Source: a virus
Lineage: Duplodnaviria > Caudoviricetes
Virus record (IMG/VR): IMGVR_UViG_3300028840_001835
Length of the DNA: 64,000 nucleotides
Strand: one strand, 5' to 3'
The position numbers and the translations under genes were made by a program. This document shows positions 1 through 64,000 of this stretch, piece by piece. The notes under the pieces were generated by a model. That model made no database searches, was not told where the DNA came from, and saw nothing but the letters and a program-made list of their open reading frames with translations. Position 1 is the first letter of the stretch. Every line of letters starts with the position of its first letter.

Positions 1-979
1 CGTCGTTGGCCGCTGCAGAAAGTGTACCACTTATTGTAGCCGCTTCGACAAGATTTAAGTCAGTCAACCATTCATCAAGAATATATGTAGACCACGCAGT
101 TCCTACTCTAGTCTGAATTACAATACATTCATCGCCACCACGAAAATCATAAACAAATGCACCAGCATCAACAGTTCCAAGTGAATGAGCGCCAAACATT
201 CCAAAACCAGTATGAATAGTTGTATCATAATTCATCCAAGTCTTAATATATATCTGTCCGGCAGTTCCAGTGACCATTCCAATCTCAACAAACTTTGCAC
301 CAGAGTATGTTGTTGGATTCTGTTGATCGGATACAACTATATACGGGTCAACACTAATATCGTTCTTGATTCCAGCACCCGATTCCATATCAAGATAAGC
401 AGCACCTCCTATGTATGTTCCACCCAATGATGGATTAGTCAAATACGATACATCCTTGTTTGCTGCTCCGGCAACTATGATAAATCTATCTTCTAATGTT
501 TGTGAATTATAAAACGGATTGTTTACATATAGTTTTCTAAAATGCTTAACTATGGCTCCGTCAAAACCATCACCTGGGCTTGAGCTAACAGATTGTATAC
601 CTGTCTGAATCACATCAGCAACCTCATCCCAGGTTGTTATTGAACTAAAATCAAGAGCCGATACACCCCGTGAGACTCCGCCAATACTTATCTGAAACTC
701 CCCATCACTAACCGCACTTATTTCTGCCAACGTATCAAAACTTGTACCCAGACCATTATCATCTGTTTTCAACCATGCAACCTTATTTGGGGACGGATCT
801 ACACTTGTATCGCTCTGATCGTCAATAATATACCAACCCGGACCGCCACTAACAGTTGCAGAGGGGCTCGCCACAGGCGTCCTTATGACCCAGTTCTTGA
901 AATTGGCAAGAAGCCCATCGGCGTTTGTCGCTGAGAACCCTCTTCCTGTGCATGTGGACTGTTCAATGTTAAAAGCCAT
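1..979 (-). CDS. Virion structural protein, partial (runs off the left end; not in the ORF track)
   Basis: Hand-translated open frame from ATG at 979: MAFNIEQSTCTGRGFSATNADGLL... RBS GGGGA upstream, late promoter at 1004-1011. Segment DGEFQISIGGVSRGVSALDFSSITTWDEVADVIQTGI resembles a motif seen in DUF3383/sheath-like proteins. Confidence 0.7.
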   Translation of the reverse strand, partial: MAFNIEQSTCTGRGFSATNADGLLANFKNWVIRTPVASPSATVSGGPGWYIIDDQSDTSVDPSPNKVAWLKTDDNGLGTSFDTLAEISAVSDGEFQISIGGVSRGVSALDFSSITTWDEVADVIQTGIQSVSSSPGDGFDGAIVKHFRKLYVNNPFYNSQTLEDRFIIVAGAANKDVSYLTNPSLGGTYIGGAAYLDMESGAGIKNDISVDPYIVVSDQQNPTTYSGAKFVEIGMVTGTAGQIYIKTWMNYDTTIHTGFGMFGAHSLGTVDAGAFVYDFRGGDECIVIQTRVGTAWSTYILDEWLTDLNLVEAATISGTLSAAAND

Positions 980-1003
980 ATCTATTCCCCTTATTATCGT
1001 TAA

Positions 1004-1011
1004 TATTTATA
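1004..1011 (-). promoter_or_regulatory. T4-type late promoter TATAAATA
   Basis: Exact consensus 24 nt upstream of ATG 979; overlaps the stop codon of the upstream gene. Confidence 0.75.
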
Positions 1012-3115
1012 AATTAATCTTCCTTGAGAAGGTAGAGGTCAAACCACTTCTCCTCACCACATACGGAATCTGGATAGTTAGTGCGTTCTCCTCGGTCAGT
1101 ACATTTAATTCGATTTGATTCTCCAAAACTATTATCCTTTTCTCCCATCTCCTTATTGCTCGTACTATAATATCCAATAGATCAACTGCATTCTGATAGT
1201 CCAAAACCTCAAAAGGCACGATTGGAAGTATTGTTCCAAATCTTGGATTGAATATTCGTTCACCTCTTAATGTCGCAATTATATTCTCTATACTTTGATT
1301 AATTGCATCGTCATTATATGCCTTTCCAACAGATACCGCTTTCTTATGTATATCTATTGCCCATTTTGGCTGTTTGATCTCCTCGGGGGTTGGATCGACA
1401 GGAAGAGTAAATTTCTCAATCTCTCCATGAATGTTAATTCTAAGCCAAGGCATATATATGGACATATCATGATTAAACTGCTTGACAATAGCATCAATGT
1501 ATGTAGCTGGAATGTATATATCTGCTGATATACTATTGATAGTTCCAACACTAATAACACCCAGGCCCGGTAAAAGTAAATCAGACACGCCACTGGTCAA
1601 TGTTCCAGTTATCTGTGTGTAAGGATTTGGAATATTCACATCAATCGCCTGACCAGAAACGACCAGTTGACCACTGGCTTCGATATATGGGACCGTTACA
1701 TCAATATTCATGGTTCCTGTATTAACAATTCCCTGAATAGTCGTTACAACAAATCCCGTGTCTATATCTATCGCACCATTATTGACACTCCCTTGAATTG
1801 TCGTTACAACGAACCCAGCATCAATTATTGATGATCCGGCTGTTACGACTGTTCCAGAGATTGATGTATATGGAACTATTGTATCAATATCTATAATTCC
1901 CGTGTTAATAATTCCCTGAATGGTCGTAGTGACAAAACCAGTATCAATTGTTGATATGCCAGCAGTTGTAATTGTTCCAGAGATTGATGTATATGGAACT
2001 GTTGTATCAATATTCAATTGACCAGAGTTTATAGTGCCGCTAAGTTCTGTAACCGGAGATGAAACGATCAAATCTCCACTTCCAGTTGGTAAGTTACTAA
2101 TTGGTTCTGCGTCCCATTGTATGAACTGCTCCTCATTAAACATGGCAGAATACAATGCACTTGTACTATGTCCCGATACATGAGTCCAATCCCAAAAACG
2201 AAATTCATCAATAGTGCCATCAAAAAAGTTCTCAAAATCAGGAGATATCCAAGTTGCACCAATCGTGTGATTTCTTGTTGTGTTAATGCCCGTTTCTCCA
2301 GCGACCGTCTCTAACTGCTCCTCGACACCATTCACATATAAAATTAAATCTCCTTCAGTCTGAAAAGATATCAATACATGATACTCAGTATCCGTGGAGA
2401 ATACATAATCAAACTCATGATAATTTGAACCCAAATCAAATTCTAACTTGGCATTTTCTGTTATACCTATATTAATTCTTTTACCGCCACCGTCCGGATC
2501 ATCACTTGAAAATATTGAATAAAACTCTGTTCCGCCGGGTATGGAATGTAATTTCATTATAAATTCAATTGAAAACTCCGTCATGTCATTTTCGCCACCG
2601 AAGTCATTAATATCATCAATATACGCATCAGAATCAATATCGAAATCGAATGCGGAATTTAAATGACCAGATGTTTCTGTAACATTGACTAATGTACCAA
2701 AGAAGGGATCAACGTCAATGTCTGAACTATTGATTGCTTCTCCAGCACTTGTTCCGCCATGATATACAATTGAATTATTTGCCCAAAGATCATCTACAGC
2801 CTCTGCAGTTGCGGACGAATTACCATACCAGAAATAATACTCATTATCTTCTCCCGGCCACCACTGATCAGAAGCGAACCAAATCTCTGCGCTTGCTGAG
2901 GATTCAAATCTAACTATCTCTATTGATTGCTGTCCGCTACCATCAGCCCCAGAAGTGATTCGGATGTCACCACCATCTGACCTAGCGTTGGCAAATACAT
3001 GCTGGGGAAGTGTTCTATGGGTTAACACAAAGGGAGCATCCGACCACTCTCCACCGAAGAAGGCACCCGAAGTCGTAAACTTAAACTTATAATTCCATCC
3101 GTCAGGAAACGCCAT
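1007..3115 (-). CDS. DUF2341/LamG-like domain protein with beta-rich repeats and a C-terminal gp25-like baseplate domain
   Basis: N-terminal DGGDIRIT (DUF2341-like); LamG-like LILYVNG...FDGTIDEFRFW; ~22-aa repeats; C-terminal YNDDAINQSIENIIATLRGERIFNPRFG...IRRWEKRI matching the GPW/gp25 family. Confidence 0.7.
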   Translation of the reverse strand: MAFPDGWNYKFKFTTSGAFFGGEWSDAPFVLTHRTLPQHVFANARSDGGDIRITSGADGSGQQSIEIVRFESSASAEIWFASDQWWPGEDNEYYFWYGNSSATAEAVDDLWANNSIVYHGGTSAGEAINSSDIDVDPFFGTLVNVTETSGHLNSAFDFDIDSDAYIDDINDFGGENDMTEFSIEFIMKLHSIPGGTEFYSIFSSDDPDGGGKRINIGITENAKLEFDLGSNYHEFDYVFSTDTEYHVLISFQTEGDLILYVNGVEEQLETVAGETGINTTRNHTIGATWISPDFENFFDGTIDEFRFWDWTHVSGHSTSALYSAMFNEEQFIQWDAEPISNLPTGSGDLIVSSPVTELSGTINSGQLNIDTTVPYTSISGTITTAGISTIDTGFVTTTIQGIINTGIIDIDTIVPYTSISGTVVTAGSSIIDAGFVVTTIQGSVNNGAIDIDTGFVVTTIQGIVNTGTMNIDVTVPYIEASGQLVVSGQAIDVNIPNPYTQITGTLTSGVSDLLLPGLGVISVGTINSISADIYIPATYIDAIVKQFNHDMSIYMPWLRINIHGEIEKFTLPVDPTPEEIKQPKWAIDIHKKAVSVGKAYNDDAINQSIENIIATLRGERIFNPRFGTILPIVPFEVLDYQNAVDLLDIIVRAIRRWEKRIIVLENQIELNVLTEENALTIQIPYVVRRSGLTSTFSRKINL

Positions 3116-3124
3116 TCAATACCC

Positions 3125-6100
3125 CTATAAAATTATCTTCCTAGAGAACGTACCTGTCAGACCACTCCTGTTTATGATGTATGGTATCTGGATTGTCATT
3201 GCGTTCTCTTCCGTCAATATGTTCATCTCGATCTGGTCCTCAATGACCGTTATTCGTGTCTCCCAGAACTGTATGGCCTTGAGCAGATCGACAAGCAGTG
3301 CCTCGGCGTCAGCATAATCCAGTTGTGAGAAAATGGTGAGTGGTAACACAGATCCAAAGAACGGTGAAAATACTCTCTCACCTCTAAGCGTGGAAAGTAT
3401 ATTCTCAATGCTATTATTTATAGCTTTCTCATTAAGAACATAACCTGTTGTTAAAACGTCCTTTGATATATCCTCTGCCCATATCTGTGTATTCTCCCTC
3501 TCGGCGGGTATCACTATGGTCGTTATATTTCTCTCAAGTAGACCATCAATGTCAGTAGTTGGTTTTGGTATTTCAATGTCAATCGCACCTTGTATAGGAA
3601 CAGCACCCACTCCACTTACAATCGTAAAAGGTATTATTAAATCACCTGTTATACGATTAACAACGCCCGAGCCGGAACAACTAACAAATGGAATTATTAG
3701 ACTACCAGTTACACGATTGACTGTTCCTTGTATGTCAACCTCTGGAACTGGTGTCTGGACATCAAGAGAATCACCAGAAACAACAAGCTGACCAGTACCT
3801 TCAACATCAACCGCTGGTATGTCCACATCAATAGAATCCCCAGAAACCACTCTCTGACCAGTTCCATCAATTTCCGGAACTGGTATTGATATGTCCGCTT
3901 GACCAGTATTATTTGACGCAGATATGTCTAGAATTATCGAAGGAATTGCCACATCGAGGGCACCACCAGATACTACTAATTGACCGCTTGCTGTTATGTA
4001 TGGGATCGGTATATCGACATCAATGACACCACCATTAACAACACCTTCAGCATCGACAATCACAAAACCGGCGTCAATTACGATCTCGCCATCATTAATA
4101 AGTCCATTTGAAACAATATATGGGATAGGAACATCAATGTTTAGAATTCCTTTATTTACGATCCCTTGAACATCGACTGATACAAATCCTGTATCTATCG
4201 TGATCGTTCCTGTTGTTTCTATTAGACCCGTACCAGATGTAACAACAAATCCGGTGTCTATATCTATAGTTCCACCCGTTGCTGCTTCACCAACACCACC
4301 AATCTCTGGAATTGGTATATCTATATCTATGTTACCCTGATTAACAATACCCTGGGAGGATATTACAACAAAACCCGTATCTATGTCAATTAAACCAGTA
4401 TTTGATACACCACTTGCAGTGATGTATGGGACAGGCGTATCAATGTTTAATATTCCTTTATTAACAACGCCTTCTGCGTCAACAATAACCCAACCGGCAT
4501 CTATGACTATCTGACCATCATTGACAAGTCCCTGGGCGATAACATCGACCGCGGGTATCACAAGATCAGTTAAACCAACCGTCGAGATTGTTCCCGTTCC
4601 AGATACATCAACAAACCCAGTATCTATATCTATCGAACCCTGTGTTTCTGCCGTGCCTGTAGCAGACAGATACGGGACAGGAATAGTTATGTTTATGTTA
4701 CCCTGATTTAAAACACCCTGAGAAACTATATATGGAACTGGCACATCTATGTCAATCGTTCCACGATTAACAACGCCAGATACATCGACATCGACCGCTG
4801 GAATTACTATGTCAAGGGCTGTTCCAGAAACCACCAATTGACCGGTCGCCTGAACCTCAACCGCCGGGATCACAACATCAAGAACGTCAGCAGAAACAAC
4901 TAATTGCCCAACAGCGTCTATGTATGGAATCGGTACATCAATATTCAGGGTTCCTTTATTCACAGTTCCTACTGCGTCAACAACGACCCATCCAGCAACT
5001 ATGACTACCTCGCCATCATTGACGAGACCCTGGGCATCAACCGATACAAACCCAGTATCTATATCTATCGAACCCTGCTTCTCAGTCGACCCAGTCGCTG
5101 AGAGATAAGGGACAGGGATATCTATGTTTATGTTACCCTGATTTACAACTCCAGTAAGATTAGAATCGACCGCTGGAATTACTATGTCAAGGGCTGTTCC
5201 AGAAACCACTAGCTGCCCAGAGGCAACAATGTATGGGACTGGTATATCTATTGTTACATCGCCACTATTCACAACCCCAGTAACATCAACATCAACTGCA
5301 GGGAGTATAACATCCAATGATGTAGCAGATACAACAAGTTGACCCACCAATGACGCCTGAATAGCAGGAATAACAACATCAAGGGATAACGCAGAAACGA
5401 CCAATTGACCAGAGGCTTCGATATATGGAACAGGAATATCAATGTCCAAGGTTCCCTTGTTCACAACTCCTTCGCCATCAACAACCACAAACCCGGCGTC
5501 AATTACTATCTCGCCATCGTTGACAAGACCATTAATATCCACATAAGGAACAGGAATATCTATCGCTATTGTACCCGCGGTCTCTATTAAACCAGTCGCA
5601 GACGTATATGGAACCGGTACATCAATGTTTAGTGTTCCTTGATTTACAACACCGCTTGCTACAACATACGGAACGGGTACGTCTATGTCAATCGTTCCAA
5701 CAGATTCAATAATACCCGTTGCTGATAGATACGGAACTGGAGTATCTATGTCTATGTTACCTTGATTTACAATTCCCTCACCATCGACAACCACAAATCC
5801 AGCATCGATCACTATCTCGCCATCATTGACAAGCCCGCTTATATCTACATATGGAACGGGGATATCAATATTCAGAGTGCCTTTATTGACAACTCCAGAT
5901 ACATCAACATCAATTGCTGGAATTACAACATCAAGGGAAGTTGCAGATACAACAAAATTCCCAACAGCATCTACATACGGAATAGGAACATCTATTACAA
6001 TCGTTCCCTGAACTTCTACCTGTCCCTGACCGCTAGTGTATGGAACCGTTGTATTAATATCGAGGGAGGTCGCAGATACGACAAGCTGACCAGCTGCATC

Positions 6101-6478
6101 GACATACGGAACAGGTGTATCAATATTCAACGTACCAGTGTTGACGATGCCTGCTGCATCGACAACCACAAACCCGGCATCGATCACTATCTCGCCATCA
6201 TTGACGAGCCCGCTTGCAGTGATGTACGGGACGGGTATATTGATATCCAACGCCCCAGATGTCAACGGCGTCGCGGCGCTGATAACAAGGTCTTTATTAA
6301 AACTTAGACTTCCAGACTCACCTGGGGTTGGTAATGTTAGGTTGACGGTCTTTGAGGAAGACTCATAAAGGGTTATCGTTCCGCCATTAAGTGATAACGC
6401 TGAAGTGGATACATAACTTAGATCATTGCTTGCCTCTCCAGCACTTATAGTATATTTAAACCATAGTTTCTTAAACAT
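3125..6478 (-). CDS. 1117-aa repeat-rich virion protein with a C-terminal gp25-like baseplate domain
   Basis: Dozens of ~22-23 aa V/I/G/D-rich repeats (e.g. GVVNKGTLNIDVPVPYIDA); C-terminal LNEKAINNSIENILSTLRGERVFSPFFG...IQFWETRI. Confidence 0.7.
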   Translation of the reverse strand: MFKKLWFKYTISAGEASNDLSYVSTSALSLNGGTITLYESSSKTVNLTLPTPGESGSLSFNKDLVISAATPLTSGALDINIPVPYITASGLVNDGEIVIDAGFVVVDAAGIVNTGTLNIDTPVPYVDAAGQLVVSATSLDINTTVPYTSGQGQVEVQGTIVIDVPIPYVDAVGNFVVSATSLDVVIPAIDVDVSGVVNKGTLNIDIPVPYVDISGLVNDGEIVIDAGFVVVDGEGIVNQGNIDIDTPVPYLSATGIIESVGTIDIDVPVPYVVASGVVNQGTLNIDVPVPYTSATGLIETAGTIAIDIPVPYVDINGLVNDGEIVIDAGFVVVDGEGVVNKGTLDIDIPVPYIEASGQLVVSALSLDVVIPAIQASLVGQLVVSATSLDVILPAVDVDVTGVVNSGDVTIDIPVPYIVASGQLVVSGTALDIVIPAVDSNLTGVVNQGNINIDIPVPYLSATGSTEKQGSIDIDTGFVSVDAQGLVNDGEVVIVAGWVVVDAVGTVNKGTLNIDVPIPYIDAVGQLVVSADVLDVVIPAVEVQATGQLVVSGTALDIVIPAVDVDVSGVVNRGTIDIDVPVPYIVSQGVLNQGNINITIPVPYLSATGTAETQGSIDIDTGFVDVSGTGTISTVGLTDLVIPAVDVIAQGLVNDGQIVIDAGWVIVDAEGVVNKGILNIDTPVPYITASGVSNTGLIDIDTGFVVISSQGIVNQGNIDIDIPIPEIGGVGEAATGGTIDIDTGFVVTSGTGLIETTGTITIDTGFVSVDVQGIVNKGILNIDVPIPYIVSNGLINDGEIVIDAGFVIVDAEGVVNGGVIDVDIPIPYITASGQLVVSGGALDVAIPSIILDISASNNTGQADISIPVPEIDGTGQRVVSGDSIDVDIPAVDVEGTGQLVVSGDSLDVQTPVPEVDIQGTVNRVTGSLIIPFVSCSGSGVVNRITGDLIIPFTIVSGVGAVPIQGAIDIEIPKPTTDIDGLLERNITTIVIPAERENTQIWAEDISKDVLTTGYVLNEKAINNSIENILSTLRGERVFSPFFGSVLPLTIFSQLDYADAEALLVDLLKAIQFWETRITVIEDQIEMNILTEENAMTIQIPYIINRSGLTGTFSRKIIL
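3800..6300 (-). repeat. Codon-phased intragenic repeats (~66-69 bp units)
   Basis: Recurring blocks such as cacaaacccggcatcgatcactatctcgccatcattgac (GLVNDGEIVIDAGFVVVD) and GQLVVSA/G; boundaries approximate. Confidence 0.8.
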
Positions 6479-6481
6479 TAA

Positions 6482-8530
6482 TTACTCCACCAAAGGCGGT
6501 TTGGTCTTATATGGATGACCACTGGGTAAATTGTCCACAAGACCCCACTTCCATGCTAGGTACCCTTCAACTTTTTGTATTGTTGCGGTCGATACATCTG
6601 GCACTATTAAAAACTCACCAAATGCGCCATTTGGGTGTCTTATTCCCCCTCTGTTTCTAAATGCCCCAAATGTCTGTGATGTATCTAATGTATCATCATA
6701 TAAAACATCTGGTGTTCTTTTTATTCCATCTATGTTGACATAATATACCTGACTTGTGAAATCCATCACTACAGAAAATGTGGACGGGCCATTAAATGGC
6801 CCACCAGATAACACAACATCATCACCAATATTAGATTGGTTTATTTCTCCATCAAAATCTACTGTGCTGTCCGATGCAAACTGTAAATCGTTTGTAGCAT
6901 CTACACAAAACACCGAATCGTTTGCATTGGCAAGAGAATCAATTACATATATACCAAAGAATGTCATGTTACCATCAGAAGGTAATGTCACATTCCCTTC
7001 TAAGTGTCCATCACCATCACAATCAAATACATTCAAATCATTAATTTCTCTAACCCCTGTATCTGGTCTATCCCCTTCCGTGGCCTGAATCAAAGAATTG
7101 CCCATCCCGCTCTTATCTGCCCAACTACTAACACCACCGGCCGCCGTTGTTATTGTACTTTCATCGGTTGTGTCCCACCATCCCGATGTTACTATTTCTG
7201 ATGGTGTCCAGTTGGCTACATAATCAACTTTTCTCCCACCTACCTTAACATCAAGATCGAGCTGTGGTGTACCCGTCGCAGAGACCTGATCACTAAACTC
7301 GACACAGAGATAAAGGGTCTGACCGGCGATATAAGTTCCGTCATCATCTGGACTGGTCACGTTGACAACAGGGACCTCGACTGAACCCGAGATTGTGGTT
7401 GAGACCGCAGGTAATGTTAATGCTCCAGACCCTTCTGGAGTAACGGGCCCGACCGCCTGCGATGGACCAGCACTTATAAAATTCTGAGGTGTTGCCCATG
7501 CATCATAATATGTCTGTAACCAATTATCACCTTTTGTATCATCAATGATCAGGATCTCATCAAGTTTTATGTTTGCATAATCGGTGAAATTATCCCTAGC
7601 AATACGGCAGGCCTCCTGAAGCCTTAGGGGATAAGAGGTATCCCATGTAACAGTTCCAACAGATGCACCATTTACATACAGTTCTGTTTGATCTATGGTA
7701 CTATTATACCTCATCGCTATGTGATATTCTGTACCGCTGTTGAATGTTTGTGTTTCTATATATTCATTTCCGCCTTCCCCATCATCATTATCAACAACCA
7801 ATATACCTATTTCATCATACTCACTATCTATGAAAAGACTAAAATCACCAGTATCAGTATCGCCAACCGAAGCAAAGATTGGCATATATAAACTAATATC
7901 ATTTGGCTCAACCCAACATGAAAACACAACAACCGCCTCCGATGTATTTGATAGCCCGTTTGTTGCAAAATTAAAATAATCTCCTGAACCATCTAAATTT
8001 TGTCTTACCCTTGATATATTTCCTGTTGCAGTTGTCGCCAAGCTACCATATGAATTTGCATCCGCGCTATTTGGCGATTGATCCGTAAAGGTCGGAGTCG
8101 ACCCAGTTTTATCCATTGGTGACGCATAGAAACAAATACTATATACCCCCTCAGAACCCCCAGAGGTTTCTCTGGAAGGTTGAGAGTCCGTACCAGTGGT
8201 GTTCCACCATATCCAGATCGTTTGATTCGAACCAGTGGTATCAATCTCCGCTGCTATCTCAGCATATGCGGTAGCTGAAGTGCCATCTGAAAAATAATCT
8301 CTTATATGAATGGGAACTAAATTAACACCAGCGGAATCTGTTGTTACGCGGATATCCCCACCATCGGACTGTGCCGATGTACTTGTGGTAAACATATCCG
8401 CTGGAAGATTACTCGTAGCTGGATTACCATCCCACTTTAATTTAAAAATAAGCTCAGCGGGAGTACCCGTGACCTCTGACCCTTGAATCTGTAAAGGAGC
8501 TTTTCTTGTATGTGTAAGACCGCCTGCCAT
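6482..8530 (-). CDS. DUF2341 + LamG/ConA-like + Ig-like virion adhesin-like protein
   Basis: SDGGDIRVTTD (DUF2341-like); LYVNG...KLDEILI (LamG); VVNVTSPDDDGTYIAGQTL (Ig-like); GWWDTTDESTIT...VSSWADKSG (lectin-like C-terminus). Confidence 0.65.
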   Translation of the reverse strand: MAGGLTHTRKAPLQIQGSEVTGTPAELIFKLKWDGNPATSNLPADMFTTSTSAQSDGGDIRVTTDSAGVNLVPIHIRDYFSDGTSATAYAEIAAEIDTTGSNQTIWIWWNTTGTDSQPSRETSGGSEGVYSICFYASPMDKTGSTPTFTDQSPNSADANSYGSLATTATGNISRVRQNLDGSGDYFNFATNGLSNTSEAVVVFSCWVEPNDISLYMPIFASVGDTDTGDFSLFIDSEYDEIGILVVDNDDGEGGNEYIETQTFNSGTEYHIAMRYNSTIDQTELYVNGASVGTVTWDTSYPLRLQEACRIARDNFTDYANIKLDEILIIDDTKGDNWLQTYYDAWATPQNFISAGPSQAVGPVTPEGSGALTLPAVSTTISGSVEVPVVNVTSPDDDGTYIAGQTLYLCVEFSDQVSATGTPQLDLDVKVGGRKVDYVANWTPSEIVTSGWWDTTDESTITTAAGGVSSWADKSGMGNSLIQATEGDRPDTGVREINDLNVFDCDGDGHLEGNVTLPSDGNMTFFGIYVIDSLANANDSVFCVDATNDLQFASDSTVDFDGEINQSNIGDDVVLSGGPFNGPSTFSVVMDFTSQVYYVNIDGIKRTPDVLYDDTLDTSQTFGAFRNRGGIRHPNGAFGEFLIVPDVSTATIQKVEGYLAWKWGLVDNLPSGHPYKTKPPLVE

Positions 8531-8533
8531 AAA

Positions 8534-8782
8534 TTATTTTGTCCTATATTTTGGAGCTCCGAGTTTTCTACGAATCTCATTTAGCCCACGTTCAGAAAAA
8601 TAAGCAACCCGCATACATTCTAAGAGTGATAATTCATCAACGAATTTTAACTCTGTTGGAAGGGGTTCTTCTTTTGTGTATCCATCAATAGTATCAACAA
8701 TTGTTTGCTCCGTAACTGTGATTGGTTTTATGTCAGTCGCACTTGTTTTTGTGTCAGTCGCACTTGTCTTTAATTCAGGCAT
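8534..8782 (-). CDS. Hypothetical late protein
   Basis: 82-aa ORF with RBS AAGGAG and an upstream late promoter. Confidence 0.65.
   Translation of the reverse strand: MPELKTSATDTKTSATDIKPITVTEQTIVDTIDGYTKEEPLPTELKFVDELSLLECMRVAYFSERGLNEIRRKLGAPKYRTK
8731..8772. repeat. 21-bp tandem duplication (KTSATDT/KTSATDI)
   Basis: tgtcagtcgcacttgtttttg followed by tgtcagtcgcacttgtcttta. Confidence 0.85.
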
Positions 8783-8817
8783 TAATAATAATTCTCCTTT
8801 TCAATATGCTATATGAA

Positions 8818-8825
8818 TATTTATA
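8818..8825 (-). promoter_or_regulatory. T4-type late promoter TATAAATA
   Basis: Exact consensus, intergenic, upstream of ORF 8782. Confidence 0.75.
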
Positions 8826-8908
8826 CCTTTTCACCACAAACAGAAAAGGTACCACTTTTCGTGATACCTTTTCCAAATATGAACCGTCGTAGTCTTGGAC
8901 CAGACGGT

Positions 8909-9043
8909 CTAATCTTCTTTTTCCTTATCCTTCTTCGTGACCATTCCGACAGCCTTAACCTTGGTTTCGATCCCCTTTCCAATAACTTTTTTAAACTTTC
9001 TAAACAACGGATCTTTTCTAAGGTCCTTTAAATCTTTAGCCAT
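8909..9043 (-). CDS. Small basic hypothetical protein (44 aa; not in track)
   Basis: Hand-translated MAKDLKDLRKDPLFRKFKKVIGKGIETKVKAVGMVTKKDKEKED*; RBS GAGG. Confidence 0.55.
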   Translation of the reverse strand: MAKDLKDLRKDPLFRKFKKVIGKGIETKVKAVGMVTKKDKEKED

Positions 9044-9080
9044 TATATACCTCTCAATTTAAGATTTAAAAAGCTACCGA

Positions 9081-9476
9081 TTAACCAGCACTCGTTACGG
9101 GTACCGTCACCGTCACTGATGTGATAGAGACCGCGTCACCCACTGTGATGGAAGTCGTGTTGAACTCCAAATCGAAACTGGAATCTGTTCCCACCGTTCC
9201 AGAAAGGATCGGGTTAGCAGACGAGTCCTCGAACCTGAAAGCGGCTGCAGTGCCTGTTGCAAGAGCACTGGTCTCGTTTGTCAGGGGAGTTGCAGCTGTG
9301 ATCGTTCCGTTTGAAGGTGCGCCAAATGACGGATCTTGGAAATCGATCTTTGCCAACAGGGTTCCAAAATTAGCTGTGTAAATCTTGATGGCCCCTGAAG
9401 ACTGCTCAGCGTCAACCAAGTTACCTATGGCAGAAGCAAGATAATTTCTTGTGTCAGTGTAAAGTCCTACAGCCAT
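9081..9476 (-). CDS. Small virion structural protein (beta-rich)
   Basis: 131 aa, T/S/A/G-rich, strong RBS AGGAGAG, own late promoter. Confidence 0.6.
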   Translation of the reverse strand: MAVGLYTDTRNYLASAIGNLVDAEQSSGAIKIYTANFGTLLAKIDFQDPSFGAPSNGTITAATPLTNETSALATGTAAAFRFEDSSANPILSGTVGTDSSFDLEFNTTSITVGDAVSITSVTVTVPVTSAG

Positions 9477-9515
9477 TGTATTTCTCTCCTTTTAAAATGT
9501 TCAAATACTTTCTTA

Positions 9516-9523
9516 TATTTATA
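9516..9523 (-). promoter_or_regulatory. T4-type late promoter TATAAATA
   Basis: Exact consensus between the gp13 stop and ORF 9476. Confidence 0.75.
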
Positions 9524-9526
9524 ATC

Positions 9527-10282
9527 TTACTCGATGAAAAATATCGGTTCTTCAGATTCCCCGGATATTCTTTCCATCAACCTCTCTTTGTCCTCACGAC
9601 CCTCTGCCAGAATTTCCGACCAATTGATCGTTCCTCCAGACGGTAAAGTCATATTATACTTTCTGAGATTCTGGCCCCATTGTATCTTTGCCTCTGCCAC
9701 GGATAGGGCTTTCACCATCTCATTATTATATAAATTCTCCGCGGTTTCTCTCGAAAAACACTCCACGAGTAATATACCTGTCGCGGTAGGTGTCGGAGTG
9801 ATTAGTATCTCCCGTCTAGCACTGGAATACTGCGCGTGATAGACACGATTGAAGAAATCTTTAATATCCTCTAGGTATTGAATTGCGACCTCATACCCTG
9901 CGAGAGCCATCCCAGAATCAAGATAAGCTCCGCCCGCTGGACCGCCCGGATATCCGCCATGTATCACCCAATCCTCATAGAGTAATGAGTGCGTAGATGA
10001 GAAAAGGACATTTATTCCATTTTCTCCAAAAGTAAGCGATGTATCTATTGTGGCCTCTATATTACGATCCGCAACATCATAGGCAGAGACTCCATTTGTT
10101 ATTGAGAGTCCAAAATAATTCCTATAATTTCCCTCCCCCGTATGATGAGTTTGGAAATATTGAACAGAATCCTCTATAGCCTGATCAAGCTGTCCTTGAG
10201 AAAGTTCAATTTGAATAACAGGCGATCCCAATTTGGTGAGAACGTATGTCTCCATACCTGCGAGTGTGGTTATTCTAGCCAT
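9527..10282 (-). CDS. gp13: Neck protein gp13-like
   Basis: KLGSPVIQIELSQGQLDQAIEDSVQYF at the N-terminus; WGQNLRKYNMTLPSGGTINW at the C-terminus. Confidence 0.85.
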   Translation of the reverse strand: MARITTLAGMETYVLTKLGSPVIQIELSQGQLDQAIEDSVQYFQTHHTGEGNYRNYFGLSITNGVSAYDVADRNIEATIDTSLTFGENGINVLFSSTHSLLYEDWVIHGGYPGGPAGGAYLDSGMALAGYEVAIQYLEDIKDFFNRVYHAQYSSARREILITPTPTATGILLVECFSRETAENLYNNEMVKALSVAEAKIQWGQNLRKYNMTLPSGGTINWSEILAEGREDKERLMERISGESEEPIFFIE

Positions 10283-10284
10283 TA

Positions 10285-10581
10285 TTATTTGTTACCGAAG
10301 AAGGGTGAGAAGAATCCTTTTTTAGGCTTCTCATTATTTTCTTCAACCAATGTTTCCTTTTTTGGATTTTCATAGGGATCGATCTCTGTGAGCATTTCCC
10401 TTTTAGGTGTCTCATTTTCTTTGACAGCTTTCTTCTTATCCTGAACAATTACTCCCTGGGGAAGAACATATTTACAACCTTCACTAATCTCCATTGAGCT
10501 TAGTCCTTTAAGATCAATCGAAACGCCGTCAACGATCACAGAAACTGTTGCATTTGTAGTATTGACAATTTTCATCTCCAA
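10285..10581 (-). CDS. Hypothetical late protein
   Basis: 98-aa ORF with RBS GGAG, downstream of a late promoter. Confidence 0.6.
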   Translation of the reverse strand: MEMKIVNTTNATVSVIVDGVSIDLKGLSSMEISEGCKYVLPQGVIVQDKKKAVKENETPKREMLTEIDPYENPKKETLVEENNEKPKKGFFSPFFGNK

Positions 10582-10611
10582 AACTCCTTTACTGATTGTG
10601 GTATCTACTAA

Positions 10612-10619
10612 TATTTATA
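10612..10619 (-). promoter_or_regulatory. T4-type late promoter TATAAATA
   Basis: Exact consensus just past the gp23 terminator. Confidence 0.75.
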
Positions 10620-10634
10620 ATCGAGGGAACAAAT

Positions 10635-10665
10635 AAAAAAGGCGCTCCGTAAAGAGCGCCTTTTG
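10635..10665 (-). terminator. Rho-independent terminator after gp23
   Basis: GGCGCTC-cgtaaa-GAGCGCC stem flanked by A6 and T4 tracts. Confidence 0.85.
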
Positions 10666-10685
10666 AATAATCACCAATGTTAGAA

Positions 10686-11927
10686 TTAAATCAGGTTGGT
10701 CAAACCAGCAACGGCGAACTTCGTGTAATAACGAGATGCACCAAGCAAATTGCTAGTTATGGCATACCTAGACATAACCCCGATTCTTGGAGTGAAATCT
10801 TCCTGAGCCATAGCCCTGTTGAACAGACCGGTTACATAAGGCGAGAAGATAATACCGGCATCGGCAGTACCAGGACCCTTATATCCAACCAGAACGTTGT
10901 TATCAGTGTTATAGGTGTCACGGAAGACCCTAATTGTTCCGTTCAGTGTTCCAATCTCAGCGAATGTGTTTGAAGGATTCACATTGGCTTTGTTGGCAGT
11001 GAACAAACCATTGTTAGACAGTGCCTGCAGAGCAGTTGCAACCCTTGTTGAAACAACAACAAAGTTACCAACATCACGCCTCGTTCTGGTTCCAATGTTA
11101 TTGGACTCGAGGATTATCTTGTTGGCGAGGTTAGCGAAATGCTCCTGGGTCCAACGACCGCTTGATGCAGAGGCAGTGTAGGTACCTGCGTCAGACGCAG
11201 CGTCCTTCATGGCCTTCAACAGTTCCCTGTCGAGCTCAGCCTGAACCTCATACTGGAGAACATTCACCATCTCTCTCTCAATGTCCACACCGTGCATCGC
11301 TTTGATGTCCTGAGCGGATTCGAGTGAGAAACTAGCAGCCAGTTTCCTGGTCTTTGCTGTGATAGCAGTCTGATCAATCTTGAGTCCGAGTTCCGGAGTC
11401 TTAATCAGAGATGTATCGGTGTTGTTTCTTACAATGTTCCATGCTTCAGCGGCTGAAGTGTCAACGCCTGTTCCAGCATCAGCTGTACCAGATGTACCAC
11501 CAGCAGAAGTAGCATCGGAGCCAGTGTATCCAGAATACTGAGGCACAACATCAAATGCAGCTTCTTCACTATTTCCATCGTCCGCATAAATGAAGCGGAG
11601 AGCATAGGCGAGCCCAACGGGACCCGTCATGGCCTGCACGCCCACAACTTGGTTGGCGAACAAAGCAGGAAATGTGCGTCTTACCAGAGCCAGAGAGATC
11701 GGCGAAAAAGCACCGTCCTGCCCAGCGTGAGTCTGAGAAGCCACAGAAGTTGTGATAGCCTTACTACCTTCAAAAAGTTCTTCCTGAAGGTCAGCAGTCT
11801 TTTGGTTTTCTAACAAAATGGCCATGTTTTCTTTTACATAGTCATCAGAAATGTCGCCGACTGACATCCTTCCGATGTCTTCCCTGCTCCAATCTTCGAC
11901 CAGCTTTCTAACATAATCTTTTTCCAT
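10686..11927 (-). CDS. gp23: Major capsid protein gp23
   Basis: MAILLENQ, LVRRTFPALFANQVVGVQAMTGPVGLAYALR, RKLAASFSLESAQD...HGVDIE; start refined to ATG 11927 behind AGGAG. Confidence 0.95.
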   Translation of the reverse strand: MEKDYVRKLVEDWSREDIGRMSVGDISDDYVKENMAILLENQKTADLQEELFEGSKAITTSVASQTHAGQDGAFSPISLALVRRTFPALFANQVVGVQAMTGPVGLAYALRFIYADDGNSEEAAFDVVPQYSGYTGSDATSAGGTSGTADAGTGVDTSAAEAWNIVRNNTDTSLIKTPELGLKIDQTAITAKTRKLAASFSLESAQDIKAMHGVDIEREMVNVLQYEVQAELDRELLKAMKDAASDAGTYTASASSGRWTQEHFANLANKIILESNNIGTRTRRDVGNFVVVSTRVATALQALSNNGLFTANKANVNPSNTFAEIGTLNGTIRVFRDTYNTDNNVLVGYKGPGTADAGIIFSPYVTGLFNRAMAQEDFTPRIGVMSRYAITSNLLGASRYYTKFAVAGLTNLI

Positions 11928-11974
11928 TTTATTATCTCCTTGTTGCAAAAAATCAAACCTAAATCAGTTAAAAA

Positions 11975-11982
11975 TATTTATA
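11975..11982 (-). promoter_or_regulatory. T4-type late promoter TATAAATA
   Basis: Exact consensus upstream of gp23. Confidence 0.8.
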
Positions 11983-11987
11983 AAGGT

Positions 11988-12830
11988 TTACAATAATTTA
12001 TTGGCCGAGCTCAAAAAGTCGGCGTAAGGTCCTGCCTTCTCCTTCTTTTCTTCCTCTTCCTGTTCCTTTTTCTCTTCCTCATTGAGATCGTCCTTGTCAG
12101 AATCGTCAATTCCATCCTCATCAGAGAAATTCTTTTCTTTGTCCTTTTCCTCTTCCTCGTTCAGTTCTTCACCTTTATCTTCGGTGTCATCCTCAACGAT
12201 GGCTACAAATCTGTCGATCTTTTCCTGGACATCCTCAAAAGTCTTGCCTTCGCAAAAAGCGGAAACACGATCCTTCTGGGTCTCGGTCAAATCAACGGTC
12301 TTGTCGGAAATAAGGAGCTTAATAGCTGCGCCCTCAGCGAGCTTTGCAAGTTCGATCTTCTCAGCCATAAGATCAGAATTCTGATCCTTGAGCTGCTGAA
12401 TCTCTTCCTTACTATCTGCAATAGCCTTTTCACCATCAGAGTCCAGTTCCACATACTTTTCTTCGAAAAGCTGCTTGATACCGTCCACGAGGGGCTTCAG
12501 TGATTCATTGATTGCGATCTTCTTGAGAGTTTCCTCGGAAATCTGCTCGGAGATTTCGACCTCTAGGAACTTGTCAAGTCTCTCGACCATCGTGTCCTCG
12601 AGTTCATCCATCTTCTTATCGTACTCAGCGATAAGTGCTTCCTTTTCCTTGTCAACCCCTTCAGCGATCTTCATCTGGCAAAATTCCTCAGCCTTCTCAT
12701 CGAGCTCCTTGGTCTTTTCCTCGACTCTCAATGCGACCTCGTCATCCACCATCTTCTGAATGCCTTCCTCAATTGTTTTTAAATCTTCAGGCGAAAGAAC
12801 TTCCTTAAGTTTTTCAGTAATCTTACTCAT
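11988..12830 (-). CDS. gp22: Prohead core scaffold gp22
   Basis: Highly acidic coiled coil lying between gp21 and gp23; contains LxE protease sites. Confidence 0.85.
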   Translation of the reverse strand: MSKITEKLKEVLSPEDLKTIEEGIQKMVDDEVALRVEEKTKELDEKAEEFCQMKIAEGVDKEKEALIAEYDKKMDELEDTMVERLDKFLEVEISEQISEETLKKIAINESLKPLVDGIKQLFEEKYVELDSDGEKAIADSKEEIQQLKDQNSDLMAEKIELAKLAEGAAIKLLISDKTVDLTETQKDRVSAFCEGKTFEDVQEKIDRFVAIVEDDTEDKGEELNEEEEKDKEKNFSDEDGIDDSDKDDLNEEEKKEQEEEEKKEKAGPYADFLSSANKLL

Positions 12831-12884
12831 TTATCGTTCCTCCTAAAAGTTTAAAACCATATTCAAGTGATATATGATTAAAAT

Positions 12885-12892
12885 TATTTATA
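12885..12892 (-). promoter_or_regulatory. T4-type late promoter TATAAATA
   Basis: Exact consensus upstream of gp22. Confidence 0.8.
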
Positions 12893-12900
12893 AATCCAAA

Positions 12901-12940
12901 AAACAAAAAATGCTTGGTTTTGGGTCAACCAAGCATTCTT
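12901..12940 (-). terminator. Rho-independent terminator after gp21
   Basis: aatgcttggtt-ttgggtc-aaccaagcatt 11-bp stem with an A-tract on the left. Confidence 0.75.
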
Positions 12941-12964
12941 TGCTACTAATATATGTATGGGTTA

Positions 12965-13621
12965 TTATTTTCTACGTCCAGCCCAGCCGACCTTGATGTT
13001 ATCAAGAAAATCACTAAATGCTGCCGCGATCTCTCTGGAACCGTTTTTCTTCACGTTATTCTCCAAAGTATCGACTGCCTTCTCCACGATTCTGTTGTTA
13101 TTTATGATGAACTCTTTGTTCTCCAAGATACCATCAACAAAAGCATCCGGGGCCGATGGGTCAGCAACTATATCAACTGTTATAAGTTTGAAATCATCAT
13201 TCACCTTCGGACCATTAAGAGAACCTACACCCCTTGTCGATACACCGAGTTTTGTTCCGGCCTCGAGTAATGTATGTGCGATTCGTCCCTTTGGCGTATC
13301 CAGAATCTTTGCGACACCAATCCCGTTGTTTCCTTCCATAGAAAGAGATTCAATAAGATGGGACACACGTTCCAGATTTACTGTTGGTGACGGAGGATGG
13401 TCAAGTTCACCAAATGACCTTTTCTCTTTAATCTTTTCTTTGTTGAAACATTCAACCTCTCTCATAAGGAGGTTCTTCTCGTAAATTCGACCATTTCTAT
13501 TCTTGACCTCTGCTTGAAGAAAAGGACCTTTAATCCGAAAAGCCTTAGCTTTTCCATTATCATCCTGTTCACATACAATGTCAAGGTCTTGATGTTCGAT
13601 ATATTCCGTAATAAGTAGCAT
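12965..13621 (-). CDS. gp21: Prohead protease gp21
   Basis: IKGPFLQAEVKNRNGRIY, GELDHP, LGVSTRGVGSL, DIVADPSAPDAFV. Confidence 0.95.
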   Translation of the reverse strand: MLLITEYIEHQDLDIVCEQDDNGKAKAFRIKGPFLQAEVKNRNGRIYEKNLLMREVECFNKEKIKEKRSFGELDHPPSPTVNLERVSHLIESLSMEGNNGIGVAKILDTPKGRIAHTLLEAGTKLGVSTRGVGSLNGPKVNDDFKLITVDIVADPSAPDAFVDGILENKEFIINNNRIVEKAVDTLENNVKKNGSREIAAAFSDFLDNIKVGWAGRRK

Positions 13622-13623
13622 TG

Positions 13624-13794
13624 TTACACCCCTGATCTTACTTTGTCGATAAACTCCTTCTTACTGTCAATGATTTTATTATGTATCTTTTTGGCAACAA
13701 CAGACTCCACATCGTCTTTTAACGAGGAAAAGTCCTTGTCATGCAACTTGCCCAATAAAGTACCATCATTAACTTTCTTCTCATCATTTTCCAT
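13624..13794 (-). CDS. Small prohead core protein, gp67-like by position (56 aa; not in track)
   Basis: Hand-translated MENDEKKVNDGTLLGKLHDKDFSSLKDDVESVVAKKIHNKIIDSKKEFIDKVRSGV*; RBS GGAG; lies between gp20 and gp21. Confidence 0.6.
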   Translation of the reverse strand: MENDEKKVNDGTLLGKLHDKDFSSLKDDVESVVAKKIHNKIIDSKKEFIDKVRSGV

Positions 13795-13825
13795 AATATG
13801 AACTCCTTTTAATGTACTTTAAATG

Positions 13826-13833
13826 TATTTATA
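13826..13833 (-). promoter_or_regulatory. T4-type late promoter TATAAATA
   Basis: Exact consensus overlapping the gp20 stop codon. Confidence 0.75.
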
Positions 13834-15574
13834 ATACCTTCTTGGTTTTTCTGGGCCTCTTTAGGAAATCCTTGACCAATTTACTATTTTTATGATATGA
13901 CCTATCGCCAGGCATTTCTAATGACTCCTCTTCCTCTTCGGGTTCTCTTGGAGCTTCCTCCGGAGGTGGTTTTTCAGGACCCTCTGGTTTCTTTTCTGGA
14001 GATCCTCCCTCCTCATCACCTTCGTCTCCTTCATCACCTTCCTCATCCTCATCGGATGGCATATCCTCAATCGCCTTCTTTTCCTTCTTCAGCAATCTTT
14101 GATTCTTTGCCCACTCCTCATCAGACATCATAAAGTAATCACGTAACACCAGTTCTCTTGCAAGAGGATTATTAGGCTCGTCCTCGTTGATGGCATATGT
14201 AATGGCCGTTCCGAGTATATTCAATCTGGATTCAAGTAACTCTAAGTCCTTGATCTCCTTAAAGAAGTTCGCCTGTGTAAAATACACATCAAAGAAATTT
14301 GAATTGATATATTTCTTAATCTTGGCATCTTTTCCAAACTTGAATTTTAATTGCTCCATGAATGTATCTTTTATGAGCTTTCTAAATCGTTTCTGTAATC
14401 TTATAATGAATAGACTAAATTTCAATTCATCTCTATCCATCTCTCGCCCAGACTGATAAGACTGTTGCCCGAGCTGTGGATCCCATCTGGTCTTTGGTAT
14501 CTTCAATGTCTTATACATCTTGCCCTGAAAATAACGGACGTCCTCGAGTTCACCAAGATTCATTCCGCTCTGTAATGTTTCGACATTCGTTCCAGAACCT
14601 TCTCGTCTTGCAAACCAGAAGTCTTCAGATAATGATTGAACATTTCTTGAACTGTCTATAGCGCCCGTTGCGGGATTATAATTAAGCTGTCTCTTATATT
14701 TGTGTATAATCTTCCTGATGTATTCCTCTGCTTTATGAGAAGGCATTCTTCCGACCTCGATGTTCCATACCCTTCTCTCCGGGGCACGGACAAGTCTATA
14801 TACAACAAGCGAATCTTCCAGATTCTTTAACTGGTTGTATGTTCTTATAGAGGTCTCTAAATAACCACGAATATCAAGTAGATTTCTTCCATACTTACCA
14901 TAATGAACATATACAACCTGATTAGACTCAAATGCCTTGAGATCATCTTTTCCAGTTCGTTCATCATATACATTCTGTAAAAATCCCTTGATAGACCCAG
15001 TAGGATTATATACAGGATATGTGGTGAACGCAGGAAGTACCTTGTATCCAATCACGTTCTTTCGTTTCTTATCAAGTATTAGCTCCACATAAAGCTCACC
15101 CTCAATTAGCCATTTCAAAAACAGGTCATATAAATTCTCATTCACATCAAATACATCTTTGGAAACATACTCAAATTCTTTGGTGAATAATTTTTCAACC
15201 CTTTTTGGTAGCTCCTTCTTAATGTTTAGATGAATAATGTTACCCTCTGAATCCTCGACTATACTCTCATCAGAGATTATATCTAACCCCTCAGAAATCT
15301 CTGGGTAATAAGACATTTCCCTATACTTAGCGATTCTCTGTCGCTTGTCAATGAAAATTTGATTGAAGTTTATACCCGTGTTAGTGTAATCGCCATAGGC
15401 ATAACCGGGTATATTATACTTGGTATGTGGTGAAAAGAAGTCATACTCGATCTCAGACATACCCTGAGAATTGCTCTCAATCTGTCGCTGGATCTCCTGG
15501 TTGATCAGATCATTTTGTCTGAACGCCTTTGAGAACGGGTTAACAAACTTTAGATTATCCAAAAAACTCGCCAT
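13829..15574 (-). CDS. gp20: Portal protein gp20
   Basis: KYREMSYYPEI, LEDSLVVYRLVRAPERRVWNIEVG, EDFWFARREG..GTNVETL. Confidence 0.95.
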   Translation of the reverse strand: MASFLDNLKFVNPFSKAFRQNDLINQEIQRQIESNSQGMSEIEYDFFSPHTKYNIPGYAYGDYTNTGINFNQIFIDKRQRIAKYREMSYYPEISEGLDIISDESIVEDSEGNIIHLNIKKELPKRVEKLFTKEFEYVSKDVFDVNENLYDLFLKWLIEGELYVELILDKKRKNVIGYKVLPAFTTYPVYNPTGSIKGFLQNVYDERTGKDDLKAFESNQVVYVHYGKYGRNLLDIRGYLETSIRTYNQLKNLEDSLVVYRLVRAPERRVWNIEVGRMPSHKAEEYIRKIIHKYKRQLNYNPATGAIDSSRNVQSLSEDFWFARREGSGTNVETLQSGMNLGELEDVRYFQGKMYKTLKIPKTRWDPQLGQQSYQSGREMDRDELKFSLFIIRLQKRFRKLIKDTFMEQLKFKFGKDAKIKKYINSNFFDVYFTQANFFKEIKDLELLESRLNILGTAITYAINEDEPNNPLARELVLRDYFMMSDEEWAKNQRLLKKEKKAIEDMPSDEDEEGDEGDEGDEEGGSPEKKPEGPEKPPPEEAPREPEEEEESLEMPGDRSYHKNSKLVKDFLKRPRKTKKVL

Positions 15575-15601
15575 CTATAAACCTCTTGTTATGTACACTA
15601 A

Positions 15602-15609
15602 TATTTATA
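15602..15609 (-). promoter_or_regulatory. T4-type late promoter TATAAATA
   Basis: Exact consensus upstream of gp20. Confidence 0.8.
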
Positions 15610-16143
15610 TTAATCCCTCGGAACCGTTATAAAGTTCTTCTCCACGATTCCGATGTTTATTCCGTAATATGTTCTCGCATAAAATTTCAATGTCTCCTCG
15701 ACAGCGGTGTTTGGAATTCTTCTCATGGCAAAAATTCTATTCATCCTATAATGTCGGGTACACGCATTCGCTGCTTTCTTATAAAGAAAATGCAACCTCT
15801 GATATCTAATAAGTCTTAATAACCTCTTGTCCTCATTTATCTGCTCCTTTGATACCTCCATCACACGATCCAACCAAAACTGTCTTGCGGCTATTGGAAG
15901 ATGGTGAAAATTTAGACCTCGGATCATGTCGTTATCTCCCTTGTCCTTATACTTATCATAGGAGAACACAAAAGGCATGAGATCATAAAACTTAATCTTC
16001 TCATATGGAAGCGTCCTATCTATCTTATATGTAAACGCATAAAAGTAACCAGGACGCATAATCCTGGTTCTTGGAAATTGCTTTAGATGTTCGATATATC
16101 TCTGTAGAACACCATATGTTGCTCTGTCAGGTTTTGCTGGCAT
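15610..16143 (-). CDS. gp2: DNA end protector gp2-like
   Basis: PGYFYAFTY...TLPY...YDLMPFVF...GLNFHHLPIAAR resembles the gp2 core. Confidence 0.65.
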   Translation of the reverse strand: MPAKPDRATYGVLQRYIEHLKQFPRTRIMRPGYFYAFTYKIDRTLPYEKIKFYDLMPFVFSYDKYKDKGDNDMIRGLNFHHLPIAARQFWLDRVMEVSKEQINEDKRLLRLIRYQRLHFLYKKAANACTRHYRMNRIFAMRRIPNTAVEETLKFYARTYYGINIGIVEKNFITVPRD

Positions 16144-16466
16144 TAGGCATACTTCTTAAGGAACTTTCTCCATTCCTCTTCCTTTTTCTTTTCCTTATCA
16201 CGATGGGTTCCCATCCTAAAAGCAAAGTTTGCCGAACCACCAGGGGTTGCTGCATTACCGACCGACGTGGTCGTTATATTAGCCATGGAACTTTCTATAT
16301 TAAGCATCTTCTTTAATATACCAACTACATAAGGATAAAAATTTTCATCTTCCTCTGCTCTTCCATCATCAACTGCGATCTGTTTCGCCTTCTTCCATAG
16401 CCTCTCAACCTCTTCCTCTGATTTACCAGATTTATCTGCGAACGGTTTGATTATATTTGCAGGCAT
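16143..16466 (-). CDS. Hypothetical protein
   Basis: 107-aa ORF with RBS GGAGG, translationally coupled. Confidence 0.65.
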   Translation of the reverse strand: MPANIIKPFADKSGKSEEEVERLWKKAKQIAVDDGRAEEDENFYPYVVGILKKMLNIESSMANITTTSVGNAATPGGSANFAFRMGTHRDKEKKKEEEWRKFLKKYA

Positions 16467-16468
16467 TA

Positions 16469-16873
16469 TTAGCCTCCTCTTTCTTGTTCGTGTTTTATCT
16501 CACAATCATCACATCTAACCTTCTTCCACATCCCAAATCTCAATCGTCCAGGTGCGCCGCAGGTCTCGCAGGTCTCATATGATCTATTTTCAAACTCCAA
16601 GAGAATGTCCCTAACCTCTCTCTCTATCTCTGAACTAGGTCTACAATATATTCTAAGTCCGCCAAACTTCTCTTTGACCTGTATAAAGTTTATGGCGTAT
16701 TTATCACCTGCCAGTTTCTCCAATCTCTCAAAGCATTCCCAAAGCAGCCCAGCCCAGCCATAATCAACAGCAAAACCAAAACTCATTAAGCTCTGAGATG
16801 TATCCACGTTCCGACCATCCGGAAATAACTTCCTGAATCTCAGGAACATATTCTTTTCAATATTTTCAATCAT
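16469..16873 (-). CDS. Hypothetical phage protein (QVKEKFGGLR motif, C-terminal CxxC pairs)
   Basis: QVKEKFGGLRIY...CETCG...CDDC. Confidence 0.65.
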   Translation of the reverse strand: MIENIEKNMFLRFRKLFPDGRNVDTSQSLMSFGFAVDYGWAGLLWECFERLEKLAGDKYAINFIQVKEKFGGLRIYCRPSSEIEREVRDILLEFENRSYETCETCGAPGRLRFGMWKKVRCDDCEIKHEQERGG

Positions 16874-16880
16874 AATTCAA

Positions 16881-17060
16881 TTAAAGTAAATGTCTGACTT
16901 CGTAAAATCTATTCTTATAACATGCTACAACCGATACGTTGTCATTAGGGAATCTATAAGTAAAAATATAAGGGGATTGTTTATGGAGTTCTGGGTATTC
17001 TTGGATGTTACCTATAATTATGAAATTTCCCCTTTTTGAAAACTCACTGATCTCCCTCAT
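16881..17060 (-). CDS. Hypothetical protein (59 aa; not in track)
   Basis: Hand-translated MREISEFSKRGNFIIIGNIQ...; RBS GGAGG; fills the intergenic gap. Confidence 0.55.
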   Translation of the reverse strand: MREISEFSKRGNFIIIGNIQEYPELHKQSPYIFTYRFPNDNVSVVACYKNRFYEVRHLL

Positions 17061-17538
17061 TCTCAGCCTCCCGCTGCTTCTTAAACTCGTACATCTCTTC
17101 AGCGATCATTAAATTGAAAAATTCATCATAATCAAAATCATATGAATCGATCAGCTGTTCGATATCTTGCTTGACCCTCTTTACTGCAGCACGCCTTTCC
17201 ACATTTCCAATGACCACTAAATTATCATAGAAATCATCATCCAGAACAGTCTGTAGATATATGAACCTATTTAGTTTTGCAACCCTTGAACCTAAAAGAG
17301 CCTTGACCTTAAACATTATTTGATCAAACAAAGTAACAGCGTTACGCTCCTCCTTTGTCTCTGGCTCCTTTATCATCTTTCCCGATTTATCTATAAGACC
17401 CAGTTTGAATGCTTTAGAATTCTGGATGGGAGTAATTAGTTTCTTGAGAACCATAAAAGACATAACACTTTTGACCTTCTCCTCATTCGATACATCGATC
17501 TTGTCTGCCTTCTTTTTCTTCTTTTCTTTCGCCATCAT
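17044..17538 (-). CDS. Conserved T4-like hypothetical protein
   Basis: KKLITPIQNSKAFKLGLIDKSGK motif typical of a T4-like conserved ORF. Confidence 0.6.
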   Translation of the reverse strand: MMAKEKKKKKADKIDVSNEEKVKSVMSFMVLKKLITPIQNSKAFKLGLIDKSGKMIKEPETKEERNAVTLFDQIMFKVKALLGSRVAKLNRFIYLQTVLDDDFYDNLVVIGNVERRAAVKRVKQDIEQLIDSYDFDYDEFFNLMIAEEMYEFKKQREAENEGDQ

Positions 17539-17545
17539 TGAATCC

Positions 17546-18001
17546 TTATTCTATCGTGAGCAACCCTTCATTATTCCACTGAAGAGTAAATGGGCCATTT
17601 GTTGATATACGAGTCACTGAGAGATCATAATACGCAAGTGGAATACCCGTTTCGGGTGTCGCCCCCTTTAGATACATCAAAGCACCGCCAGCAGAGATCG
17701 TTGAATTTGTCCATGTGAGATCATCGGCATCAATATATCCGATTCCGCCTGTTGCAGATACTATCACATTCTGTAAATATTGTCCCGGTGATGAATAACC
17801 AGTACCAGATACTTGTGTAAGAGGCAACGATGTATCCCCTAAAGGACTAATAGACATCACGTCCTCGACAGTCGCCGCGCTCGTTATTATAGTTGCGTTG
17901 GACTCTTGAACGAGTGCGACACCAACAGCATTAGCCGATGTGAGATCCACACCCACATCGTAAACAAATTGCTTCAATTTGTCAAAAGCAGCATGAGCCA
18001 T
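17546..18001 (-). CDS. Virion structural protein
   Basis: 151 aa; DADDLTWTNSTI...YYDL...GPFTLQWN typical of small phage structural proteins. Confidence 0.6.
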   Translation of the reverse strand: MAHAAFDKLKQFVYDVGVDLTSANAVGVALVQESNATIITSAATVEDVMSISPLGDTSLPLTQVSGTGYSSPGQYLQNVIVSATGGIGYIDADDLTWTNSTISAGGALMYLKGATPETGIPLAYYDLSVTRISTNGPFTLQWNNEGLLTIE

Positions 18002-18020
18002 AATATACTCCCAATTTTAA

Positions 18021-18311
18021 TTAAACATAACGGCTGGCTTCGTCAATGACCTCCTTCTGGGCATCATTCTGAGTTGCTTCCTTCAGCAAATTCTGGGCGA
18101 TGACTGTTGAAGCATCACTCAACTGTTTCATGAATTTGTTACTGAGGGGATCCTCTGAAAGTGCGATACCCTTTAGAAGTTGAACGGCCTTCATCTGGGC
18201 TTCATTGTCTTTGCCCCAATCCGTTTCACCGAGGGACTTAATAACGCCTTTTACATCGACCTTCTTTTCCTGCTCCTCGACCTTCTCTTCCTTTTTCTTC
18301 TCTTCAGACAT
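18021..18311 (-). CDS. Hypothetical late protein
   Basis: 96-aa ORF with RBS AGGAG and an upstream late promoter. Confidence 0.6.
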   Translation of the reverse strand: MSEEKKKEEKVEEQEKKVDVKGVIKSLGETDWGKDNEAQMKAVQLLKGIALSEDPLSNKFMKQLSDASTVIAQNLLKEATQNDAQKEVIDEASRYV

Positions 18312-18345
18312 TTCACTTCTCCTTTTTAAAATGAACTGTTACTCA

Positions 18346-18353
18346 TATTTATA
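18346..18353 (-). promoter_or_regulatory. T4-type late promoter TATAAATA
   Basis: Exact consensus, intergenic. Confidence 0.75.
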
Positions 18354-18357
18354 AAAA

Positions 18358-19842
18358 TTAAATATAGAACGGCGCGTTCTTATCCTTTGTTCCAATATTC
18401 GTACTCTGATAGTGTATATCAATAAAATGAACAAACGTATCTTGATCTAATGTATCATTTGCTGACCCAGGATCTCTTGTTAATCTAACTAAAAACAATC
18501 CATCTATTTCCATATCATTTCTATCAAAAGTAGATGAAGTATCCGACCCCGATGTAAACTGAACCTCGGCAATCATATGTCCGTATTGTGTTGTTGACCC
18601 CTGTTGTGTAACTGTTACGGATTTTGGATCATTAAAAGCCGAAGCAACTCCTCCGGGTGTTCCGTATCCTTTTGCATATGATATCTCAAATGTCCATTCT
18701 GATACTCCTGGAACCGAGGCGGGCCCTCCCGTGTCTACTGTTATTTGAGACCAATGTACATGAATAAACATATCAGTTCCCGGAACATAATCGTGGGGCA
18801 TATGAAATTCGATAAAAGTTTCATGTAAATGATTATTTGGATTTGCTGTTCCAAATCTATATGCGTATATATTTCCTCTATATTGAACATAGTCTGGTCT
18901 TGCAGCAGAACCGCCGCCAGCATCGGGTCTATTTTTCATATCACCCGTTAAATCTCTATATCCAAATGTGGGATTGTTTACATCGACCTTGATTCCAAAA
19001 CCGGATGTCTTAGGAACAATAAGCCCAGAAGAGGTTATTAATAAATTATTAGTGGCATCCCAATAGCCATTAATGTCATCCCAGACTATTGTGGCTCCAT
19101 TAATGGGTGAAGTTGGTCCATTTAAAAAAGAGGACGCACTAACTGTAACAACATTTGACCCAGAGGTTAACTGAGTATTGGGTCCTGCAGATAACGTGCG
19201 AAATTCTAAATCTACTCCCGTCTTTTGTTTAAAAAGTTGAACACCAGTGCCAACATTACTTGCTGTATTTGATTGTCCAGCACCAAGACTATTATGTACA
19301 TCGGTGGCTATTCTACGTGCTTCATCGGGTCCAACGCCCGACCCCATTCCACCCTTACCGTCCTGTCCATCTTCGACAAGACTCACCCATTTCTTGCCAT
19401 CATATATGTAGACTGTCTTCTGATAATCATTCTTATAGAAGTGTCCCTCTTTGGGACTTTTTGGATGTTCGTGATGTATTCCACGAAACATCAAACCCTT
19501 ACCAGGGGTTCCGTCTCGACCATCTTTTCCTGGAGGTCCGGCCTCGCCACGGGCGCCAGGTTTTCCAGGGAGTCCATTTTTAGGCGCAGGAATCTCATTG
19601 AGAAGATCCTCAATTATTTCCTGTTTGGAAGGTGGATCTTTTGGAGCTGGTATCTTCTTTGAGACACCATCTATTATTTGTTCAAGTAATTTTGTTTTTA
19701 CATTTTCAACCTTTACATCAAGACTTTCCAGAAAGGTGAAAATATTTTCAACGTCATCCTTGGGAGATTCTTTTTTCTCCCCTTTGATGAACTCTCTATA
19801 TTCCTCGATTGCTTTCTTATCTTTATTGCTGGTCATCTTCAA
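18358..19842 (-). CDS. Collagen-repeat fibre protein
   Basis: GLPGKPGARGEAGPPGKDGRDGTPGKG (Gly-X-Y); NTASNVGTG..LFKQKTGVDLEFRTL fibre motif. Confidence 0.7.
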   Translation of the reverse strand: MKMTSNKDKKAIEEYREFIKGEKKESPKDDVENIFTFLESLDVKVENVKTKLLEQIIDGVSKKIPAPKDPPSKQEIIEDLLNEIPAPKNGLPGKPGARGEAGPPGKDGRDGTPGKGLMFRGIHHEHPKSPKEGHFYKNDYQKTVYIYDGKKWVSLVEDGQDGKGGMGSGVGPDEARRIATDVHNSLGAGQSNTASNVGTGVQLFKQKTGVDLEFRTLSAGPNTQLTSGSNVVTVSASSFLNGPTSPINGATIVWDDINGYWDATNNLLITSSGLIVPKTSGFGIKVDVNNPTFGYRDLTGDMKNRPDAGGGSAARPDYVQYRGNIYAYRFGTANPNNHLHETFIEFHMPHDYVPGTDMFIHVHWSQITVDTGGPASVPGVSEWTFEISYAKGYGTPGGVASAFNDPKSVTVTQQGSTTQYGHMIAEVQFTSGSDTSSTFDRNDMEIDGLFLVRLTRDPGSANDTLDQDTFVHFIDIHYQSTNIGTKDKNAPFYI

Positions 19843-20146
19843 GTATTTTCTTCAACCGTTCTTTGACCTCATCACTCTCTATATATATCTCACCAGCTTC
19901 CGATACATCATCATTTTCCTTTATAAGACCTCTGATGAGCAGTTCCTCACGATTCTCCTCTTTAATCACGTTTCCGTTCTTATGGCGGAGAATAAGATTA
20001 ATCAAAGCAGCAATGGATATATTACTCTCTAAGCAAACTGTTTGTATAGCCCTAAGATCCTTCTCATTGAGATCAAGATCATTAAATTGTTGTTTATCTG
20101 AGAGGGTATTAGAATTTAATCTAAACTTTTTGAACTCGCCTTCCAT
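19823..20146 (-). CDS. Hypothetical protein
   Basis: 107-aa ORF with RBS AGGAG. Confidence 0.55.
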   Translation of the reverse strand: MEGEFKKFRLNSNTLSDKQQFNDLDLNEKDLRAIQTVCLESNISIAALINLILRHKNGNVIKEENREELLIRGLIKENDDVSEAGEIYIESDEVKERLKKILEDDQQ

Positions 20147-20155
20147 AATATCTCC

Positions 20156-20575
20156 TTAAATTCTGTATCCTTTCCCTGTGAACATGGATACTATTCGTTT
20201 TGTTTTTGGAAAAACTTTTTTGATCTTTGTCTCTAGTTTTTTCTTTTTTGCATCAGAAAGGGTCTTCGGACTAGGATAAGAATCGTCATCAACCTGAATC
20301 ACCGATGGTTTCTTTTTCTCATGTAGAAACGCATAAGTCATATCACGGAGAAATTTCTTCTGAATAACATGATGGAGAATATCCGCCCTCCATGCAAACA
20401 TTTTTAACTTTGAGTCAAAACAGAATCTAACATCGCCCGTGCCATCAGTTTTACTAATTGACTCTATCTCACTTCTGGTAGGATTCTCAAATATCTCCAC
20501 ATATTCTTTCCAACCATAAGGTCGAACAACGTCCGATGTATAGAATTTCTCTCTAAGATATTTTAACCAACCCAT
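20156..20575 (-). CDS. Putative internal head protein (leader MGWLKYLRE)
   Basis: Start refined to ATG 20575 behind GGAGAGGG; capsid-targeting-like leader. Confidence 0.55.
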   Translation of the reverse strand: MGWLKYLREKFYTSDVVRPYGWKEYVEIFENPTRSEIESISKTDGTGDVRFCFDSKLKMFAWRADILHHVIQKKFLRDMTYAFLHEKKKPSVIQVDDDSYPSPKTLSDAKKKKLETKIKKVFPKTKRIVSMFTGKGYRI

Positions 20576-20576
20576 A

Positions 20577-20861
20577 TTAATCCCTCTCCAAAAACTTCTC
20601 CTTAAATACTTGGGCATCAAATACAATTTTTAATTTTGCATCAGCAATCTTAATTGCATTTTTATCTCTGCTCTTTTTAGCATCTTTCAATTTTTTACTA
20701 TATTCATGTTCCCAACTTATTAAATCGCCCATACTATTCATTGAAAGATGTTTTGCAAGGTCTTTTCTTTTTTGGGGAGATAGTTTAGTAACATCCTTTA
20801 CACCCTTAAATGGATCAGTGGGAGGGCCATACCCATTCTTTAAATATTCTTTCCAGTCCAT
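20577..20861 (-). CDS. Putative internal head protein (leader MDWKEYLK)
   Basis: Start refined to 20861 behind AGGAG; leader resembles its neighbours but lacks the terminal E. Confidence 0.5.
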   Translation of the reverse strand: MDWKEYLKNGYGPPTDPFKGVKDVTKLSPQKRKDLAKHLSMNSMGDLISWEHEYSKKLKDAKKSRDKNAIKIADAKLKIVFDAQVFKEKFLERD

Positions 20862-20870
20862 ATACATCTC

Positions 20871-21101
20871 CTATAGGTCTATCCATTTCTTACCAATGAG
20901 AATTGAATGAAATCCCATCTTACGCATAAACTTCTTAACATTCTCTTCCTTACCAGTTACCCGAACCATACCCTCATCATCCAATAACTTGATCTTAACT
21001 CCAAACTTCTGAGCCTGATATTTTACATTCGGGTCTTTCGGATCCTCAAAATCCTGGACAGTGACGATCTTCTTCTCTGTCAAATACTTTTTCCACTTCA
21101 T
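20871..21101 (-). CDS. Putative internal head protein (leader MKWKKYLTE)
   Basis: First gene after late promoter 21128-21135. Confidence 0.55.
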   Translation of the reverse strand: MKWKKYLTEKKIVTVQDFEDPKDPNVKYQAQKFGVKIKLLDDEGMVRVTGKEENVKKFMRKMGFHSILIGKKWIDL

Positions 21102-21127
21102 CAAAGGAAACTCTCCTGGTTTATTAG

Positions 21128-21135
21128 TATTTATA
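21128..21135 (-). promoter_or_regulatory. T4-type late promoter TATAAATA (leftward)
   Basis: Exact consensus. Confidence 0.75.
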
Positions 21136-21156
21136 AAACTTTTTCAGACCCTAATC

Positions 21157-21164
21157 TATAAATA
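21157..21164 (+). promoter_or_regulatory. T4-type late promoter TATAAATA (rightward, divergent)
   Basis: Exact consensus upstream of ORF 21248. Confidence 0.75.
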
Positions 21165-21247
21165 CTTTTGGATGATTAACAACATCCTGAAAATGCATTT
21201 TTGAACCTGTATATAGCTATAACAATTCAACAAGGAGAATTAAAACA

Positions 21248-21709
21248 ATGGCCGATATAATCAAAGTAACAGGGACTACATTGTCAGCAACAACTGGCAC
21301 ACAGTTTGTTCCGTTCGACACTACTCGGTTTTTCAATGGCTCCGTCTTTGCTCTTTCCGGAACGAGCGCAGTAAACACGATTTCTGCTGGACCTATTAGG
21401 GTCGAAGCAAGTGTTAAAGTAAACCCAGCCGACAAGGTAAACCAGGAACTAATTCTGGACGTAAGGCAGGCAGGGGTTACAGTAGCATCTGCTGGCTTCG
21501 GTGAGCTTGATTCGATTAACATGAGATGGATACATGGTGGAGAAATCTGGGACCCAGACAAAGCCACATACGAAGGTGTCGAAAGCCTAACGCTCGGTGG
21601 ATCAACAATTGTTTCCGCCACAGCAAATGATCAGATAGGAGTATACCTGACTGGTCGGGTTGAGAGTGCGACAGTGACAGCGACATTGACATTAGAAAAC
21701 TTGAATTAA
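21248..21709 (+). CDS. Probable virion structural protein (T/S/A/V/G-rich)
   Basis: 153 aa, RBS AAGGAG, own late promoter and terminator. Confidence 0.65.
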   Translation: MADIIKVTGTTLSATTGTQFVPFDTTRFFNGSVFALSGTSAVNTISAGPIRVEASVKVNPADKVNQELILDVRQAGVTVASAGFGELDSINMRWIHGGEIWDPDKATYEGVESLTLGGSTIVSATANDQIGVYLTGRVESATVTATLTLENLN

Positions 21710-21729
21710 AATTAATTCAACTGATCCCG

Positions 21730-21758
21730 AAAGACCCCCATAAAGGGGGTCTTTTATA
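21730..21758. terminator. Bidirectional terminator between ORF 21709 and uvsW
   Basis: aaagaccccc-ataaa-gggggtctttt. Confidence 0.8.
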
Positions 21759-23247
21759 TTTGGAATTTTCGATTGTAAAATGTAAATCCCTGCTCCTCAT
21801 AATACTTCAATCTCTCAAGATAGTGCTTGTATGTATGATTATGTCCAATGTTACCAGTTCGCTTCTTCCAAGTCAAATCATCAACAAAATCCCAAATTAT
21901 AACCTTTTCTTTACTTGAATGAGTTCTCAATCCACGACCTATCGCTTGAAGAACTTTTATCTTGGACTTATAACTACTCGCAAAGAATACATTGTGCATC
22001 TTTCTAATATTTACTCCGGTGCTCATCGTAGCATATGTCCCCACAAGGATCATATTCGACTCCTTCTCCATGAGATGGCGAATCGCTTCACGCTCCTCGG
22101 GTTTCGTCTTTCCATATATATTCACGATCATATACTTGTCAGGAAGTACATGCTCAAGATGTTCCTGAATCATTTTTAAATGTTCGATCTTTCTACATAA
22201 CACCAGAGAGTTTTGGCCGTCTGGAATATTATTGAATATTAAATCAAATATCTTATTACGCCCAACATGATTTATAATTGTGTCCTCTTCCTCATTATAC
22301 GGGCGGTTCCGGTTTTTCTGGATAACGGACTCTGGAAACTTCAGTAGGACGTTTACAATTTTAATCTTTGAAAGTATACCACGATCTATTAGCTCTTTGG
22401 ATATCTGTTTGAAAATAACAGGTCCAAGATATCCATGTATATTAAACAAGTCGGAGCGATTTGTTGGTAATGTACCCGTGTATCCAAAACGATATTCCGC
22501 CTCAGTGCATTTCTTTGATATGGATTGAATTGAAAGCGCCTTCGCCTGATGTGTCTCATCAACCATCAACACTCCGTACTTTTGAAAGAAAATCTTCTGC
22601 TTACGATGTATCGACTGCCACGTTGTTATGAGTACACTCTTTCTAAAATCTGGCTTTAGTCCAGAATATAATTTAGTCACCTTATAGTCAATATTCAACC
22701 ATCCATAATCCTGAAAGTCCGAATACATCTGCTCAACAAGAGATGTGGTCGGAACGATAAGAATGATTTTTCTATCTGGATCTTGAGCAAGAAGTAATCG
22801 TATTGTCATGTATATGGTCAATGATTTGCCGCTACCAGTGGGGGAAAGAATTACGCCCCGCTTGTTCCTTATAGAATTGGTAACCGCCTCGATCTGATAG
22901 TCGTATGGGTCGTACCTAGTATTTTCCATAAGCCCATTAGCGAATGACTCCACTTGTTCTATGGTCACATCATTACATAGTTCCGATGTATCGAAATCGA
23001 AACGATATTTGTAACCAAATTGCTTACAGAATCTATGGAAGTCTGGGAGCAACCCAACAGGTAGCAGCTTATTCTGCATATTAAAGAATGAGACTTTGCC
23101 GTCCCAAATCTTTGCTCTAAATTTTGGATGATACATATAATTCGGAACATGGCAGCTGAGGAAAGATTTTAGCTCCAATTCCTGATCAAGATGGCACCTG
23201 ACCCGTACATATACCTGATTCACTTTTTCAATTAAAATTTCATTCAT
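21754..23247 (-). CDS. uvsW: UvsW-like SF2 DNA helicase
   Basis: SPTGSGKS (Walker A), VDETH, GYTGT, LQAIGRGLR. Confidence 0.92.
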   Translation of the reverse strand: MNEILIEKVNQVYVRVRCHLDQELELKSFLSCHVPNYMYHPKFRAKIWDGKVSFFNMQNKLLPVGLLPDFHRFCKQFGYKYRFDFDTSELCNDVTIEQVESFANGLMENTRYDPYDYQIEAVTNSIRNKRGVILSPTGSGKSLTIYMTIRLLLAQDPDRKIILIVPTTSLVEQMYSDFQDYGWLNIDYKVTKLYSGLKPDFRKSVLITTWQSIHRKQKIFFQKYGVLMVDETHQAKALSIQSISKKCTEAEYRFGYTGTLPTNRSDLFNIHGYLGPVIFKQISKELIDRGILSKIKIVNVLLKFPESVIQKNRNRPYNEEEDTIINHVGRNKIFDLIFNNIPDGQNSLVLCRKIEHLKMIQEHLEHVLPDKYMIVNIYGKTKPEEREAIRHLMEKESNMILVGTYATMSTGVNIRKMHNVFFASSYKSKIKVLQAIGRGLRTHSSKEKVIIWDFVDDLTWKKRTGNIGHNHTYKHYLERLKYYEEQGFTFYNRKFQI

Positions 23248-23274
23248 ATCTTCAACCCTTACAAACTATAAGGA

Positions 23275-23282
23275 TATTTATA
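23275..23282 (-). promoter_or_regulatory. T4-type late promoter TATAAATA
   Basis: Exact consensus upstream of uvsW. Confidence 0.7.
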
Positions 23283-23290
23283 CTTTAAAA

Positions 23291-24358
23291 TTACTCGCCT
23301 AGAAATCTCTTTGGGTTGTCTGTAGCGATTGCTTTGAATTTCTTTTCACCTATAAACGAACGGAGTTCAACTCCATATCTTTTCTCGTCTGACTCCATCT
23401 CTACCATATAATAGTCCGAACCAAACAACACCTTATCCCTTACCTTCTTATCATTTAAAATATTATTCAATAAAGGAAAGAATCGTCTGTCGCTTAATGT
23501 GAAAGATATATCGGTATAAAAATTATCATGTCTTTTGATCAAATCCTTTATTATCCGATACCAGTTTCCCTTCATTCCGGGATCATCGAGATACTTATCC
23601 CACATATATGCAGAACCAAAATGACCAAAACAAATTCTTAGTTTCGGAAAATCCTTAATCACCCGAAGATAGTTAAGAGGGTTGGTGAACATAGAACAAA
23701 GTTCTTTTCTGTTCTTACCCTTAATCTTTACATTAGAATTTCCATCTCTTAATAATTTCTTTAGTTCTTTCTTCTTGCCCTTGAAATGGATCGGATTATA
23801 TGGACTACAATGCGCAAGTATAGGTAGATTTTTATTCTCACAAATTTGATATATTGGATACAATCTCTTATCATATGGGTAATATCCTAAAGGTGGGTAT
23901 AGCTTTACTCCACGAAAATCATGTCGTTCTACCGCAAACATAAACTCACTTAGAACTCCAGTTCGTCTGGGATCAACATGAAAGAACGGTATAACCTGTT
24001 CTGGATATTGTTTTCTAAGTAACTTTAGTTCATGTATCTGGTCGGAATATTCTCTGGGAACATCGCCCGCTCCCATATGTTCCATATCCATAGGAAGTAT
24101 TATGAATTTTGTTCCCTTTGGATAAAACTTGATTAATTTTTCAAATATCTTTTTCTGGGATCCAAGATCGCAAGTACGTGCGAATGTCGCATATCTATGA
24201 AGAAGGTCTTTATCAGTGAAAGGAATAAGCCCACTAAGAAACCCAGTGATCAACTTATTGCCCGGCTTGGTGCGTAATATTTTTACAAGGTAAGCTGGTA
24301 GCAACTTATCTGGTATATCAATGTCCAAGAATGTATGTGTATGACAGTTGTAGATCAC
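23291..24358 (-). CDS. Amidohydrolase family (TIM-barrel metallohydrolase, amidohydro_2-like)
   Basis: CHTH at the N-terminus, GVKLYPPLGY, LAHC, GHFG, YTDIS, VLFGSDY; GTG start. Confidence 0.85.
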   Translation of the reverse strand: MIYNCHTHTFLDIDIPDKLLPAYLVKILRTKPGNKLITGFLSGLIPFTDKDLLHRYATFARTCDLGSQKKIFEKLIKFYPKGTKFIILPMDMEHMGAGDVPREYSDQIHELKLLRKQYPEQVIPFFHVDPRRTGVLSEFMFAVERHDFRGVKLYPPLGYYPYDKRLYPIYQICENKNLPILAHCSPYNPIHFKGKKKELKKLLRDGNSNVKIKGKNRKELCSMFTNPLNYLRVIKDFPKLRICFGHFGSAYMWDKYLDDPGMKGNWYRIIKDLIKRHDNFYTDISFTLSDRRFFPLLNNILNDKKVRDKVLFGSDYYMVEMESDEKRYGVELRSFIGEKKFKAIATDNPKRFLGE

Positions 24359-24648
24359 TTTTTAAAAACAAATCTTATAGTGTTTGTTGAGGAATCAAAG
24401 CCCATCCATTCTAGATTTGAAAACTTCGCTATCTGTTTCAAATCTTTGGGGTAAAATGTACTTCCTTTTCCAAGTGAAGCATCAAGAGCAATATTCATCT
24501 TTTTATTTTGGGTTATCCAGTTTATTCTCAAAACAGAACTCTTAAATCTTGTGAAAAACTTTTTTAGATCGGGTTCAAGATCCTTGACCTCAAGAGGAAT
24601 TATATCCTCATTTATAAATTCCTCACTAATATATTCTTTCCAGTTCAT
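24355..24648 (-). CDS. Putative internal head protein (leader MNWKEYISE)
   Basis: Capsid-targeting-like leader. Confidence 0.55.
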   Translation of the reverse strand: MNWKEYISEEFINEDIIPLEVKDLEPDLKKFFTRFKSSVLRINWITQNKKMNIALDASLGKGSTFYPKDLKQIAKFSNLEWMGFDSSTNTIRFVFKK

Positions 24649-24673
24649 AATTTCTTCCTTTCATTTTCCAAAA

Positions 24674-24979
24674 TTATCCTTTTTCTATAATAATCTTTTC
24701 CGAAGTTCTTTTGACCTTAAATCCTCGTTCCTTAAGTTTCTTATGAAAAGGTTTTCCTATGTATCTATCTAACATTATTTCAATTGAAGTTGTGTTATTA
24801 TTTTTACCCTTGATCTCGATTCTGTTCTTCTTTGAAAAGTTCAGATCGTTTCCCCATCTTTTATCCGTTTCTGTTCCGAATATATTCCAAATCTGTACCT
24901 TCAATTCATCCATCGGAGTATTTTTAGTGTGAGGTATCTTACCTTTCAGTTCTTCTTTAAGATATTCTTTCCAGTTCAT
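24674..24979 (-). CDS. Putative internal head protein (leader MNWKEYLKE)
   Basis: Capsid-targeting-like leader. Confidence 0.55.
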   Translation of the reverse strand: MNWKEYLKEELKGKIPHTKNTPMDELKVQIWNIFGTETDKRWGNDLNFSKKNRIEIKGKNNNTTSIEIMLDRYIGKPFHKKLKERGFKVKRTSEKIIIEKG

Positions 24980-24983
24980 ATGA

Positions 24984-25184
24984 CTATCCTTTTATATCGG
25001 ACTCCTCTACTCTGAAGTCAGTTATCTTATCTCCTGTAAAATCAGCAGCATCTTTTCTTGCTTGTTCAGCTTTCTGCTTTGAATAGTATACACCAAAAGG
25101 AAGCGCCTTGTTGCTCCCTCTTTGGAATATCAAGACAAAGACCTTCTTGAATACTCCCTCTGTAACGTAGTCTGTAAACTTCAT
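24984..25184 (-). CDS. Putative internal head protein (leader MKFTDYVTE)
   Basis: Capsid-targeting-like leader. Confidence 0.55.
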   Translation of the reverse strand: MKFTDYVTEGVFKKVFVLIFQRGSNKALPFGVYYSKQKAEQARKDAADFTGDKITDFRVEESDIKG

Positions 25185-25363
25185 ACTTTTTTATTGATTT
25201 GATATGTCCAATTTTTATCACTAACTTTTGTTATCTCAATCGTTGCGACCTCTCCATCTGCAAGGAGCATATTCACATCCTGAACAAACACCGTTGGTTT
25301 CTGTTTGTGTTGAATGCCTTTCTTGACTTTTCTTTCATTTAAAAAAGTTTTGAATCGACCCAT
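25181..25363 (-). CDS. Putative internal head protein (leader MGRFKTFLNE)
   Basis: Capsid-targeting-like leader. Confidence 0.55.
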   Translation of the reverse strand: MGRFKTFLNERKVKKGIQHKQKPTVFVQDVNMLLADGEVATIEITKVSDKNWTYQINKKV

Positions 25364-25575
25364 TATAACCCCGCAGCTTTCTTGAATCTTTCCTCATCAA
25401 ATCTTGGGTTCGCCTTCGCAAATATATCGATCATCATCTTTGCCATCTCCTCTTTGGTCTTGGCGTCCTTTATCGCCTTGGCCATCGCCTGGAAATGTTG
25501 CTTGGTGAACGTGGTCTCAAGTATGACTTCCTCTTTAGGAATCTTTGGTATGAATCTATCTATAAATTCCTTCAT
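25363..25575 (-). CDS. Hypothetical protein (NPRFD..RF motif), possible internal protein
   Basis: MKEFIDRF...VILE; C-terminal FAKANPRFDEERFKKAAGL. Confidence 0.55.
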   Translation of the reverse strand: MKEFIDRFIPKIPKEEVILETTFTKQHFQAMAKAIKDAKTKEEMAKMMIDIFAKANPRFDEERFKKAAGL

Positions 25576-25576
25576 G

Positions 25577-25948
25577 TTATTTCCTCACAAATGATTTGAT
25601 AAATGCCTTCTCTTCCTCAGACGCACCTTTTTTGGCGCCACCCTGAACGAAAGACTTAACAAATGCCTTCGCCTCTGGAGAGGAATAATAATCACCCTTA
25701 GTATATCTGTTTATATCTCGGAGGCTATTGAGAACCTGGGTGAGTCGTAGTAATGTTCCAGACTGTTTATTTGTATTCCATTCCTTCTTGAGAGTAGATA
25801 ACACCTTTGAAACATTTTTCATCAATGTATCGGCCTCCTTGAAGTTCTTCCGAGCCATCTTATCAAACCCAGAAGCGTCTGCCTCTTTGATGAATTCAGT
25901 TGGCTTCTCATTCATCCATGTTCTGGCATCTTTTGTTAAATCTGACAT
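25577..25948 (-). CDS. Hypothetical protein, possible internal protein
   Basis: 123 aa; early WMNE and FIKE candidate gp21 sites. Confidence 0.55.
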   Translation of the reverse strand: MSDLTKDARTWMNEKPTEFIKEADASGFDKMARKNFKEADTLMKNVSKVLSTLKKEWNTNKQSGTLLRLTQVLNSLRDINRYTKGDYYSSPEAKAFVKSFVQGGAKKGASEEEKAFIKSFVRK

Positions 25949-25957
25949 ATGTACCTC

Positions 25958-26230
25958 TTATCCGATTCCGCTTGATATACTAACCCCCATAGAGACTAAC
26001 GCATCATTAAGCGGTGAACCGTGTTGAACTTTTTTCTTATCTATCTCGACCTCTATGTTCCATCGTCCAGCGCCTGTCTGGAAATCGTTCTCGACCTTAC
26101 CACCATGTTTCTTAATAAGTTCGATCACTTTGGTTTTCATTTGAAAACCTTTTTTCCCCTTTCCATAAAGAGAGAAAGTCCAATAGTTTGGACCTCTCTT
26201 TGCCTCACCGATGTAATCCAGAAATCTCAT
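25958..26230 (-). CDS. Putative internal head protein (leader MRFLDYIGE)
   Basis: Capsid-targeting-like leader. Confidence 0.55.
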   Translation of the reverse strand: MRFLDYIGEAKRGPNYWTFSLYGKGKKGFQMKTKVIELIKKHGGKVENDFQTGAGRWNIEVEIDKKKVQHGSPLNDALVSMGVSISSGIG

Positions 26231-26282
26231 AGAAACCTCTACATAGGATTGAAATAGTTATGTATATGACAAAGGAGCAAGA

Positions 26283-26522
26283 TTATTTCTTCTTACAATC
26301 TTTCTTTTCGTTTTTCTTCTCGTCCTTCTCTTCCTCGTCATCTTCTTCTTTATCGTCTTTATCCTCAGAATCGTCCTTATCCTTGGACTCTTCCTCGTCA
26401 TCCTTTTCCTTGTCTTCCTTTTCTTTATCTTCCTCTTCCTGCTCCTTCACCTTCTTTTCTTCGAGTTCTTCTTTGGACTCATCCTCTTCGAGGTACTTGT
26501 TTAATCTATCCAATACTGTCAT
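26283..26522 (-). CDS. Low-complexity E/D/K-rich protein (leader ...NKYLEE)
   Basis: 79 aa, almost entirely charged; RBS AGGAGG; first gene after a late promoter. Confidence 0.65.
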   Translation of the reverse strand: MTVLDRLNKYLEEDESKEELEEKKVKEQEEEDKEKEDKEKDDEEESKDKDDSEDKDDKEEDDEEEKDEKKNEKKDCKKK

Positions 26523-26559
26523 TTTATGCCTCCTGTTAGGTTGAACAAATTATTTGAAG

Positions 26560-26567
26560 TATTTATA
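26560..26567 (-). promoter_or_regulatory. T4-type late promoter TATAAATA
   Basis: Exact consensus heading the small-ORF array. Confidence 0.75.
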
Positions 26568-26571
26568 AAAC

Positions 26572-26982
26572 CTAGAAGCCTACTTCCACAAACTTCTTAT
26601 ATTCTATGATGTTTTTAATCTGGAAGGATGTCCGTTTGATATTTTCCAGCGCCATCTCCAGTTGCTTGACCATAGTCTCCTGCTCATTAAACTCAACCAC
26701 CAAAGCATAATATTCATCATGCGCTAATATCTGAGTCTCGATTTCACCCTTGGTCTCCCAATTGTGATTATCAAAGTATTTGAAGTGTTTATATAGCTCC
26801 CCAAATTTCTTATGCTTATCCGCGGACAATTTCTTCAGGCTTCTAAGTTCCTTTGAAAATATATCCAAATATTCGTTATAGAGCATCGGAAGTTTTTTAG
26901 ATTTCTCGATGAGATTTTCCTCAGTGAGGGTTAGCTCCAAGTCTAACTTTTTCATTAGGGCTTTGAATGTCTTTATTTCCAT
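26572..26982 (-). CDS. uvsY: UvsY-like recombination mediator
   Basis: KLPMLYNEYL...LENIKRTSFQIKNIIEYKKFVEVG; start refined to 26982 behind AGGAG. Confidence 0.8.
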   Translation of the reverse strand: MEIKTFKALMKKLDLELTLTEENLIEKSKKLPMLYNEYLDIFSKELRSLKKLSADKHKKFGELYKHFKYFDNHNWETKGEIETQILAHDEYYALVVEFNEQETMVKQLEMALENIKRTSFQIKNIIEYKKFVEVGF

Positions 26983-27292
26983 GGCGTCTCCTTGGTTGTA
27001 TATATACTTATAATGTAACAAACTTACCACCGAGGACGCCACCTTACATGGACAGAATTTTGGACGAACTTAAAATAGTTCCAAAACGTGAAGCCCTCCA
27101 GGAAACATTTTGTTATATATAAAGTATGATGATGTAAAGGGAGAACAGTATTGTATAGGACTCCATCAGGGAACCCTTTATGATATAAAGGGTGAACTAT
27201 GCTTAAAATTTATTCATTCTATTTATTTTTAATTTTATTGAATAGATTCCCGGTGCTTCGCACCGGGAGACTCCTATACTTTAAATAAATCT

Positions 27293-29047
27293 ATGTATAT
27301 CAAATTCGATACCCTCAGGTTTAAAAACGTAAATTCTTACGGAAATACATTAACCACATTTGATTTCAAAAAAGGGATAAACTCTATCTCTGGAGAAAAT
27401 GGCCAAGGTAAATCATCCATTCTTGAAGCCTTATGTTTCTGTTTATTTGGAGTTCCATATCGAAAGGTCAGGATCAAGGAAATAATAAATCGAACCAATA
27501 GGCGTGGTTTATTTACACAGGTCACATTCTCAATAAGGAATGAAAGATATCAGATCACTAGATGCCTGAATCCATATTCATTCGACATACAGAAGAATGG
27601 AGAGTCCCTTGAACTTTTATCCACAAAAAGATTGACGCAAGAAGAGGTCGACAAATTACTCGGGATTGATGTGACCTTATTTAGGCAGATCATCTCACTA
27701 GCCATAAACGCAAACAAGCCTTTTCTATCATTGTCTGCAAAAGAGAAACGGGACATAGTTGAAACGATATTCAATATAAAAGTCTTTGGAGTGATGTTAA
27801 AGACCGTTAAGCAGAATATGTCTGGAGTAAAAGGTGACTATGGTATACAACAGAAGACCATTAAAATGCTTGAGACCAATATTCTTGAACTTCGTAAACA
27901 AGTCAAGGATATAGAATATACTGAAGCGAATTTTCAACAGGACAAGGAAAAAGAATTAAAGTTTATAGACAAGAATATAAAATCACTTGAATATAAGATC
28001 AAACAAGGTAATAGTAAAATCGAAAGACTTCAAAAGTCAGAGAAATTCTTTGATGAAAAGAAATTCAAATTTGGACCTAATGATAGACAGAGAGTCGCGG
28101 AGGAGATTGGTAAACTGGAGTATAAAATACGAAAGGGTAAAAAGGATCTGAAGTTCTTTGAGACAAACGATAGTTGCCCCGTGTGTTTAGCAAGTCTGAA
28201 GGACGGAACGGTCAAGGATGATCATATTAATAGAATAACCGCAAGGGTCAAAAACGATGAGGGCGTTCTTGCTCTCAAATTAAAAGAAAAGAAATCCATC
28301 GAGGATAGTATTGATCTTAAAAAGAGAAATGAAGAAAAGATCAATTCAATAAAGGAACAAATAAAGATTGAGAATGAAAAACTCAAAATGAATACTGAGC
28401 AGATGGAGAACTATAAAAAGACCCGAGTGCAGACAGAAGCCAAACAATTTACATTTGACATTGACAAGATTCGTGCACTATACGAGTCTAAGAAGAAGGA
28501 GTATAAAACTACCTTCAAGAAAACAACCGAGCTATCCAAAGAGCTTACTATGTTTGAGACCATTTGTAACATACTCGGTACGGAGGGAATAAAATCTCAT
28601 TTCTTCGCCAAGTTAATTCCGATACTCAATCAAAAGATAAACGAATATCTGACAACATTTGATTTACCAATATCCCTTACCTTCAATGAATTTATGGAGG
28701 AAAAGATATATGTATTTGGTGAAAAGTTTCAGGAGATTCCATATCTCGCATTTAGTGAAGGTGAAAAGAAAAGGATTGACATCGCCATTCTTTTATCATT
28801 CATAGAGACAACGAAGGTTATTAGTAACTGGAGTTCCAATGTACTTATATTTGATGAGATATTTGATGGAAGTACAGATGCTCAGGCGATAAACAAGATC
28901 ATGGAATCCATTAAAGATATGTACTTTCAAGATCCCAACCTTTGTTTATATATAATGTCACATAGAACACTTGAATTAAGTTTTCATAACAAATATGTAG
29001 CAAAGAAGGTCGGAGGTTTCTCCAGCATAGTCAAAGAGGCCGATTAA
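27293..29047 (+). CDS. gp46: Recombination endonuclease ATPase subunit gp46 (SbcC/Rad50-like)
   Basis: GENGQGKS, CPVC hook, FSEGEKKRIDIA signature, IFDE Walker B. Confidence 0.93.
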   Translation: MYIKFDTLRFKNVNSYGNTLTTFDFKKGINSISGENGQGKSSILEALCFCLFGVPYRKVRIKEIINRTNRRGLFTQVTFSIRNERYQITRCLNPYSFDIQKNGESLELLSTKRLTQEEVDKLLGIDVTLFRQIISLAINANKPFLSLSAKEKRDIVETIFNIKVFGVMLKTVKQNMSGVKGDYGIQQKTIKMLETNILELRKQVKDIEYTEANFQQDKEKELKFIDKNIKSLEYKIKQGNSKIERLQKSEKFFDEKKFKFGPNDRQRVAEEIGKLEYKIRKGKKDLKFFETNDSCPVCLASLKDGTVKDDHINRITARVKNDEGVLALKLKEKKSIEDSIDLKKRNEEKINSIKEQIKIENEKLKMNTEQMENYKKTRVQTEAKQFTFDIDKIRALYESKKKEYKTTFKKTTELSKELTMFETICNILGTEGIKSHFFAKLIPILNQKINEYLTTFDLPISLTFNEFMEEKIYVFGEKFQEIPYLAFSEGEKKRIDIAILLSFIETTKVISNWSSNVLIFDEIFDGSTDAQAINKIMESIKDMYFQDPNLCLYIMSHRTLELSFHNKYVAKKVGGFSSIVKEAD

Positions 29048-29128
29048 TGGGTTTAATCCAAAAATGCGACCCAATCTGTAGCATGTTTATTATATTTAAT
29101 ATATGTCCTTTGTAACAGAGGAGGATAT

Positions 29129-29590
29129 ATGGCAAAGAGTAAGCACTATGTAAATAATGAGGAATTTTATGAATTACTAAAACAATACAATATAGAAAAC
29201 ACAATACTAAAAGAAGCTAAAAAGACCAAGTCTCCAGATGAGATTAGAATGATCGCAAATCGAGTAGCAAAGGTCAAAAATGAAATTGGTCAAATATTCG
29301 TAAAGATAGGGACAGGGATACTTACAAAACCCAACTTTATAAATTACACCCGAGATTGGAAAGGTGAGATGTTATCTGATGCCACGTTTTATATGAGTAA
29401 GTATATTGATAGGTATGATATAAGTAAGACAAACCCATTTTCTTATTTCACAACAATTGCACATCATGCGTTTCTTCAATATATAAACAAGCAAAACAAA
29501 TACTCGGACAAATTTCAACCACTTTCATATATAGAAAATATGCACGTCCAAAACAATCAAGCGATTGAGGATATAGAAGATGGATTTTAA
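29129..29590 (+). CDS. gp55: Late sigma factor gp55
   Basis: HYVNNEEF...KPNFINYT..WKGEM.SDA...NPFSYFTTIAHHAFLQYI. Confidence 0.9.
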   Translation: MAKSKHYVNNEEFYELLKQYNIENTILKEAKKTKSPDEIRMIANRVAKVKNEIGQIFVKIGTGILTKPNFINYTRDWKGEMLSDATFYMSKYIDRYDISKTNPFSYFTTIAHHAFLQYINKQNKYSDKFQPLSYIENMHVQNNQAIEDIEDGF

Positions 29591-29948
29591 AGAATATCAA
29601 AAGGAAGCTCGAAAGACCGCCATATACATGAAAGGATTTGAGAAGAAAAATCCTGGACTTAAGGAGAGCATATATCGAATAGTCGCATTGTCCTATGTAG
29701 CAAACGGTCTTGGCGAAGTCGGTGAGATACAGGGCAAGGTCAAGAAGATAATCCGTGATGATCTTGGGGTCATCACGGACCAGCATAGAAAAGATTTGTC
29801 CAAAGAAATAGGAGATGTTCTCTGGTATGTATCTAATATGTGTACGGAGCTTGATCTTGATCTTGAAGAGGTCGCAAAACAAAATGTTGAAAAATTATTT
29901 GACCGTAAGAAAAGAGGGGTCATACGTGGATCAGGAGATGATAGATAG
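29580..29948 (+). CDS. MazG-like NTP pyrophosphohydrolase
   Basis: GLGEVGEIQGKVKK...KEIGDVLWY...N..KL..RK.RGVI.GSGD.R. Confidence 0.85.
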   Translation: MDFKEYQKEARKTAIYMKGFEKKNPGLKESIYRIVALSYVANGLGEVGEIQGKVKKIIRDDLGVITDQHRKDLSKEIGDVLWYVSNMCTELDLDLEEVAKQNVEKLFDRKKRGVIRGSGDDR

Positions 29949-30228
29949 ATTTAATAAAGCAAAGGATCGTTTTATCGAATTATGTAAGGAGTGTGATGTT
30001 ACCATTCCGTCCATAAAACCCGCCCTGATGACTGATCCTTGTGATGTAACGGATATTAATCAGGTAAGATTGAATGTAGAGAAGATCAAAGATTTTGATA
30101 ATTTTAATACATTTGAATATTATGTCAATCATGTTTTTATCCATTACCTTTGCGAATTAAATGTAACAGATGAAAGTGACCATGTATGTGATTTGATTTG
30201 GGGATGGAAGAAAAGGATATTAAATTGA
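29938..30228 (+). CDS. Hypothetical protein
   Basis: Track ORF 29815-30228; start probably ATG 29938. Confidence 0.5.
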   Translation: MIDRFNKAKDRFIELCKECDVTIPSIKPALMTDPCDVTDINQVRLNVEKIKDFDNFNTFEYYVNHVFIHYLCELNVTDESDHVCDLIWGWKKRILN

Positions 30229-30806
30229 AAAAATATAACATCATATATGCGGATCCGCCCTGGGCATACAATGATAAAATGTCTGGCAATAGGGGTGCGT
30301 GTTATAAGTATGATGTTATGGACATAGAGGAAATTAAAAAGATACCAGTGCAGAATATTGCTGCCGACGATTGCGCCCTATTCATGTGGGCGACAATGCC
30401 TCATTTAAAGAGTGCGTTTAATCTCATGGAGACATGGGGGTTTACATATAAGACTAATGCCTTTACATGGGTGAAGAGGTCAAAGAATGGAAACTGGTTT
30501 ACTGGTTGTGGAAGCTGGACGCGCTCCAATGCGGAGCTTTGCCTCCTTGGTGTGAAGGGTAAGATAAGAAGAAAGAACGCCGATGTAAACTCTGTCATCA
30601 GTGCACGGGTCATGGAGCATAGTAAGAAACCCAACATTGTACGTGACAGGATAGTCAGGTTGATGGGGAATCTCCCAAGAATAGAACTCTTTTCCAGAGA
30701 GAAGATCAAGGGTTGGGATGTATGGGGCAACGAATCAGAGACCAACTTTTGGGATGAATTTACGATCAAGAGAAAAGAAAGTAAATTAAAAGGATTTTTA
30801 AAATGA
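30225..30806 (+). CDS. MT-A70 family N6-adenine methyltransferase
   Basis: IYADPPW, LFMWAT, WGF.YKT, HSKKP, RIELFSR; likely TTG start at 30225. Confidence 0.88.
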   Translation: MKKYNIIYADPPWAYNDKMSGNRGACYKYDVMDIEEIKKIPVQNIAADDCALFMWATMPHLKSAFNLMETWGFTYKTNAFTWVKRSKNGNWFTGCGSWTRSNAELCLLGVKGKIRRKNADVNSVISARVMEHSKKPNIVRDRIVRLMGNLPRIELFSREKIKGWDVWGNESETNFWDEFTIKRKESKLKGFLK

Positions 30807-31855
30807 ATAAACAGATCGCACTTATAGGCGACACCCACTTTGGTATATACAAGTCGTCCCAGATATTTCTGGATTCACAATTAAGATTCTTTAGGGAGTG
30901 TCTTATACCTCATTGTAAGATGAATGGAATTTCAACTATTGTTCATGCGGGTGACTTTTTTGATAATAGAAATAACATAAACATCAAAGTTTTAAATGAG
31001 GTGCATAAACTTCTAACAGAGGATCTAAAAGATTTTGAATTGTACATATTGGTTGGCAACCATGACACATTCTTTAAATCTTCAATAGAGACTCACTCCT
31101 TAAAACTAATTGGTGAGATGCCCAATATTAATGTAATTGATAATATACAATTACATAACAATAATGAGTTTAGAAGATCAATCTTGTTTGTTCCGTGGCA
31201 AACAGATCATGAGAGATTTAAAAAGAAAGTTGCAGATCAAAATATACATTGTGATATATGTATAGGTCATTTTGAGACCGCGGGATTCTTTTTAAACTCG
31301 GCAAAGGTATGTGAGGAGGGGTTATCTCCTGAATTGTTTTTCAACAATTATACTCTCACAATGTCTGGACATTTTCATCGGAGAAGTAACAAGAAATATA
31401 ATGATAGTATAATTCAATATTTTGGAAATCCATATCATCTCACTAGGCATGATATAGATTCTGATAGAGGATTCTGTGTTCTTGATCTGGAGACGCTTGA
31501 ATATCACTTCGTGAATAACGATATATCGATCCGATTTGAGAGATTATATTATCCAGAGGATTTTGATGTAAATAAGATTAGAGGAAATATAGTCGATATT
31601 CATGTGAATATTAATGAGGACTATGATGAAAAAGAATTTCAGGATTATCTCTCGACAGTTGAGTCCTATCGACCCGCCTTTCCCGCAAATGTGAAGATTG
31701 AAAATAATTTCAGTATGTCCACAAGCGGCGATTATAAGGTGCAGACGGTTCCAGAATTGATAAATGAGTATGTCGGTGATCTAGACATCAAATATAAAAA
31801 AGAGATCACGCAAAAGATTATTGATTTATATAACGAATGTAAATCCAACATATAG
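30803..31855 (+). CDS. gp47: Recombination endonuclease subunit gp47 (SbcD/Mre11-like)
   Basis: GDTHFG, GDFFD, GNHD, GHFE, SGHFH. Confidence 0.92.
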   Translation: MNKQIALIGDTHFGIYKSSQIFLDSQLRFFRECLIPHCKMNGISTIVHAGDFFDNRNNINIKVLNEVHKLLTEDLKDFELYILVGNHDTFFKSSIETHSLKLIGEMPNINVIDNIQLHNNNEFRRSILFVPWQTDHERFKKKVADQNIHCDICIGHFETAGFFLNSAKVCEEGLSPELFFNNYTLTMSGHFHRRSNKKYNDSIIQYFGNPYHLTRHDIDSDRGFCVLDLETLEYHFVNNDISIRFERLYYPEDFDVNKIRGNIVDIHVNINEDYDEKEFQDYLSTVESYRPAFPANVKIENNFSMSTSGDYKVQTVPELINEYVGDLDIKYKKEITQKIIDLYNECKSNI

Positions 31856-31866
31856 GGGATATGTAT

Positions 31867-33237
31867 ATGACTGATGATTTGAAATCATTTGAAGAACAAT
31901 TGAAACAACAGATAACTGGAGCAAAGCCGAAAGAGGAGAACTCCTTAAAGTCATTTGAAGATCAATTGAAGAAACAAATAAAAGGAGAGAATCCAAGTAA
32001 TCTAAAAGAATTTGAGGAGCAGCTCAAGGCAGCAGCGACAAAAGGAGTTCCTGGACAACCAATGACAGCGGGCGGGCCAACGGGAACTAAGCAGATCAAA
32101 GTACAGAAGAACATATTGATCTCATTTGTATCAGATGCCACGGGTTGTGGACATATTAGAAATGTGTTTCCAATGCAGTTTCTAAATTCCATATTCGCAA
32201 AACAGGGTATGTTGAATACTATAATAACTCCGTTCTTTCTCACACAGCAAGAACTATTGGCAAGAGCACGAATGTTGTTCTTTCAAAGACAGATGACTCA
32301 ACAACACTATAATACATTGAGTGTATATAAGAAATTTCAACCCAACCTGAAGTATACAATGGCATGGGACATGGATGATATGATTTGGGGTCTCAATGAG
32401 GAGCAGGGTGGAACAAAGGAACATGGTGTTCCTACATATAACTTCGGTTCAAAGAACATAACCAAGGAGGTCAAGAAATGGTCAATCCGGGTGATGGAAC
32501 TTATGGATGTATGTACATTTAGTACACAGTTTCTTGCTGACTATGCTAAGAATGAATTGAAGGTCAAGGCCCCGTGCGTGGTTGTACCAAATTCCGTATC
32601 TCAATTCTTTTGGGGCGAGGATCTTAGACCAATGCCAACGGCAGAGGAACTAAAGAAACCGCGGGTGATATATACAGGCTCACCGACTCACTATCACAAT
32701 CAGAGAAAGAAATTAGGTGATTGGGATAACGCCTGGAGAGCATGGGTCACCGAGTCCGTCAAGGAGGATAAGATACATTTTATTTGTCTTGGTGGGCTAC
32801 CATGGTTCTTTGAAAATATAAAGGATAAGATTCAGATCGAGCAATGGGTGGACTCGTTCAGATATCATACATTGGTCAAGAGGTGCAAGGCCCATATCGG
32901 TGTTATGCCTCTGGTACCAAATGATTTCAACTATAGTAAATCTGACATCAAGTACATCGAGCATTGTGCAGACGGGGTCCCTGCAATCGGGACAGTCTTT
33001 GAAAACGGAAAGCCATCACCCTATGATGACATTGAATTGAAGGTACCCAATACATGCACCGTAGAGGATATTAATAAAATTGTTGATGAACTTAAAGATC
33101 CTGAATATTATAAATCAGTTCGTGATACTCAGAGAAAGAAATTGGATGATGATGGAAGATGGCTTGAGTCGATTCAGTATGTGAATTATTGGAAAAATCT
33201 TTTACAAAATCCAAAATTCTCACCCATCAAAAAATAA
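31867..33237 (+). CDS. Glycosyltransferase-like protein (GT-B-like)
   Basis: SD.TGCGHIR..FP, WDMDD, FNYSKSDIKYIE..A.GVPAI; three N-terminal LK.FEEQL repeats. Confidence 0.65.
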   Translation: MTDDLKSFEEQLKQQITGAKPKEENSLKSFEDQLKKQIKGENPSNLKEFEEQLKAAATKGVPGQPMTAGGPTGTKQIKVQKNILISFVSDATGCGHIRNVFPMQFLNSIFAKQGMLNTIITPFFLTQQELLARARMLFFQRQMTQQHYNTLSVYKKFQPNLKYTMAWDMDDMIWGLNEEQGGTKEHGVPTYNFGSKNITKEVKKWSIRVMELMDVCTFSTQFLADYAKNELKVKAPCVVVPNSVSQFFWGEDLRPMPTAEELKKPRVIYTGSPTHYHNQRKKLGDWDNAWRAWVTESVKEDKIHFICLGGLPWFFENIKDKIQIEQWVDSFRYHTLVKRCKAHIGVMPLVPNDFNYSKSDIKYIEHCADGVPAIGTVFENGKPSPYDDIELKVPNTCTVEDINKIVDELKDPEYYKSVRDTQRKKLDDDGRWLESIQYVNYWKNLLQNPKFSPIKK

Positions 33238-33283
33238 CTTTAATAAATTTCTTTTCAAAGAATCTTTATTGAAAGGAAATTCA

Positions 33284-34207
33284 ATGAAAACTATAACCAA
33301 ATCGGACGTAGAAAAAGTCCAGAAAAAGATACCCTTCAGGAAGGATCTAAAGATCCTGAGTATAAGTCATTTTGGATGTATGGACGGAACAATATCCACA
33401 ATTCCATTATATAATGTGTTCAGGAACACGACCTTTATGAAGGCGAAGTACGGCAACATAGACGAGATCGTGAGGGGGATCGACTCAGAGAAGTTCGACA
33501 TGGTGATCCTTACCGATATATCGCCGCAAGATCCGGCGCTACTTGATCTTCATGATAACCTGGTGTTGATCGATCATCATGACACGGTGTCCGCCTGCCA
33601 CGACCCAGACAACATGAGATTTGTCTATCAAGATGAATGTGGTGGGACATTGACAAAGAAGTTCGTGAGCATGTATGCAGATGTCGATCTTGGTTACCTT
33701 GATGAGCTAACGCGGCTTGGGCAAGATTATGATCTATGGAATCTGGAGGACCCTCAGAGTCGAGAGTTGAATGAATTACATTTCAACTATTGGGAGGATG
33801 ATTTCGTAAAGCGATTTAAGAATGGTGACACCAAATTCACGAAAAAGGAAAAGGAATATATCGAATCAAAGAAGCAAGAATTTAATCTTGTATATGCCAA
33901 TCTTAATATGTGGGACATTGAAAATATCAATGCGTGTTTTGTTCTTGAAAACAAATTTGTTAATGAGGTGTGCACCAAGCTAATGGACGAGAAAGGGTAT
34001 GATCTTATAATATGTAAAAACCCAGCGAACTCGACATGCTCATTCAGAAGTAAACACCCCGATATACATATCGGTAACATACTTCAGGAGCTTGGGTTTG
34101 GAGGAGGTCATGCCAACTCAGGAGGTATGGCAGAAGAGGACATTATTAAATTTCAAGAAAAGATTGGCGAACTTGTAAATCATATTGAGAAAAACTATTA
34201 TAACTAA
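33284..34207 (+). CDS. DHH/DHHA1 phosphoesterase
   Basis: H...DG, TDIS, IDHH, GGGH. Confidence 0.85.
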   Translation: MKTITKSDVEKVQKKIPFRKDLKILSISHFGCMDGTISTIPLYNVFRNTTFMKAKYGNIDEIVRGIDSEKFDMVILTDISPQDPALLDLHDNLVLIDHHDTVSACHDPDNMRFVYQDECGGTLTKKFVSMYADVDLGYLDELTRLGQDYDLWNLEDPQSRELNELHFNYWEDDFVKRFKNGDTKFTKKEKEYIESKKQEFNLVYANLNMWDIENINACFVLENKFVNEVCTKLMDEKGYDLIICKNPANSTCSFRSKHPDIHIGNILQELGFGGGHANSGGMAEEDIIKFQEKIGELVNHIEKNYYN

Positions 34208-34216
34208 GGAGATAAG

Positions 34217-34597
34217 ATGAAAGGGTACGGAAAAGAATTAATATTGGATATACATGAATGTGATGTATCCAAATTTAATAAAAAAGATATTGAAAAATAT
34301 CTCAAGGAGCTCTGTGAACTTATCGACATGGTACGAGAGGATCTTCATTGGTGGGAATATTCTCCAGAAACTCTTTCCCAAGAGGAGTATGATAAACTTC
34401 CACCTCACTTAAAAGGAGTTTCATGTTGTCAGTTCATACAAACCAGTAATATTGTAATTCATACACTTGAAGAATTGAAATGTGTTTATTTCAATATATT
34501 TTCATGTAAGAATTTTAAATCTGGAGACGCAGCAGAATTCACAAAGAAATTCTTTGGAGGCAAGATCGTAAACAAACATACAATATATCGAAAGTAA
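34217..34597 (+). CDS. speD: S-adenosylmethionine decarboxylase proenzyme-like
   Basis: G.ELILDIHEC, GVS...I.TSNIVIHT, YFNIFSC; TS in place of the canonical ES autocleavage site. Confidence 0.7.
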   Translation: MKGYGKELILDIHECDVSKFNKKDIEKYLKELCELIDMVREDLHWWEYSPETLSQEEYDKLPPHLKGVSCCQFIQTSNIVIHTLEELKCVYFNIFSCKNFKSGDAAEFTKKFFGGKIVNKHTIYRK

Positions 34598-34607
34598 GGA
34601 GGTACAT

Positions 34608-34802
34608 ATGCCGTGGCTATTAAATCTATGGGACAAGACAAAAAACGTTGCTCAGTTCATTGATGAATTTTCTGATTTCATTGATGCATTTCTTGAAGCA
34701 ATAAAGGATAAGAAAATCACCAAGGAGGAGAGAAAAGAATTGGTGAAGAAGGCGTTGGACACCGCACTTGAGGTTATCAAAGACTCCGTGAAAAACAAAT
34801 AA
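34608..34802 (+). CDS. Hypothetical protein
   Basis: 64 aa, RBS AGGAGG, coupled to gp43. Confidence 0.6.
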   Translation: MPWLLNLWDKTKNVAQFIDEFSDFIDAFLEAIKDKKITKEERKELVKKALDTALEVIKDSVKNK

Positions 34803-37390
34803 TGTTCAAAAGTGTATATTACGACTTTAAGACCAAGAAGATTCACCTATGGGAAACCTTCAATGGTAAGACAAGTAAGCTAGTTGAGGACTATACATAC
34901 GAGTATTATGCTTCTGATGACTCTGGAACTTCACATATAAGGGATGTATATGGAAATCCAGTAAAGCTCCAGACAACCAGAGATAAGAAACGAATAGAAT
35001 CCCTCAAGGAAGCAGGGGTCAACCTCTGCGAATCTGATCTGCAAGAGTCGATTTGTTTTCTTCAGAAAAGATACAAGGGAGTTGAACTAGACCCCAAGGT
35101 CGAGGATTTTGATATAGCCTATATGGATATTGAGGTTGCGGGAGATGATGAATTTCCAGAACCCGAAAAGGCATTATATCCAATCAATCTAATTACAATC
35201 ATTTCCTCAAAGACGGGCGAGACCCATACATGGGGAACGTCGGAATATACAGGTGATTCTAAACTTGTAAAAAACTATACATACATTCCAGATGAGAAAC
35301 GAATGCTTGAAAACTTCATTCGCTGGATGCGAAAAAGAAAGTTTGATATCATCTCTGGATGGAATGTAGAACAGTTTGATATACAAACCATTCTCAGGCG
35401 CTGTCTTGCGCATGGAATAACAGTGTCCCTTTCGCCAATCAACAAGGTGACATATAAGAACACAGAGAATAAAGGTAAGAAAAACTTTTATTGTAATATT
35501 GCCGGTCTAGTTATACTTGACATGATGAAATTATATAAAAATTTCACCTACGACCAGCTTGCGTCTTATTCATTAAACTTTGTTGCCCTTGAGGAAGAGG
35601 TCGGAGGAAAGCTAGAACTAGAGGGACATATTAATGATGTATATAAGACAGATTGGAATAGATTTGTCGAGTATAATATAGTAGATACACAGCTCTGTGA
35701 AAGAATTGAAAACAAGAAAAAGTTTATTGAATTATCATTGAAGATTGCCTCTCAGTCCCTTATTCCAATTGACAAGGTTTACTCGTCAGTCGCAATAACA
35801 GAGGGATACATGCTAAAACTTCTTCATTCGAAAAACATGGTCATGCCCGATAGAAAGACCGTTAAGACAGATATGTGGAAGGAGTTGGGCTTATGGAAAC
35901 ATGGTGACGAACTTCAAAATGTAAAGTATGAAGATGGTGAAAAAGATTTTGAAGCATTTGCCGTCAAGGGGGCTCATGTTGCTGCAACCCCTGGGCTATA
36001 TAAATCATTAGTTGGCGAGGATATTGAATCCTTGTATCCAAGAACGATTCAGATGTTCAACATTAGTCCAGAGACAAAAGTATTCAATCCGACGGTTGAG
36101 CAAATTGAAAATGAAGATTTAATTAAGTCACCAATCAATGGTGTATATTATAGAAGAAAGAAGGGAGTTCTTCCCGCAGCGGTTGAGAGCGTGTTTACTG
36201 AGAAGCAAGAGTTTGAACGACTTGCTGAAGAGGCAGAGAATAGTGGCGACAAGGAACTTGCCAAGTTTTATAAATCTCAGAGACATATAAGAAAGATTAT
36301 GATCAATGCTATGTATGGGGTGCTCCTTAACAAGTTCTTCCATTTCTATGATGTTGATAATGCCAGAGTCGTGACCCGACATGGTAGAAAAATAATTCAA
36401 TTCATCGCAAGTACAACCAACAAGTATTTTAGAGAGATCGTTCCAAAACTATTGCCAACTTTCTTTCCGGGGTGTCCTGCCATTACCATTGATGAAGATG
36501 TGGTAAAGATTATAGACACTGATTCAAACTACATATGCCTTGATAACATTAAGAAGGCGATTGCCCCTAACATGGGTCTGATTGAATTTGCGACTATAAT
36601 TGAGCAAAACATACTTGAACCTTTTTATGAAAATATACTCGACATATGGGCTAAGAGGTTTGGTACTGAACAGATGATCAATATAAAACGAGAGGGAATT
36701 ATAATCAAGCAGTTCTGTCTAGCCAAGAAGAAATATCTTTCACTGCTCGCTGCTAACAAAGGAGTCGTGTTTAAGAAACCCGAGTTAGAGATTAAGGGCG
36801 TTGAGATAAAGAGAAGTGATACCCCTACATTTTGTCGAGATAAAATTGAGAAGGTGGTGGACTGTCTATTTGAAGGGGAAGACCCAGATAAGGATAAAGT
36901 TATAGCTCTATTAAAATCAATTAAAAAAGAATTCAAGAAACAACGACTACCAGATATAGCCTTTAACAAGGGCGTGTATGGGTTCATGAAGTATTCAGAG
37001 CCAATTGAAAAGACATTGAAACGTGGATTCATCAAGATTAAAAAGAGTACACCGATGCACGTTCGTGCGTCCATGTATTATAACTTCTTAATTGAGGAGA
37101 ACAAACTTGGATACATGAAAGTCTCTGATGGGACAAAAATCAAATACATACATACAAATCCAAAGAACAGGTTCGATACAGACACCATAGCATTCATAGG
37201 CAATTGGCCAACGGAGTTTGATGATATATTTGAGATTGATTATGATTATCAATTTGAGAAATCATTTCTTGGTGTTATTCAAAGGATGTTTGATGTACTT
37301 AATTGGGGAAAGATAAATTTCAGGGCTGGAAGTTTGAATAAATTTCTAAAGTCCAGGAGAAAAAAAGTCCATGGAACCAAAGATAAATGA
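34802..37390 (+). CDS. gp43: Family B DNA polymerase gp43
   Basis: DIE exonuclease motif, GWN, DIESLYP, K...NAMYG, DTDS, KKKY. Confidence 0.95.
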   Translation: MFKSVYYDFKTKKIHLWETFNGKTSKLVEDYTYEYYASDDSGTSHIRDVYGNPVKLQTTRDKKRIESLKEAGVNLCESDLQESICFLQKRYKGVELDPKVEDFDIAYMDIEVAGDDEFPEPEKALYPINLITIISSKTGETHTWGTSEYTGDSKLVKNYTYIPDEKRMLENFIRWMRKRKFDIISGWNVEQFDIQTILRRCLAHGITVSLSPINKVTYKNTENKGKKNFYCNIAGLVILDMMKLYKNFTYDQLASYSLNFVALEEEVGGKLELEGHINDVYKTDWNRFVEYNIVDTQLCERIENKKKFIELSLKIASQSLIPIDKVYSSVAITEGYMLKLLHSKNMVMPDRKTVKTDMWKELGLWKHGDELQNVKYEDGEKDFEAFAVKGAHVAATPGLYKSLVGEDIESLYPRTIQMFNISPETKVFNPTVEQIENEDLIKSPINGVYYRRKKGVLPAAVESVFTEKQEFERLAEEAENSGDKELAKFYKSQRHIRKIMINAMYGVLLNKFFHFYDVDNARVVTRHGRKIIQFIASTTNKYFREIVPKLLPTFFPGCPAITIDEDVVKIIDTDSNYICLDNIKKAIAPNMGLIEFATIIEQNILEPFYENILDIWAKRFGTEQMINIKREGIIIKQFCLAKKKYLSLLAANKGVVFKKPELEIKGVEIKRSDTPTFCRDKIEKVVDCLFEGEDPDKDKVIALLKSIKKEFKKQRLPDIAFNKGVYGFMKYSEPIEKTLKRGFIKIKKSTPMHVRASMYYNFLIEENKLGYMKVSDGTKIKYIHTNPKNRFDTDTIAFIGNWPTEFDDIFEIDYDYQFEKSFLGVIQRMFDVLNWGKINFRAGSLNKFLKSRRKKVHGTKDK

Positions 37391-37601
37391 ACTGGAAATT
37401 ACTAAGTTAAGATTGGAGCCAGATGATGTATTGGTTGTTAGGGTTCATGGTAATTGTATAACAAAAAACAATCTACATCAAGTTCAGAAACAGTTTGCTG
37501 CGTTATTAAAAACCAACAATATTGTTGCCGTGTCTGAGGCCATTAGTCTTTGTGTTATTCAGAAGCCAATTTCGATTAAACCAGAACATATAGGAGTGTA
37601 G
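37371..37601 (+). CDS. Hypothetical protein
   Basis: 76-aa ORF in operon context. Confidence 0.55.
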   Translation: MEPKINELEITKLRLEPDDVLVVRVHGNCITKNNLHQVQKQFAALLKTNNIVAVSEAISLCVIQKPISIKPEHIGV

Positions 37602-37602
37602 G

Positions 37603-37941
37603 ATGGAGAATTTTAAATCTAGTGAATTGAAGGTTCGTTCAAATTTTGTCGTTGTGGCACCAATCGAAAAGGAAGACACCACAACCTCCGCCGGTATATT
37701 ACTCCCTGCAAATAAATTTGAACCGATAAAGATCGGAAAGGTTATAGCGATAGGCCCGGGTGGAAAAACAAAGAGCGGAAAGATAAGACCAATGACCGTA
37801 GAGGTTGGAGATAAAGTATTGTATAGCATGCATGATGGAGATAGTGCAAATAAGGTATTTAAGGTCGATGATAAAAAATGCTTCTTTATAAGGGAACGAG
37901 ACTTACTTTTAAGTCTAACAGATGAGCATACAATTCGTTAA
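37603..37941 (+). CDS. groES: GroES-like co-chaperonin (cpn10)
   Basis: TTSAGILLP mobile loop, GKVIAIGPG, MTVEVGDKVLYS. Confidence 0.88.
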   Translation: MENFKSSELKVRSNFVVVAPIEKEDTTTSAGILLPANKFEPIKIGKVIAIGPGGKTKSGKIRPMTVEVGDKVLYSMHDGDSANKVFKVDDKKCFFIRERDLLLSLTDEHTIR

Positions 37942-38170
37942 AAGAGAACTGGTTGCACATGCGATGCACGAGGCCTGGTCTGGATGGATGGAATATCTAT
38001 TTAGTAAATGCGAGATCGATTCGGTCACTGGTCGAATAACAATTCCTAAACGATATGTCAAGAGATGGAAACGACAAATGAATACTTATTATAGAGACCT
38101 TAAAAGCTCCGAGAAGGAAAGCGATAGAATTGAGGCTGATAAGATTTTAAAACTAATAGATGGAGACTGA
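37922..38170 (+). CDS. Hypothetical protein
   Basis: 82 aa; HEAWSGWMEYL...IP...V.RW.RQM.T.Y..L...EKESDR. Confidence 0.6.
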   Translation: MSIQFVKRELVAHAMHEAWSGWMEYLFSKCEIDSVTGRITIPKRYVKRWKRQMNTYYRDLKSSEKESDRIEADKILKLIDGD

Positions 38171-38171
38171 C

Positions 38172-39215
38172 ATGAGAGAAGAAATTTATAAAAAGATAAT
38201 GAGAAACAAGAAGATCATGGACTTCGCCACAAGTGAAAACGAGGAGGCTGAGTTTCTCTCAACCGGTGTAATAGTTCTTAATCTTCTTTTTAGTGGACGT
38301 GTGGACGGCGGTATTCCCGTCGGAAAGGTGTCTCAGATCGCGGCACCATCAGGTCTTGGAAAATCATTTGTTGGACTGACCGCTCTTGCAAACGCACAAC
38401 GAAAAGGATTCTTTGGAATTGTGTTTGACACAGAGAACGCCTTTGATTTCAAATGGGCACAACGTATTGGTGTCGATACATCGCCAGAATCTCTTTTTGT
38501 ATATCAAGAGAACATGATCGAGGATGTTCGTCAGAAGTTTTTGGAGATGATGAAGGATCTCTCTATAGAGGAGCGAATGCATACATTCGTTCTACTTGAT
38601 AGTTATGGCGGACTTCTCACTTCAAAGACAATTGAAGATGCGGAAATTGGTAAAGATGTTGCAGACATGACAGAATCTAAGAAAAAGAATAGACTTGCCA
38701 AGATGCTCATGGGTAAAAAGATAACTGGGTTCGTGGTAAATCATGTATATGATAACATCAGCGGTTATGGAGATGCCTTTAAGATACCGGGCGGCCGGGG
38801 ACTTGAATTTTCCACATCATGTATAGTTCAGGGCAATAGTATGGCCAAAGAAAAGAATTCCCAGAAAGAAATTAGTGGAGCTATTGTCACCGCTATTACA
38901 AATAAATCCAGATTCGGCAAACGTTGGTCTAAACTTCAATATAGATTGAAAAACAATGGCGGGCTTGATGTATTCTATGGATTACTTCCAGATGCAATGG
39001 AACATGGTTGCGTGACTAGCCCCAATCAGGGTTGGTATGTAAGAGCCGGAGATGATCATAAGTATAGGGAGAAGGATATATATAATATAGAGTTCTGGCT
39101 TCCTATCTTTAAGGACACAGATTTTAAGAAACATCTTGAAGATAAATATTCGTTCAAATCAACAGAGATTGATGTGGCGAGTGTTGATATAAACGAGATG
39201 GTCTCGGAGGAATAA
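38172..39215 (+). CDS. uvsX: UvsX RecA-like recombinase
   Basis: LSTG...LN..FSG...GG.P.G, APSGLGKS, FDTE, LDSYG, PGGRG. Confidence 0.9.
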   Translation: MREEIYKKIMRNKKIMDFATSENEEAEFLSTGVIVLNLLFSGRVDGGIPVGKVSQIAAPSGLGKSFVGLTALANAQRKGFFGIVFDTENAFDFKWAQRIGVDTSPESLFVYQENMIEDVRQKFLEMMKDLSIEERMHTFVLLDSYGGLLTSKTIEDAEIGKDVADMTESKKKNRLAKMLMGKKITGFVVNHVYDNISGYGDAFKIPGGRGLEFSTSCIVQGNSMAKEKNSQKEISGAIVTAITNKSRFGKRWSKLQYRLKNNGGLDVFYGLLPDAMEHGCVTSPNQGWYVRAGDDHKYREKDIYNIEFWLPIFKDTDFKKHLEDKYSFKSTEIDVASVDINEMVSEE

Positions 39216-40643
39216 TTGGATCCTTTATTATTTGAAAAATTAATAATTCAACTTCTGTTCAGAGATCCGAAGTCTAGGGAGAAGTTATTACCATTTCTTC
39301 GACCAGATATATTTGAGACCTTTGAGGTTAAAGAACTGATTTCCAATATATTATCCTTCTCAAACTCTCATAAAAAGTTTCCATCCATTGCAGAACTAAA
39401 AGTAGTAATACAAAATAAGGATGTGTATTCTTTTGTATCGAAAGAACTGGAGAAGGATTACAAGGAAGACTATGATGAAAATTTTATCAAAGGAGAACTT
39501 GAAACTTTTTTCAAGAATAAGATTTTCTATAATGAATTATATACCGCATTAGAGGCTCTAAAGAATGAGGATGAATCAGCAAAGAACGAGGCTCCTGATA
39601 AGTTAAGAGAAGCCTTGGCTTTTAATTTTGATACGGATATTGGGCTAGACTTCTTTGAGTCTGGGGATAAGCTCTTTGAATATCTCCACCACAAAGACAA
39701 TGTAATACCAACTGGTATCGACAGACTAGACAAATTAATCAAAGGAGGGTTTCACGAAAAGACTCTAACACTATTTATGGCGGAGACCAATCTCGGAAAG
39801 TCACTTGTCAAAATAGCCTTTGCGGCAAACTGTCTACTTCAAAATAAAAACGTGCTATACATCACATTGGAAATGGCCGAGGAAAAGGTCTCTGAGCGAA
39901 TCATGTCAAATGTATTTGACTTCAATATAAATGATCTTCAATCAATACCCAAGGTTAGATTTCTCAAAAAGTTTGACGTTATGAGAGAGAAGATTTTAAG
40001 TAAAATTATTATTAAAGAGTTTCCAACCCGTTCTTCCAATACCAATAGAATAAGAAACTTGCTGAAGGAATTGGAGCTCAAAAAGAATTTTGTTCCGGAC
40101 ATTGTGTTTGTTGATTATCTTGGTATAATGTTACCCAATAGAATAAACAAGTCTTTCAATACCAACACGGAGCTCAAAGTAATCTCCGAGGAGTTGAGGG
40201 GCCTGGCGATGGAAAAAGGTATACCTATAGTATCATCCGTTCAGACCAACCGTGGAGGATTCTCTTCCGCAGAGATAGACTTAACAGATATTGCAGAGTC
40301 AATTGGAACTACCAACGCGGCCGATATTATCTTTGGTATAACCCAAACTCCAGAAATGCGAGCAATTGATCGTTTCTGTTTTATACTTCTTAAAAATAGG
40401 TTTGGACTAAATAGACTTAAATGTTCAGTCGGTGTCACCTATGATAAGATGAGATTATATGATGTGGTGGATGATGATGAGGACGAGCAACCGACGAGTG
40501 TTGGAGTGAGTCATGGTAAACCATCCACCCCACCGGGGACCAAATCGACCGAGCTGGTAGACGAAGCGGCAGCTGGAGTATTAAAAACATTCAAACAAAA
40601 TAGGAAGACCGAGAAGAAGAAAATCTTGGACGTAAATATGTAA
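39216..40643 (+). CDS. gp41: Replicative helicase gp41 (DnaB-like)
   Basis: AETNLGKS, YITLEMAEE, FVDYLGI, ISEELRGLA, SSVQTNR, LKNRFG; TTG start. Confidence 0.93.
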   Translation: MDPLLFEKLIIQLLFRDPKSREKLLPFLRPDIFETFEVKELISNILSFSNSHKKFPSIAELKVVIQNKDVYSFVSKELEKDYKEDYDENFIKGELETFFKNKIFYNELYTALEALKNEDESAKNEAPDKLREALAFNFDTDIGLDFFESGDKLFEYLHHKDNVIPTGIDRLDKLIKGGFHEKTLTLFMAETNLGKSLVKIAFAANCLLQNKNVLYITLEMAEEKVSERIMSNVFDFNINDLQSIPKVRFLKKFDVMREKILSKIIIKEFPTRSSNTNRIRNLLKELELKKNFVPDIVFVDYLGIMLPNRINKSFNTNTELKVISEELRGLAMEKGIPIVSSVQTNRGGFSSAEIDLTDIAESIGTTNAADIIFGITQTPEMRAIDRFCFILLKNRFGLNRLKCSVGVTYDKMRLYDVVDDDEDEQPTSVGVSHGKPSTPPGTKSTELVDEAAAGVLKTFKQNRKTEKKKILDVNM

Positions 40644-40644
40644 T

Positions 40645-41046
40645 ATGAAATTAGGCGATATACAACACATCATAGACAAGCGATTGGAGGAGACTGTTCT
40701 CAAACAAATAAGTAAAGAGACCTTCTTTGGAATCATTGATGAATCAGGAATCGATCTTGATCGATTATCCTCAAAAAGAAAGAAGAATGACTATCTGCCT
40801 TTTCATGAATTTAATTTCATTTTAAAAGAACTTCATAGATCAAAAAGGATTGATATAGCAGAGTCTGCTATATATCTAGAGACAGAAATGTTCACGGTGA
40901 AGGAATTATTGGCGTGTCTCAATGAGGAGAACCTTTACGAACTAAGGGTATCTCTTGCTGAGAGGAATAATATACCACTGAAACATTCGACCCTTGATTT
41001 GTTCCTTTATCCAAAAAAGAAAAGACCAAAAAAGAGGGAACGGTAG
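40645..41046 (+). CDS. Possible late-transcription coactivator gp33-like
   Basis: Mostly positional (precedes gp59-like and gp32, as in T4 33-59-32); weak motif similarity. Confidence 0.35.
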   Translation: MKLGDIQHIIDKRLEETVLKQISKETFFGIIDESGIDLDRLSSKRKKNDYLPFHEFNFILKELHRSKRIDIAESAIYLETEMFTVKELLACLNEENLYELRVSLAERNNIPLKHSTLDLFLYPKKKRPKKRER

Positions 41047-41071
41047 TGAGTCCATTTCTTATATTTGATAC

Positions 41072-41683
41072 ATGAACAAACTAATGGTATTTAGCACCTT
41101 CCAGAATGTTAAGTCGTATTTTGAGAAGGGTAAGGATATAGATTTTAATTCGAGAGTCAGTACCATCTGGCTTAATAGAAGTCCAGATTATGTAAAGGGC
41201 TACTGTGAGAAAATTGTTCGATACATAAACAATGGACATTTTGATCTTCAGGATTTTAAGATATATCTTTTGTATCATTTCATATTCAACGACCGGTTAT
41301 ATTGGAAGGATGTAAAGGTCACCGAGATTCAGAGAATAAGCACTCTTTTCACTGAGAAAAACCTCCGAAAAGAAGAGGCGTTTATGCTGGAATTGGCCAA
41401 GAAATTAAAGATTAAGAATATAAATACTTACTACAAGACCAACTCCGACGGCAACAATATTTTGCTTGATTTGATCTTGAAAGGTATGATCTCGCCCCTG
41501 TTCTATATAGTAATGTTTGAGCATGGATGGGATGAATCCGAGAACAAGTATGATGTATCTAATCAATTAATAAAGCTAAACAATATAACTAAACTTATAC
41601 TAAACCGAAAAGGAGAAAGAAGATGGCTAAAAGCACGACTAAATCAAAATCAAAGAGAAGGAAATTCGACTGGTCCGCAATAA
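41072..41683 (+). CDS. Possible helicase loader gp59-like
   Basis: 203 aa directly upstream of gp32; size and position match. Confidence 0.45.
   Translation: MNKLMVFSTFQNVKSYFEKGKDIDFNSRVSTIWLNRSPDYVKGYCEKIVRYINNGHFDLQDFKIYLLYHFIFNDRLYWKDVKVTEIQRISTLFTEKNLRKEEAFMLELAKKLKIKNINTYYKTNSDGNNILLDLILKGMISPLFYIVMFEHGWDESENKYDVSNQLIKLNNITKLILNRKGERRWLKARLNQNQREGNSTGPQ
41419..41426 (+). promoter_or_regulatory. Possible intragenic late promoter for gp32
   Basis: Exact TATAAATA ~200 nt upstream of gp32; inside a CDS, so it could be chance. Confidence 0.35.
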
Positions 41684-42531
41684 CGGAGACAATCAAGACC
41701 GCCGATAAGCCCAACTTTATTAAGGACGACGGTTACTCCGAAAATCTTTTCACCCCACAAATGAAAGACGATGGTACCTATGAGGCCATCATACGTTTCC
41801 TGCCCCGCAGGGAAGACGATGGTGATGGTGTTCCGTTTGTCAAATTATATAACCATGGGTTTCAGACCCTCGGTGGTCAGTGGTTCATTGAGAACTGTCC
41901 AACCACAATCGGTGGTCAGTGTCCTGTGTGTAAGGCGAATAGTATCGCCTGGAAAGCGGGAGATGAGGATCTTGCAAAATCCAGAGCAAGGCGCCAGAGT
42001 TTTTTCGCAAACATTTTGATAGTCAAAGATCCGCAGAAACCCGAGAACGAAGGTAAGGTTTTTATCTTCCGTTACGGTAAGAAGATACATGAAAAGATCA
42101 TGGAGAAGATGTCTCCGTCTGGTGAGCTGGATGAGTCTGTACCTATATTCGACTATGATATCGGTATGAATTTCAAGCTCAAAATTAAGACAGGACCTGC
42201 TCCTAAGAAGTTCAAGAATTATGATTCGTCACAGTTTACTGGCGTACCCACGGCAGTTGGTGAGGAAGAATACATTGAACAGATTGAGTCCATGTTGTTT
42301 CCTCTTCAGCAGATTGTTGGAGACGACAAGTTCAAGTCCTTTGAGGATCTTGAAAATATCTTCAAGAAAAAGATCGGAGAGGTTACCGAGGTTCCGGAGA
42401 AACCTGTCGCACAAGAACCGGCAACTAGCACTTCTAAGAAAACGAATGGGGGCGAGATTGATTCTCCAAGTGAAGAGGATCTTGCTCAAGGTTCAAAATT
42501 CTTTGAAGACCTCAGAAAAGAGGATGAGTAA
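41623..42531 (+). CDS. gp32: ssDNA-binding protein gp32
   Basis: IIRFLP, HGFQ..GQWFIENCPTTIG..CPVC, NILIVKDP..PENEGKVF, acidic tail. Confidence 0.95.
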   Translation: MAKSTTKSKSKRRKFDWSAITETIKTADKPNFIKDDGYSENLFTPQMKDDGTYEAIIRFLPRREDDGDGVPFVKLYNHGFQTLGGQWFIENCPTTIGGQCPVCKANSIAWKAGDEDLAKSRARRQSFFANILIVKDPQKPENEGKVFIFRYGKKIHEKIMEKMSPSGELDESVPIFDYDIGMNFKLKIKTGPAPKKFKNYDSSQFTGVPTAVGEEEYIEQIESMLFPLQQIVGDDKFKSFEDLENIFKKKIGEVTEVPEKPVAQEPATSTSKKTNGGEIDSPSEEDLAQGSKFFEDLRKEDE

Positions 42532-42543
42532 ACACAGTCAGAC

Positions 42544-42572
42544 AAAAGGGAGGGTAATGCCCTCCCTTTTTA
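42544..42572 (+). terminator. Rho-independent terminator after gp32
   Basis: aaaagggaggg-taatg-ccctccctttt-t. Confidence 0.85.
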
Positions 42573-42578
42573 TTCTCT

Positions 42579-43613
42579 ATGTTTAATCGTCATGTCATAC
42601 TTGAACGATATTTGCATCTTGCTGTAGGTGGCCTCAAAAGAAAAATTATCAAGACAAACAATATAAACTTTTCTTGTAATGTATGTGGCGATGGCAAGAC
42701 GGGGAATCGTATGCGTGGTCATTTGCTGCGTTCAAAAAGTCGGAAGAGTAGCGAATACTTTTGGGCGTTCAAATGTTTCAATGAAGGATGTCCAGCATCT
42801 GGTGAGGGAAATGCCTGGTCTGCAGAGAAGTGGTTAAAGTTTACAAGCAAGGAATTATATAAGAGATATAGTAGGGAGTTATTCAAAATTCATTCAAGTG
42901 AGAAAGAGAACTCAGAGAAAGAACGGGAGGAAAGACTTCGACAAAAGAAATTAGAAGAGGAGAAACGTAAGAAACAGATCGAAAAAGAGAAGCAAGCGAT
43001 CAAACATTTCAAGACCATAAATGGTGATAGTGATTTCCTATCTCAAAAGGGAAGGGAATTTGTCGAGAAGAGGAGAATTCCCAGAGAGGTCTGGAAGAGA
43101 TGGTGGGTTGCAACTGGGGGAATGTATCGAAATCGTTTGATCATTCCATTCTTTAATAAGAGTAATACGATATATTATTATCAGGCACGAACACTTGTTG
43201 GAGACGAACCAAAATACCTAAATCGTCTTGGATCAAAGGATGATGTTATATATAACATAGATCATATTGATCCCTCCAAACCGGTTATTGTTCTTGAAGG
43301 AATAATTGACTCTTTGTTCATTGAAAATAGTATCGCTATAATTGGGGCAAGTATTTCAAACAAGGTAAAGAAAAGAATAAGTAAACTCGATGTATACTAC
43401 CTATTTGATAATGACAAAACCGGAATGGAAAAGAGTAAGAAATTACTGCTCGATGGAGAGAAAGTATTTCTTTGGAATAAGTGGCATCTATCAAGCGGAT
43501 GTAAAGATATAAATGATGTAATAGTGAAGTATGAGATCGAGAAATTTAAGTTCGGTCATCTAGAGGATTACTTCTCAAAAAACTTTTATGATAAATTATA
43601 TTTGGAGATTTAA
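42579..43613 (+). CDS. gp61: DNA primase gp61
   Basis: C..CGD zinc finger, FKCFNEGC, RLIIPF, YYQAR, VLEGIIDS, FDND TOPRIM. Confidence 0.9.
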   Translation: MFNRHVILERYLHLAVGGLKRKIIKTNNINFSCNVCGDGKTGNRMRGHLLRSKSRKSSEYFWAFKCFNEGCPASGEGNAWSAEKWLKFTSKELYKRYSRELFKIHSSEKENSEKEREERLRQKKLEEEKRKKQIEKEKQAIKHFKTINGDSDFLSQKGREFVEKRRIPREVWKRWWVATGGMYRNRLIIPFFNKSNTIYYYQARTLVGDEPKYLNRLGSKDDVIYNIDHIDPSKPVIVLEGIIDSLFIENSIAIIGASISNKVKKRISKLDVYYLFDNDKTGMEKSKKLLLDGEKVFLWNKWHLSSGCKDINDVIVKYEIEKFKFGHLEDYFSKNFYDKLYLEI

Positions 43614-43615
43614 AA

Positions 43616-44269
43616 ATGATCATAGCAGGAATAGACCCATCAATAAATGGAACAGGAGTGTTTAAATTTTTCCTAGATGATAAATTACAGGTTCAAAAAG
43701 TTAGTCATTTAGGTTTTACCCAGGTGAAAAAATATTCATGTGAATCAATTATTCACTATAAGAAAACAAACTTTTATAATTACATCGAACAAAACAAATT
43801 CATGTACGATCATTTATCCAGTTTTCTGGACGATGTATCGTATGTGGCAATGGAAGACTATGCTTTTGCGGCTACTGGTCGTGTGTATCATATTGGAGAA
43901 TTCGTAGGTGGGTTGAAGATTCTTTTATATGATTCTGGAAAGATGCTCAGGATGTATGAACCCACCGTTCTCAAAAAGTTTGCAACTGGAAAGGGGAACT
44001 CGGACAAGGTGTCCATGTGCGATGCTTATAATACCATAGCCGCGGCATCGTCAGGATTATTGGATCTTCCATCATTGAAAGAATATGCCTCACCAAAGAC
44101 CGATCTGGTTGACGCATACTATGCTACCAAGTTATTAAATCTGGAACTATTACTTAGATATGGGTTTGTCTCTCTTAATAATCTTTCCCAAACAGATATT
44201 TCCATATTTAATCGTTGTACAAAATCCAACCCGGTCAATATATTGGCAAGGGATTTCCTAAACAAGTAA
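43616..44269 (+). CDS. RuvC-like Holliday junction resolvase
   Basis: IAGIDPSINGTG, VAMEDY, LKKFATGKGNSDK, D.VDAY. Confidence 0.8.
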   Translation: MIIAGIDPSINGTGVFKFFLDDKLQVQKVSHLGFTQVKKYSCESIIHYKKTNFYNYIEQNKFMYDHLSSFLDDVSYVAMEDYAFAATGRVYHIGEFVGGLKILLYDSGKMLRMYEPTVLKKFATGKGNSDKVSMCDAYNTIAAASSGLLDLPSLKEYASPKTDLVDAYYATKLLNLELLLRYGFVSLNNLSQTDISIFNRCTKSNPVNILARDFLNK

Positions 44270-44278
44270 GGTAAAATT

Positions 44279-45169
44279 ATGAAAACCAAGCTAACCAAAT
44301 TTATGAAGGGCTACACCAAGAAGGAGAAGGTGCTATTTTTTGATATGCATAATCTCTTATTCAGGTCTCTGTTCGTGTCTCATGGACAGGACCCTCTTGA
44401 CAAGACCTATGGATATTTTAAATTCTTGGTGATGAATGGTATATTTAAGAATATAAAAAACTTTCAACCAACTAAAGTGATAATCGCTTCGGACTCAAGA
44501 AATTATTGGAGGCGTGATATATATCCTGGATACAAGGCATCCAGAAAAGGCATGAGAGATAAATCAGGAATAGACTTTGATCACTTCTTTGGAGTATATG
44601 ACAAATTCATGGAGGATCTTAAAGAGGCGCTTACAATGATTCATTTTCTCGCAGTTCATAGATGCGAGGCTGATGATATAATTGCCGTTCTGACAAAGGA
44701 AAGATTCCAAAAAGATGATGTGGTCAATTACTCGACCGACAAGGATATGTATCAGTTGTTTAAATATAAAAACTATACACAGTTTGATCCAATAAAGAAA
44801 AAATTCATAACACACTTGAATCCAGCCCGGGAATTGGTACTAAAAATACTGACTGGCGATAGAGGTGATGATATCCCCGGCGTCAAGAGCAAATGCGGCC
44901 CTGTTACAGCCCAGCAGATGCTTGACCTGGGGCTAACAAATAGCCTCTTAAACAAGTCGATGGAGGACAATTTCGAGAGGAATAAACAGCTCATAGATTT
45001 CGATATGATACCTTTGGAAATTGTTGAAAAAATTACCTCTGAATTCGATAACTACCATATAAATACATACAATGGTGGAAAAATATTTAACTTTCTTGTC
45101 AAGTATAAACTGAACTTTTTCATAGAGAACTTGCAGGAATTCACACCGTCATTGAAAGAGATAGGTTGA
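44279..45169 (+). CDS. rnh: RNase H / 5'-3' exonuclease (T4 rnh-like)
   Basis: FDMHN, YKASR, EADD, STDKD, GDRGDDIPG. Confidence 0.9.
   Translation: MKTKLTKFMKGYTKKEKVLFFDMHNLLFRSLFVSHGQDPLDKTYGYFKFLVMNGIFKNIKNFQPTKVIIASDSRNYWRRDIYPGYKASRKGMRDKSGIDFDHFFGVYDKFMEDLKEALTMIHFLAVHRCEADDIIAVLTKERFQKDDVVNYSTDKDMYQLFKYKNYTQFDPIKKKFITHLNPARELVLKILTGDRGDDIPGVKSKCGPVTAQQMLDLGLTNSLLNKSMEDNFERNKQLIDFDMIPLEIVEKITSEFDNYHINTYNGGKIFNFLVKYKLNFFIENLQEFTPSLKEIG
45058..45065 (+). promoter_or_regulatory. Intragenic late promoter for the gp4-like gene
   Basis: Exact TATAAATA ~140 nt upstream of the gp4 start. Confidence 0.55.
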
Positions 45170-45207
45170 TGTTAAGATGGTTCGATAGATGGTTTAAGGA
45201 AAAGGTA

Positions 45208-45666
45208 ATGGGAAGATGGTATCAGGGTGAATTTACACCCAAAAACCCAAAGAAATGTATAAATCTTACACTTGGGGGTCAGAAGCCATTCGCCAGATCC
45301 TCTTGGGAAATGCGTTTGATGAATTGGTGCGATTCCAACAAAAATGTGATTAGTTGGGGCTCAGAGATCATCAAGGTACCATATATATTTGAAATCGATC
45401 AAAAGTTACATAACTATTATCCAGATATATGGTGTAAGATCAAAGATAAGGACGGTCTTGTACAGACCTATCTTGTTGAGGTCAAGCCAGATAAACAACA
45501 GAAAAAGCCAGTACCCCCAAGAAATAAAACCCGAAAGGCCATGATGAATTATAACCTGGCCCTCCGAGAATATGTAAAGAATCAAAATAAATGGAAATAT
45601 GCCAAACGTTTTTGTGCGGGGAAAAACTGGAAGTTTAGGATCATCACAGAGAAAATTCTATTCTAG
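45208..45666 (+). CDS. gp4: Head completion nuclease gp4-like (TnsA-N fold)
   Basis: YQGEFTPKNPKK, RSSWE, WGSE...PY, YYPD, VEVKP, KW..A..FC; start refined to ATG 45208. Confidence 0.88.
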   Translation: MGRWYQGEFTPKNPKKCINLTLGGQKPFARSSWEMRLMNWCDSNKNVISWGSEIIKVPYIFEIDQKLHNYYPDIWCKIKDKDGLVQTYLVEVKPDKQQKKPVPPRNKTRKAMMNYNLALREYVKNQNKWKYAKRFCAGKNWKFRIITEKILF

Positions 45667-45680
45667 GAGGGCACAGCTCG

Positions 45681-47909
45681 ATGTCAATAAAGGAGCTTCA
45701 GGAATACACACGGATTTCAAAATATGCAAGATATAACCACGAATGCGCAAGACGGGAGACCTGGGATGAACAGATAAATCGGGTCGTCAACATGCACCTC
45801 ATCAAGTATGCTAATGTAAACATAACTGATGAGTTGAAAGTCGTGGAACAGGCTATGAAGAGGAGACTCGTCCTCGGTTCTCAACGAGCCCTACAATTTG
45901 GAGGAAGGGCGATACTTGAGAAAAATGCACGGCTATATAATTGCACAGCATCATATTGTGATCGACCTCGTTTCTTTCAGGAAACGATGTGGTTACTTCT
46001 TTGTGGTTGTGGTGTAGGATTTAGTGTTCAGAAACATCACATAGCCAAACTTCCAAAGATCAAGAAACCAACCGGAAGAACATATTCCATAAAGATAGAG
46101 GATTCGATTGAGGGTTGGGCCGATGCCATTGGACAACTTCTTTCATCCTATTTTCAGAGCGATCAACCACATCCCGAGGTAAAGAATTTTACAATTGAAT
46201 TTGATTACTCCGATATAAGACCAGCAGGTTCTATAATCAAATCTAGTGGCGGGAAGGCTCCCGGGCCTGAAGGATTGAAAAACTCAATCGAAAAGATTAG
46301 ACAACTGCTTGATAAAATCTGCGATGATGGTCTTACCAGATTAAGACCTATAGACGCATATGATATAGTCATGCATATATCAGACGCGGTCTTGTCCGGT
46401 GGCGTACGGCGTTCTGCAACAATATGTTTATTCTCATTGGATGATGAGGAAATGATGAATGCCAAGATTGGCAATTGGATGAGTACGAATCCACAGAGGG
46501 CCCGAAGTAACAATTCAGTCATCCTTCTTAGAGATAAAACATACTATAAGGACTTTAAGGAGATCATTGAGAATGTAAAACAATTTGGGGAGCCTGGATT
46601 TGTATGGGCCGATGATCTTGAATTTCTAGTCAACCCATGTGTTGAGATAGGTATATATGCCTATGATAGTAAGGGAAATAGTGGATGGGGGTTTTGTAAT
46701 CTTTGCGAAATAAACATGAAGAAAGCAAAGACCCGTGAGCAGTTTCTTCAAATGTGTGAATATGCAGCGACCATGGGAACATTACAAGCTGGATATAATT
46801 CCTTCCCCTATCTTGGCAAACCTTCAGAGGAAATAGTAAAACGGGAAGCACTACTTGGCGTGTCTATGACAGGCATGATGGATAATCCAGATATAGCCTT
46901 TGATGAGGAACTTCAGCGAGAAGGTGCAAGATTAGTCAGAAAGACCAATGAGAGAATTGCAGGAAAGATTGGAATTAACATAGCTGCTCGGGCGACCTGC
47001 GTAAAACCCGCTGGTAGCACTAGCTGCATACTTGGTACGGCGTCCGGAATCCATCCACATCATTCAAAGAGATATTTTAGACGACAGCAGTCCAATAAGA
47101 TGGAAGAACCGTTACTATATTTTAAGAAGATCAACCCTCTCGCCGTCGAGGAGTCCGTATGGTCGACTAATAACACAGATGAAATGATTACTTTCGTCTG
47201 CGAAGTACCGGCCAACGCAAGAACAAAGGTGAACATAGAGGGAATCAAACTTCTTGAATATGTCAAACTGACTCAGAAGAACTGGGTACAATCTGGAAGA
47301 GATAAAAGTCGTTGCGTTAAAGAATGGTTGAGTCATAACGTTTCAAATACTATTCATGTGAAAGACGATGAATGGGATGAGGTATCCAAATACATATATC
47401 AAAATAGAAAATTCTTTGCTGGTATTTCAATTCTTCCAATCGACGGAGACAAGGACTACCCTCAAGCACCATTTACGACCGTATATACACCAGATGAGAT
47501 AGTAAAGGAATATGGAGATGGGTCATTAATGGCTTCTGGTCTTATTGTTGATGGGATGAGGGCATGGGATGATGATCTATGGGCAGCATGTGCGTGTGTA
47601 CTTGGGCATGGGGAAAACATAACCCTTCCTGACTTTAATAGTGTGAAACAACGAAATAGATGGAAGAGAGAAAATAACTATGATGAGAAGATGGAATGGT
47701 TGCGAAGGGCTAAGCAATTCTCAGATAGATACTTCAATGAAGATTTAAGAAAGATGACATACTGTCTAAAGGATGTATATAACTGGAAACTATGGTGCGA
47801 CCTCAAACGTGAATATAAACCAGTCAACTGGGAAGACTTTCACGAGGAGAGGGACAACACAAAAATAACAGATACTGTTGCATGTGCGGGAGGCAAGTGT
47901 GATCTGTAG
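45681..47909 (+). CDS. nrdJ: Class II (B12-dependent) ribonucleotide reductase
   Basis: NCT, GCGVGFS, SGGVRRSA, NPCVEI, FCNL.EI, TCVKPAGS; no ATP-cone and no small subunit nearby. Confidence 0.85.
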   Translation: MSIKELQEYTRISKYARYNHECARRETWDEQINRVVNMHLIKYANVNITDELKVVEQAMKRRLVLGSQRALQFGGRAILEKNARLYNCTASYCDRPRFFQETMWLLLCGCGVGFSVQKHHIAKLPKIKKPTGRTYSIKIEDSIEGWADAIGQLLSSYFQSDQPHPEVKNFTIEFDYSDIRPAGSIIKSSGGKAPGPEGLKNSIEKIRQLLDKICDDGLTRLRPIDAYDIVMHISDAVLSGGVRRSATICLFSLDDEEMMNAKIGNWMSTNPQRARSNNSVILLRDKTYYKDFKEIIENVKQFGEPGFVWADDLEFLVNPCVEIGIYAYDSKGNSGWGFCNLCEINMKKAKTREQFLQMCEYAATMGTLQAGYNSFPYLGKPSEEIVKREALLGVSMTGMMDNPDIAFDEELQREGARLVRKTNERIAGKIGINIAARATCVKPAGSTSCILGTASGIHPHHSKRYFRRQQSNKMEEPLLYFKKINPLAVEESVWSTNNTDEMITFVCEVPANARTKVNIEGIKLLEYVKLTQKNWVQSGRDKSRCVKEWLSHNVSNTIHVKDDEWDEVSKYIYQNRKFFAGISILPIDGDKDYPQAPFTTVYTPDEIVKEYGDGSLMASGLIVDGMRAWDDDLWAACACVLGHGENITLPDFNSVKQRNRWKRENNYDEKMEWLRRAKQFSDRYFNEDLRKMTYCLKDVYNWKLWCDLKREYKPVNWEDFHEERDNTKITDTVACAGGKCDL

Positions 47910-47918
47910 GAGAGAAAA

Positions 47919-48602
47919 ATGGTAACCGATACAATATTGGCCAAGGCGTGTCTTGAGTCATATAAAGAAAAAATAATGCCAAACTTAGAAGGGTTTGAAT
48001 GCGATATAATCACAAAGGGAAACGACCGATGTCTCATATTCTATAATGAAAAGGACGTGGTGGTTGTCTTTACTGGCTCTAATGATCTTGAAGATTGGTG
48101 GACGAATGTTCAGTTTATCAAACAGGAGACTCTCTATGGAAAGATACATAATGGTTTCTGGGAGGCATGGCTTGATCTCAGGTCATTGACAAGAACAGCT
48201 CTTGAACGTGTTAATGCGAAAGATAAAAACATATATGTTACTGGACATTCACTTGGAGGGGCTCTCGCTTGTCTATTCTCTGTGGACTCATTCTATAGTG
48301 CATGGATCAAACGACTTGTTACCTTTGGACAACCCCGAGTCGGAAACTGGACATGGAAAGGAAAATTCAAGACGTTAATGGGACCACGGGAATGTGTTCG
48401 ATATATCAATAATCAGGATACGGTCACAAAGATACCATCATTCTTTTTCTTTCATGTGGGACGACCTGTTTACTTTGATAAACATGGAAGAAAGACAATC
48501 AAGAAACCATGGAGCTGGAAATTTATAATTAGAAAGATCAAAGGAATTAATGATCATTCAATGAGAACATACTTTCAGCTTTTGGACGATCATCGGCTTT
48601 AG
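47919..48602 (+). CDS. Lipase class 3 (alpha/beta hydrolase)
   Basis: VFTGS, IHNGF, TGHSLGG, TFGQPRVG, D.VT.IP, DHSM..Y. Confidence 0.88.
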   Translation: MVTDTILAKACLESYKEKIMPNLEGFECDIITKGNDRCLIFYNEKDVVVVFTGSNDLEDWWTNVQFIKQETLYGKIHNGFWEAWLDLRSLTRTALERVNAKDKNIYVTGHSLGGALACLFSVDSFYSAWIKRLVTFGQPRVGNWTWKGKFKTLMGPRECVRYINNQDTVTKIPSFFFFHVGRPVYFDKHGRKTIKKPWSWKFIIRKIKGINDHSMRTYFQLLDDHRL

Positions 48603-48751
48603 ATTAAATGTTTATTAGTAAACGGTCCGGACTTTCCAGGAATTATATTGCACCTTTTTGTACACCAAGTCCGGAATCCAAAAATTTAATCCAAAAATAA
48701 AAAACAATTCAATCAAGTTTTTCTATATTTGACATAAAAAAGGATATAATT

Positions 48752-48922
48752 ATGAATCAAAATAAAGAGAAATTTGAACAGGTTGAGGTTGAACTTGACG
48801 ACCAAATATTATTGGAACTGGCACTGGAAGCACATAGACGGGACATAACGTTGAACGCCTTATGTAACGATATACTTCAGAAACACATAAAGGAGAATGA
48901 AACAAAGAATGGCGTCACATAA
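48752..48922 (+). CDS. Small hypothetical protein (56 aa; not in track)
   Basis: Hand-translated MNQNKEKFEQVEVELDDQILLELALEAHRRDITLNALCNDILQKHIKE...; RBS AGGA. Confidence 0.6.
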   Translation: MNQNKEKFEQVEVELDDQILLELALEAHRRDITLNALCNDILQKHIKENETKNGVT

Positions 48923-49364
48923 TCCAATATTAAATGAACAGTTTATTGAATCCGTACTCAATAAAGTGATCAAGGCCAGGGTAAAATCGAAAAACAAAAA
49001 ACTCATGGTGCAAAATGTGAAATGTTGGTATGATATGATCCAGGGCGGACTGAGTGTCTCGATTGATCTTAAATATTATAGAATAAGTTATGTGATTAGT
49101 GATTATATACTTCGGGAAAATAATGTCCATGATGTGATGATCGAGGTCGTTAAGAAGTTTGAGTTTGAATTGGAGAAGATCAAAGAATTGTTTTCAAAAA
49201 TAAAGAATAGAAACGATGCGCTCCTGAATTGCAAATCTGATGATAAATTATTGAGAGATTTTTGTATTAATGTAATCAAAGGAAAGATTAAGATTGATGA
49301 CATTAAACAAATTAGAGATGTTGATCAATTTGAAGAGGCTGAATGGATTATAAACCATACTTGA
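48897..49364 (+). CDS. Hypothetical protein with shared NDALL module
   Basis: 155 aa; carries the module shared with ORFs 52782 and 53407. Confidence 0.55.
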   Translation: MKQRMASHNPILNEQFIESVLNKVIKARVKSKNKKLMVQNVKCWYDMIQGGLSVSIDLKYYRISYVISDYILRENNVHDVMIEVVKKFEFELEKIKELFSKIKNRNDALLNCKSDDKLLRDFCINVIKGKIKIDDIKQIRDVDQFEEAEWIINHT

Positions 49365-50665
49365 TGAAGGATGTATATGCCGCGGAGAAGAAAAACCTTT
49401 TCAAGGTCATAAGTTTGTTCGCTGGTATGGGTGGAAGTTCTACCGGTTACCGACTGGCTGGTGGTAATGTAATAGCCGCGAATGAGTTTATGGAATCGGC
49501 ACGAAAAATATACTCTAAAAATTATCCCCATACATTAGTCATACCCGAGGACATACGAAAACTAACGGGTAAAAAGATATTGAACCAAGTAGGATTGAAG
49601 AAGGGGGAGCTGGATGTGCTTGACGGTTCACCGCCATGCGCCTCCTTCTCAAATCAGGTACTAAAGACCAGAGAGAAATCATGGGGAAAGAAAAAGATAT
49701 ATTCAAAAACTGTTCAACGGGTCGATGATCTTTTTTTCGAATTCGCACGAATTTTAAATGAGATTCAACCAAAAGTGTTCATAGCTGAGAACGTCCGCGG
49801 GTTGACTATGGGGAACGCCAAAAAAATACTCGGATCAAAATCAAAGAGCCTGACAGCTTTTGGTAAATTGAAAAAGGATTTAAGTGAGACTCAGACTATA
49901 ACAGAGGCGCTCCGTTCCTGTGGATATAAGGTGTCATTCAAGTTATTAAACTCTCTGGACTTTGGTGTTCCAGAAAAACGTGTTCGACTAATTTTCATAG
50001 GGGTAAGAAATGATATAGACTTTCGGCCATCATTTCCAAAATCAATCAATACAAAACCGATACATGCTAAAGACGTAATTGGCCATCTTCTTTTCAATGG
50101 ATCACAATTCTGGATGAGACCCGATACGGTTGTCTGTAAGACAATGAAGAAATACTTTCCTGCGCTTACTGATCGTGAAGCCATAATGAAGATATCAAGG
50201 GGACAGAATATCAAGGAACTATATGAGTCCATCTATGACAGAACGAATTGGTTCAACACCCATTTCACAATATGTCAGTCCAATCGTCCAATACATGCTC
50301 TAGTCGATAGATGGGAATCAATAGAGGAAGCCAAAGCGATACAGTCATTTCCAGAGGACTTTGATCTACTTCAAGAGAATGTGGAGACAAGAATGTTATC
50401 CATCAACGAGCTGGAAGGTCTAACTGGCCTGGCTAACCATGAAGCAGGATTCAATTGTTGTGATGTGGACAAAGTTTTAAAATTGTCCAAGTTAAACGTG
50501 TCTAGGGATGATAAGTTTTTTAGATTAGATTTTAAGACTAGCAATAAACGTGCTGATGCCATAGGCCATGCTCAGAGTTGGGAGTATATAGGTCGAGCGG
50601 TCCCGCCGCTAATGATGAAGGCAATAGCAAAGCATGTATATGAAAACATATTGAAAGCGGTATGA
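49343..50665 (+). CDS. C5-cytosine DNA methyltransferase homolog 1 (motif X GRAVPP; predicted carboxymethyltransferase)
   Basis: SLFAGMGG (I), DGSPPC (IV), AENV (VI), R.RLIFIG (VIII), QSFPEDF (IX), IGRAVPP (X). Confidence 0.85.
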   Translation: MDYKPYLMKDVYAAEKKNLFKVISLFAGMGGSSTGYRLAGGNVIAANEFMESARKIYSKNYPHTLVIPEDIRKLTGKKILNQVGLKKGELDVLDGSPPCASFSNQVLKTREKSWGKKKIYSKTVQRVDDLFFEFARILNEIQPKVFIAENVRGLTMGNAKKILGSKSKSLTAFGKLKKDLSETQTITEALRSCGYKVSFKLLNSLDFGVPEKRVRLIFIGVRNDIDFRPSFPKSINTKPIHAKDVIGHLLFNGSQFWMRPDTVVCKTMKKYFPALTDREAIMKISRGQNIKELYESIYDRTNWFNTHFTICQSNRPIHALVDRWESIEEAKAIQSFPEDFDLLQENVETRMLSINELEGLTGLANHEAGFNCCDVDKVLKLSKLNVSRDDKFFRLDFKTSNKRADAIGHAQSWEYIGRAVPPLMMKAIAKHVYENILKAV

Positions 50666-50913
50666 AATTTAGAATTAAACAATACAAATATAATGATTGT
50701 GGGGATATTTATTTTATGTATACCCCTCAGGTTAAACTAGGAATATTAAGTAGTTGGTTAAATATTTATCCAACTCCAACAGATGGTGCCGATGCCTCAA
50801 ATAGTTGTGAATATTCTTATAAGACAAAAAAGGAAGCAGTGAATCTTATTGAAAAATATAAATTTCAAAAAAGAGAAATTAAAATAATAGTAAGTTATCA
50901 AAAGGTCCAATGA
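50662..50913 (+). CDS. Hypothetical protein
   Basis: 83 aa, coupled overlap. Confidence 0.5.
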   Translation: MKFRIKQYKYNDCGDIYFMYTPQVKLGILSSWLNIYPTPTDGADASNSCEYSYKTKKEAVNLIEKYKFQKREIKIIVSYQKVQ

Positions 50914-51140
50914 AACCAATAGAAGCCAAATATGTATGTAAGATAAAAAATAAATCAATATTTGATACAGGAATTGATATTGATGAAGGCGGGTGGAGTC
51001 TATTTGAAACATTTAAAAAATTCATAAATGAAACTATAGAAATTAATTCAATTGAATATAGATTGATTGGTGTGGATTATCAGAGATGTATAAGCTGGGG
51101 ACAAAAGAGAACCATAATGTTAATGGTGGATGAAATTTAA
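50910..51140 (+). CDS. Hypothetical protein
   Basis: 76 aa, coupled overlap. Confidence 0.5.
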   Translation: MKPIEAKYVCKIKNKSIFDTGIDIDEGGWSLFETFKKFINETIEINSIEYRLIGVDYQRCISWGQKRTIMLMVDEI

Positions 51141-51450
51141 AATGAATTTTATTACAAGTATAAGCGATGACATTGACGGATGGGTTAAATTAGAAGCAAA
51201 TCTTGATATGGTCAGACATGATTTTCTTGACAAATTAGGAAGATTGATGTTTCTTACTACAGTCAAATATAAAGCAAAGGTGGAAGTGTTTCGATTACCC
51301 GGGGGATTACATAATCTTAATCATACAAAATCAATAACTTTGGTTTTAGAGTTTGAGAGAAAAGGGATAAATAAAGTCGCAGCAATATTAAAGAGTCTAA
51401 AGTTTGACATAAGCCTATTGGAGCGGAATCGTGAATATGTATATGGATGA
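51130..51450 (+). CDS. Hypothetical protein
   Basis: 106 aa. Confidence 0.5.
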   Translation: MKFKMNFITSISDDIDGWVKLEANLDMVRHDFLDKLGRLMFLTTVKYKAKVEVFRLPGGLHNLNHTKSITLVLEFERKGINKVAAILKSLKFDISLLERNREYVYG

Positions 51451-52807
51451 TAGATATAAAGTTCCAACGATGGACGAGGTTCATAAACTATCCTCACAGG
51501 AAAAGTTCAATGTGATTTCATTGTTCGCTGGTATGGGTGGAAGCTCTACTGGTTACCGAATGGCGGGTGCAAAGATACTCGCAGTCAATGAATTTATGAA
51601 GGCGGCTAGGTCAATATATAATAGAAACTATCCAGATACATATATATTCCCCGATGATATACGAACACTAAATGGTGTTCAGATGTTAAAGAAACTTGGT
51701 CTTAAGGTTGGAGAACTTGATCTTCTTGATGGCTCACCTCCTTGCGCCTCATTCTCCATGGCCGGAAAACGGAAGAAGATGTGGGGCGAGGTGAAGGGAT
51801 ATTCATCCACAAAGCAGCGTGTGGACGATCTGTTCTATGAATTTTCAAGGATACTTAAAGATATGCAACCCAAGACCTTCATAGCAGAGAACGTGAAGGG
51901 GCTTGCGCTTGGTGATGTAAAGGCTCTGCTCGGAAACAAGGGTAAGGGACTGGAGAACTTTTTTGGTAAGGCGAGGAATGTGGGTATCATTCATGAGAAG
52001 GATAACATAATTAAGACACTAAGAGCGTGTGGATACAAGGTGTCTTATAAGGTTCTGAATTCAATAGAGTTCGGCGTTCCGCAAATAAGGGAGAGGTTGA
52101 TTTTTGTTGGCGTACGGGATGATCTTGGAATGAGCCCATCATTCCCAGAGGGGAATAAGGGGTTTCGGCAGAGACCGATAAAGGCGGGAGATGTGATGTT
52201 TCCATTCATATTCAACGGCTGTGAGAGGAATCTGACCCACGGGACGAAGGAGTGGGACTATATACATAACTGGTTTAAACCATTAACCACCCTTCATCAG
52301 GTGACCAAGATAGCAAAGAAGAACAACCTCAAAGCGTTCTGCCAGAGGATGCCACGGGATAACTGGTTCTACCCTCATCGGACGATCCTCCAATCAGACT
52401 ATAACATTCATGCGCTGGTCAATAGATACACGGCCGTGAACGAATCAAAATTACTTCAATCATTCCCATCAGACTTTGATGTACTGGGTCAGCCATTCAA
52501 GAGAATAAAAGTTTCAGTCAACGATTTACTTAAAAAGAAATTCAATTGTTATAATTTTCAAGCAGGACAGGACTCTGGAGATATACCATACATTTGTTCT
52601 CTCGTAGATTTTCCAAAGGAACGTTGGGATGAAAAATGTTTCTATCTTGATTTAAAGGAACCAGAGATTAAAGTTGATACCAAGTCACAATATTACAATA
52701 TACTTGGACATAGTAAGTCAAATGAATTTGTTGGAAGGGCCGTTCCTCCTCTATTGATGAAGGCAGTCGCGGAGCATGTATATGAAAAAATCATCTCAAA
52801 AATATAA
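51431..52807 (+). CDS. C5-cytosine DNA methyltransferase homolog 2 (motif X GRAVPP; predicted carboxymethyltransferase)
   Basis: SLFAGMGG, DGSPPC, AENV, RERLIFVG, QSFPSDF, VGRAVPP; start uncertain (51431/51437/51443). Confidence 0.85.
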   Translation: MNMYMDDRYKVPTMDEVHKLSSQEKFNVISLFAGMGGSSTGYRMAGAKILAVNEFMKAARSIYNRNYPDTYIFPDDIRTLNGVQMLKKLGLKVGELDLLDGSPPCASFSMAGKRKKMWGEVKGYSSTKQRVDDLFYEFSRILKDMQPKTFIAENVKGLALGDVKALLGNKGKGLENFFGKARNVGIIHEKDNIIKTLRACGYKVSYKVLNSIEFGVPQIRERLIFVGVRDDLGMSPSFPEGNKGFRQRPIKAGDVMFPFIFNGCERNLTHGTKEWDYIHNWFKPLTTLHQVTKIAKKNNLKAFCQRMPRDNWFYPHRTILQSDYNIHALVNRYTAVNESKLLQSFPSDFDVLGQPFKRIKVSVNDLLKKKFNCYNFQAGQDSGDIPYICSLVDFPKERWDEKCFYLDLKEPEIKVDTKSQYYNILGHSKSNEFVGRAVPPLLMKAVAEHVYEKIISKI

Positions 52808-53156
52808 ACTGCCAGAATTTGAAAATTTATCAATTCCATTAATAAGGAGACAGTTTCCAAAATTATTTGCTAATAAGATTGTTAATGTTCAACCAATGAA
52901 CGGACCGTCTGGGTTGGCTTATGCGTTTATAAACGAGGAAATAAGAAAATTGATAATTAGAATCACGACAAAGAATCAGGCGTTATTATATGTGACCCAT
53001 AATAATAGATTTGTTAGAGAACATTGTATAAACATATTAAAGGAAAAAAACAAAAATGGGAATCGGAGTAAAACTAGGAAATCCTCTAGAAGAAAAACCA
53101 ATCGATCATTTAATGATGAAACTAATGGCTCAGGAGATTCAAAAAGAGATCGATAA
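52782..53156 (+). CDS. Chimeric small protein with a gp23-like segment and the NDALL module
   Basis: SIPLIRRQFPKLFANKIVNVQPMNGPSGLAYA; RBS GGAG. Confidence 0.65.
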   Translation: MKKSSQKYKLPEFENLSIPLIRRQFPKLFANKIVNVQPMNGPSGLAYAFINEEIRKLIIRITTKNQALLYVTHNNRFVREHCINILKEKNKNGNRSKTRKSSRRKTNRSFNDETNGSGDSKRDR

Positions 53157-53241
53157 TATGATACTTAAACAAATAAATAAAATTTCAAAACCCCCAGCAA
53201 TAGAGGTAAAGGTATGCCGTTCTACGATTATCAGTGTGTAG
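53056..53241 (+). CDS. Hypothetical protein
   Basis: 61 aa; overlaps the previous ORF by ~100 nt. Confidence 0.4.
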   Translation: MGIGVKLGNPLEEKPIDHLMMKLMAQEIQKEIDNMILKQINKISKPPAIEVKVCRSTIISV

Positions 53242-53423
53242 GGTGCGATAGAATACAGGAGGAACGACATTCGATCACAGAGACTCCTGAAATCAAATGT
53301 AACTATTGCGCCGCTCCATGTAAAAGACTCATGCCCGGAGATATGAATTACATTCTTAGAGGCGACGGATGGAATGGTAAACGGATAAAGAGAGAAGGAG
53401 AGAAAGGTGGAGAGAGCAATTGA
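53214..53423 (+). CDS. FmdB-family zinc-ribbon protein
   Basis: MPFYDYQC..C...E..H......C..C....KR. Confidence 0.75.
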   Translation: MPFYDYQCVGCDRIQEERHSITETPEIKCNYCAAPCKRLMPGDMNYILRGDGWNGKRIKREGEKGGESN

Positions 53424-53607
53424 TGTTTTACAACGAATGTTAATTCGACAACAGAAGGATATAATGAAAGTCGATGAATATTATAATGAAGTATCCGGAT
53501 GGGGTCTTTTAGAAAAAATTAAAACCAAAAACGATGCGTTGCTATACATGACACATGATAGCAAACTTGTGAGAAATAAATGCAAGGAGATATTACATGA
53601 CAAATAA
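53407..53607 (+). CDS. Hypothetical protein with the NDALL module
   Basis: IKTKNDALLYMTHDSKLVRNKCKEIL. Confidence 0.55.
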   Translation: MERAIDVLQRMLIRQQKDIMKVDEYYNEVSGWGLLEKIKTKNDALLYMTHDSKLVRNKCKEILHDK

Positions 53608-54295
53608 AGATAATCATTTGAAAAAAGGTTCAAAGGAGTTCTCATTTGATGACATGGAAGATTTCGATACTCATATTGATCTGTCCATACCAAACTACTC
53701 TTTTGTTTTGGAGCAGGTAAGAAATCTATCCGATTATTTCATAGAGGATAACACCAATGTATATGACTTGGGTTGTTCCACTGGAAAATTCCTAAAGTCT
53801 CTTAATAGAAGGGATGGTGTAAGATATGTCGGCATAGATATAAGTAAAAATCTATTGCCCAAGAAGGAGGAATATCCAGATATCCGTTTTGAATGTTCTG
53901 ACCTTCTAAATTATAATGACTACAACACTGCGAGCTTTGTGGTGTCAATGTTTACATTACAATTTCTACCCCTCTCATCAAGAAAGAGATTGATTCAGAA
54001 GATAAACAATTCGTTGATACCTGGAGGTGCATTTATATCTTGCGAGAAGATATATTCCAGTAACGCCAAGTTTCAGGACATTACCAATAGTCTATATTAC
54101 GAGAAGAAAAACGAGCATTTCTCCGGAGACGCCATTCTGCAGAAGGAAAAGGATCTTAGAAAGATAATGAAGATACAATCAATTGAACAGTCGATAAAGG
54201 ACATGGAGGAAATTGGACCTGTCGATATATTCTGGCGCTCCTTTAATTTTGTTGGCTTAATAGCCGTGAGAAAACCATATACATCAGGTCTATAA
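53597..54295 (+). CDS. cmoA: CmoA-like carboxy-SAM synthase
   Basis: FDTHIDLSIPNY, VYDLGCSTG, ASFVVSMFTLQFL, L.PGGAF..CEK, W.SFNF collinear with E. coli CmoA as I recall it. Confidence 0.85.
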   Translation: MTNKDNHLKKGSKEFSFDDMEDFDTHIDLSIPNYSFVLEQVRNLSDYFIEDNTNVYDLGCSTGKFLKSLNRRDGVRYVGIDISKNLLPKKEEYPDIRFECSDLLNYNDYNTASFVVSMFTLQFLPLSSRKRLIQKINNSLIPGGAFISCEKIYSSNAKFQDITNSLYYEKKNEHFSGDAILQKEKDLRKIMKIQSIEQSIKDMEEIGPVDIFWRSFNFVGLIAVRKPYTSGL

Positions 54296-54356
54296 TCCAC
54301 AAATACTAATAATCCAAAAAATAAAATTCTATATTGAGAAAAACTAAAAGGAGAAT

Positions 54357-55097
54357 ATGATGACAAAAGAAGTACAACCCCAGGATGTCACCTTCGAGAA
54401 AAAGACCCTGGAGCTAATCAACGAGTTGACCAAGATCAACACCAAGTTAATGATAGAGCATGAGGAGGTTGAGAAGGGCAAGGAGCCTGAAAATATAATC
54501 ATTGATGGTACTAATCCAGATACCACAATCGCATATAAATTTTCCGCGCCAAAGGAACATTTTGAGTTTGAGGGTGACGAGGTCGCCTTTTATGACTATA
54601 GCCAGTTCTTCGAGCTGCTTAGTGTTTTTGACAAACCAAAGATTTCCCAGATCGGTGATGAGAAGTTTGAGATAAAACAGAACAAGTCCAAGATCACATA
54701 CTTCATCTCAGATTCGGAGGCGGTTGATGTTGGGTTCTCAGAGGTTGACTTTAAAGACCCGGAGCTTTCATTCTGCATTAGTGATGAACAGTTCAAGGAT
54801 TTACGAAACATGCTCAGGCTCATCGAGGCCGAGAATGTGACCATCTCTGTCGCCGAGGACACGGTGACGGTCAAGCTGTCAACTGGTGACAAAGATAATT
54901 CATATGAGACTCAGTTCAAGACAGAGGAATGGGACGGGACTGAGTTTAGTATAACTTTATCAAAGGATATTTGGGAGAAGGCCCCCGAAGGTTCCTATGA
55001 TATACAAGTCAAGCAGGAAGGTATAATCAGGCTCAAGTATCTTGAGAATGATGCCATCTCCTTGGATTTATACACCGCAGAAATAGAGGAAGAGTAA
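54357..55097 (+). CDS. gp45: Sliding clamp gp45
   Basis: TLELI..L.KIN, F.F...AFYD..QF..LLS.F..P; size and position before gp44. Confidence 0.8.
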   Translation: MMTKEVQPQDVTFEKKTLELINELTKINTKLMIEHEEVEKGKEPENIIIDGTNPDTTIAYKFSAPKEHFEFEGDEVAFYDYSQFFELLSVFDKPKISQIGDEKFEIKQNKSKITYFISDSEAVDVGFSEVDFKDPELSFCISDEQFKDLRNMLRLIEAENVTISVAEDTVTVKLSTGDKDNSYETQFKTEEWDGTEFSITLSKDIWEKAPEGSYDIQVKQEGIIRLKYLENDAISLDLYTAEIEEE

Positions 55098-55606
55098 TGG
55101 AAGACCCTGAGAAGAAAGATGATCTATTGAGATCAGATTATAGTCTGGATCCTGTTGAGGAACAGATTGATGTTCAGGTTCCTGAAGGGCAGGAAGGTGA
55201 GTTTTTTGATCTTCCGCATTTGGAAAAAATAAAACTCGCCGCACAGCAACATGGGGTCTCTCTTAAGGATCCTGATAAGGACTGTAACAAATGTCATGGT
55301 CGAGGCTATGTATCGGTTAGATCATTCACGATCTCTGCCGATGACAAAGAGGTAACAAGAGAGATTCCAAATCCTTGTAAGTGTGTCTTTGAGAAACATG
55401 ATCTTCCAAAGATGTTTACGGGTATGATATCGTTGGGCAGAAAGGAAAGACATAGAAACGATAAACGGGAAAGAAGGATAACCCGAAAAGAGTTTCACAC
55501 ATCTGCATCCAACATACTTGAACATAAACTCAAAAAGGAGTTTAAGGTAAAGAGAAAGAAGAAAAAGAAACAACAGAAAAAGGATAGAAAAAGGAATAGA
55601 CGGTGA
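55097..55606 (+). CDS. Hypothetical protein with a CxxCxGxG zinc motif and basic tail
   Basis: DCNKCHGRGY...PCKC; K/R-rich C-terminus. Confidence 0.6.
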   Translation: MEDPEKKDDLLRSDYSLDPVEEQIDVQVPEGQEGEFFDLPHLEKIKLAAQQHGVSLKDPDKDCNKCHGRGYVSVRSFTISADDKEVTREIPNPCKCVFEKHDLPKMFTGMISLGRKERHRNDKRERRITRKEFHTSASNILEHKLKKEFKVKRKKKKKQQKKDRKRNRR

Positions 55607-56553
55607 AACCTAACACAAAGAGAAAAAAGAATAAGTATATCTGGATAGAGTTTTTTCGTCCAATGTCCGTAGAGGACATAATACTTCCGAAGGCATATAT
55701 GAAGACCTTTAGGAAGTTTGTCGAGGAAAAGGAGATACCAAATCTTATGTTGTATTCATCCAGCCCTGGTGTTGGAAAGACGACATTGGCTAAAGCACTA
55801 TGTAATGACATAGGCGCGGATTATCTCTATATAAACGTGTCCAGTGAAAGCGGGATCGATACATTGAGAACATCCATCTCCAGATTCGCATCCACAAAGT
55901 CATTTAATGGTAAGCCAAAGATCGTCATAATGGACGAGTTCGATGGTGCATCCAATAATCTTCAGATGGGCCTTCGTGCAGCGATAGAGGAATTCCATAA
56001 GGTATGTCGATTCATATTTACTTGCAACTATATAACACAGATAAAGGATCCTGTGTTGTCAAGGTGCCAGGTGTTTGATATGAACTTCACCGATAAGAAG
56101 ATTAAAGACGAAATGGTTCCAAAGGTGACCAATCGTGTCTGTAAGATACTCGACTTTAAAAAGGTCGACTATGACAATAGCGTGATCGTAAAGTTGGTCG
56201 AGGATCATTACCCAGACATTAGAAAAACTATTCAAATATGTCAACAGTATAGTGCAGTGAATGGTGTTATAGATAGTAATATTTTTAATTATGAGAAAGT
56301 GGATGAGGAGTTCTATACATATCTTCTCAATAAGGATTTTCGGAATGCAAGAAAATACTTAATTGAAAGTAATTACAATTATGAAGAAATGTTCACTAAT
56401 CTATATCATCATTTTGTTCCAATGTTGACTAAAGAAGTTCAGCCTGAGGCGATTATAACCATTGCTGAGTATATGTATAAAAATAGTCATTCAATTGATA
56501 AAGAAATAAACTTCGCCGCACTCATGCTTGAACTAATGGGACTTATTCAATGA
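55603..56553 (+). CDS. gp44: Clamp loader large subunit gp44
   Basis: W.E.FRP, PGVGKTT, MDEFD, RFIFTCNY, SRC; GTG start. Confidence 0.93.
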   Translation: MKPNTKRKKNKYIWIEFFRPMSVEDIILPKAYMKTFRKFVEEKEIPNLMLYSSSPGVGKTTLAKALCNDIGADYLYINVSSESGIDTLRTSISRFASTKSFNGKPKIVIMDEFDGASNNLQMGLRAAIEEFHKVCRFIFTCNYITQIKDPVLSRCQVFDMNFTDKKIKDEMVPKVTNRVCKILDFKKVDYDNSVIVKLVEDHYPDIRKTIQICQQYSAVNGVIDSNIFNYEKVDEEFYTYLLNKDFRNARKYLIESNYNYEEMFTNLYHHFVPMLTKEVQPEAIITIAEYMYKNSHSIDKEINFAALMLELMGLIQ

Positions 56554-56792
56554 AAAAGATATTAAAAATGTTAGGGTCTGAATTCATTGAATATTTACAG
56601 TACCTAGGAATGATAGTATTTGGTCTATTTGGTATAGTATTATTATTGTTTCTATGTCTCGGTGGGTTATTCTCAATTGGATTTGGCGTTCCATGTTACA
56701 TTGCGATACCCGTACAGCTTTTGTTTTGGTTCATCTTGAAAGTTTATTTCGATCATCAACCGCCATTAAATAGTGATGGATTTTTTGGATGA
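56550..56792 (+). CDS. Membrane hypothetical protein
   Basis: Two hydrophobic stretches. Confidence 0.55.
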   Translation: MKKILKMLGSEFIEYLQYLGMIVFGLFGIVLLLFLCLGGLFSIGFGVPCYIAIPVQLLFWFILKVYFDHQPPLNSDGFFG

Positions 56793-57079
56793 AACAATTA
56801 GATATAAGGGTTTTTCATAGAGAAAAACCTAATGGTGTATATGTATTCATACTTGATGATTGCTTCATTTGTCAGGAGTATCTCAAGGAATTAAAGAAAA
56901 TAGATACATCGGATTGGTATCTAATTGACTGCGGACAGAATGCCGGATATTTTCTTCGACAACATAATGTGGATGATGTTCCACATACCAGAGTATATAT
57001 TGATGGAGAGATCATTTGGGAACGTTCCGGTGCATTATATGAAAAACAAAGACGGGAGTTATTTGAGAAGCTAAAATGA
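56789..57079 (+). CDS. Thioredoxin-like protein
   Basis: CFIC (CxxC), V..VP.T, downstream G. Confidence 0.7.
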   Translation: MKQLDIRVFHREKPNGVYVFILDDCFICQEYLKELKKIDTSDWYLIDCGQNAGYFLRQHNVDDVPHTRVYIDGEIIWERSGALYEKQRRELFEKLK

Positions 57080-57804
57080 TTCGATACATTGTTGCAGCAG
57101 ATAATGAGGATAACTATAACCGATTTTTAAAACCCTCGCTTGAAAAGATAGAAGCCCTTGATAGGGTTACCCTAGTATTAAATAAGGATTTAGATGAAGG
57201 TATATTCAAGAAATATAACCTTGTCTTAAATATGCTTTCAAGTAAAGGAAAGATCAATGATGAGGATGTGTTTGTTTTTGTACATGATGATGTATCGTTT
57301 GAGGATGAGAATCTAGAGGGAAAGATTGAATTATATTTTAGGTATAAAGATAACATCGGGATTGCTGGAGTAATCGGAACAACCATATTTCCGGCAGAGG
57401 GTGGATGGTGGATGTGCGACCGCTCAAAACGAACAAGGGGTAGAATTATACAAGGTCATCCCGATCAACCTGATCATGTGATGGAAGACAAAAAAGGTAT
57501 GTTTGATGACCTTGTATCGGTTGATGGATGTATATTGTTTATGAGTGGACGATTCCTAAAAGACTTTCGTTTTGATGAACAGACCTATGATGGATACCAT
57601 TTTTATGATGTAGATTCATGCTTCACCGCTTTAAGAAAAGGATTCTCCATTGGTATCATTGATGTATTGGTTAGACATGAATCTGAAGGTCCTCTCTCAG
57701 ACTCTTGGTTTACAGAACGAGACAAATTCATCAAGAAATGGACCGCCAGGGGTATGAAGTTTCCCATTCTTAGGGAACATTTATATCAGAATATAAATAG
57801 TTAA
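57076..57804 (+). CDS. Glycosyltransferase family 2-like
   Basis: FVHDDV, GIAGVIG, SVDG..L, FDE..Y.G.HFYD.D, H.S.G. Confidence 0.8.
   Translation: MIRYIVAADNEDNYNRFLKPSLEKIEALDRVTLVLNKDLDEGIFKKYNLVLNMLSSKGKINDEDVFVFVHDDVSFEDENLEGKIELYFRYKDNIGIAGVIGTTIFPAEGGWWMCDRSKRTRGRIIQGHPDQPDHVMEDKKGMFDDLVSVDGCILFMSGRFLKDFRFDEQTYDGYHFYDVDSCFTALRKGFSIGIIDVLVRHESEGPLSDSWFTERDKFIKKWTARGMKFPILREHLYQNINS
57792..57799 (+). promoter_or_regulatory. T4-type late promoter TATAAATA for the lysis cassette
   Basis: Exact consensus upstream of the endolysin. Confidence 0.75.
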
Positions 57805-57825
57805 AAGTTTATTAAATAATGAGGA

Positions 57826-58251
57826 TTGTGTATGCCGAAATTTGGAAGAAGATCATTGAGGGAACTGAAGACCTGTCATAAGGATTTACAGGACATATTA
57901 AATGAAGCAATCAAGTATGTGGACTTTTCTGTTCTACAGGGCAACCGAGACGAGGAGACCCAGAATAAGTATTTTGAACAGGGCAAGTCTAAATTAAAAT
58001 ATCCGAATAGTAAACATAACCCATATCCATCGCTTGCCGTCGATCTTGTACCATACCCTATTGATTGGGGTGACATTAAAAGAATCGGCGCGGTGGCTTT
58101 TGTGATCAAAGGAATCGCCTTCTCAAAGGGGATCAAATTAAGGCTCGGCGTTGATTGGAATAGTGATTATAGATTCACAGAGAGTTTTGTTGATTCACCA
58201 CATATCGAATTACATAGTAAATTGATTGATGGTGAGTGGGTGAGGTATTAA
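57826..58251 (+). CDS. Endolysin, M15 family L-Ala-D-Glu peptidase-like
   Basis: G.R....Q, SKH.....AVD, D.PH.EL zinc-ligand motifs. Confidence 0.88.
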   Translation: MCMPKFGRRSLRELKTCHKDLQDILNEAIKYVDFSVLQGNRDEETQNKYFEQGKSKLKYPNSKHNPYPSLAVDLVPYPIDWGDIKRIGAVAFVIKGIAFSKGIKLRLGVDWNSDYRFTESFVDSPHIELHSKLIDGEWVRY

Positions 58252-58655
58252 TGGATGGTCTAGAAGATTTTTACGAAACAATGTGCAGAATTTCTCCGGT
58301 TGGTTTATTCAGGACTGACGAGACCGGAAGGATAACTTATGTCAATCAAAAGTATGAGGACATAGCCCAAATATCAAGAGGGCAAATACTTGGGGTTGGA
58401 TGGTTTGATGCTGTTCATCTTGACGATGTGAAAAAGGTTTCTAACACCTGGTATAATGCTATTGAAAATAATCTTGATTGGAATCTTGAATTTAGATTTA
58501 GATCAAAAGATAAACAGGTCACATGGGTATTGGGTCAAGCTGCAAAGATCAATGGCGGGGGAAAGGGATATGTTGGAACCCTAACAAACATCTCCAAGAA
58601 AAAACAATTGCTTGACGAACTGATGACAATACGAACAGAGATGTTCGCATTGTAA
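58251..58655 (+). CDS. Stand-alone PAS-domain protein
   Basis: SPVGLFRTD..GRITYVN......G.GW..AVH.DD...EFRF...DG-like WVL...YVGT..NI; TAATG overlap with the endolysin stop. Confidence 0.85.
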   Translation: MDGLEDFYETMCRISPVGLFRTDETGRITYVNQKYEDIAQISRGQILGVGWFDAVHLDDVKKVSNTWYNAIENNLDWNLEFRFRSKDKQVTWVLGQAAKINGGGKGYVGTLTNISKKKQLLDELMTIRTEMFAL

Positions 58656-58667
58656 GGAGACAAGCGA

Positions 58668-58904
58668 ATGGACTTTACTTGGCCTATAGCCTTTACGGTA
58701 GTGGCCAGCGTTGTTACGATTCTGGCATTCATATATAAGTTTTTTAAGAAGGACACGACCTGGCAACAACCCGTCAATGATCTAAAAACAGATATGACTG
58801 GTGTAAAAAAGGACGTGGAGAATCTCCAGAAGGACAATGAGAAAATGAGCAACAATATGAAACAGTTGCTCGATAGGTTCATAGATTTCATCCAAAATCA
58901 CTAG
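58668..58904 (+). CDS. Putative holin (single N-terminal TM helix + coiled coil)
   Basis: PIAFTVVASVVTILAFIY; follows the endolysin; RBS AAGGAG. Confidence 0.55.
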   Translation: MDFTWPIAFTVVASVVTILAFIYKFFKKDTTWQQPVNDLKTDMTGVKKDVENLQKDNEKMSNNMKQLLDRFIDFIQNH

Positions 58905-58936
58905 AATAAAAAACAAATTATTACTATATTGAATAC

Positions 58937-59323
58937 ATGAAATTAAGTTTATTTGATCACTTGAAAAATCTGACAATCAATAAGTCGGAGTTTGATCCTC
59001 ATAATGATGAGCAAGCAAAGTCATATACTCCATATATGATAAACAGGTTCATTTCAATGACCGATGTATTGTTGCCAGTCGTAAATCAAATCAATCGTTT
59101 TGATCTTCCAAAATCCGTTCACTATAGATATTTCAAGACACTACTTCCAAAAAGAAAATTCTTTTTCAACTATATAAAGAAGAAAAAGGACGTGGACCTT
59201 GATGAGAAGAAACTACTCTGCAAGTATTTTGAGTGCGGATTAAGAGAGATTGAAAATATAATCACCGTTCTTCCAGAGGATCAGATAAAAGACATATTGA
59301 ATAAATATCGCACTGTTAAATAA
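58937..59323 (+). CDS. gp62: Clamp loader small subunit gp62
   Basis: LFD.L..L...K, Y.PYMINRFIS, HY.Y....LPK.K.F..Y.KK. Confidence 0.85.
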   Translation: MKLSLFDHLKNLTINKSEFDPHNDEQAKSYTPYMINRFISMTDVLLPVVNQINRFDLPKSVHYRYFKTLLPKRKFFFNYIKKKKDVDLDEKKLLCKYFECGLREIENIITVLPEDQIKDILNKYRTVK

Positions 59324-59326
59324 TCA

Positions 59327-59334
59327 TATAAATA
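59327..59334 (+). promoter_or_regulatory. T4-type late promoter TATAAATA
   Basis: Exact consensus, intergenic. Confidence 0.75.
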
Positions 59335-59349
59335 ATAATATGATAATAA

Positions 59350-59928
59350 ATGGTGAGGTGTTTTATGTTTTATTTTTCAAACCCAGCTGATCCCAATAAG
59401 ATGGTCGTGGAGCTTCCGCGAAATGAGGATGGCAAACAATACTGGGTTCCCATCATAGCAAAGAATAAGGAACAGTTGATTGGGTTTGTATCGGCATACA
59501 AGACCTTTTCTTTCTTCTATGATACCCCTATATCCGATATGGAATTAATGTTATCATCTGAACGATTTAGTGATATAATGAAAGATGGGGTCCGTATGAG
59601 AGAGTTGTCCAGAAACGAACTAAAGGAACGAATAAAAAAGGTACTTGACGAACCAGATCGTGGAGAACATATAGAGAATGATGAAAGTATCTATGAAGAT
59701 AACCTCATCACAGTCACCTGTCCACAATGTGGAATGTTCTATTCATTCAAGAATTCGACCGAGGTTCCTGAAGAAAATTTCAAATGTCAAATGTGTAATA
59801 GAGTAGTAATTCATTACACTGGTGTGGACGAGGATAGAGTTCAATTTGATGGGGATGCAGAGCTGATGGATAACTTAATTGCAGAGATACATTCAGAGTC
59901 CATAGGTCCCGATGATACGGAACAATGA
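59350..59928 (+). CDS. Late hypothetical protein with a C-terminal zinc ribbon
   Basis: CPQC...CQMC; start may be 59365. Confidence 0.65.
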   Translation: MVRCFMFYFSNPADPNKMVVELPRNEDGKQYWVPIIAKNKEQLIGFVSAYKTFSFFYDTPISDMELMLSSERFSDIMKDGVRMRELSRNELKERIKKVLDEPDRGEHIENDESIYEDNLITVTCPQCGMFYSFKNSTEVPEENFKCQMCNRVVIHYTGVDEDRVQFDGDAELMDNLIAEIHSESIGPDDTEQ

Positions 59929-59932
59929 ATTT

Positions 59933-59940
59933 TATAAATA
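59933..59940 (+). promoter_or_regulatory. T4-type late promoter TATAAATA heading the enzyme operon
   Basis: Exact consensus, intergenic. Confidence 0.8.
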
Positions 59941-59973
59941 ATAGTAGTATTCAGTCAATCATGGAGCTCAGAT

Positions 59974-61446
59974 ATGACAAGATTTAAAGATTTTATAACA
60001 GAGGCGTTCAAGGTCGAACAGGCTGGCAAAATGGTCGGGATCATTAAAAAGGTTCTTGAGAAACGTCTTGGAAAGAAATTATTCGATTACGGCGAAAGGG
60101 TGTTTGATGCCAAGGGCGGTCAAATGCATGGTATATTACTCGGCATAGACGGTTCTCCAAAAGCCATTCAGTTTAATTTCAAGGGTGGTGGAAAACTCAC
60201 CCAGATCCATTCCGTCGATATTTGGGATGCTACGGATAGTCCGGATCCTGCCGTAAACATTGAAACAAAAGGTCTATCAATTATTAAGATACTCCCGGCT
60301 ATAGTGAGTTTCATAGAGAAACCTGTGGTCAAGAAAGACATATTGGTCGCACCAATACAAGAGATGAGAGTGATGGACAAGGACACGATCCTAAGTGAAG
60401 GTCTTGTTGAATATGATGGAAAAGACTTTGCCTCCAAATCAGACGCCGCAATTCATGCCCTGGAACAGGGAAAGGACTCAAGATTTATTAGAAGAAATTT
60501 TGGTTTCTCCATGGCCAATCTTCAAAAGAAACTTGAGAAACTCCAAAAGAAGGGAAAGGCAACAAAGACAAAAGCATCGGCACTTGAGAAATTAAAAGTA
60601 AATCGTGGAAAGAAACTTAAAATAGTTCCCGGTTCTGATGTGAAGAAATCTTCAAAACAACTTGCCAACATCCAATATGCAGATCCAAAAACAATATTCA
60701 AAGATTTGGAATCGTTGGTCAATATGATTATTTCTGGAATCCAACCGTCCCTTCTCATAACAGGAATGGCAGGTATCGGAAAAACATTCACAGTTCAGAA
60801 GCAGCTCAAGGCCGCAGGTAAGGTGAAAGGTCAGGACTTCGTTGTGAAGAAAGGAGCCGTGTCACCATTTGGTCTATATAGAACATTATTCATTAATAGA
60901 AAAAGAATAGTGGTATTTGATGACTCTGACGATGTATTTAAAGACGCAACAGCAAAGAACATTTTGAAGGCCGCTCTTGACTCACACGATGTAAGGGATA
61001 TATCATGGGAAAGTAAGAACACCTATCCAATCAATCCTCTAGATCCCCTCTCAGACGATGAGATGGATTCTCTGGCACTTGGAGAGAAACCAATGTTTCC
61101 AAGTAACTTCATATTTGATGGTCAGGTGATCTTTATCTCTAACTTGAACATAAATCAAATTGACGCAGCCGTTAAGTCAAGGTCTTTTGCCATTGATGTG
61201 ACTCTAAAAGCGACAGATGTTTTCGCTAGGATGGAGTCGGTTCTTGACAAGATGATTCCTGATGTAGTGATCTTTGGTCAGAAAAAGACCGTTCCTATGA
61301 GTGTAAAGAAAGAAGTTCTGGAGATACTAAAGAAGGACGGAGTTGATCTGAACAAGGAAGCCAACATGAGAACGTTTCTTAATGCTGTTAAGATCAGAAT
61401 GTCTGGCGATCCAAACTGGCGACAGATGATGATCCGTTTTGCATAA
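59974..61446 (+). CDS. AAA+ ATPase with capsid-targeting-like leader (MTRFKDFITE)
   Basis: GMAGIGKT (Walker A), IVVFDDSD (Walker B), IFISN, A..SRS. Confidence 0.85.
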   Translation: MTRFKDFITEAFKVEQAGKMVGIIKKVLEKRLGKKLFDYGERVFDAKGGQMHGILLGIDGSPKAIQFNFKGGGKLTQIHSVDIWDATDSPDPAVNIETKGLSIIKILPAIVSFIEKPVVKKDILVAPIQEMRVMDKDTILSEGLVEYDGKDFASKSDAAIHALEQGKDSRFIRRNFGFSMANLQKKLEKLQKKGKATKTKASALEKLKVNRGKKLKIVPGSDVKKSSKQLANIQYADPKTIFKDLESLVNMIISGIQPSLLITGMAGIGKTFTVQKQLKAAGKVKGQDFVVKKGAVSPFGLYRTLFINRKRIVVFDDSDDVFKDATAKNILKAALDSHDVRDISWESKNTYPINPLDPLSDDEMDSLALGEKPMFPSNFIFDGQVIFISNLNINQIDAAVKSRSFAIDVTLKATDVFARMESVLDKMIPDVVIFGQKKTVPMSVKKEVLEILKKDGVDLNKEANMRTFLNAVKIRMSGDPNWRQMMIRFA

Positions 61447-61455
61447 GAGGTATAC

Positions 61456-62409
61456 ATGAGAAGATTCAAAGACTTCTATTTAAACGAAGCTATAAACACC
61501 CACGAGGCCGATATAAATGAGATACTTGTTGGATTCTATATATTGGGTCAAGGAAACAAAGGTTCATGGAAAGGTTTTCAGGATGCAGCTTCAGCTAAGA
61601 AACAACTAGCAGCAAAAAGAAAGATTGTTGGGATGTTTGCCTATGGTCTTAGATCCGGTCAGGCAAGAACGATGGCCGAGGAGATCAAGAAATGGGCAAA
61701 GAAGAATGGATATAAAGGCGAACCTGTAAAGGTCTATTGGACTGCGAGAAAAGGTGTTCTATCAAAGGCCGTTGGACAGCAAGTTGATTCTGCAAAGAAC
61801 CCGACCGATACATTGATAGAATATCCAAAAGGTAAGTTCTTAGGTATATCGGCAAAGTCAACCAAACAGAAGGCGGATATCGGTTTCAAGAATCCAGGGA
61901 TGGGAACAGTTGAAAAAGCACTCAAAATAAATCTCGGAAAGATATTAGAGGACGCAGAGAAAGTCATTATAAAGAAACACAAATTATCTCCAAGTAGACC
62001 AAAGAGAAAATTAGAGATACGTGCAGATGCTAATCTTCAAAAAAAGACTAAAGAGGCTGGAAGAAAAGTTCTCTCTGACATGGCCGATGTATTAATGGCT
62101 AAACTTAAAAAGATGAAGCAGAAGGATCTACTTAATTATATACTTGACGATTGGATGGACGCAAAAGATACATTTCCTCCATATATAAAAGTAACAGGTA
62201 TGGGTTCAAAGGAACCTTTTTCTGCAAACATAACAGACCCATTAAGAAACGAGAAATTAGACAAATTATATTCATCCAAGATTACAATTGATAAGACGGG
62301 TAATGATAATGTTATCATCTCTGCTGGTGGAAAGCGAATAATGATGATGCGCCCGAAGTTCGCCTCTGAACAGATGGCGAGTAATATCAAATTTAGTGGC
62401 CAACCATAA
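61456..62409 (+). CDS. Putative PD-(D/E)xK restriction-endonuclease-like protein with leader MRRFKDFYLNE
   Basis: ADINE early helix; NPTD...GISAK catalytic-like motif. Confidence 0.5.
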   Translation: MRRFKDFYLNEAINTHEADINEILVGFYILGQGNKGSWKGFQDAASAKKQLAAKRKIVGMFAYGLRSGQARTMAEEIKKWAKKNGYKGEPVKVYWTARKGVLSKAVGQQVDSAKNPTDTLIEYPKGKFLGISAKSTKQKADIGFKNPGMGTVEKALKINLGKILEDAEKVIIKKHKLSPSRPKRKLEIRADANLQKKTKEAGRKVLSDMADVLMAKLKKMKQKDLLNYILDDWMDAKDTFPPYIKVTGMGSKEPFSANITDPLRNEKLDKLYSSKITIDKTGNDNVIISAGGKRIMMMRPKFASEQMASNIKFSGQP

Positions 62410-62412
62410 ATA

Positions 62413-62736
62413 ATGAAATATCTATTATGTATATTATTGACCTTGTTATTATCATGTACATCAACAACAAGGCCTTTAAGTGAACGAGGATTGAGTCAAT
62501 CAAAACGGGTTGAGTATATTGAGAAAAATGGTGCTAGATATTCACCAAAGACCAAGCAACAATTCATAGAGAAAAGAATTGGCCCCGGATTCGATAGAGA
62601 CTTGGTCGAGATAATGTATGGGAAACCAAACATGGTTGTTCAAGATAGTATATGGTACTATACCGATAAATGGGGAGACGCTTTGATACGAATTGAGTTT
62701 GAGTCCAGCGGATTTGTAAAGACAGCAGAAAGGTGA
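62413..62736 (+). CDS. Lipoprotein (SmpA/BamE-like motif)
   Basis: Signal peptide with lipobox LLSC; G..R..V...YGKP....W.Y. Confidence 0.65.
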   Translation: MKYLLCILLTLLLSCTSTTRPLSERGLSQSKRVEYIEKNGARYSPKTKQQFIEKRIGPGFDRDLVEIMYGKPNMVVQDSIWYYTDKWGDALIRIEFESSGFVKTAER

Positions 62737-62741
62737 TGAGA

Positions 62742-63218
62742 ATGAGATTTGAACAACTACTGGCAGAAGGCAAAACAGTTACCGCCGGAATACTTCAATA
62801 TAGATTCAAAGGAAATACACTTCAAGTGTTTCTTGCAAAACCAGGAGGCCCTCTCTGGAAAGGACGAGATGATGGCTCTTGGTCGATTCCAAAAGGAAAA
62901 GTCAATGATGGGGAGACGCCAAAAAGGGCGGCCGTTCGTGAGTTTAGTGAGGAGATTGGAGTCCGTCCAGTAACCAAAAACATGATGAGTCTTGGTTCTG
63001 CACCGCTTGCCAATAAAACAATGTATGTATGGGCCGTCGAGGGTGAAAAAGAATTCAAGCGAAGTAATACATTTGAGATGGAATGGCCTCCAAAGAGCGG
63101 TAAGATGAAAAAGTTCCCGGAGATCGAGACAGCAAGATTTTACAATATACCGGAAGCATTAAGAAAAATAAATCAAAGACAGAAGGTTTTCATAGAGAGA
63201 TTACAGGATAATTTATGA
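62742..63218 (+). CDS. NUDIX hydrolase with leader MRFEQLLAE
   Basis: GKVNDGETPKRAAVREFSEEIG Nudix box; PGGP.W...D.GSWSIPKG; WPPKSG....FPE. Confidence 0.9.
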   Translation: MRFEQLLAEGKTVTAGILQYRFKGNTLQVFLAKPGGPLWKGRDDGSWSIPKGKVNDGETPKRAAVREFSEEIGVRPVTKNMMSLGSAPLANKTMYVWAVEGEKEFKRSNTFEMEWPPKSGKMKKFPEIETARFYNIPEALRKINQRQKVFIERLQDNL

Positions 63219-63448
63219 ACTGGAGAGGATATATAGTATTATTGTTATTGTTAGGCTGTACTGCTTCTGCGACTTACAAAAAGGTAAAGGTGCGTGATAA
63301 GGTTGTCGATATATATTCTGAAGAAGATAAATGTATATATGTGTTTGAGCCAACGAATAATAAAAGGATATTGGTAAAAGATATATGTGGATTGTGCGCA
63401 GTTGGAGATACACTTATAAGAACAAAATATGTGGTGGAAGATAAATGA
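63215..63448 (+). CDS. Small lipoprotein
   Basis: Signal peptide with lipobox LLGC. Confidence 0.6.
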   Translation: MNWRGYIVLLLLLGCTASATYKKVKVRDKVVDIYSEEDKCIYVFEPTNNKRILVKDICGLCAVGDTLIRTKYVVEDK

Positions 63449-64000
63449 GATTTCGTGATGTATATAATGAGAGGGTTTTAACCGAAGCGCAAAAGGTTTT
63501 TAAGGATTGGGAGGGTTACATAAAACGTATCCCGATTCTAAAGAAGGGCGTGGAGATACTTAAAGTGCTTGAGAAACACGGTCAGGCATACATTGTTGGT
63601 GGCGCCGTTCGTGATATAATCTCTGGAGAAAAGAAACCAGATGATATAGACATCGCAACGAATGTTCCAATGGAAAAGATTGAATCCTTATTCAAGACCC
63701 ATGACATTGGTGCCAATAAGGATTTTGGTATAGTCGTGGTTAAACACAAGGGTGAGGATTTTGAGATAGCTCAGTTTAGAAAAGATGGAACATATACGGA
63801 TGGTAGGCGGCCAGACAAGATAGAGGTTGTAGCAACATTTAAAGGAGATGCAGAGAGAAGGGATTTCACCATAAACGCCATGGCGGTCGATAGTAAGGGC
63901 AATATAATAGATCACTTTGATGGTCAGGGTGATATAAAGAATAAGACCCTAAGGGCCGTCGGCGACCCGGACAAAAGGTTTAGTGAGGATTACCTGAGAA
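63445..64000 (+). CDS. Class II CCA-adding tRNA nucleotidyltransferase / poly(A) polymerase family, partial (not in track)
   Basis: Hand-translated MRFRDVYNERVLTEAQ...YIVGGAVRD...DIDIAT...FEIAQFRKD...DAERRDFTINAMA...GDPDKRFSEDYLR. Confidence 0.92.
   Translation, partial: MRFRDVYNERVLTEAQKVFKDWEGYIKRIPILKKGVEILKVLEKHGQAYIVGGAVRDIISGEKKPDDIDIATNVPMEKIESLFKTHDIGANKDFGIVVVKHKGEDFEIAQFRKDGTYTDGRRPDKIEVVATFKGDAERRDFTINAMAVDSKGNIIDHFDGQGDIKNKTLRAVGDPDKRFSEDYLR

Follow-up and report, generated by a model that had tools for sequence, protein, structure and literature searches.

A phage CmoA-CmoX module with two transferase subtypes, predicted to carboxymethylate DNA cytosine, and no detected amide ligase

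A marine T4-like phage genome of 202.5 kb, rated 100% complete and carrying terminal repeats, encodes a carboxy-SAM (Cx-SAM) synthase homologue, CmoA, together with two homologues of the DNA cytosine C5-carboxymethyltransferase CmoX. We consider it likely that this CmoA-CmoX module writes 5-carboxymethylcytosine (5cxmC) at probably different sequence contexts, likely as protection from restriction, and that the mark is probably left as free 5cxmC. What the module does, when it acts, which motifs it targets and what it finally makes are all inferred from homology (about 38-45% identity to characterised enzymes), residue equivalence, gene context and the lack of a detected ligase. Chemistry and enzyme family alike had already been established in December 2025, when the CmoA-CmoX-CmoY system of Synechococcus phage S-B43, in which phage CmoA makes Cx-SAM and CmoX writes 5cxmC, was published (Yang et al., Nat Commun 2025; PMC12783734). 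The locus is thus a further example, which opens no new question and is useful as a test case. Two C5-cytosine transferase paralogues and the CmoA homologue lie on the + strand at 49343-54295 of the window, the 64,000-nucleotide stretch that was analysed:

49343..50665, + strand: cmoX-1, long-form DNA cytosine C5-carboxymethyltransferase homologue, 440 aa, subtype 1 (PF00145 E 3e-47)
50662..51450, + strand: three short, coupled reading frames (83, 76 and 106 aa) separating cmoX-1 from cmoX-2 (compared with Pfam, PHROG and the relatives' loci)
51431..52807, + strand: cmoX-2, long-form DNA cytosine C5-carboxymethyltransferase homologue, 458 aa, subtype 2 (PF00145 E 6e-45)
52776..53607, + strand: three small ORFs (126, 69 and 66 aa) between cmoX-2 and cmoA (compared with Pfam and the relatives' loci)
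53597..54295, + strand: cmoA, carboxy-SAM synthase homologue, 232 aa (TIGR00740 E 8e-36)

An earlier sequence-only reading had placed the CmoA homologue 0.8 kb downstream of the transferases in the same gene run, and indeed cmoA starts 790 bp past the end of cmoX-2, within one series of + strand genes that overlap or almost touch. We found no TATAAATA between 45058 and 57792 in this run of overlapping genes, which is consistent with expression of cmoX and cmoA alongside the replication genes. The module sits in the replication-gene arm of the genome, and the S-B43 module is likewise found among the replication genes of a T4-like phage. In related T4-like contigs, CmoX and CmoA are likewise grouped, and their position is syntenic: they lie upstream of the genes for the clamp and clamp loader.

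The two paralogues, which are 47% identical to each other, are the only PF00145 genes in the genome; cmoX-2 begins with a GTG codon behind GGAG. CmoX-1 matches the structure of the S-B43 enzyme, SpCmoX, by sequence (8yf3, HMMER, E 3.4e-65), and the AF2 model of CmoX-1 (pLDDT 89, pTM 0.90) has the same structure as its best PDB match (E 9.8e-27, TMt 0.83). SpCmoX (PDB 8YF3) is a C5-MTase homologue in which Arg-350 replaces Asn-304 of HhaI; R350 contacts the carboxylate of Cx-SAM, and the wild-type enzyme takes only Cx-SAM, not SAM (PMC12783734). The residues that bear on this comparison are:

49628..49639, + strand: SPPC motif IV of CmoX-1 with catalytic Cys99, matching S95-P96-P97-C98 of SpCmoX
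49787-49795, + strand: ENV motif of CmoX-1
50591-50608, + strand: G-R-A-V-P-P of CmoX-1
50594..50596, + strand: Arg418 codon (CGA) of CmoX-1, equivalent to SpCmoX R350 and M.HhaI N304 (HMMER alignment, 8yf3 residues 340-370)
51734..51745, + strand: SPPC motif IV of CmoX-2 with catalytic Cys105 (alignment with SpCmoX)
51887-51895, + strand: ENV motif of CmoX-2
52733-52750, + strand: G-R-A-V-P-P of CmoX-2
52736..52738, + strand: Arg436 codon (AGG) of CmoX-2, at the SpCmoX R350 position (alignment with SpCmoX)

The sequence-only reading had called both genes paralogous C5-MTases with an Arg at the Asn position of motif X, and the alignments bear this out: both ORFs match PF00145 and carry the three motifs, the two codons read as Arg, and R418 and R436 align with SpCmoX R350. 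SPPC and the G-R of motif X are invariant across the 30 homologues aligned, and the four further cofactor contacts named for SpCmoX (F25, E47, F48 and D69) are kept in both paralogues. Both therefore match the published definition of CmoX, which is SPPC and an R350-type Arg on a C5-MTase fold (PMC12783734). Identity to SpCmoX is 39% by tblastn and 44-45% in a MAFFT alignment. The same reading had pointed to a phage pathway of CmoA with an Arg-type MTase, as well as gain of Cx-SAM use by M.MpeI N374K; the S-B43 study documents both (PMC12783734). In M.MpeI N374K a basic residue also stands at the motif X Asn position and leads to Cx-SAM use and 5cxmC, but there it is an engineered Lys in a CG-specific bacterial enzyme served by host CmoA, whereas here a natural Arg is paired with a phage-encoded synthase. 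M.HhaI and M.HaeIII (PF00145) share with both proteins the fold, motifs I, IV, VI, VIII and IX and the covalent Cys mechanism, and differ in reading G-N at motif X; the phage enzymes read G-R, have an extra subdomain before motif X and are co-encoded with a Cx-SAM synthase. We rejected assignment as canonical 5mC methyltransferases, because the motif X Asn (G-N-[AS]-V) is missing and both proteins read G-R-A-V.

The CmoA homologue aligns with positions 14-238 of the 239 in TIGR00740 at 124 bits, against an equivalog cut-off (NCBIfam) of 193 bits. Its best PDB sequence matches are three CmoA/YecO structures, 1im8, 4gek and 4iwn (E 1e-21 to 2e-23). It shares 38% identity (tblastn) or 42% (MAFFT alignment) with the active SpCmoA over the full length; with the CmoAs found on related T4-like contigs, identity is 49-54%. 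The bacterial CmoA/CmoB pathway to tRNA cmo5U (E. coli; 4GEK, 4IWN, 1IM8; PMC4482062) has the same Cx-SAM synthase fold, in full-length alignment, and prephenate as the presumed carboxyl donor in common with the phage module. It differs in having CmoB, tRNA ho5U as acceptor and Arg-199; the phage has no CmoB, a Glu at that position and, as predicted, cytosine C5 of DNA as acceptor.

S-B43 has one CmoX, while this genome has two that are of different, old subtypes. In the tree, CmoX-1 clusters with P0004/P0005/P0007 (support 99/98) and CmoX-2 with P0027/P0020/P0016/P0028 (support 89/88), and one related phage contig, L003, also holds a subtype-1 and subtype-2 pair. The two proteins share 58% identity in the core and 35% in the variable region. 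Both fall in the long-form clade, which is monophyletic and has a folded insert of 65-85 aa between motif IX and motif X, a structural feature undescribed for SpCmoX, which lacks it:

50369..50563, + strand: clade-specific insert of CmoX-1, aa 343-407, missing from SpCmoX and short-form homologues
52484..52705, + strand: clade-specific insert of CmoX-2, aa 352-425 (alignment)

The two inserts are 23% identical. In the full-length model of CmoX-1 the insert is folded, and mean pLDDT per block across residues 341-410 is 85-95. Folded alone it had no PDB match, and its Atlas neighbours are winged-helix-like, which we regard as a lead only. The variable region of SpCmoX is 18-22% identical to those of the paralogues here, so its GC specificity is not transferable, and the target motifs of either CmoX cannot be predicted from sequence. 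Since both the variable regions and the inserts of these two old subtypes have diverged, it is plausible that the enzymes recognise different motifs, and they probably act in different sequence contexts. Further recognition specificities for DNA carboxymethylation have been explicitly called for (PMC12783734), and the two subtypes represent two new, probably different, predicted specificities for placing a carboxymethyl handle on DNA.

We considered whether the two CmoX proteins might not be functionally distinct, with both acting on one motif (to raise dosage, or to split hemi- and unmodified DNA between them) or with one of them inactive or non-catalytic. Variable regions within one subtype share 32-57% identity, so divergence alone is no proof of different motifs; on the other hand, every catalytic and cofactor residue is kept in both proteins, and the fact that the subtypes separate on the tree and that L003 keeps the same pair speaks for two functions having been maintained over a long time. 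We regard this reading as unlikely, although it carries some weight. It is very improbable that both are ordinary SAM-dependent 5mC methyltransferases, with CmoA serving another use such as the host tRNA pathway or the draining of host SAM against SAM-dependent defences. SAM depletion by CmoA was raised as a possibility (PMC12783734), but the Arg and all pocket residues that accompany exclusive use of Cx-SAM in SpCmoX are conserved here, and CmoA occurs with an Arg-type CmoX in every related locus examined. Furthermore, the genome has no CmoB, so the two CmoX proteins are the only visible users of Cx-SAM.

A further question is whether free 5cxmC is the end product or is elaborated (to an amide, ester or other group) by some enzyme, not recognised as such, from another part of the genome, giving a hypermodified cytosine as in S-B43. 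The glycine amide is the only form in S-B43 DNA, several clusters of ligases have been reported whose amines are unknown (PMC12783734), and an Asn_synthase-like gene adjoins CmoX in four related long-form lineages sampled (five loci: L003, L004, L005/L006 and L010). In addition, most of the approximately 360 ORFs of at least 40 aa called in the genome are without annotation. The sequence-only reading had seen no amide ligase in the window, and our search of the whole genome for known families extends that result: a search with PF00733 (Asn_synthase) found nothing while its controls came up positive, tblastn with SpCmoY and with three proteins resembling CmoY from close relatives yielded nothing below E 0.3, and ATP-grasp_4, AMP-binding and PP-loop ATP_bind_3 had no match. 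No ligase lies within 8 kb in the related contig L009 either, and in the published survey CmoX proteins (5615) greatly outnumber ligases (2251) (PMC12783734). Among the small ORFs of the cluster, those of 83, 76 and 106 aa have no Pfam or PHROG match and no homologue in seven related loci; between cmoX-2 and cmoA, the 126-aa ORF contains a Gp23 N-terminal piece (PF07068 E 1e-8) and the 69-aa ORF a Zn ribbon (Zn_ribbon_8 E 5e-8), and only the Gp23-like one has relatives (L005/L006), there at another place. These ORFs are probably not part of the carboxymethylation system. Overall, further elaboration seems improbable to us, and the label of hypermodification given by the sequence-only reading finds no support in the genome, where no enzyme elaborating 5cxmC was found. 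Because no CmoY-type or other known-family amide ligase is detectable, unamidated 5cxmC is probably the end product, and the glycine amide 5gcxmC of S-B43, which has CmoY, is not expected here. A complete genome with a synthase, two transferases and no detected ligase predicts natural DNA that ends at 5cxmC, a negatively charged base. The fuller proposal, that the final mark of virion DNA is free 5cxmC in two sequence contexts set by the two subtypes, with the subdomain before motif X taking part in DNA recognition, is one we advance tentatively; if true, it would be the first natural case of free 5cxmC in virion DNA.

Under the preferred reading of a CmoA-CmoX module that stops at 5cxmC, CmoA would convert SAM and host prephenate to carboxy-SAM; a phage chorismate mutase was not found in the genome. 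The genome has no gene of the thymidylate-synthase/dCMP-hydroxymethylase family, so new DNA should hold ordinary cytosine, and transfer would take place after replication. CmoX-1 and CmoX-2 would keep normal C5-methyltransferase chemistry, in which the Cys of SPPC attacks C6 of a flipped cytosine held by the Glu of ENV and the motif VIII arginines. The motif X Arg would grip the carboxylate of the cofactor such that a carboxymethyl group is transferred in place of methyl, giving 5cxmC in phage DNA. The two enzymes would probably mark different contexts, and the mark, probably remaining as free 5cxmC, would most likely block host restriction.

The sequence-only reading had cautioned that Arg-199 of E. 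coli CmoA aligns to Glu here, with an Arg one helical turn later, and the alignment agrees:

54140..54163, + strand: QKEKDLRK segment of CmoA, with E184 at the EcCmoA R199 position and R188 four residues on (alignment)

The R199 equivalent is thus not conserved in this CmoA, and Arg-199 of the E. coli enzyme is its sole contact with the carboxylate of the product (PMC4482062). However, the experimentally active SpCmoA (DKEKELR) has the same Glu, and the Arg at i+4 is invariant in 8/8 phage CmoAs aligned, so Arg-199 does not define the phage CmoA branch. In our alignment the contact lies one helical turn further on throughout this branch. As speculation, the shifted Arg may have to do with the turnover of SpCmoA (kcat 2.33 per s), which was reported to be tenfold higher (PMC12783734).

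We found that the cmoA-cmoX locus adds another case to the CmoA-CmoX family published for Synechococcus phage S-B43 (Yang et al., Nat Commun 2025; PMC12783734). This is the pathway to which the sequence-only reading had pointed, namely a phage CmoA with an Arg-type transferase leading to 5-carboxymethylcytosine (5cxmC). In S-B43, SpCmoA forms carboxy-SAM (Cx-SAM) from SAM and prephenate with a kcat of 2.33 per s (E. coli CmoA, 0.23 per s), and SpCmoX produces 5cxmC at GC sites (PMC12783734). Arg-350 of SpCmoX stands in place of HhaI Asn-304 and contacts the carboxymethyl group; wild-type SpCmoX accepts Cx-SAM as its sole cofactor, and the R350N variant takes neither cofactor (PMC12783734). SpCmoY, an asparagine-synthetase-like ligase, attaches glycine, and S-B43 phage DNA contains the glycine amide with free 5cxmC absent (PMC12783734). 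CmoX candidates were defined there by SPPC together with R350, and the accompanying survey counted 5,615 CmoX, 4,257 CmoA and 2,251 ligases (PMC12783734). The precedent cited earlier, that M.MpeI N374K gains carboxymethyl transfer from Cx-SAM, is confirmed in the Discussion of the same paper. The corresponding genes of the present phage are as follows.

49343-50665, plus strand: cmoX-1, 440 aa, C5 DNA methylase family (E 3e-47)
51431-52807, plus strand: cmoX-2, 458 aa, C5 DNA methylase family (E 6e-45)
53597-54295, plus strand: cmoA, 232 aa, CmoA equivalog models matched over their full length (E 8e-36)

The family matches bear out the description of two paralogous C5 transferases, and SPPC, ENV, the motif VIII arginines and G-R-A-V-P-P are present in both proteins, which are 47% identical. 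The Arg codons lie where they had been placed (CGA at 50594-50596 and AGG at 52736-52738). Among PDB sequences, CmoX-1 matches the SpCmoX structure 8yf3 best (E 3.4e-65; entry title 'DNA cytosine C5-carboxymethyltransferase in complex with Cx-SAM'), and CmoX-1 'GHAQSWEYIGRAVPPLMMKAIA' aligns with 8yf3 residues 340-361 'SHSQQTERVGRMVPPLMMKAIA', which sets R418 on R350. The Arg thus occupies the motif-X Asn position, on which the sequence-only reading had let its interpretation stand or fall. In a three-way alignment, SpCmoX residues F25, E47, F48, D69, S95, P96, P97, C98 and R350 are invariant in both paralogues, and the G-R pair is invariant across 30 homologues. The 30-homologue alignment was also used to model CmoX-1 with AlphaFold; the model is confident (pLDDT 89, pTM 0.90) and has 8yf3 as its top structural match (E 9.8e-27, TMt 0.83), with M.HaeIII, M.HhaI and the DNMT1/MET1 group ranking behind it. 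Judged by sequence, CmoX-1 and CmoX-2 agree with the published CmoX definition in every criterion and are predicted cytosine C5-carboxymethyltransferases.

The CmoA homologue was likewise recovered; it scores 124 bits versus an equivalog cut-off of 193 in its full-length match, and its best solved relatives are three CmoA/YecO structures. Prior work has shown that in E. coli CmoA Arg-199 alone contacts the product carboxylate and that the product is bound very tightly (PMC4482062). We aligned a Salmonella-type CmoA with eight phage proteins (the present CmoA, SpCmoA, five from related metagenomic loci and one from a Staphylococcus phage). Lys-198 is invariant throughout the alignment, while in all eight phage CmoAs the Arg-199 position is Glu, Asp or Ser and an Arg is invariant at i+4, the bacterial Glu-203 position. 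The earlier caveat, that R199 aligns to a Glu with an Arg one helical turn later, holds for the present CmoA, and every phage CmoA in the alignment shares the loss of Arg-199 and the later Arg. Since SpCmoA reads DKEKELR in this region and is the more active enzyme compared to E. coli CmoA, the substitution is a mark of the phage branch and not a defect. The relocated Arg may take over the carboxylate contact, loosening product binding. The core prediction of a CmoA acting with Arg-type transferases is thus supported. We consider it probable that CmoA produces Cx-SAM and that one or both of the CmoX enzymes form 5cxmC.

The window corresponds to positions 52165-116164, read on the minus strand, of a 202,503-bp virus record that carries direct terminal repeats and has a completeness rating of 100%. 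The stretch is present in two metagenomes, one from sediment and one from seawater. A T4-like replication and recombination arm starts at approximately 27 kb on the window plus strand, and its DNA polymerase finds its best matches in phage records among T4-like cyanophages (approximately 32% identity).

Plus strand, replication arm, before the cmoX genes: gp46-like ATPase, MT-A70 methyltransferase, gp47-like phosphoesterase
Plus strand, upstream of the cmoX genes: UvsX, DnaB-type helicase, gp32, primase, RNase H, TnsA-like endonuclease
Plus strand, replication arm, followed by the cmoX/cmoA genes: class II ribonucleotide reductase, class-3 lipase
Plus strand, downstream of the cmoX/cmoA genes: sliding clamp, clamp loader, glycosyltransferase-like gene

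The genes cmoX-1, cmoX-2 and cmoA lie in a gene run with starts and stops overlapping or nearly abutting, and no T4-type late promoter box (TATAAATA) occurs between window positions 45058 and 57792. The genome contains no CmoB, and thus no tRNA-type user of Cx-SAM, and no chorismate mutase, so prephenate must be host-derived. Given that it also has no thymidylate synthase or dCMP hydroxymethylase gene, cytosine presumably enters DNA unmodified and would be marked after replication. No ParB_N protein was found in the genome.

Other genes of the window were also noted. The MT-A70 family gene (30198-30806, plus strand; PF05063, E 2e-28) probably encodes an N6-adenine DNA methyltransferase, so that, with the two CmoX, the phage would have three DNA-modifying transferases. 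The class-3 lipase gene (47919-48602, plus strand; PF01764, E 1e-25) follows the ribonucleotide reductase and precedes the cmoX genes, and in the equivalent place related contigs have either a patatin-like gene or one with a T6SS Tle1-like lipase fold. The Glyco_tranf_2_5 glycosyltransferase-like gene (57076-57804, plus strand; E 3e-19), downstream of the clamp loader, is conserved in position in four related loci (L004, L005, L006 and L009; 33-53% identity), whether or not the relative has a CmoY-like ligase. A stand-alone 139-aa PAS-domain protein (58236-58655, plus strand; PAS_3, E 8e-13) lies just past the TATAAATA box at 57792. A 155-aa ORF (48897-49364, plus strand), whose stop overlaps the cmoX-1 start, has no family match; it shows weak similarity (27% over 96 aa, E 4e-4) to the ORF that immediately precedes CmoX in L009, which likewise lacks a nearby ligase. 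Between cmoX-2 and cmoA, a 126-aa ORF (52776-53156, plus strand) resembles the major capsid protein Gp23 in its N-terminal part only (PF07068, E 1e-8; phrog_138), and L005/L006 have an 82-aa homologue some genes upstream of their CmoX.

We asked whether the complete genome encodes an amide ligase, searching family by family. No ligase had been seen in the window, and the rest of the genome was likewise negative: the complete genome has no match to the Asn_synthase profile (PF00733), to SpCmoY and three CmoY-like proteins of relatives, or to ATP-grasp_4, AMP-binding and PP-loop ATP_bind_3, with the control genomes positive. The COOH-NH2_lig profile matched neither this genome nor any control genome and is uninformative here. 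A PF00145 search by the same tool recovered both CmoX genes and no others. Weak tblastn ligase matches (E 0.3-6) are located in unrelated ORFs, one of which resembles an ATP-dependent DNA ligase (KxDG motif). The small in-cluster ORFs were considered as relics of a degraded CmoY or as conserved partner genes, and both readings were rejected: the ORFs match no family, show no similarity to CmoY-like proteins and lack counterparts in the related loci. Among the loci compared, an Asn_synthase-like gene lies beside CmoX in L003, L004, L005/L006 and L010, and none is found within 8 kb in L009. From the ligase-free complete genome, the predicted final base is free 5cxmC, and we moderately favor a carboxymethyl mark that stays without further elaboration in the phage DNA. 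In one related lineage, a Peptidase_M16-like gene separates the CmoY-like ligase from CmoA (L005:12704-13852, L006:5971-7119), a hint that the hypermodification pathway may have a variant form there.

We next compared the two CmoX proteins with their relatives. Megablast of the 5-kb cmoX/cmoA stretch gave no match in 50,697 phage records, and an IMG/VR locus search with a single protein gave one distant match only; related sequences were obtained via the protein database, not by nucleotide or locus searches. In a maximum-likelihood tree of 30 CmoX homologues, CmoX-1 clusters with P0004, P0005 and P0007 (support 99/98) and CmoX-2 with P0027, P0020, P0016 and P0028 (support 89/88). On the 24-kb contig L003, the P0007 and P0027 genes adjoin in the same order as in the present phage and are followed by CmoA, so the subtype pair predates the divergence of these phages.

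Identity between CmoX-1 and CmoX-2 by region
Catalytic core: 58%
Variable (target-recognition) region: 35%
Insert: 23%
Motif X helix: 61%

The SpCmoX variable region is only 18-22% identical to those of CmoX-1 and CmoX-2, and variable regions have diverged within each subtype too (32-57% identity). Since the variable regions have diverged between the paralogues, we lean slightly toward different target motifs for CmoX-1 and CmoX-2.

In all 21 proteins of the clade holding both paralogues (support 99/98), an insert of 65-85 residues separates motif IX (QSFPxDF) from motif X, whereas SpCmoX and the short forms have no insert there. In the full-length CmoX-1 model, the insert forms two strands flanking short helices (block pLDDT means 85-95). 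Modelled by itself, the insert reached only a mediocre pLDDT of 70.7 and had no match in a PDB structural search (best E 5.4). Its Atlas neighbours are winged-helix-type domains (TM 0.54-0.63 over approximately 60 residues), a similarity too weak to rely on and kept as a lead only. The retained CmoX subtype pair, the clade-specific subdomain and the ligase-free complete genome are the points of modest interest. Long-form CmoX homologues (P0017-P0024, 616-648 aa), which come from other large phage contigs of up to 303 kb, contain an intein of approximately 160 aa (PF14890, PF13403). The intein sits directly before the SPPC catalytic Cys; in P0018, GSPP is followed by an intein starting with C and then by CSDFS.
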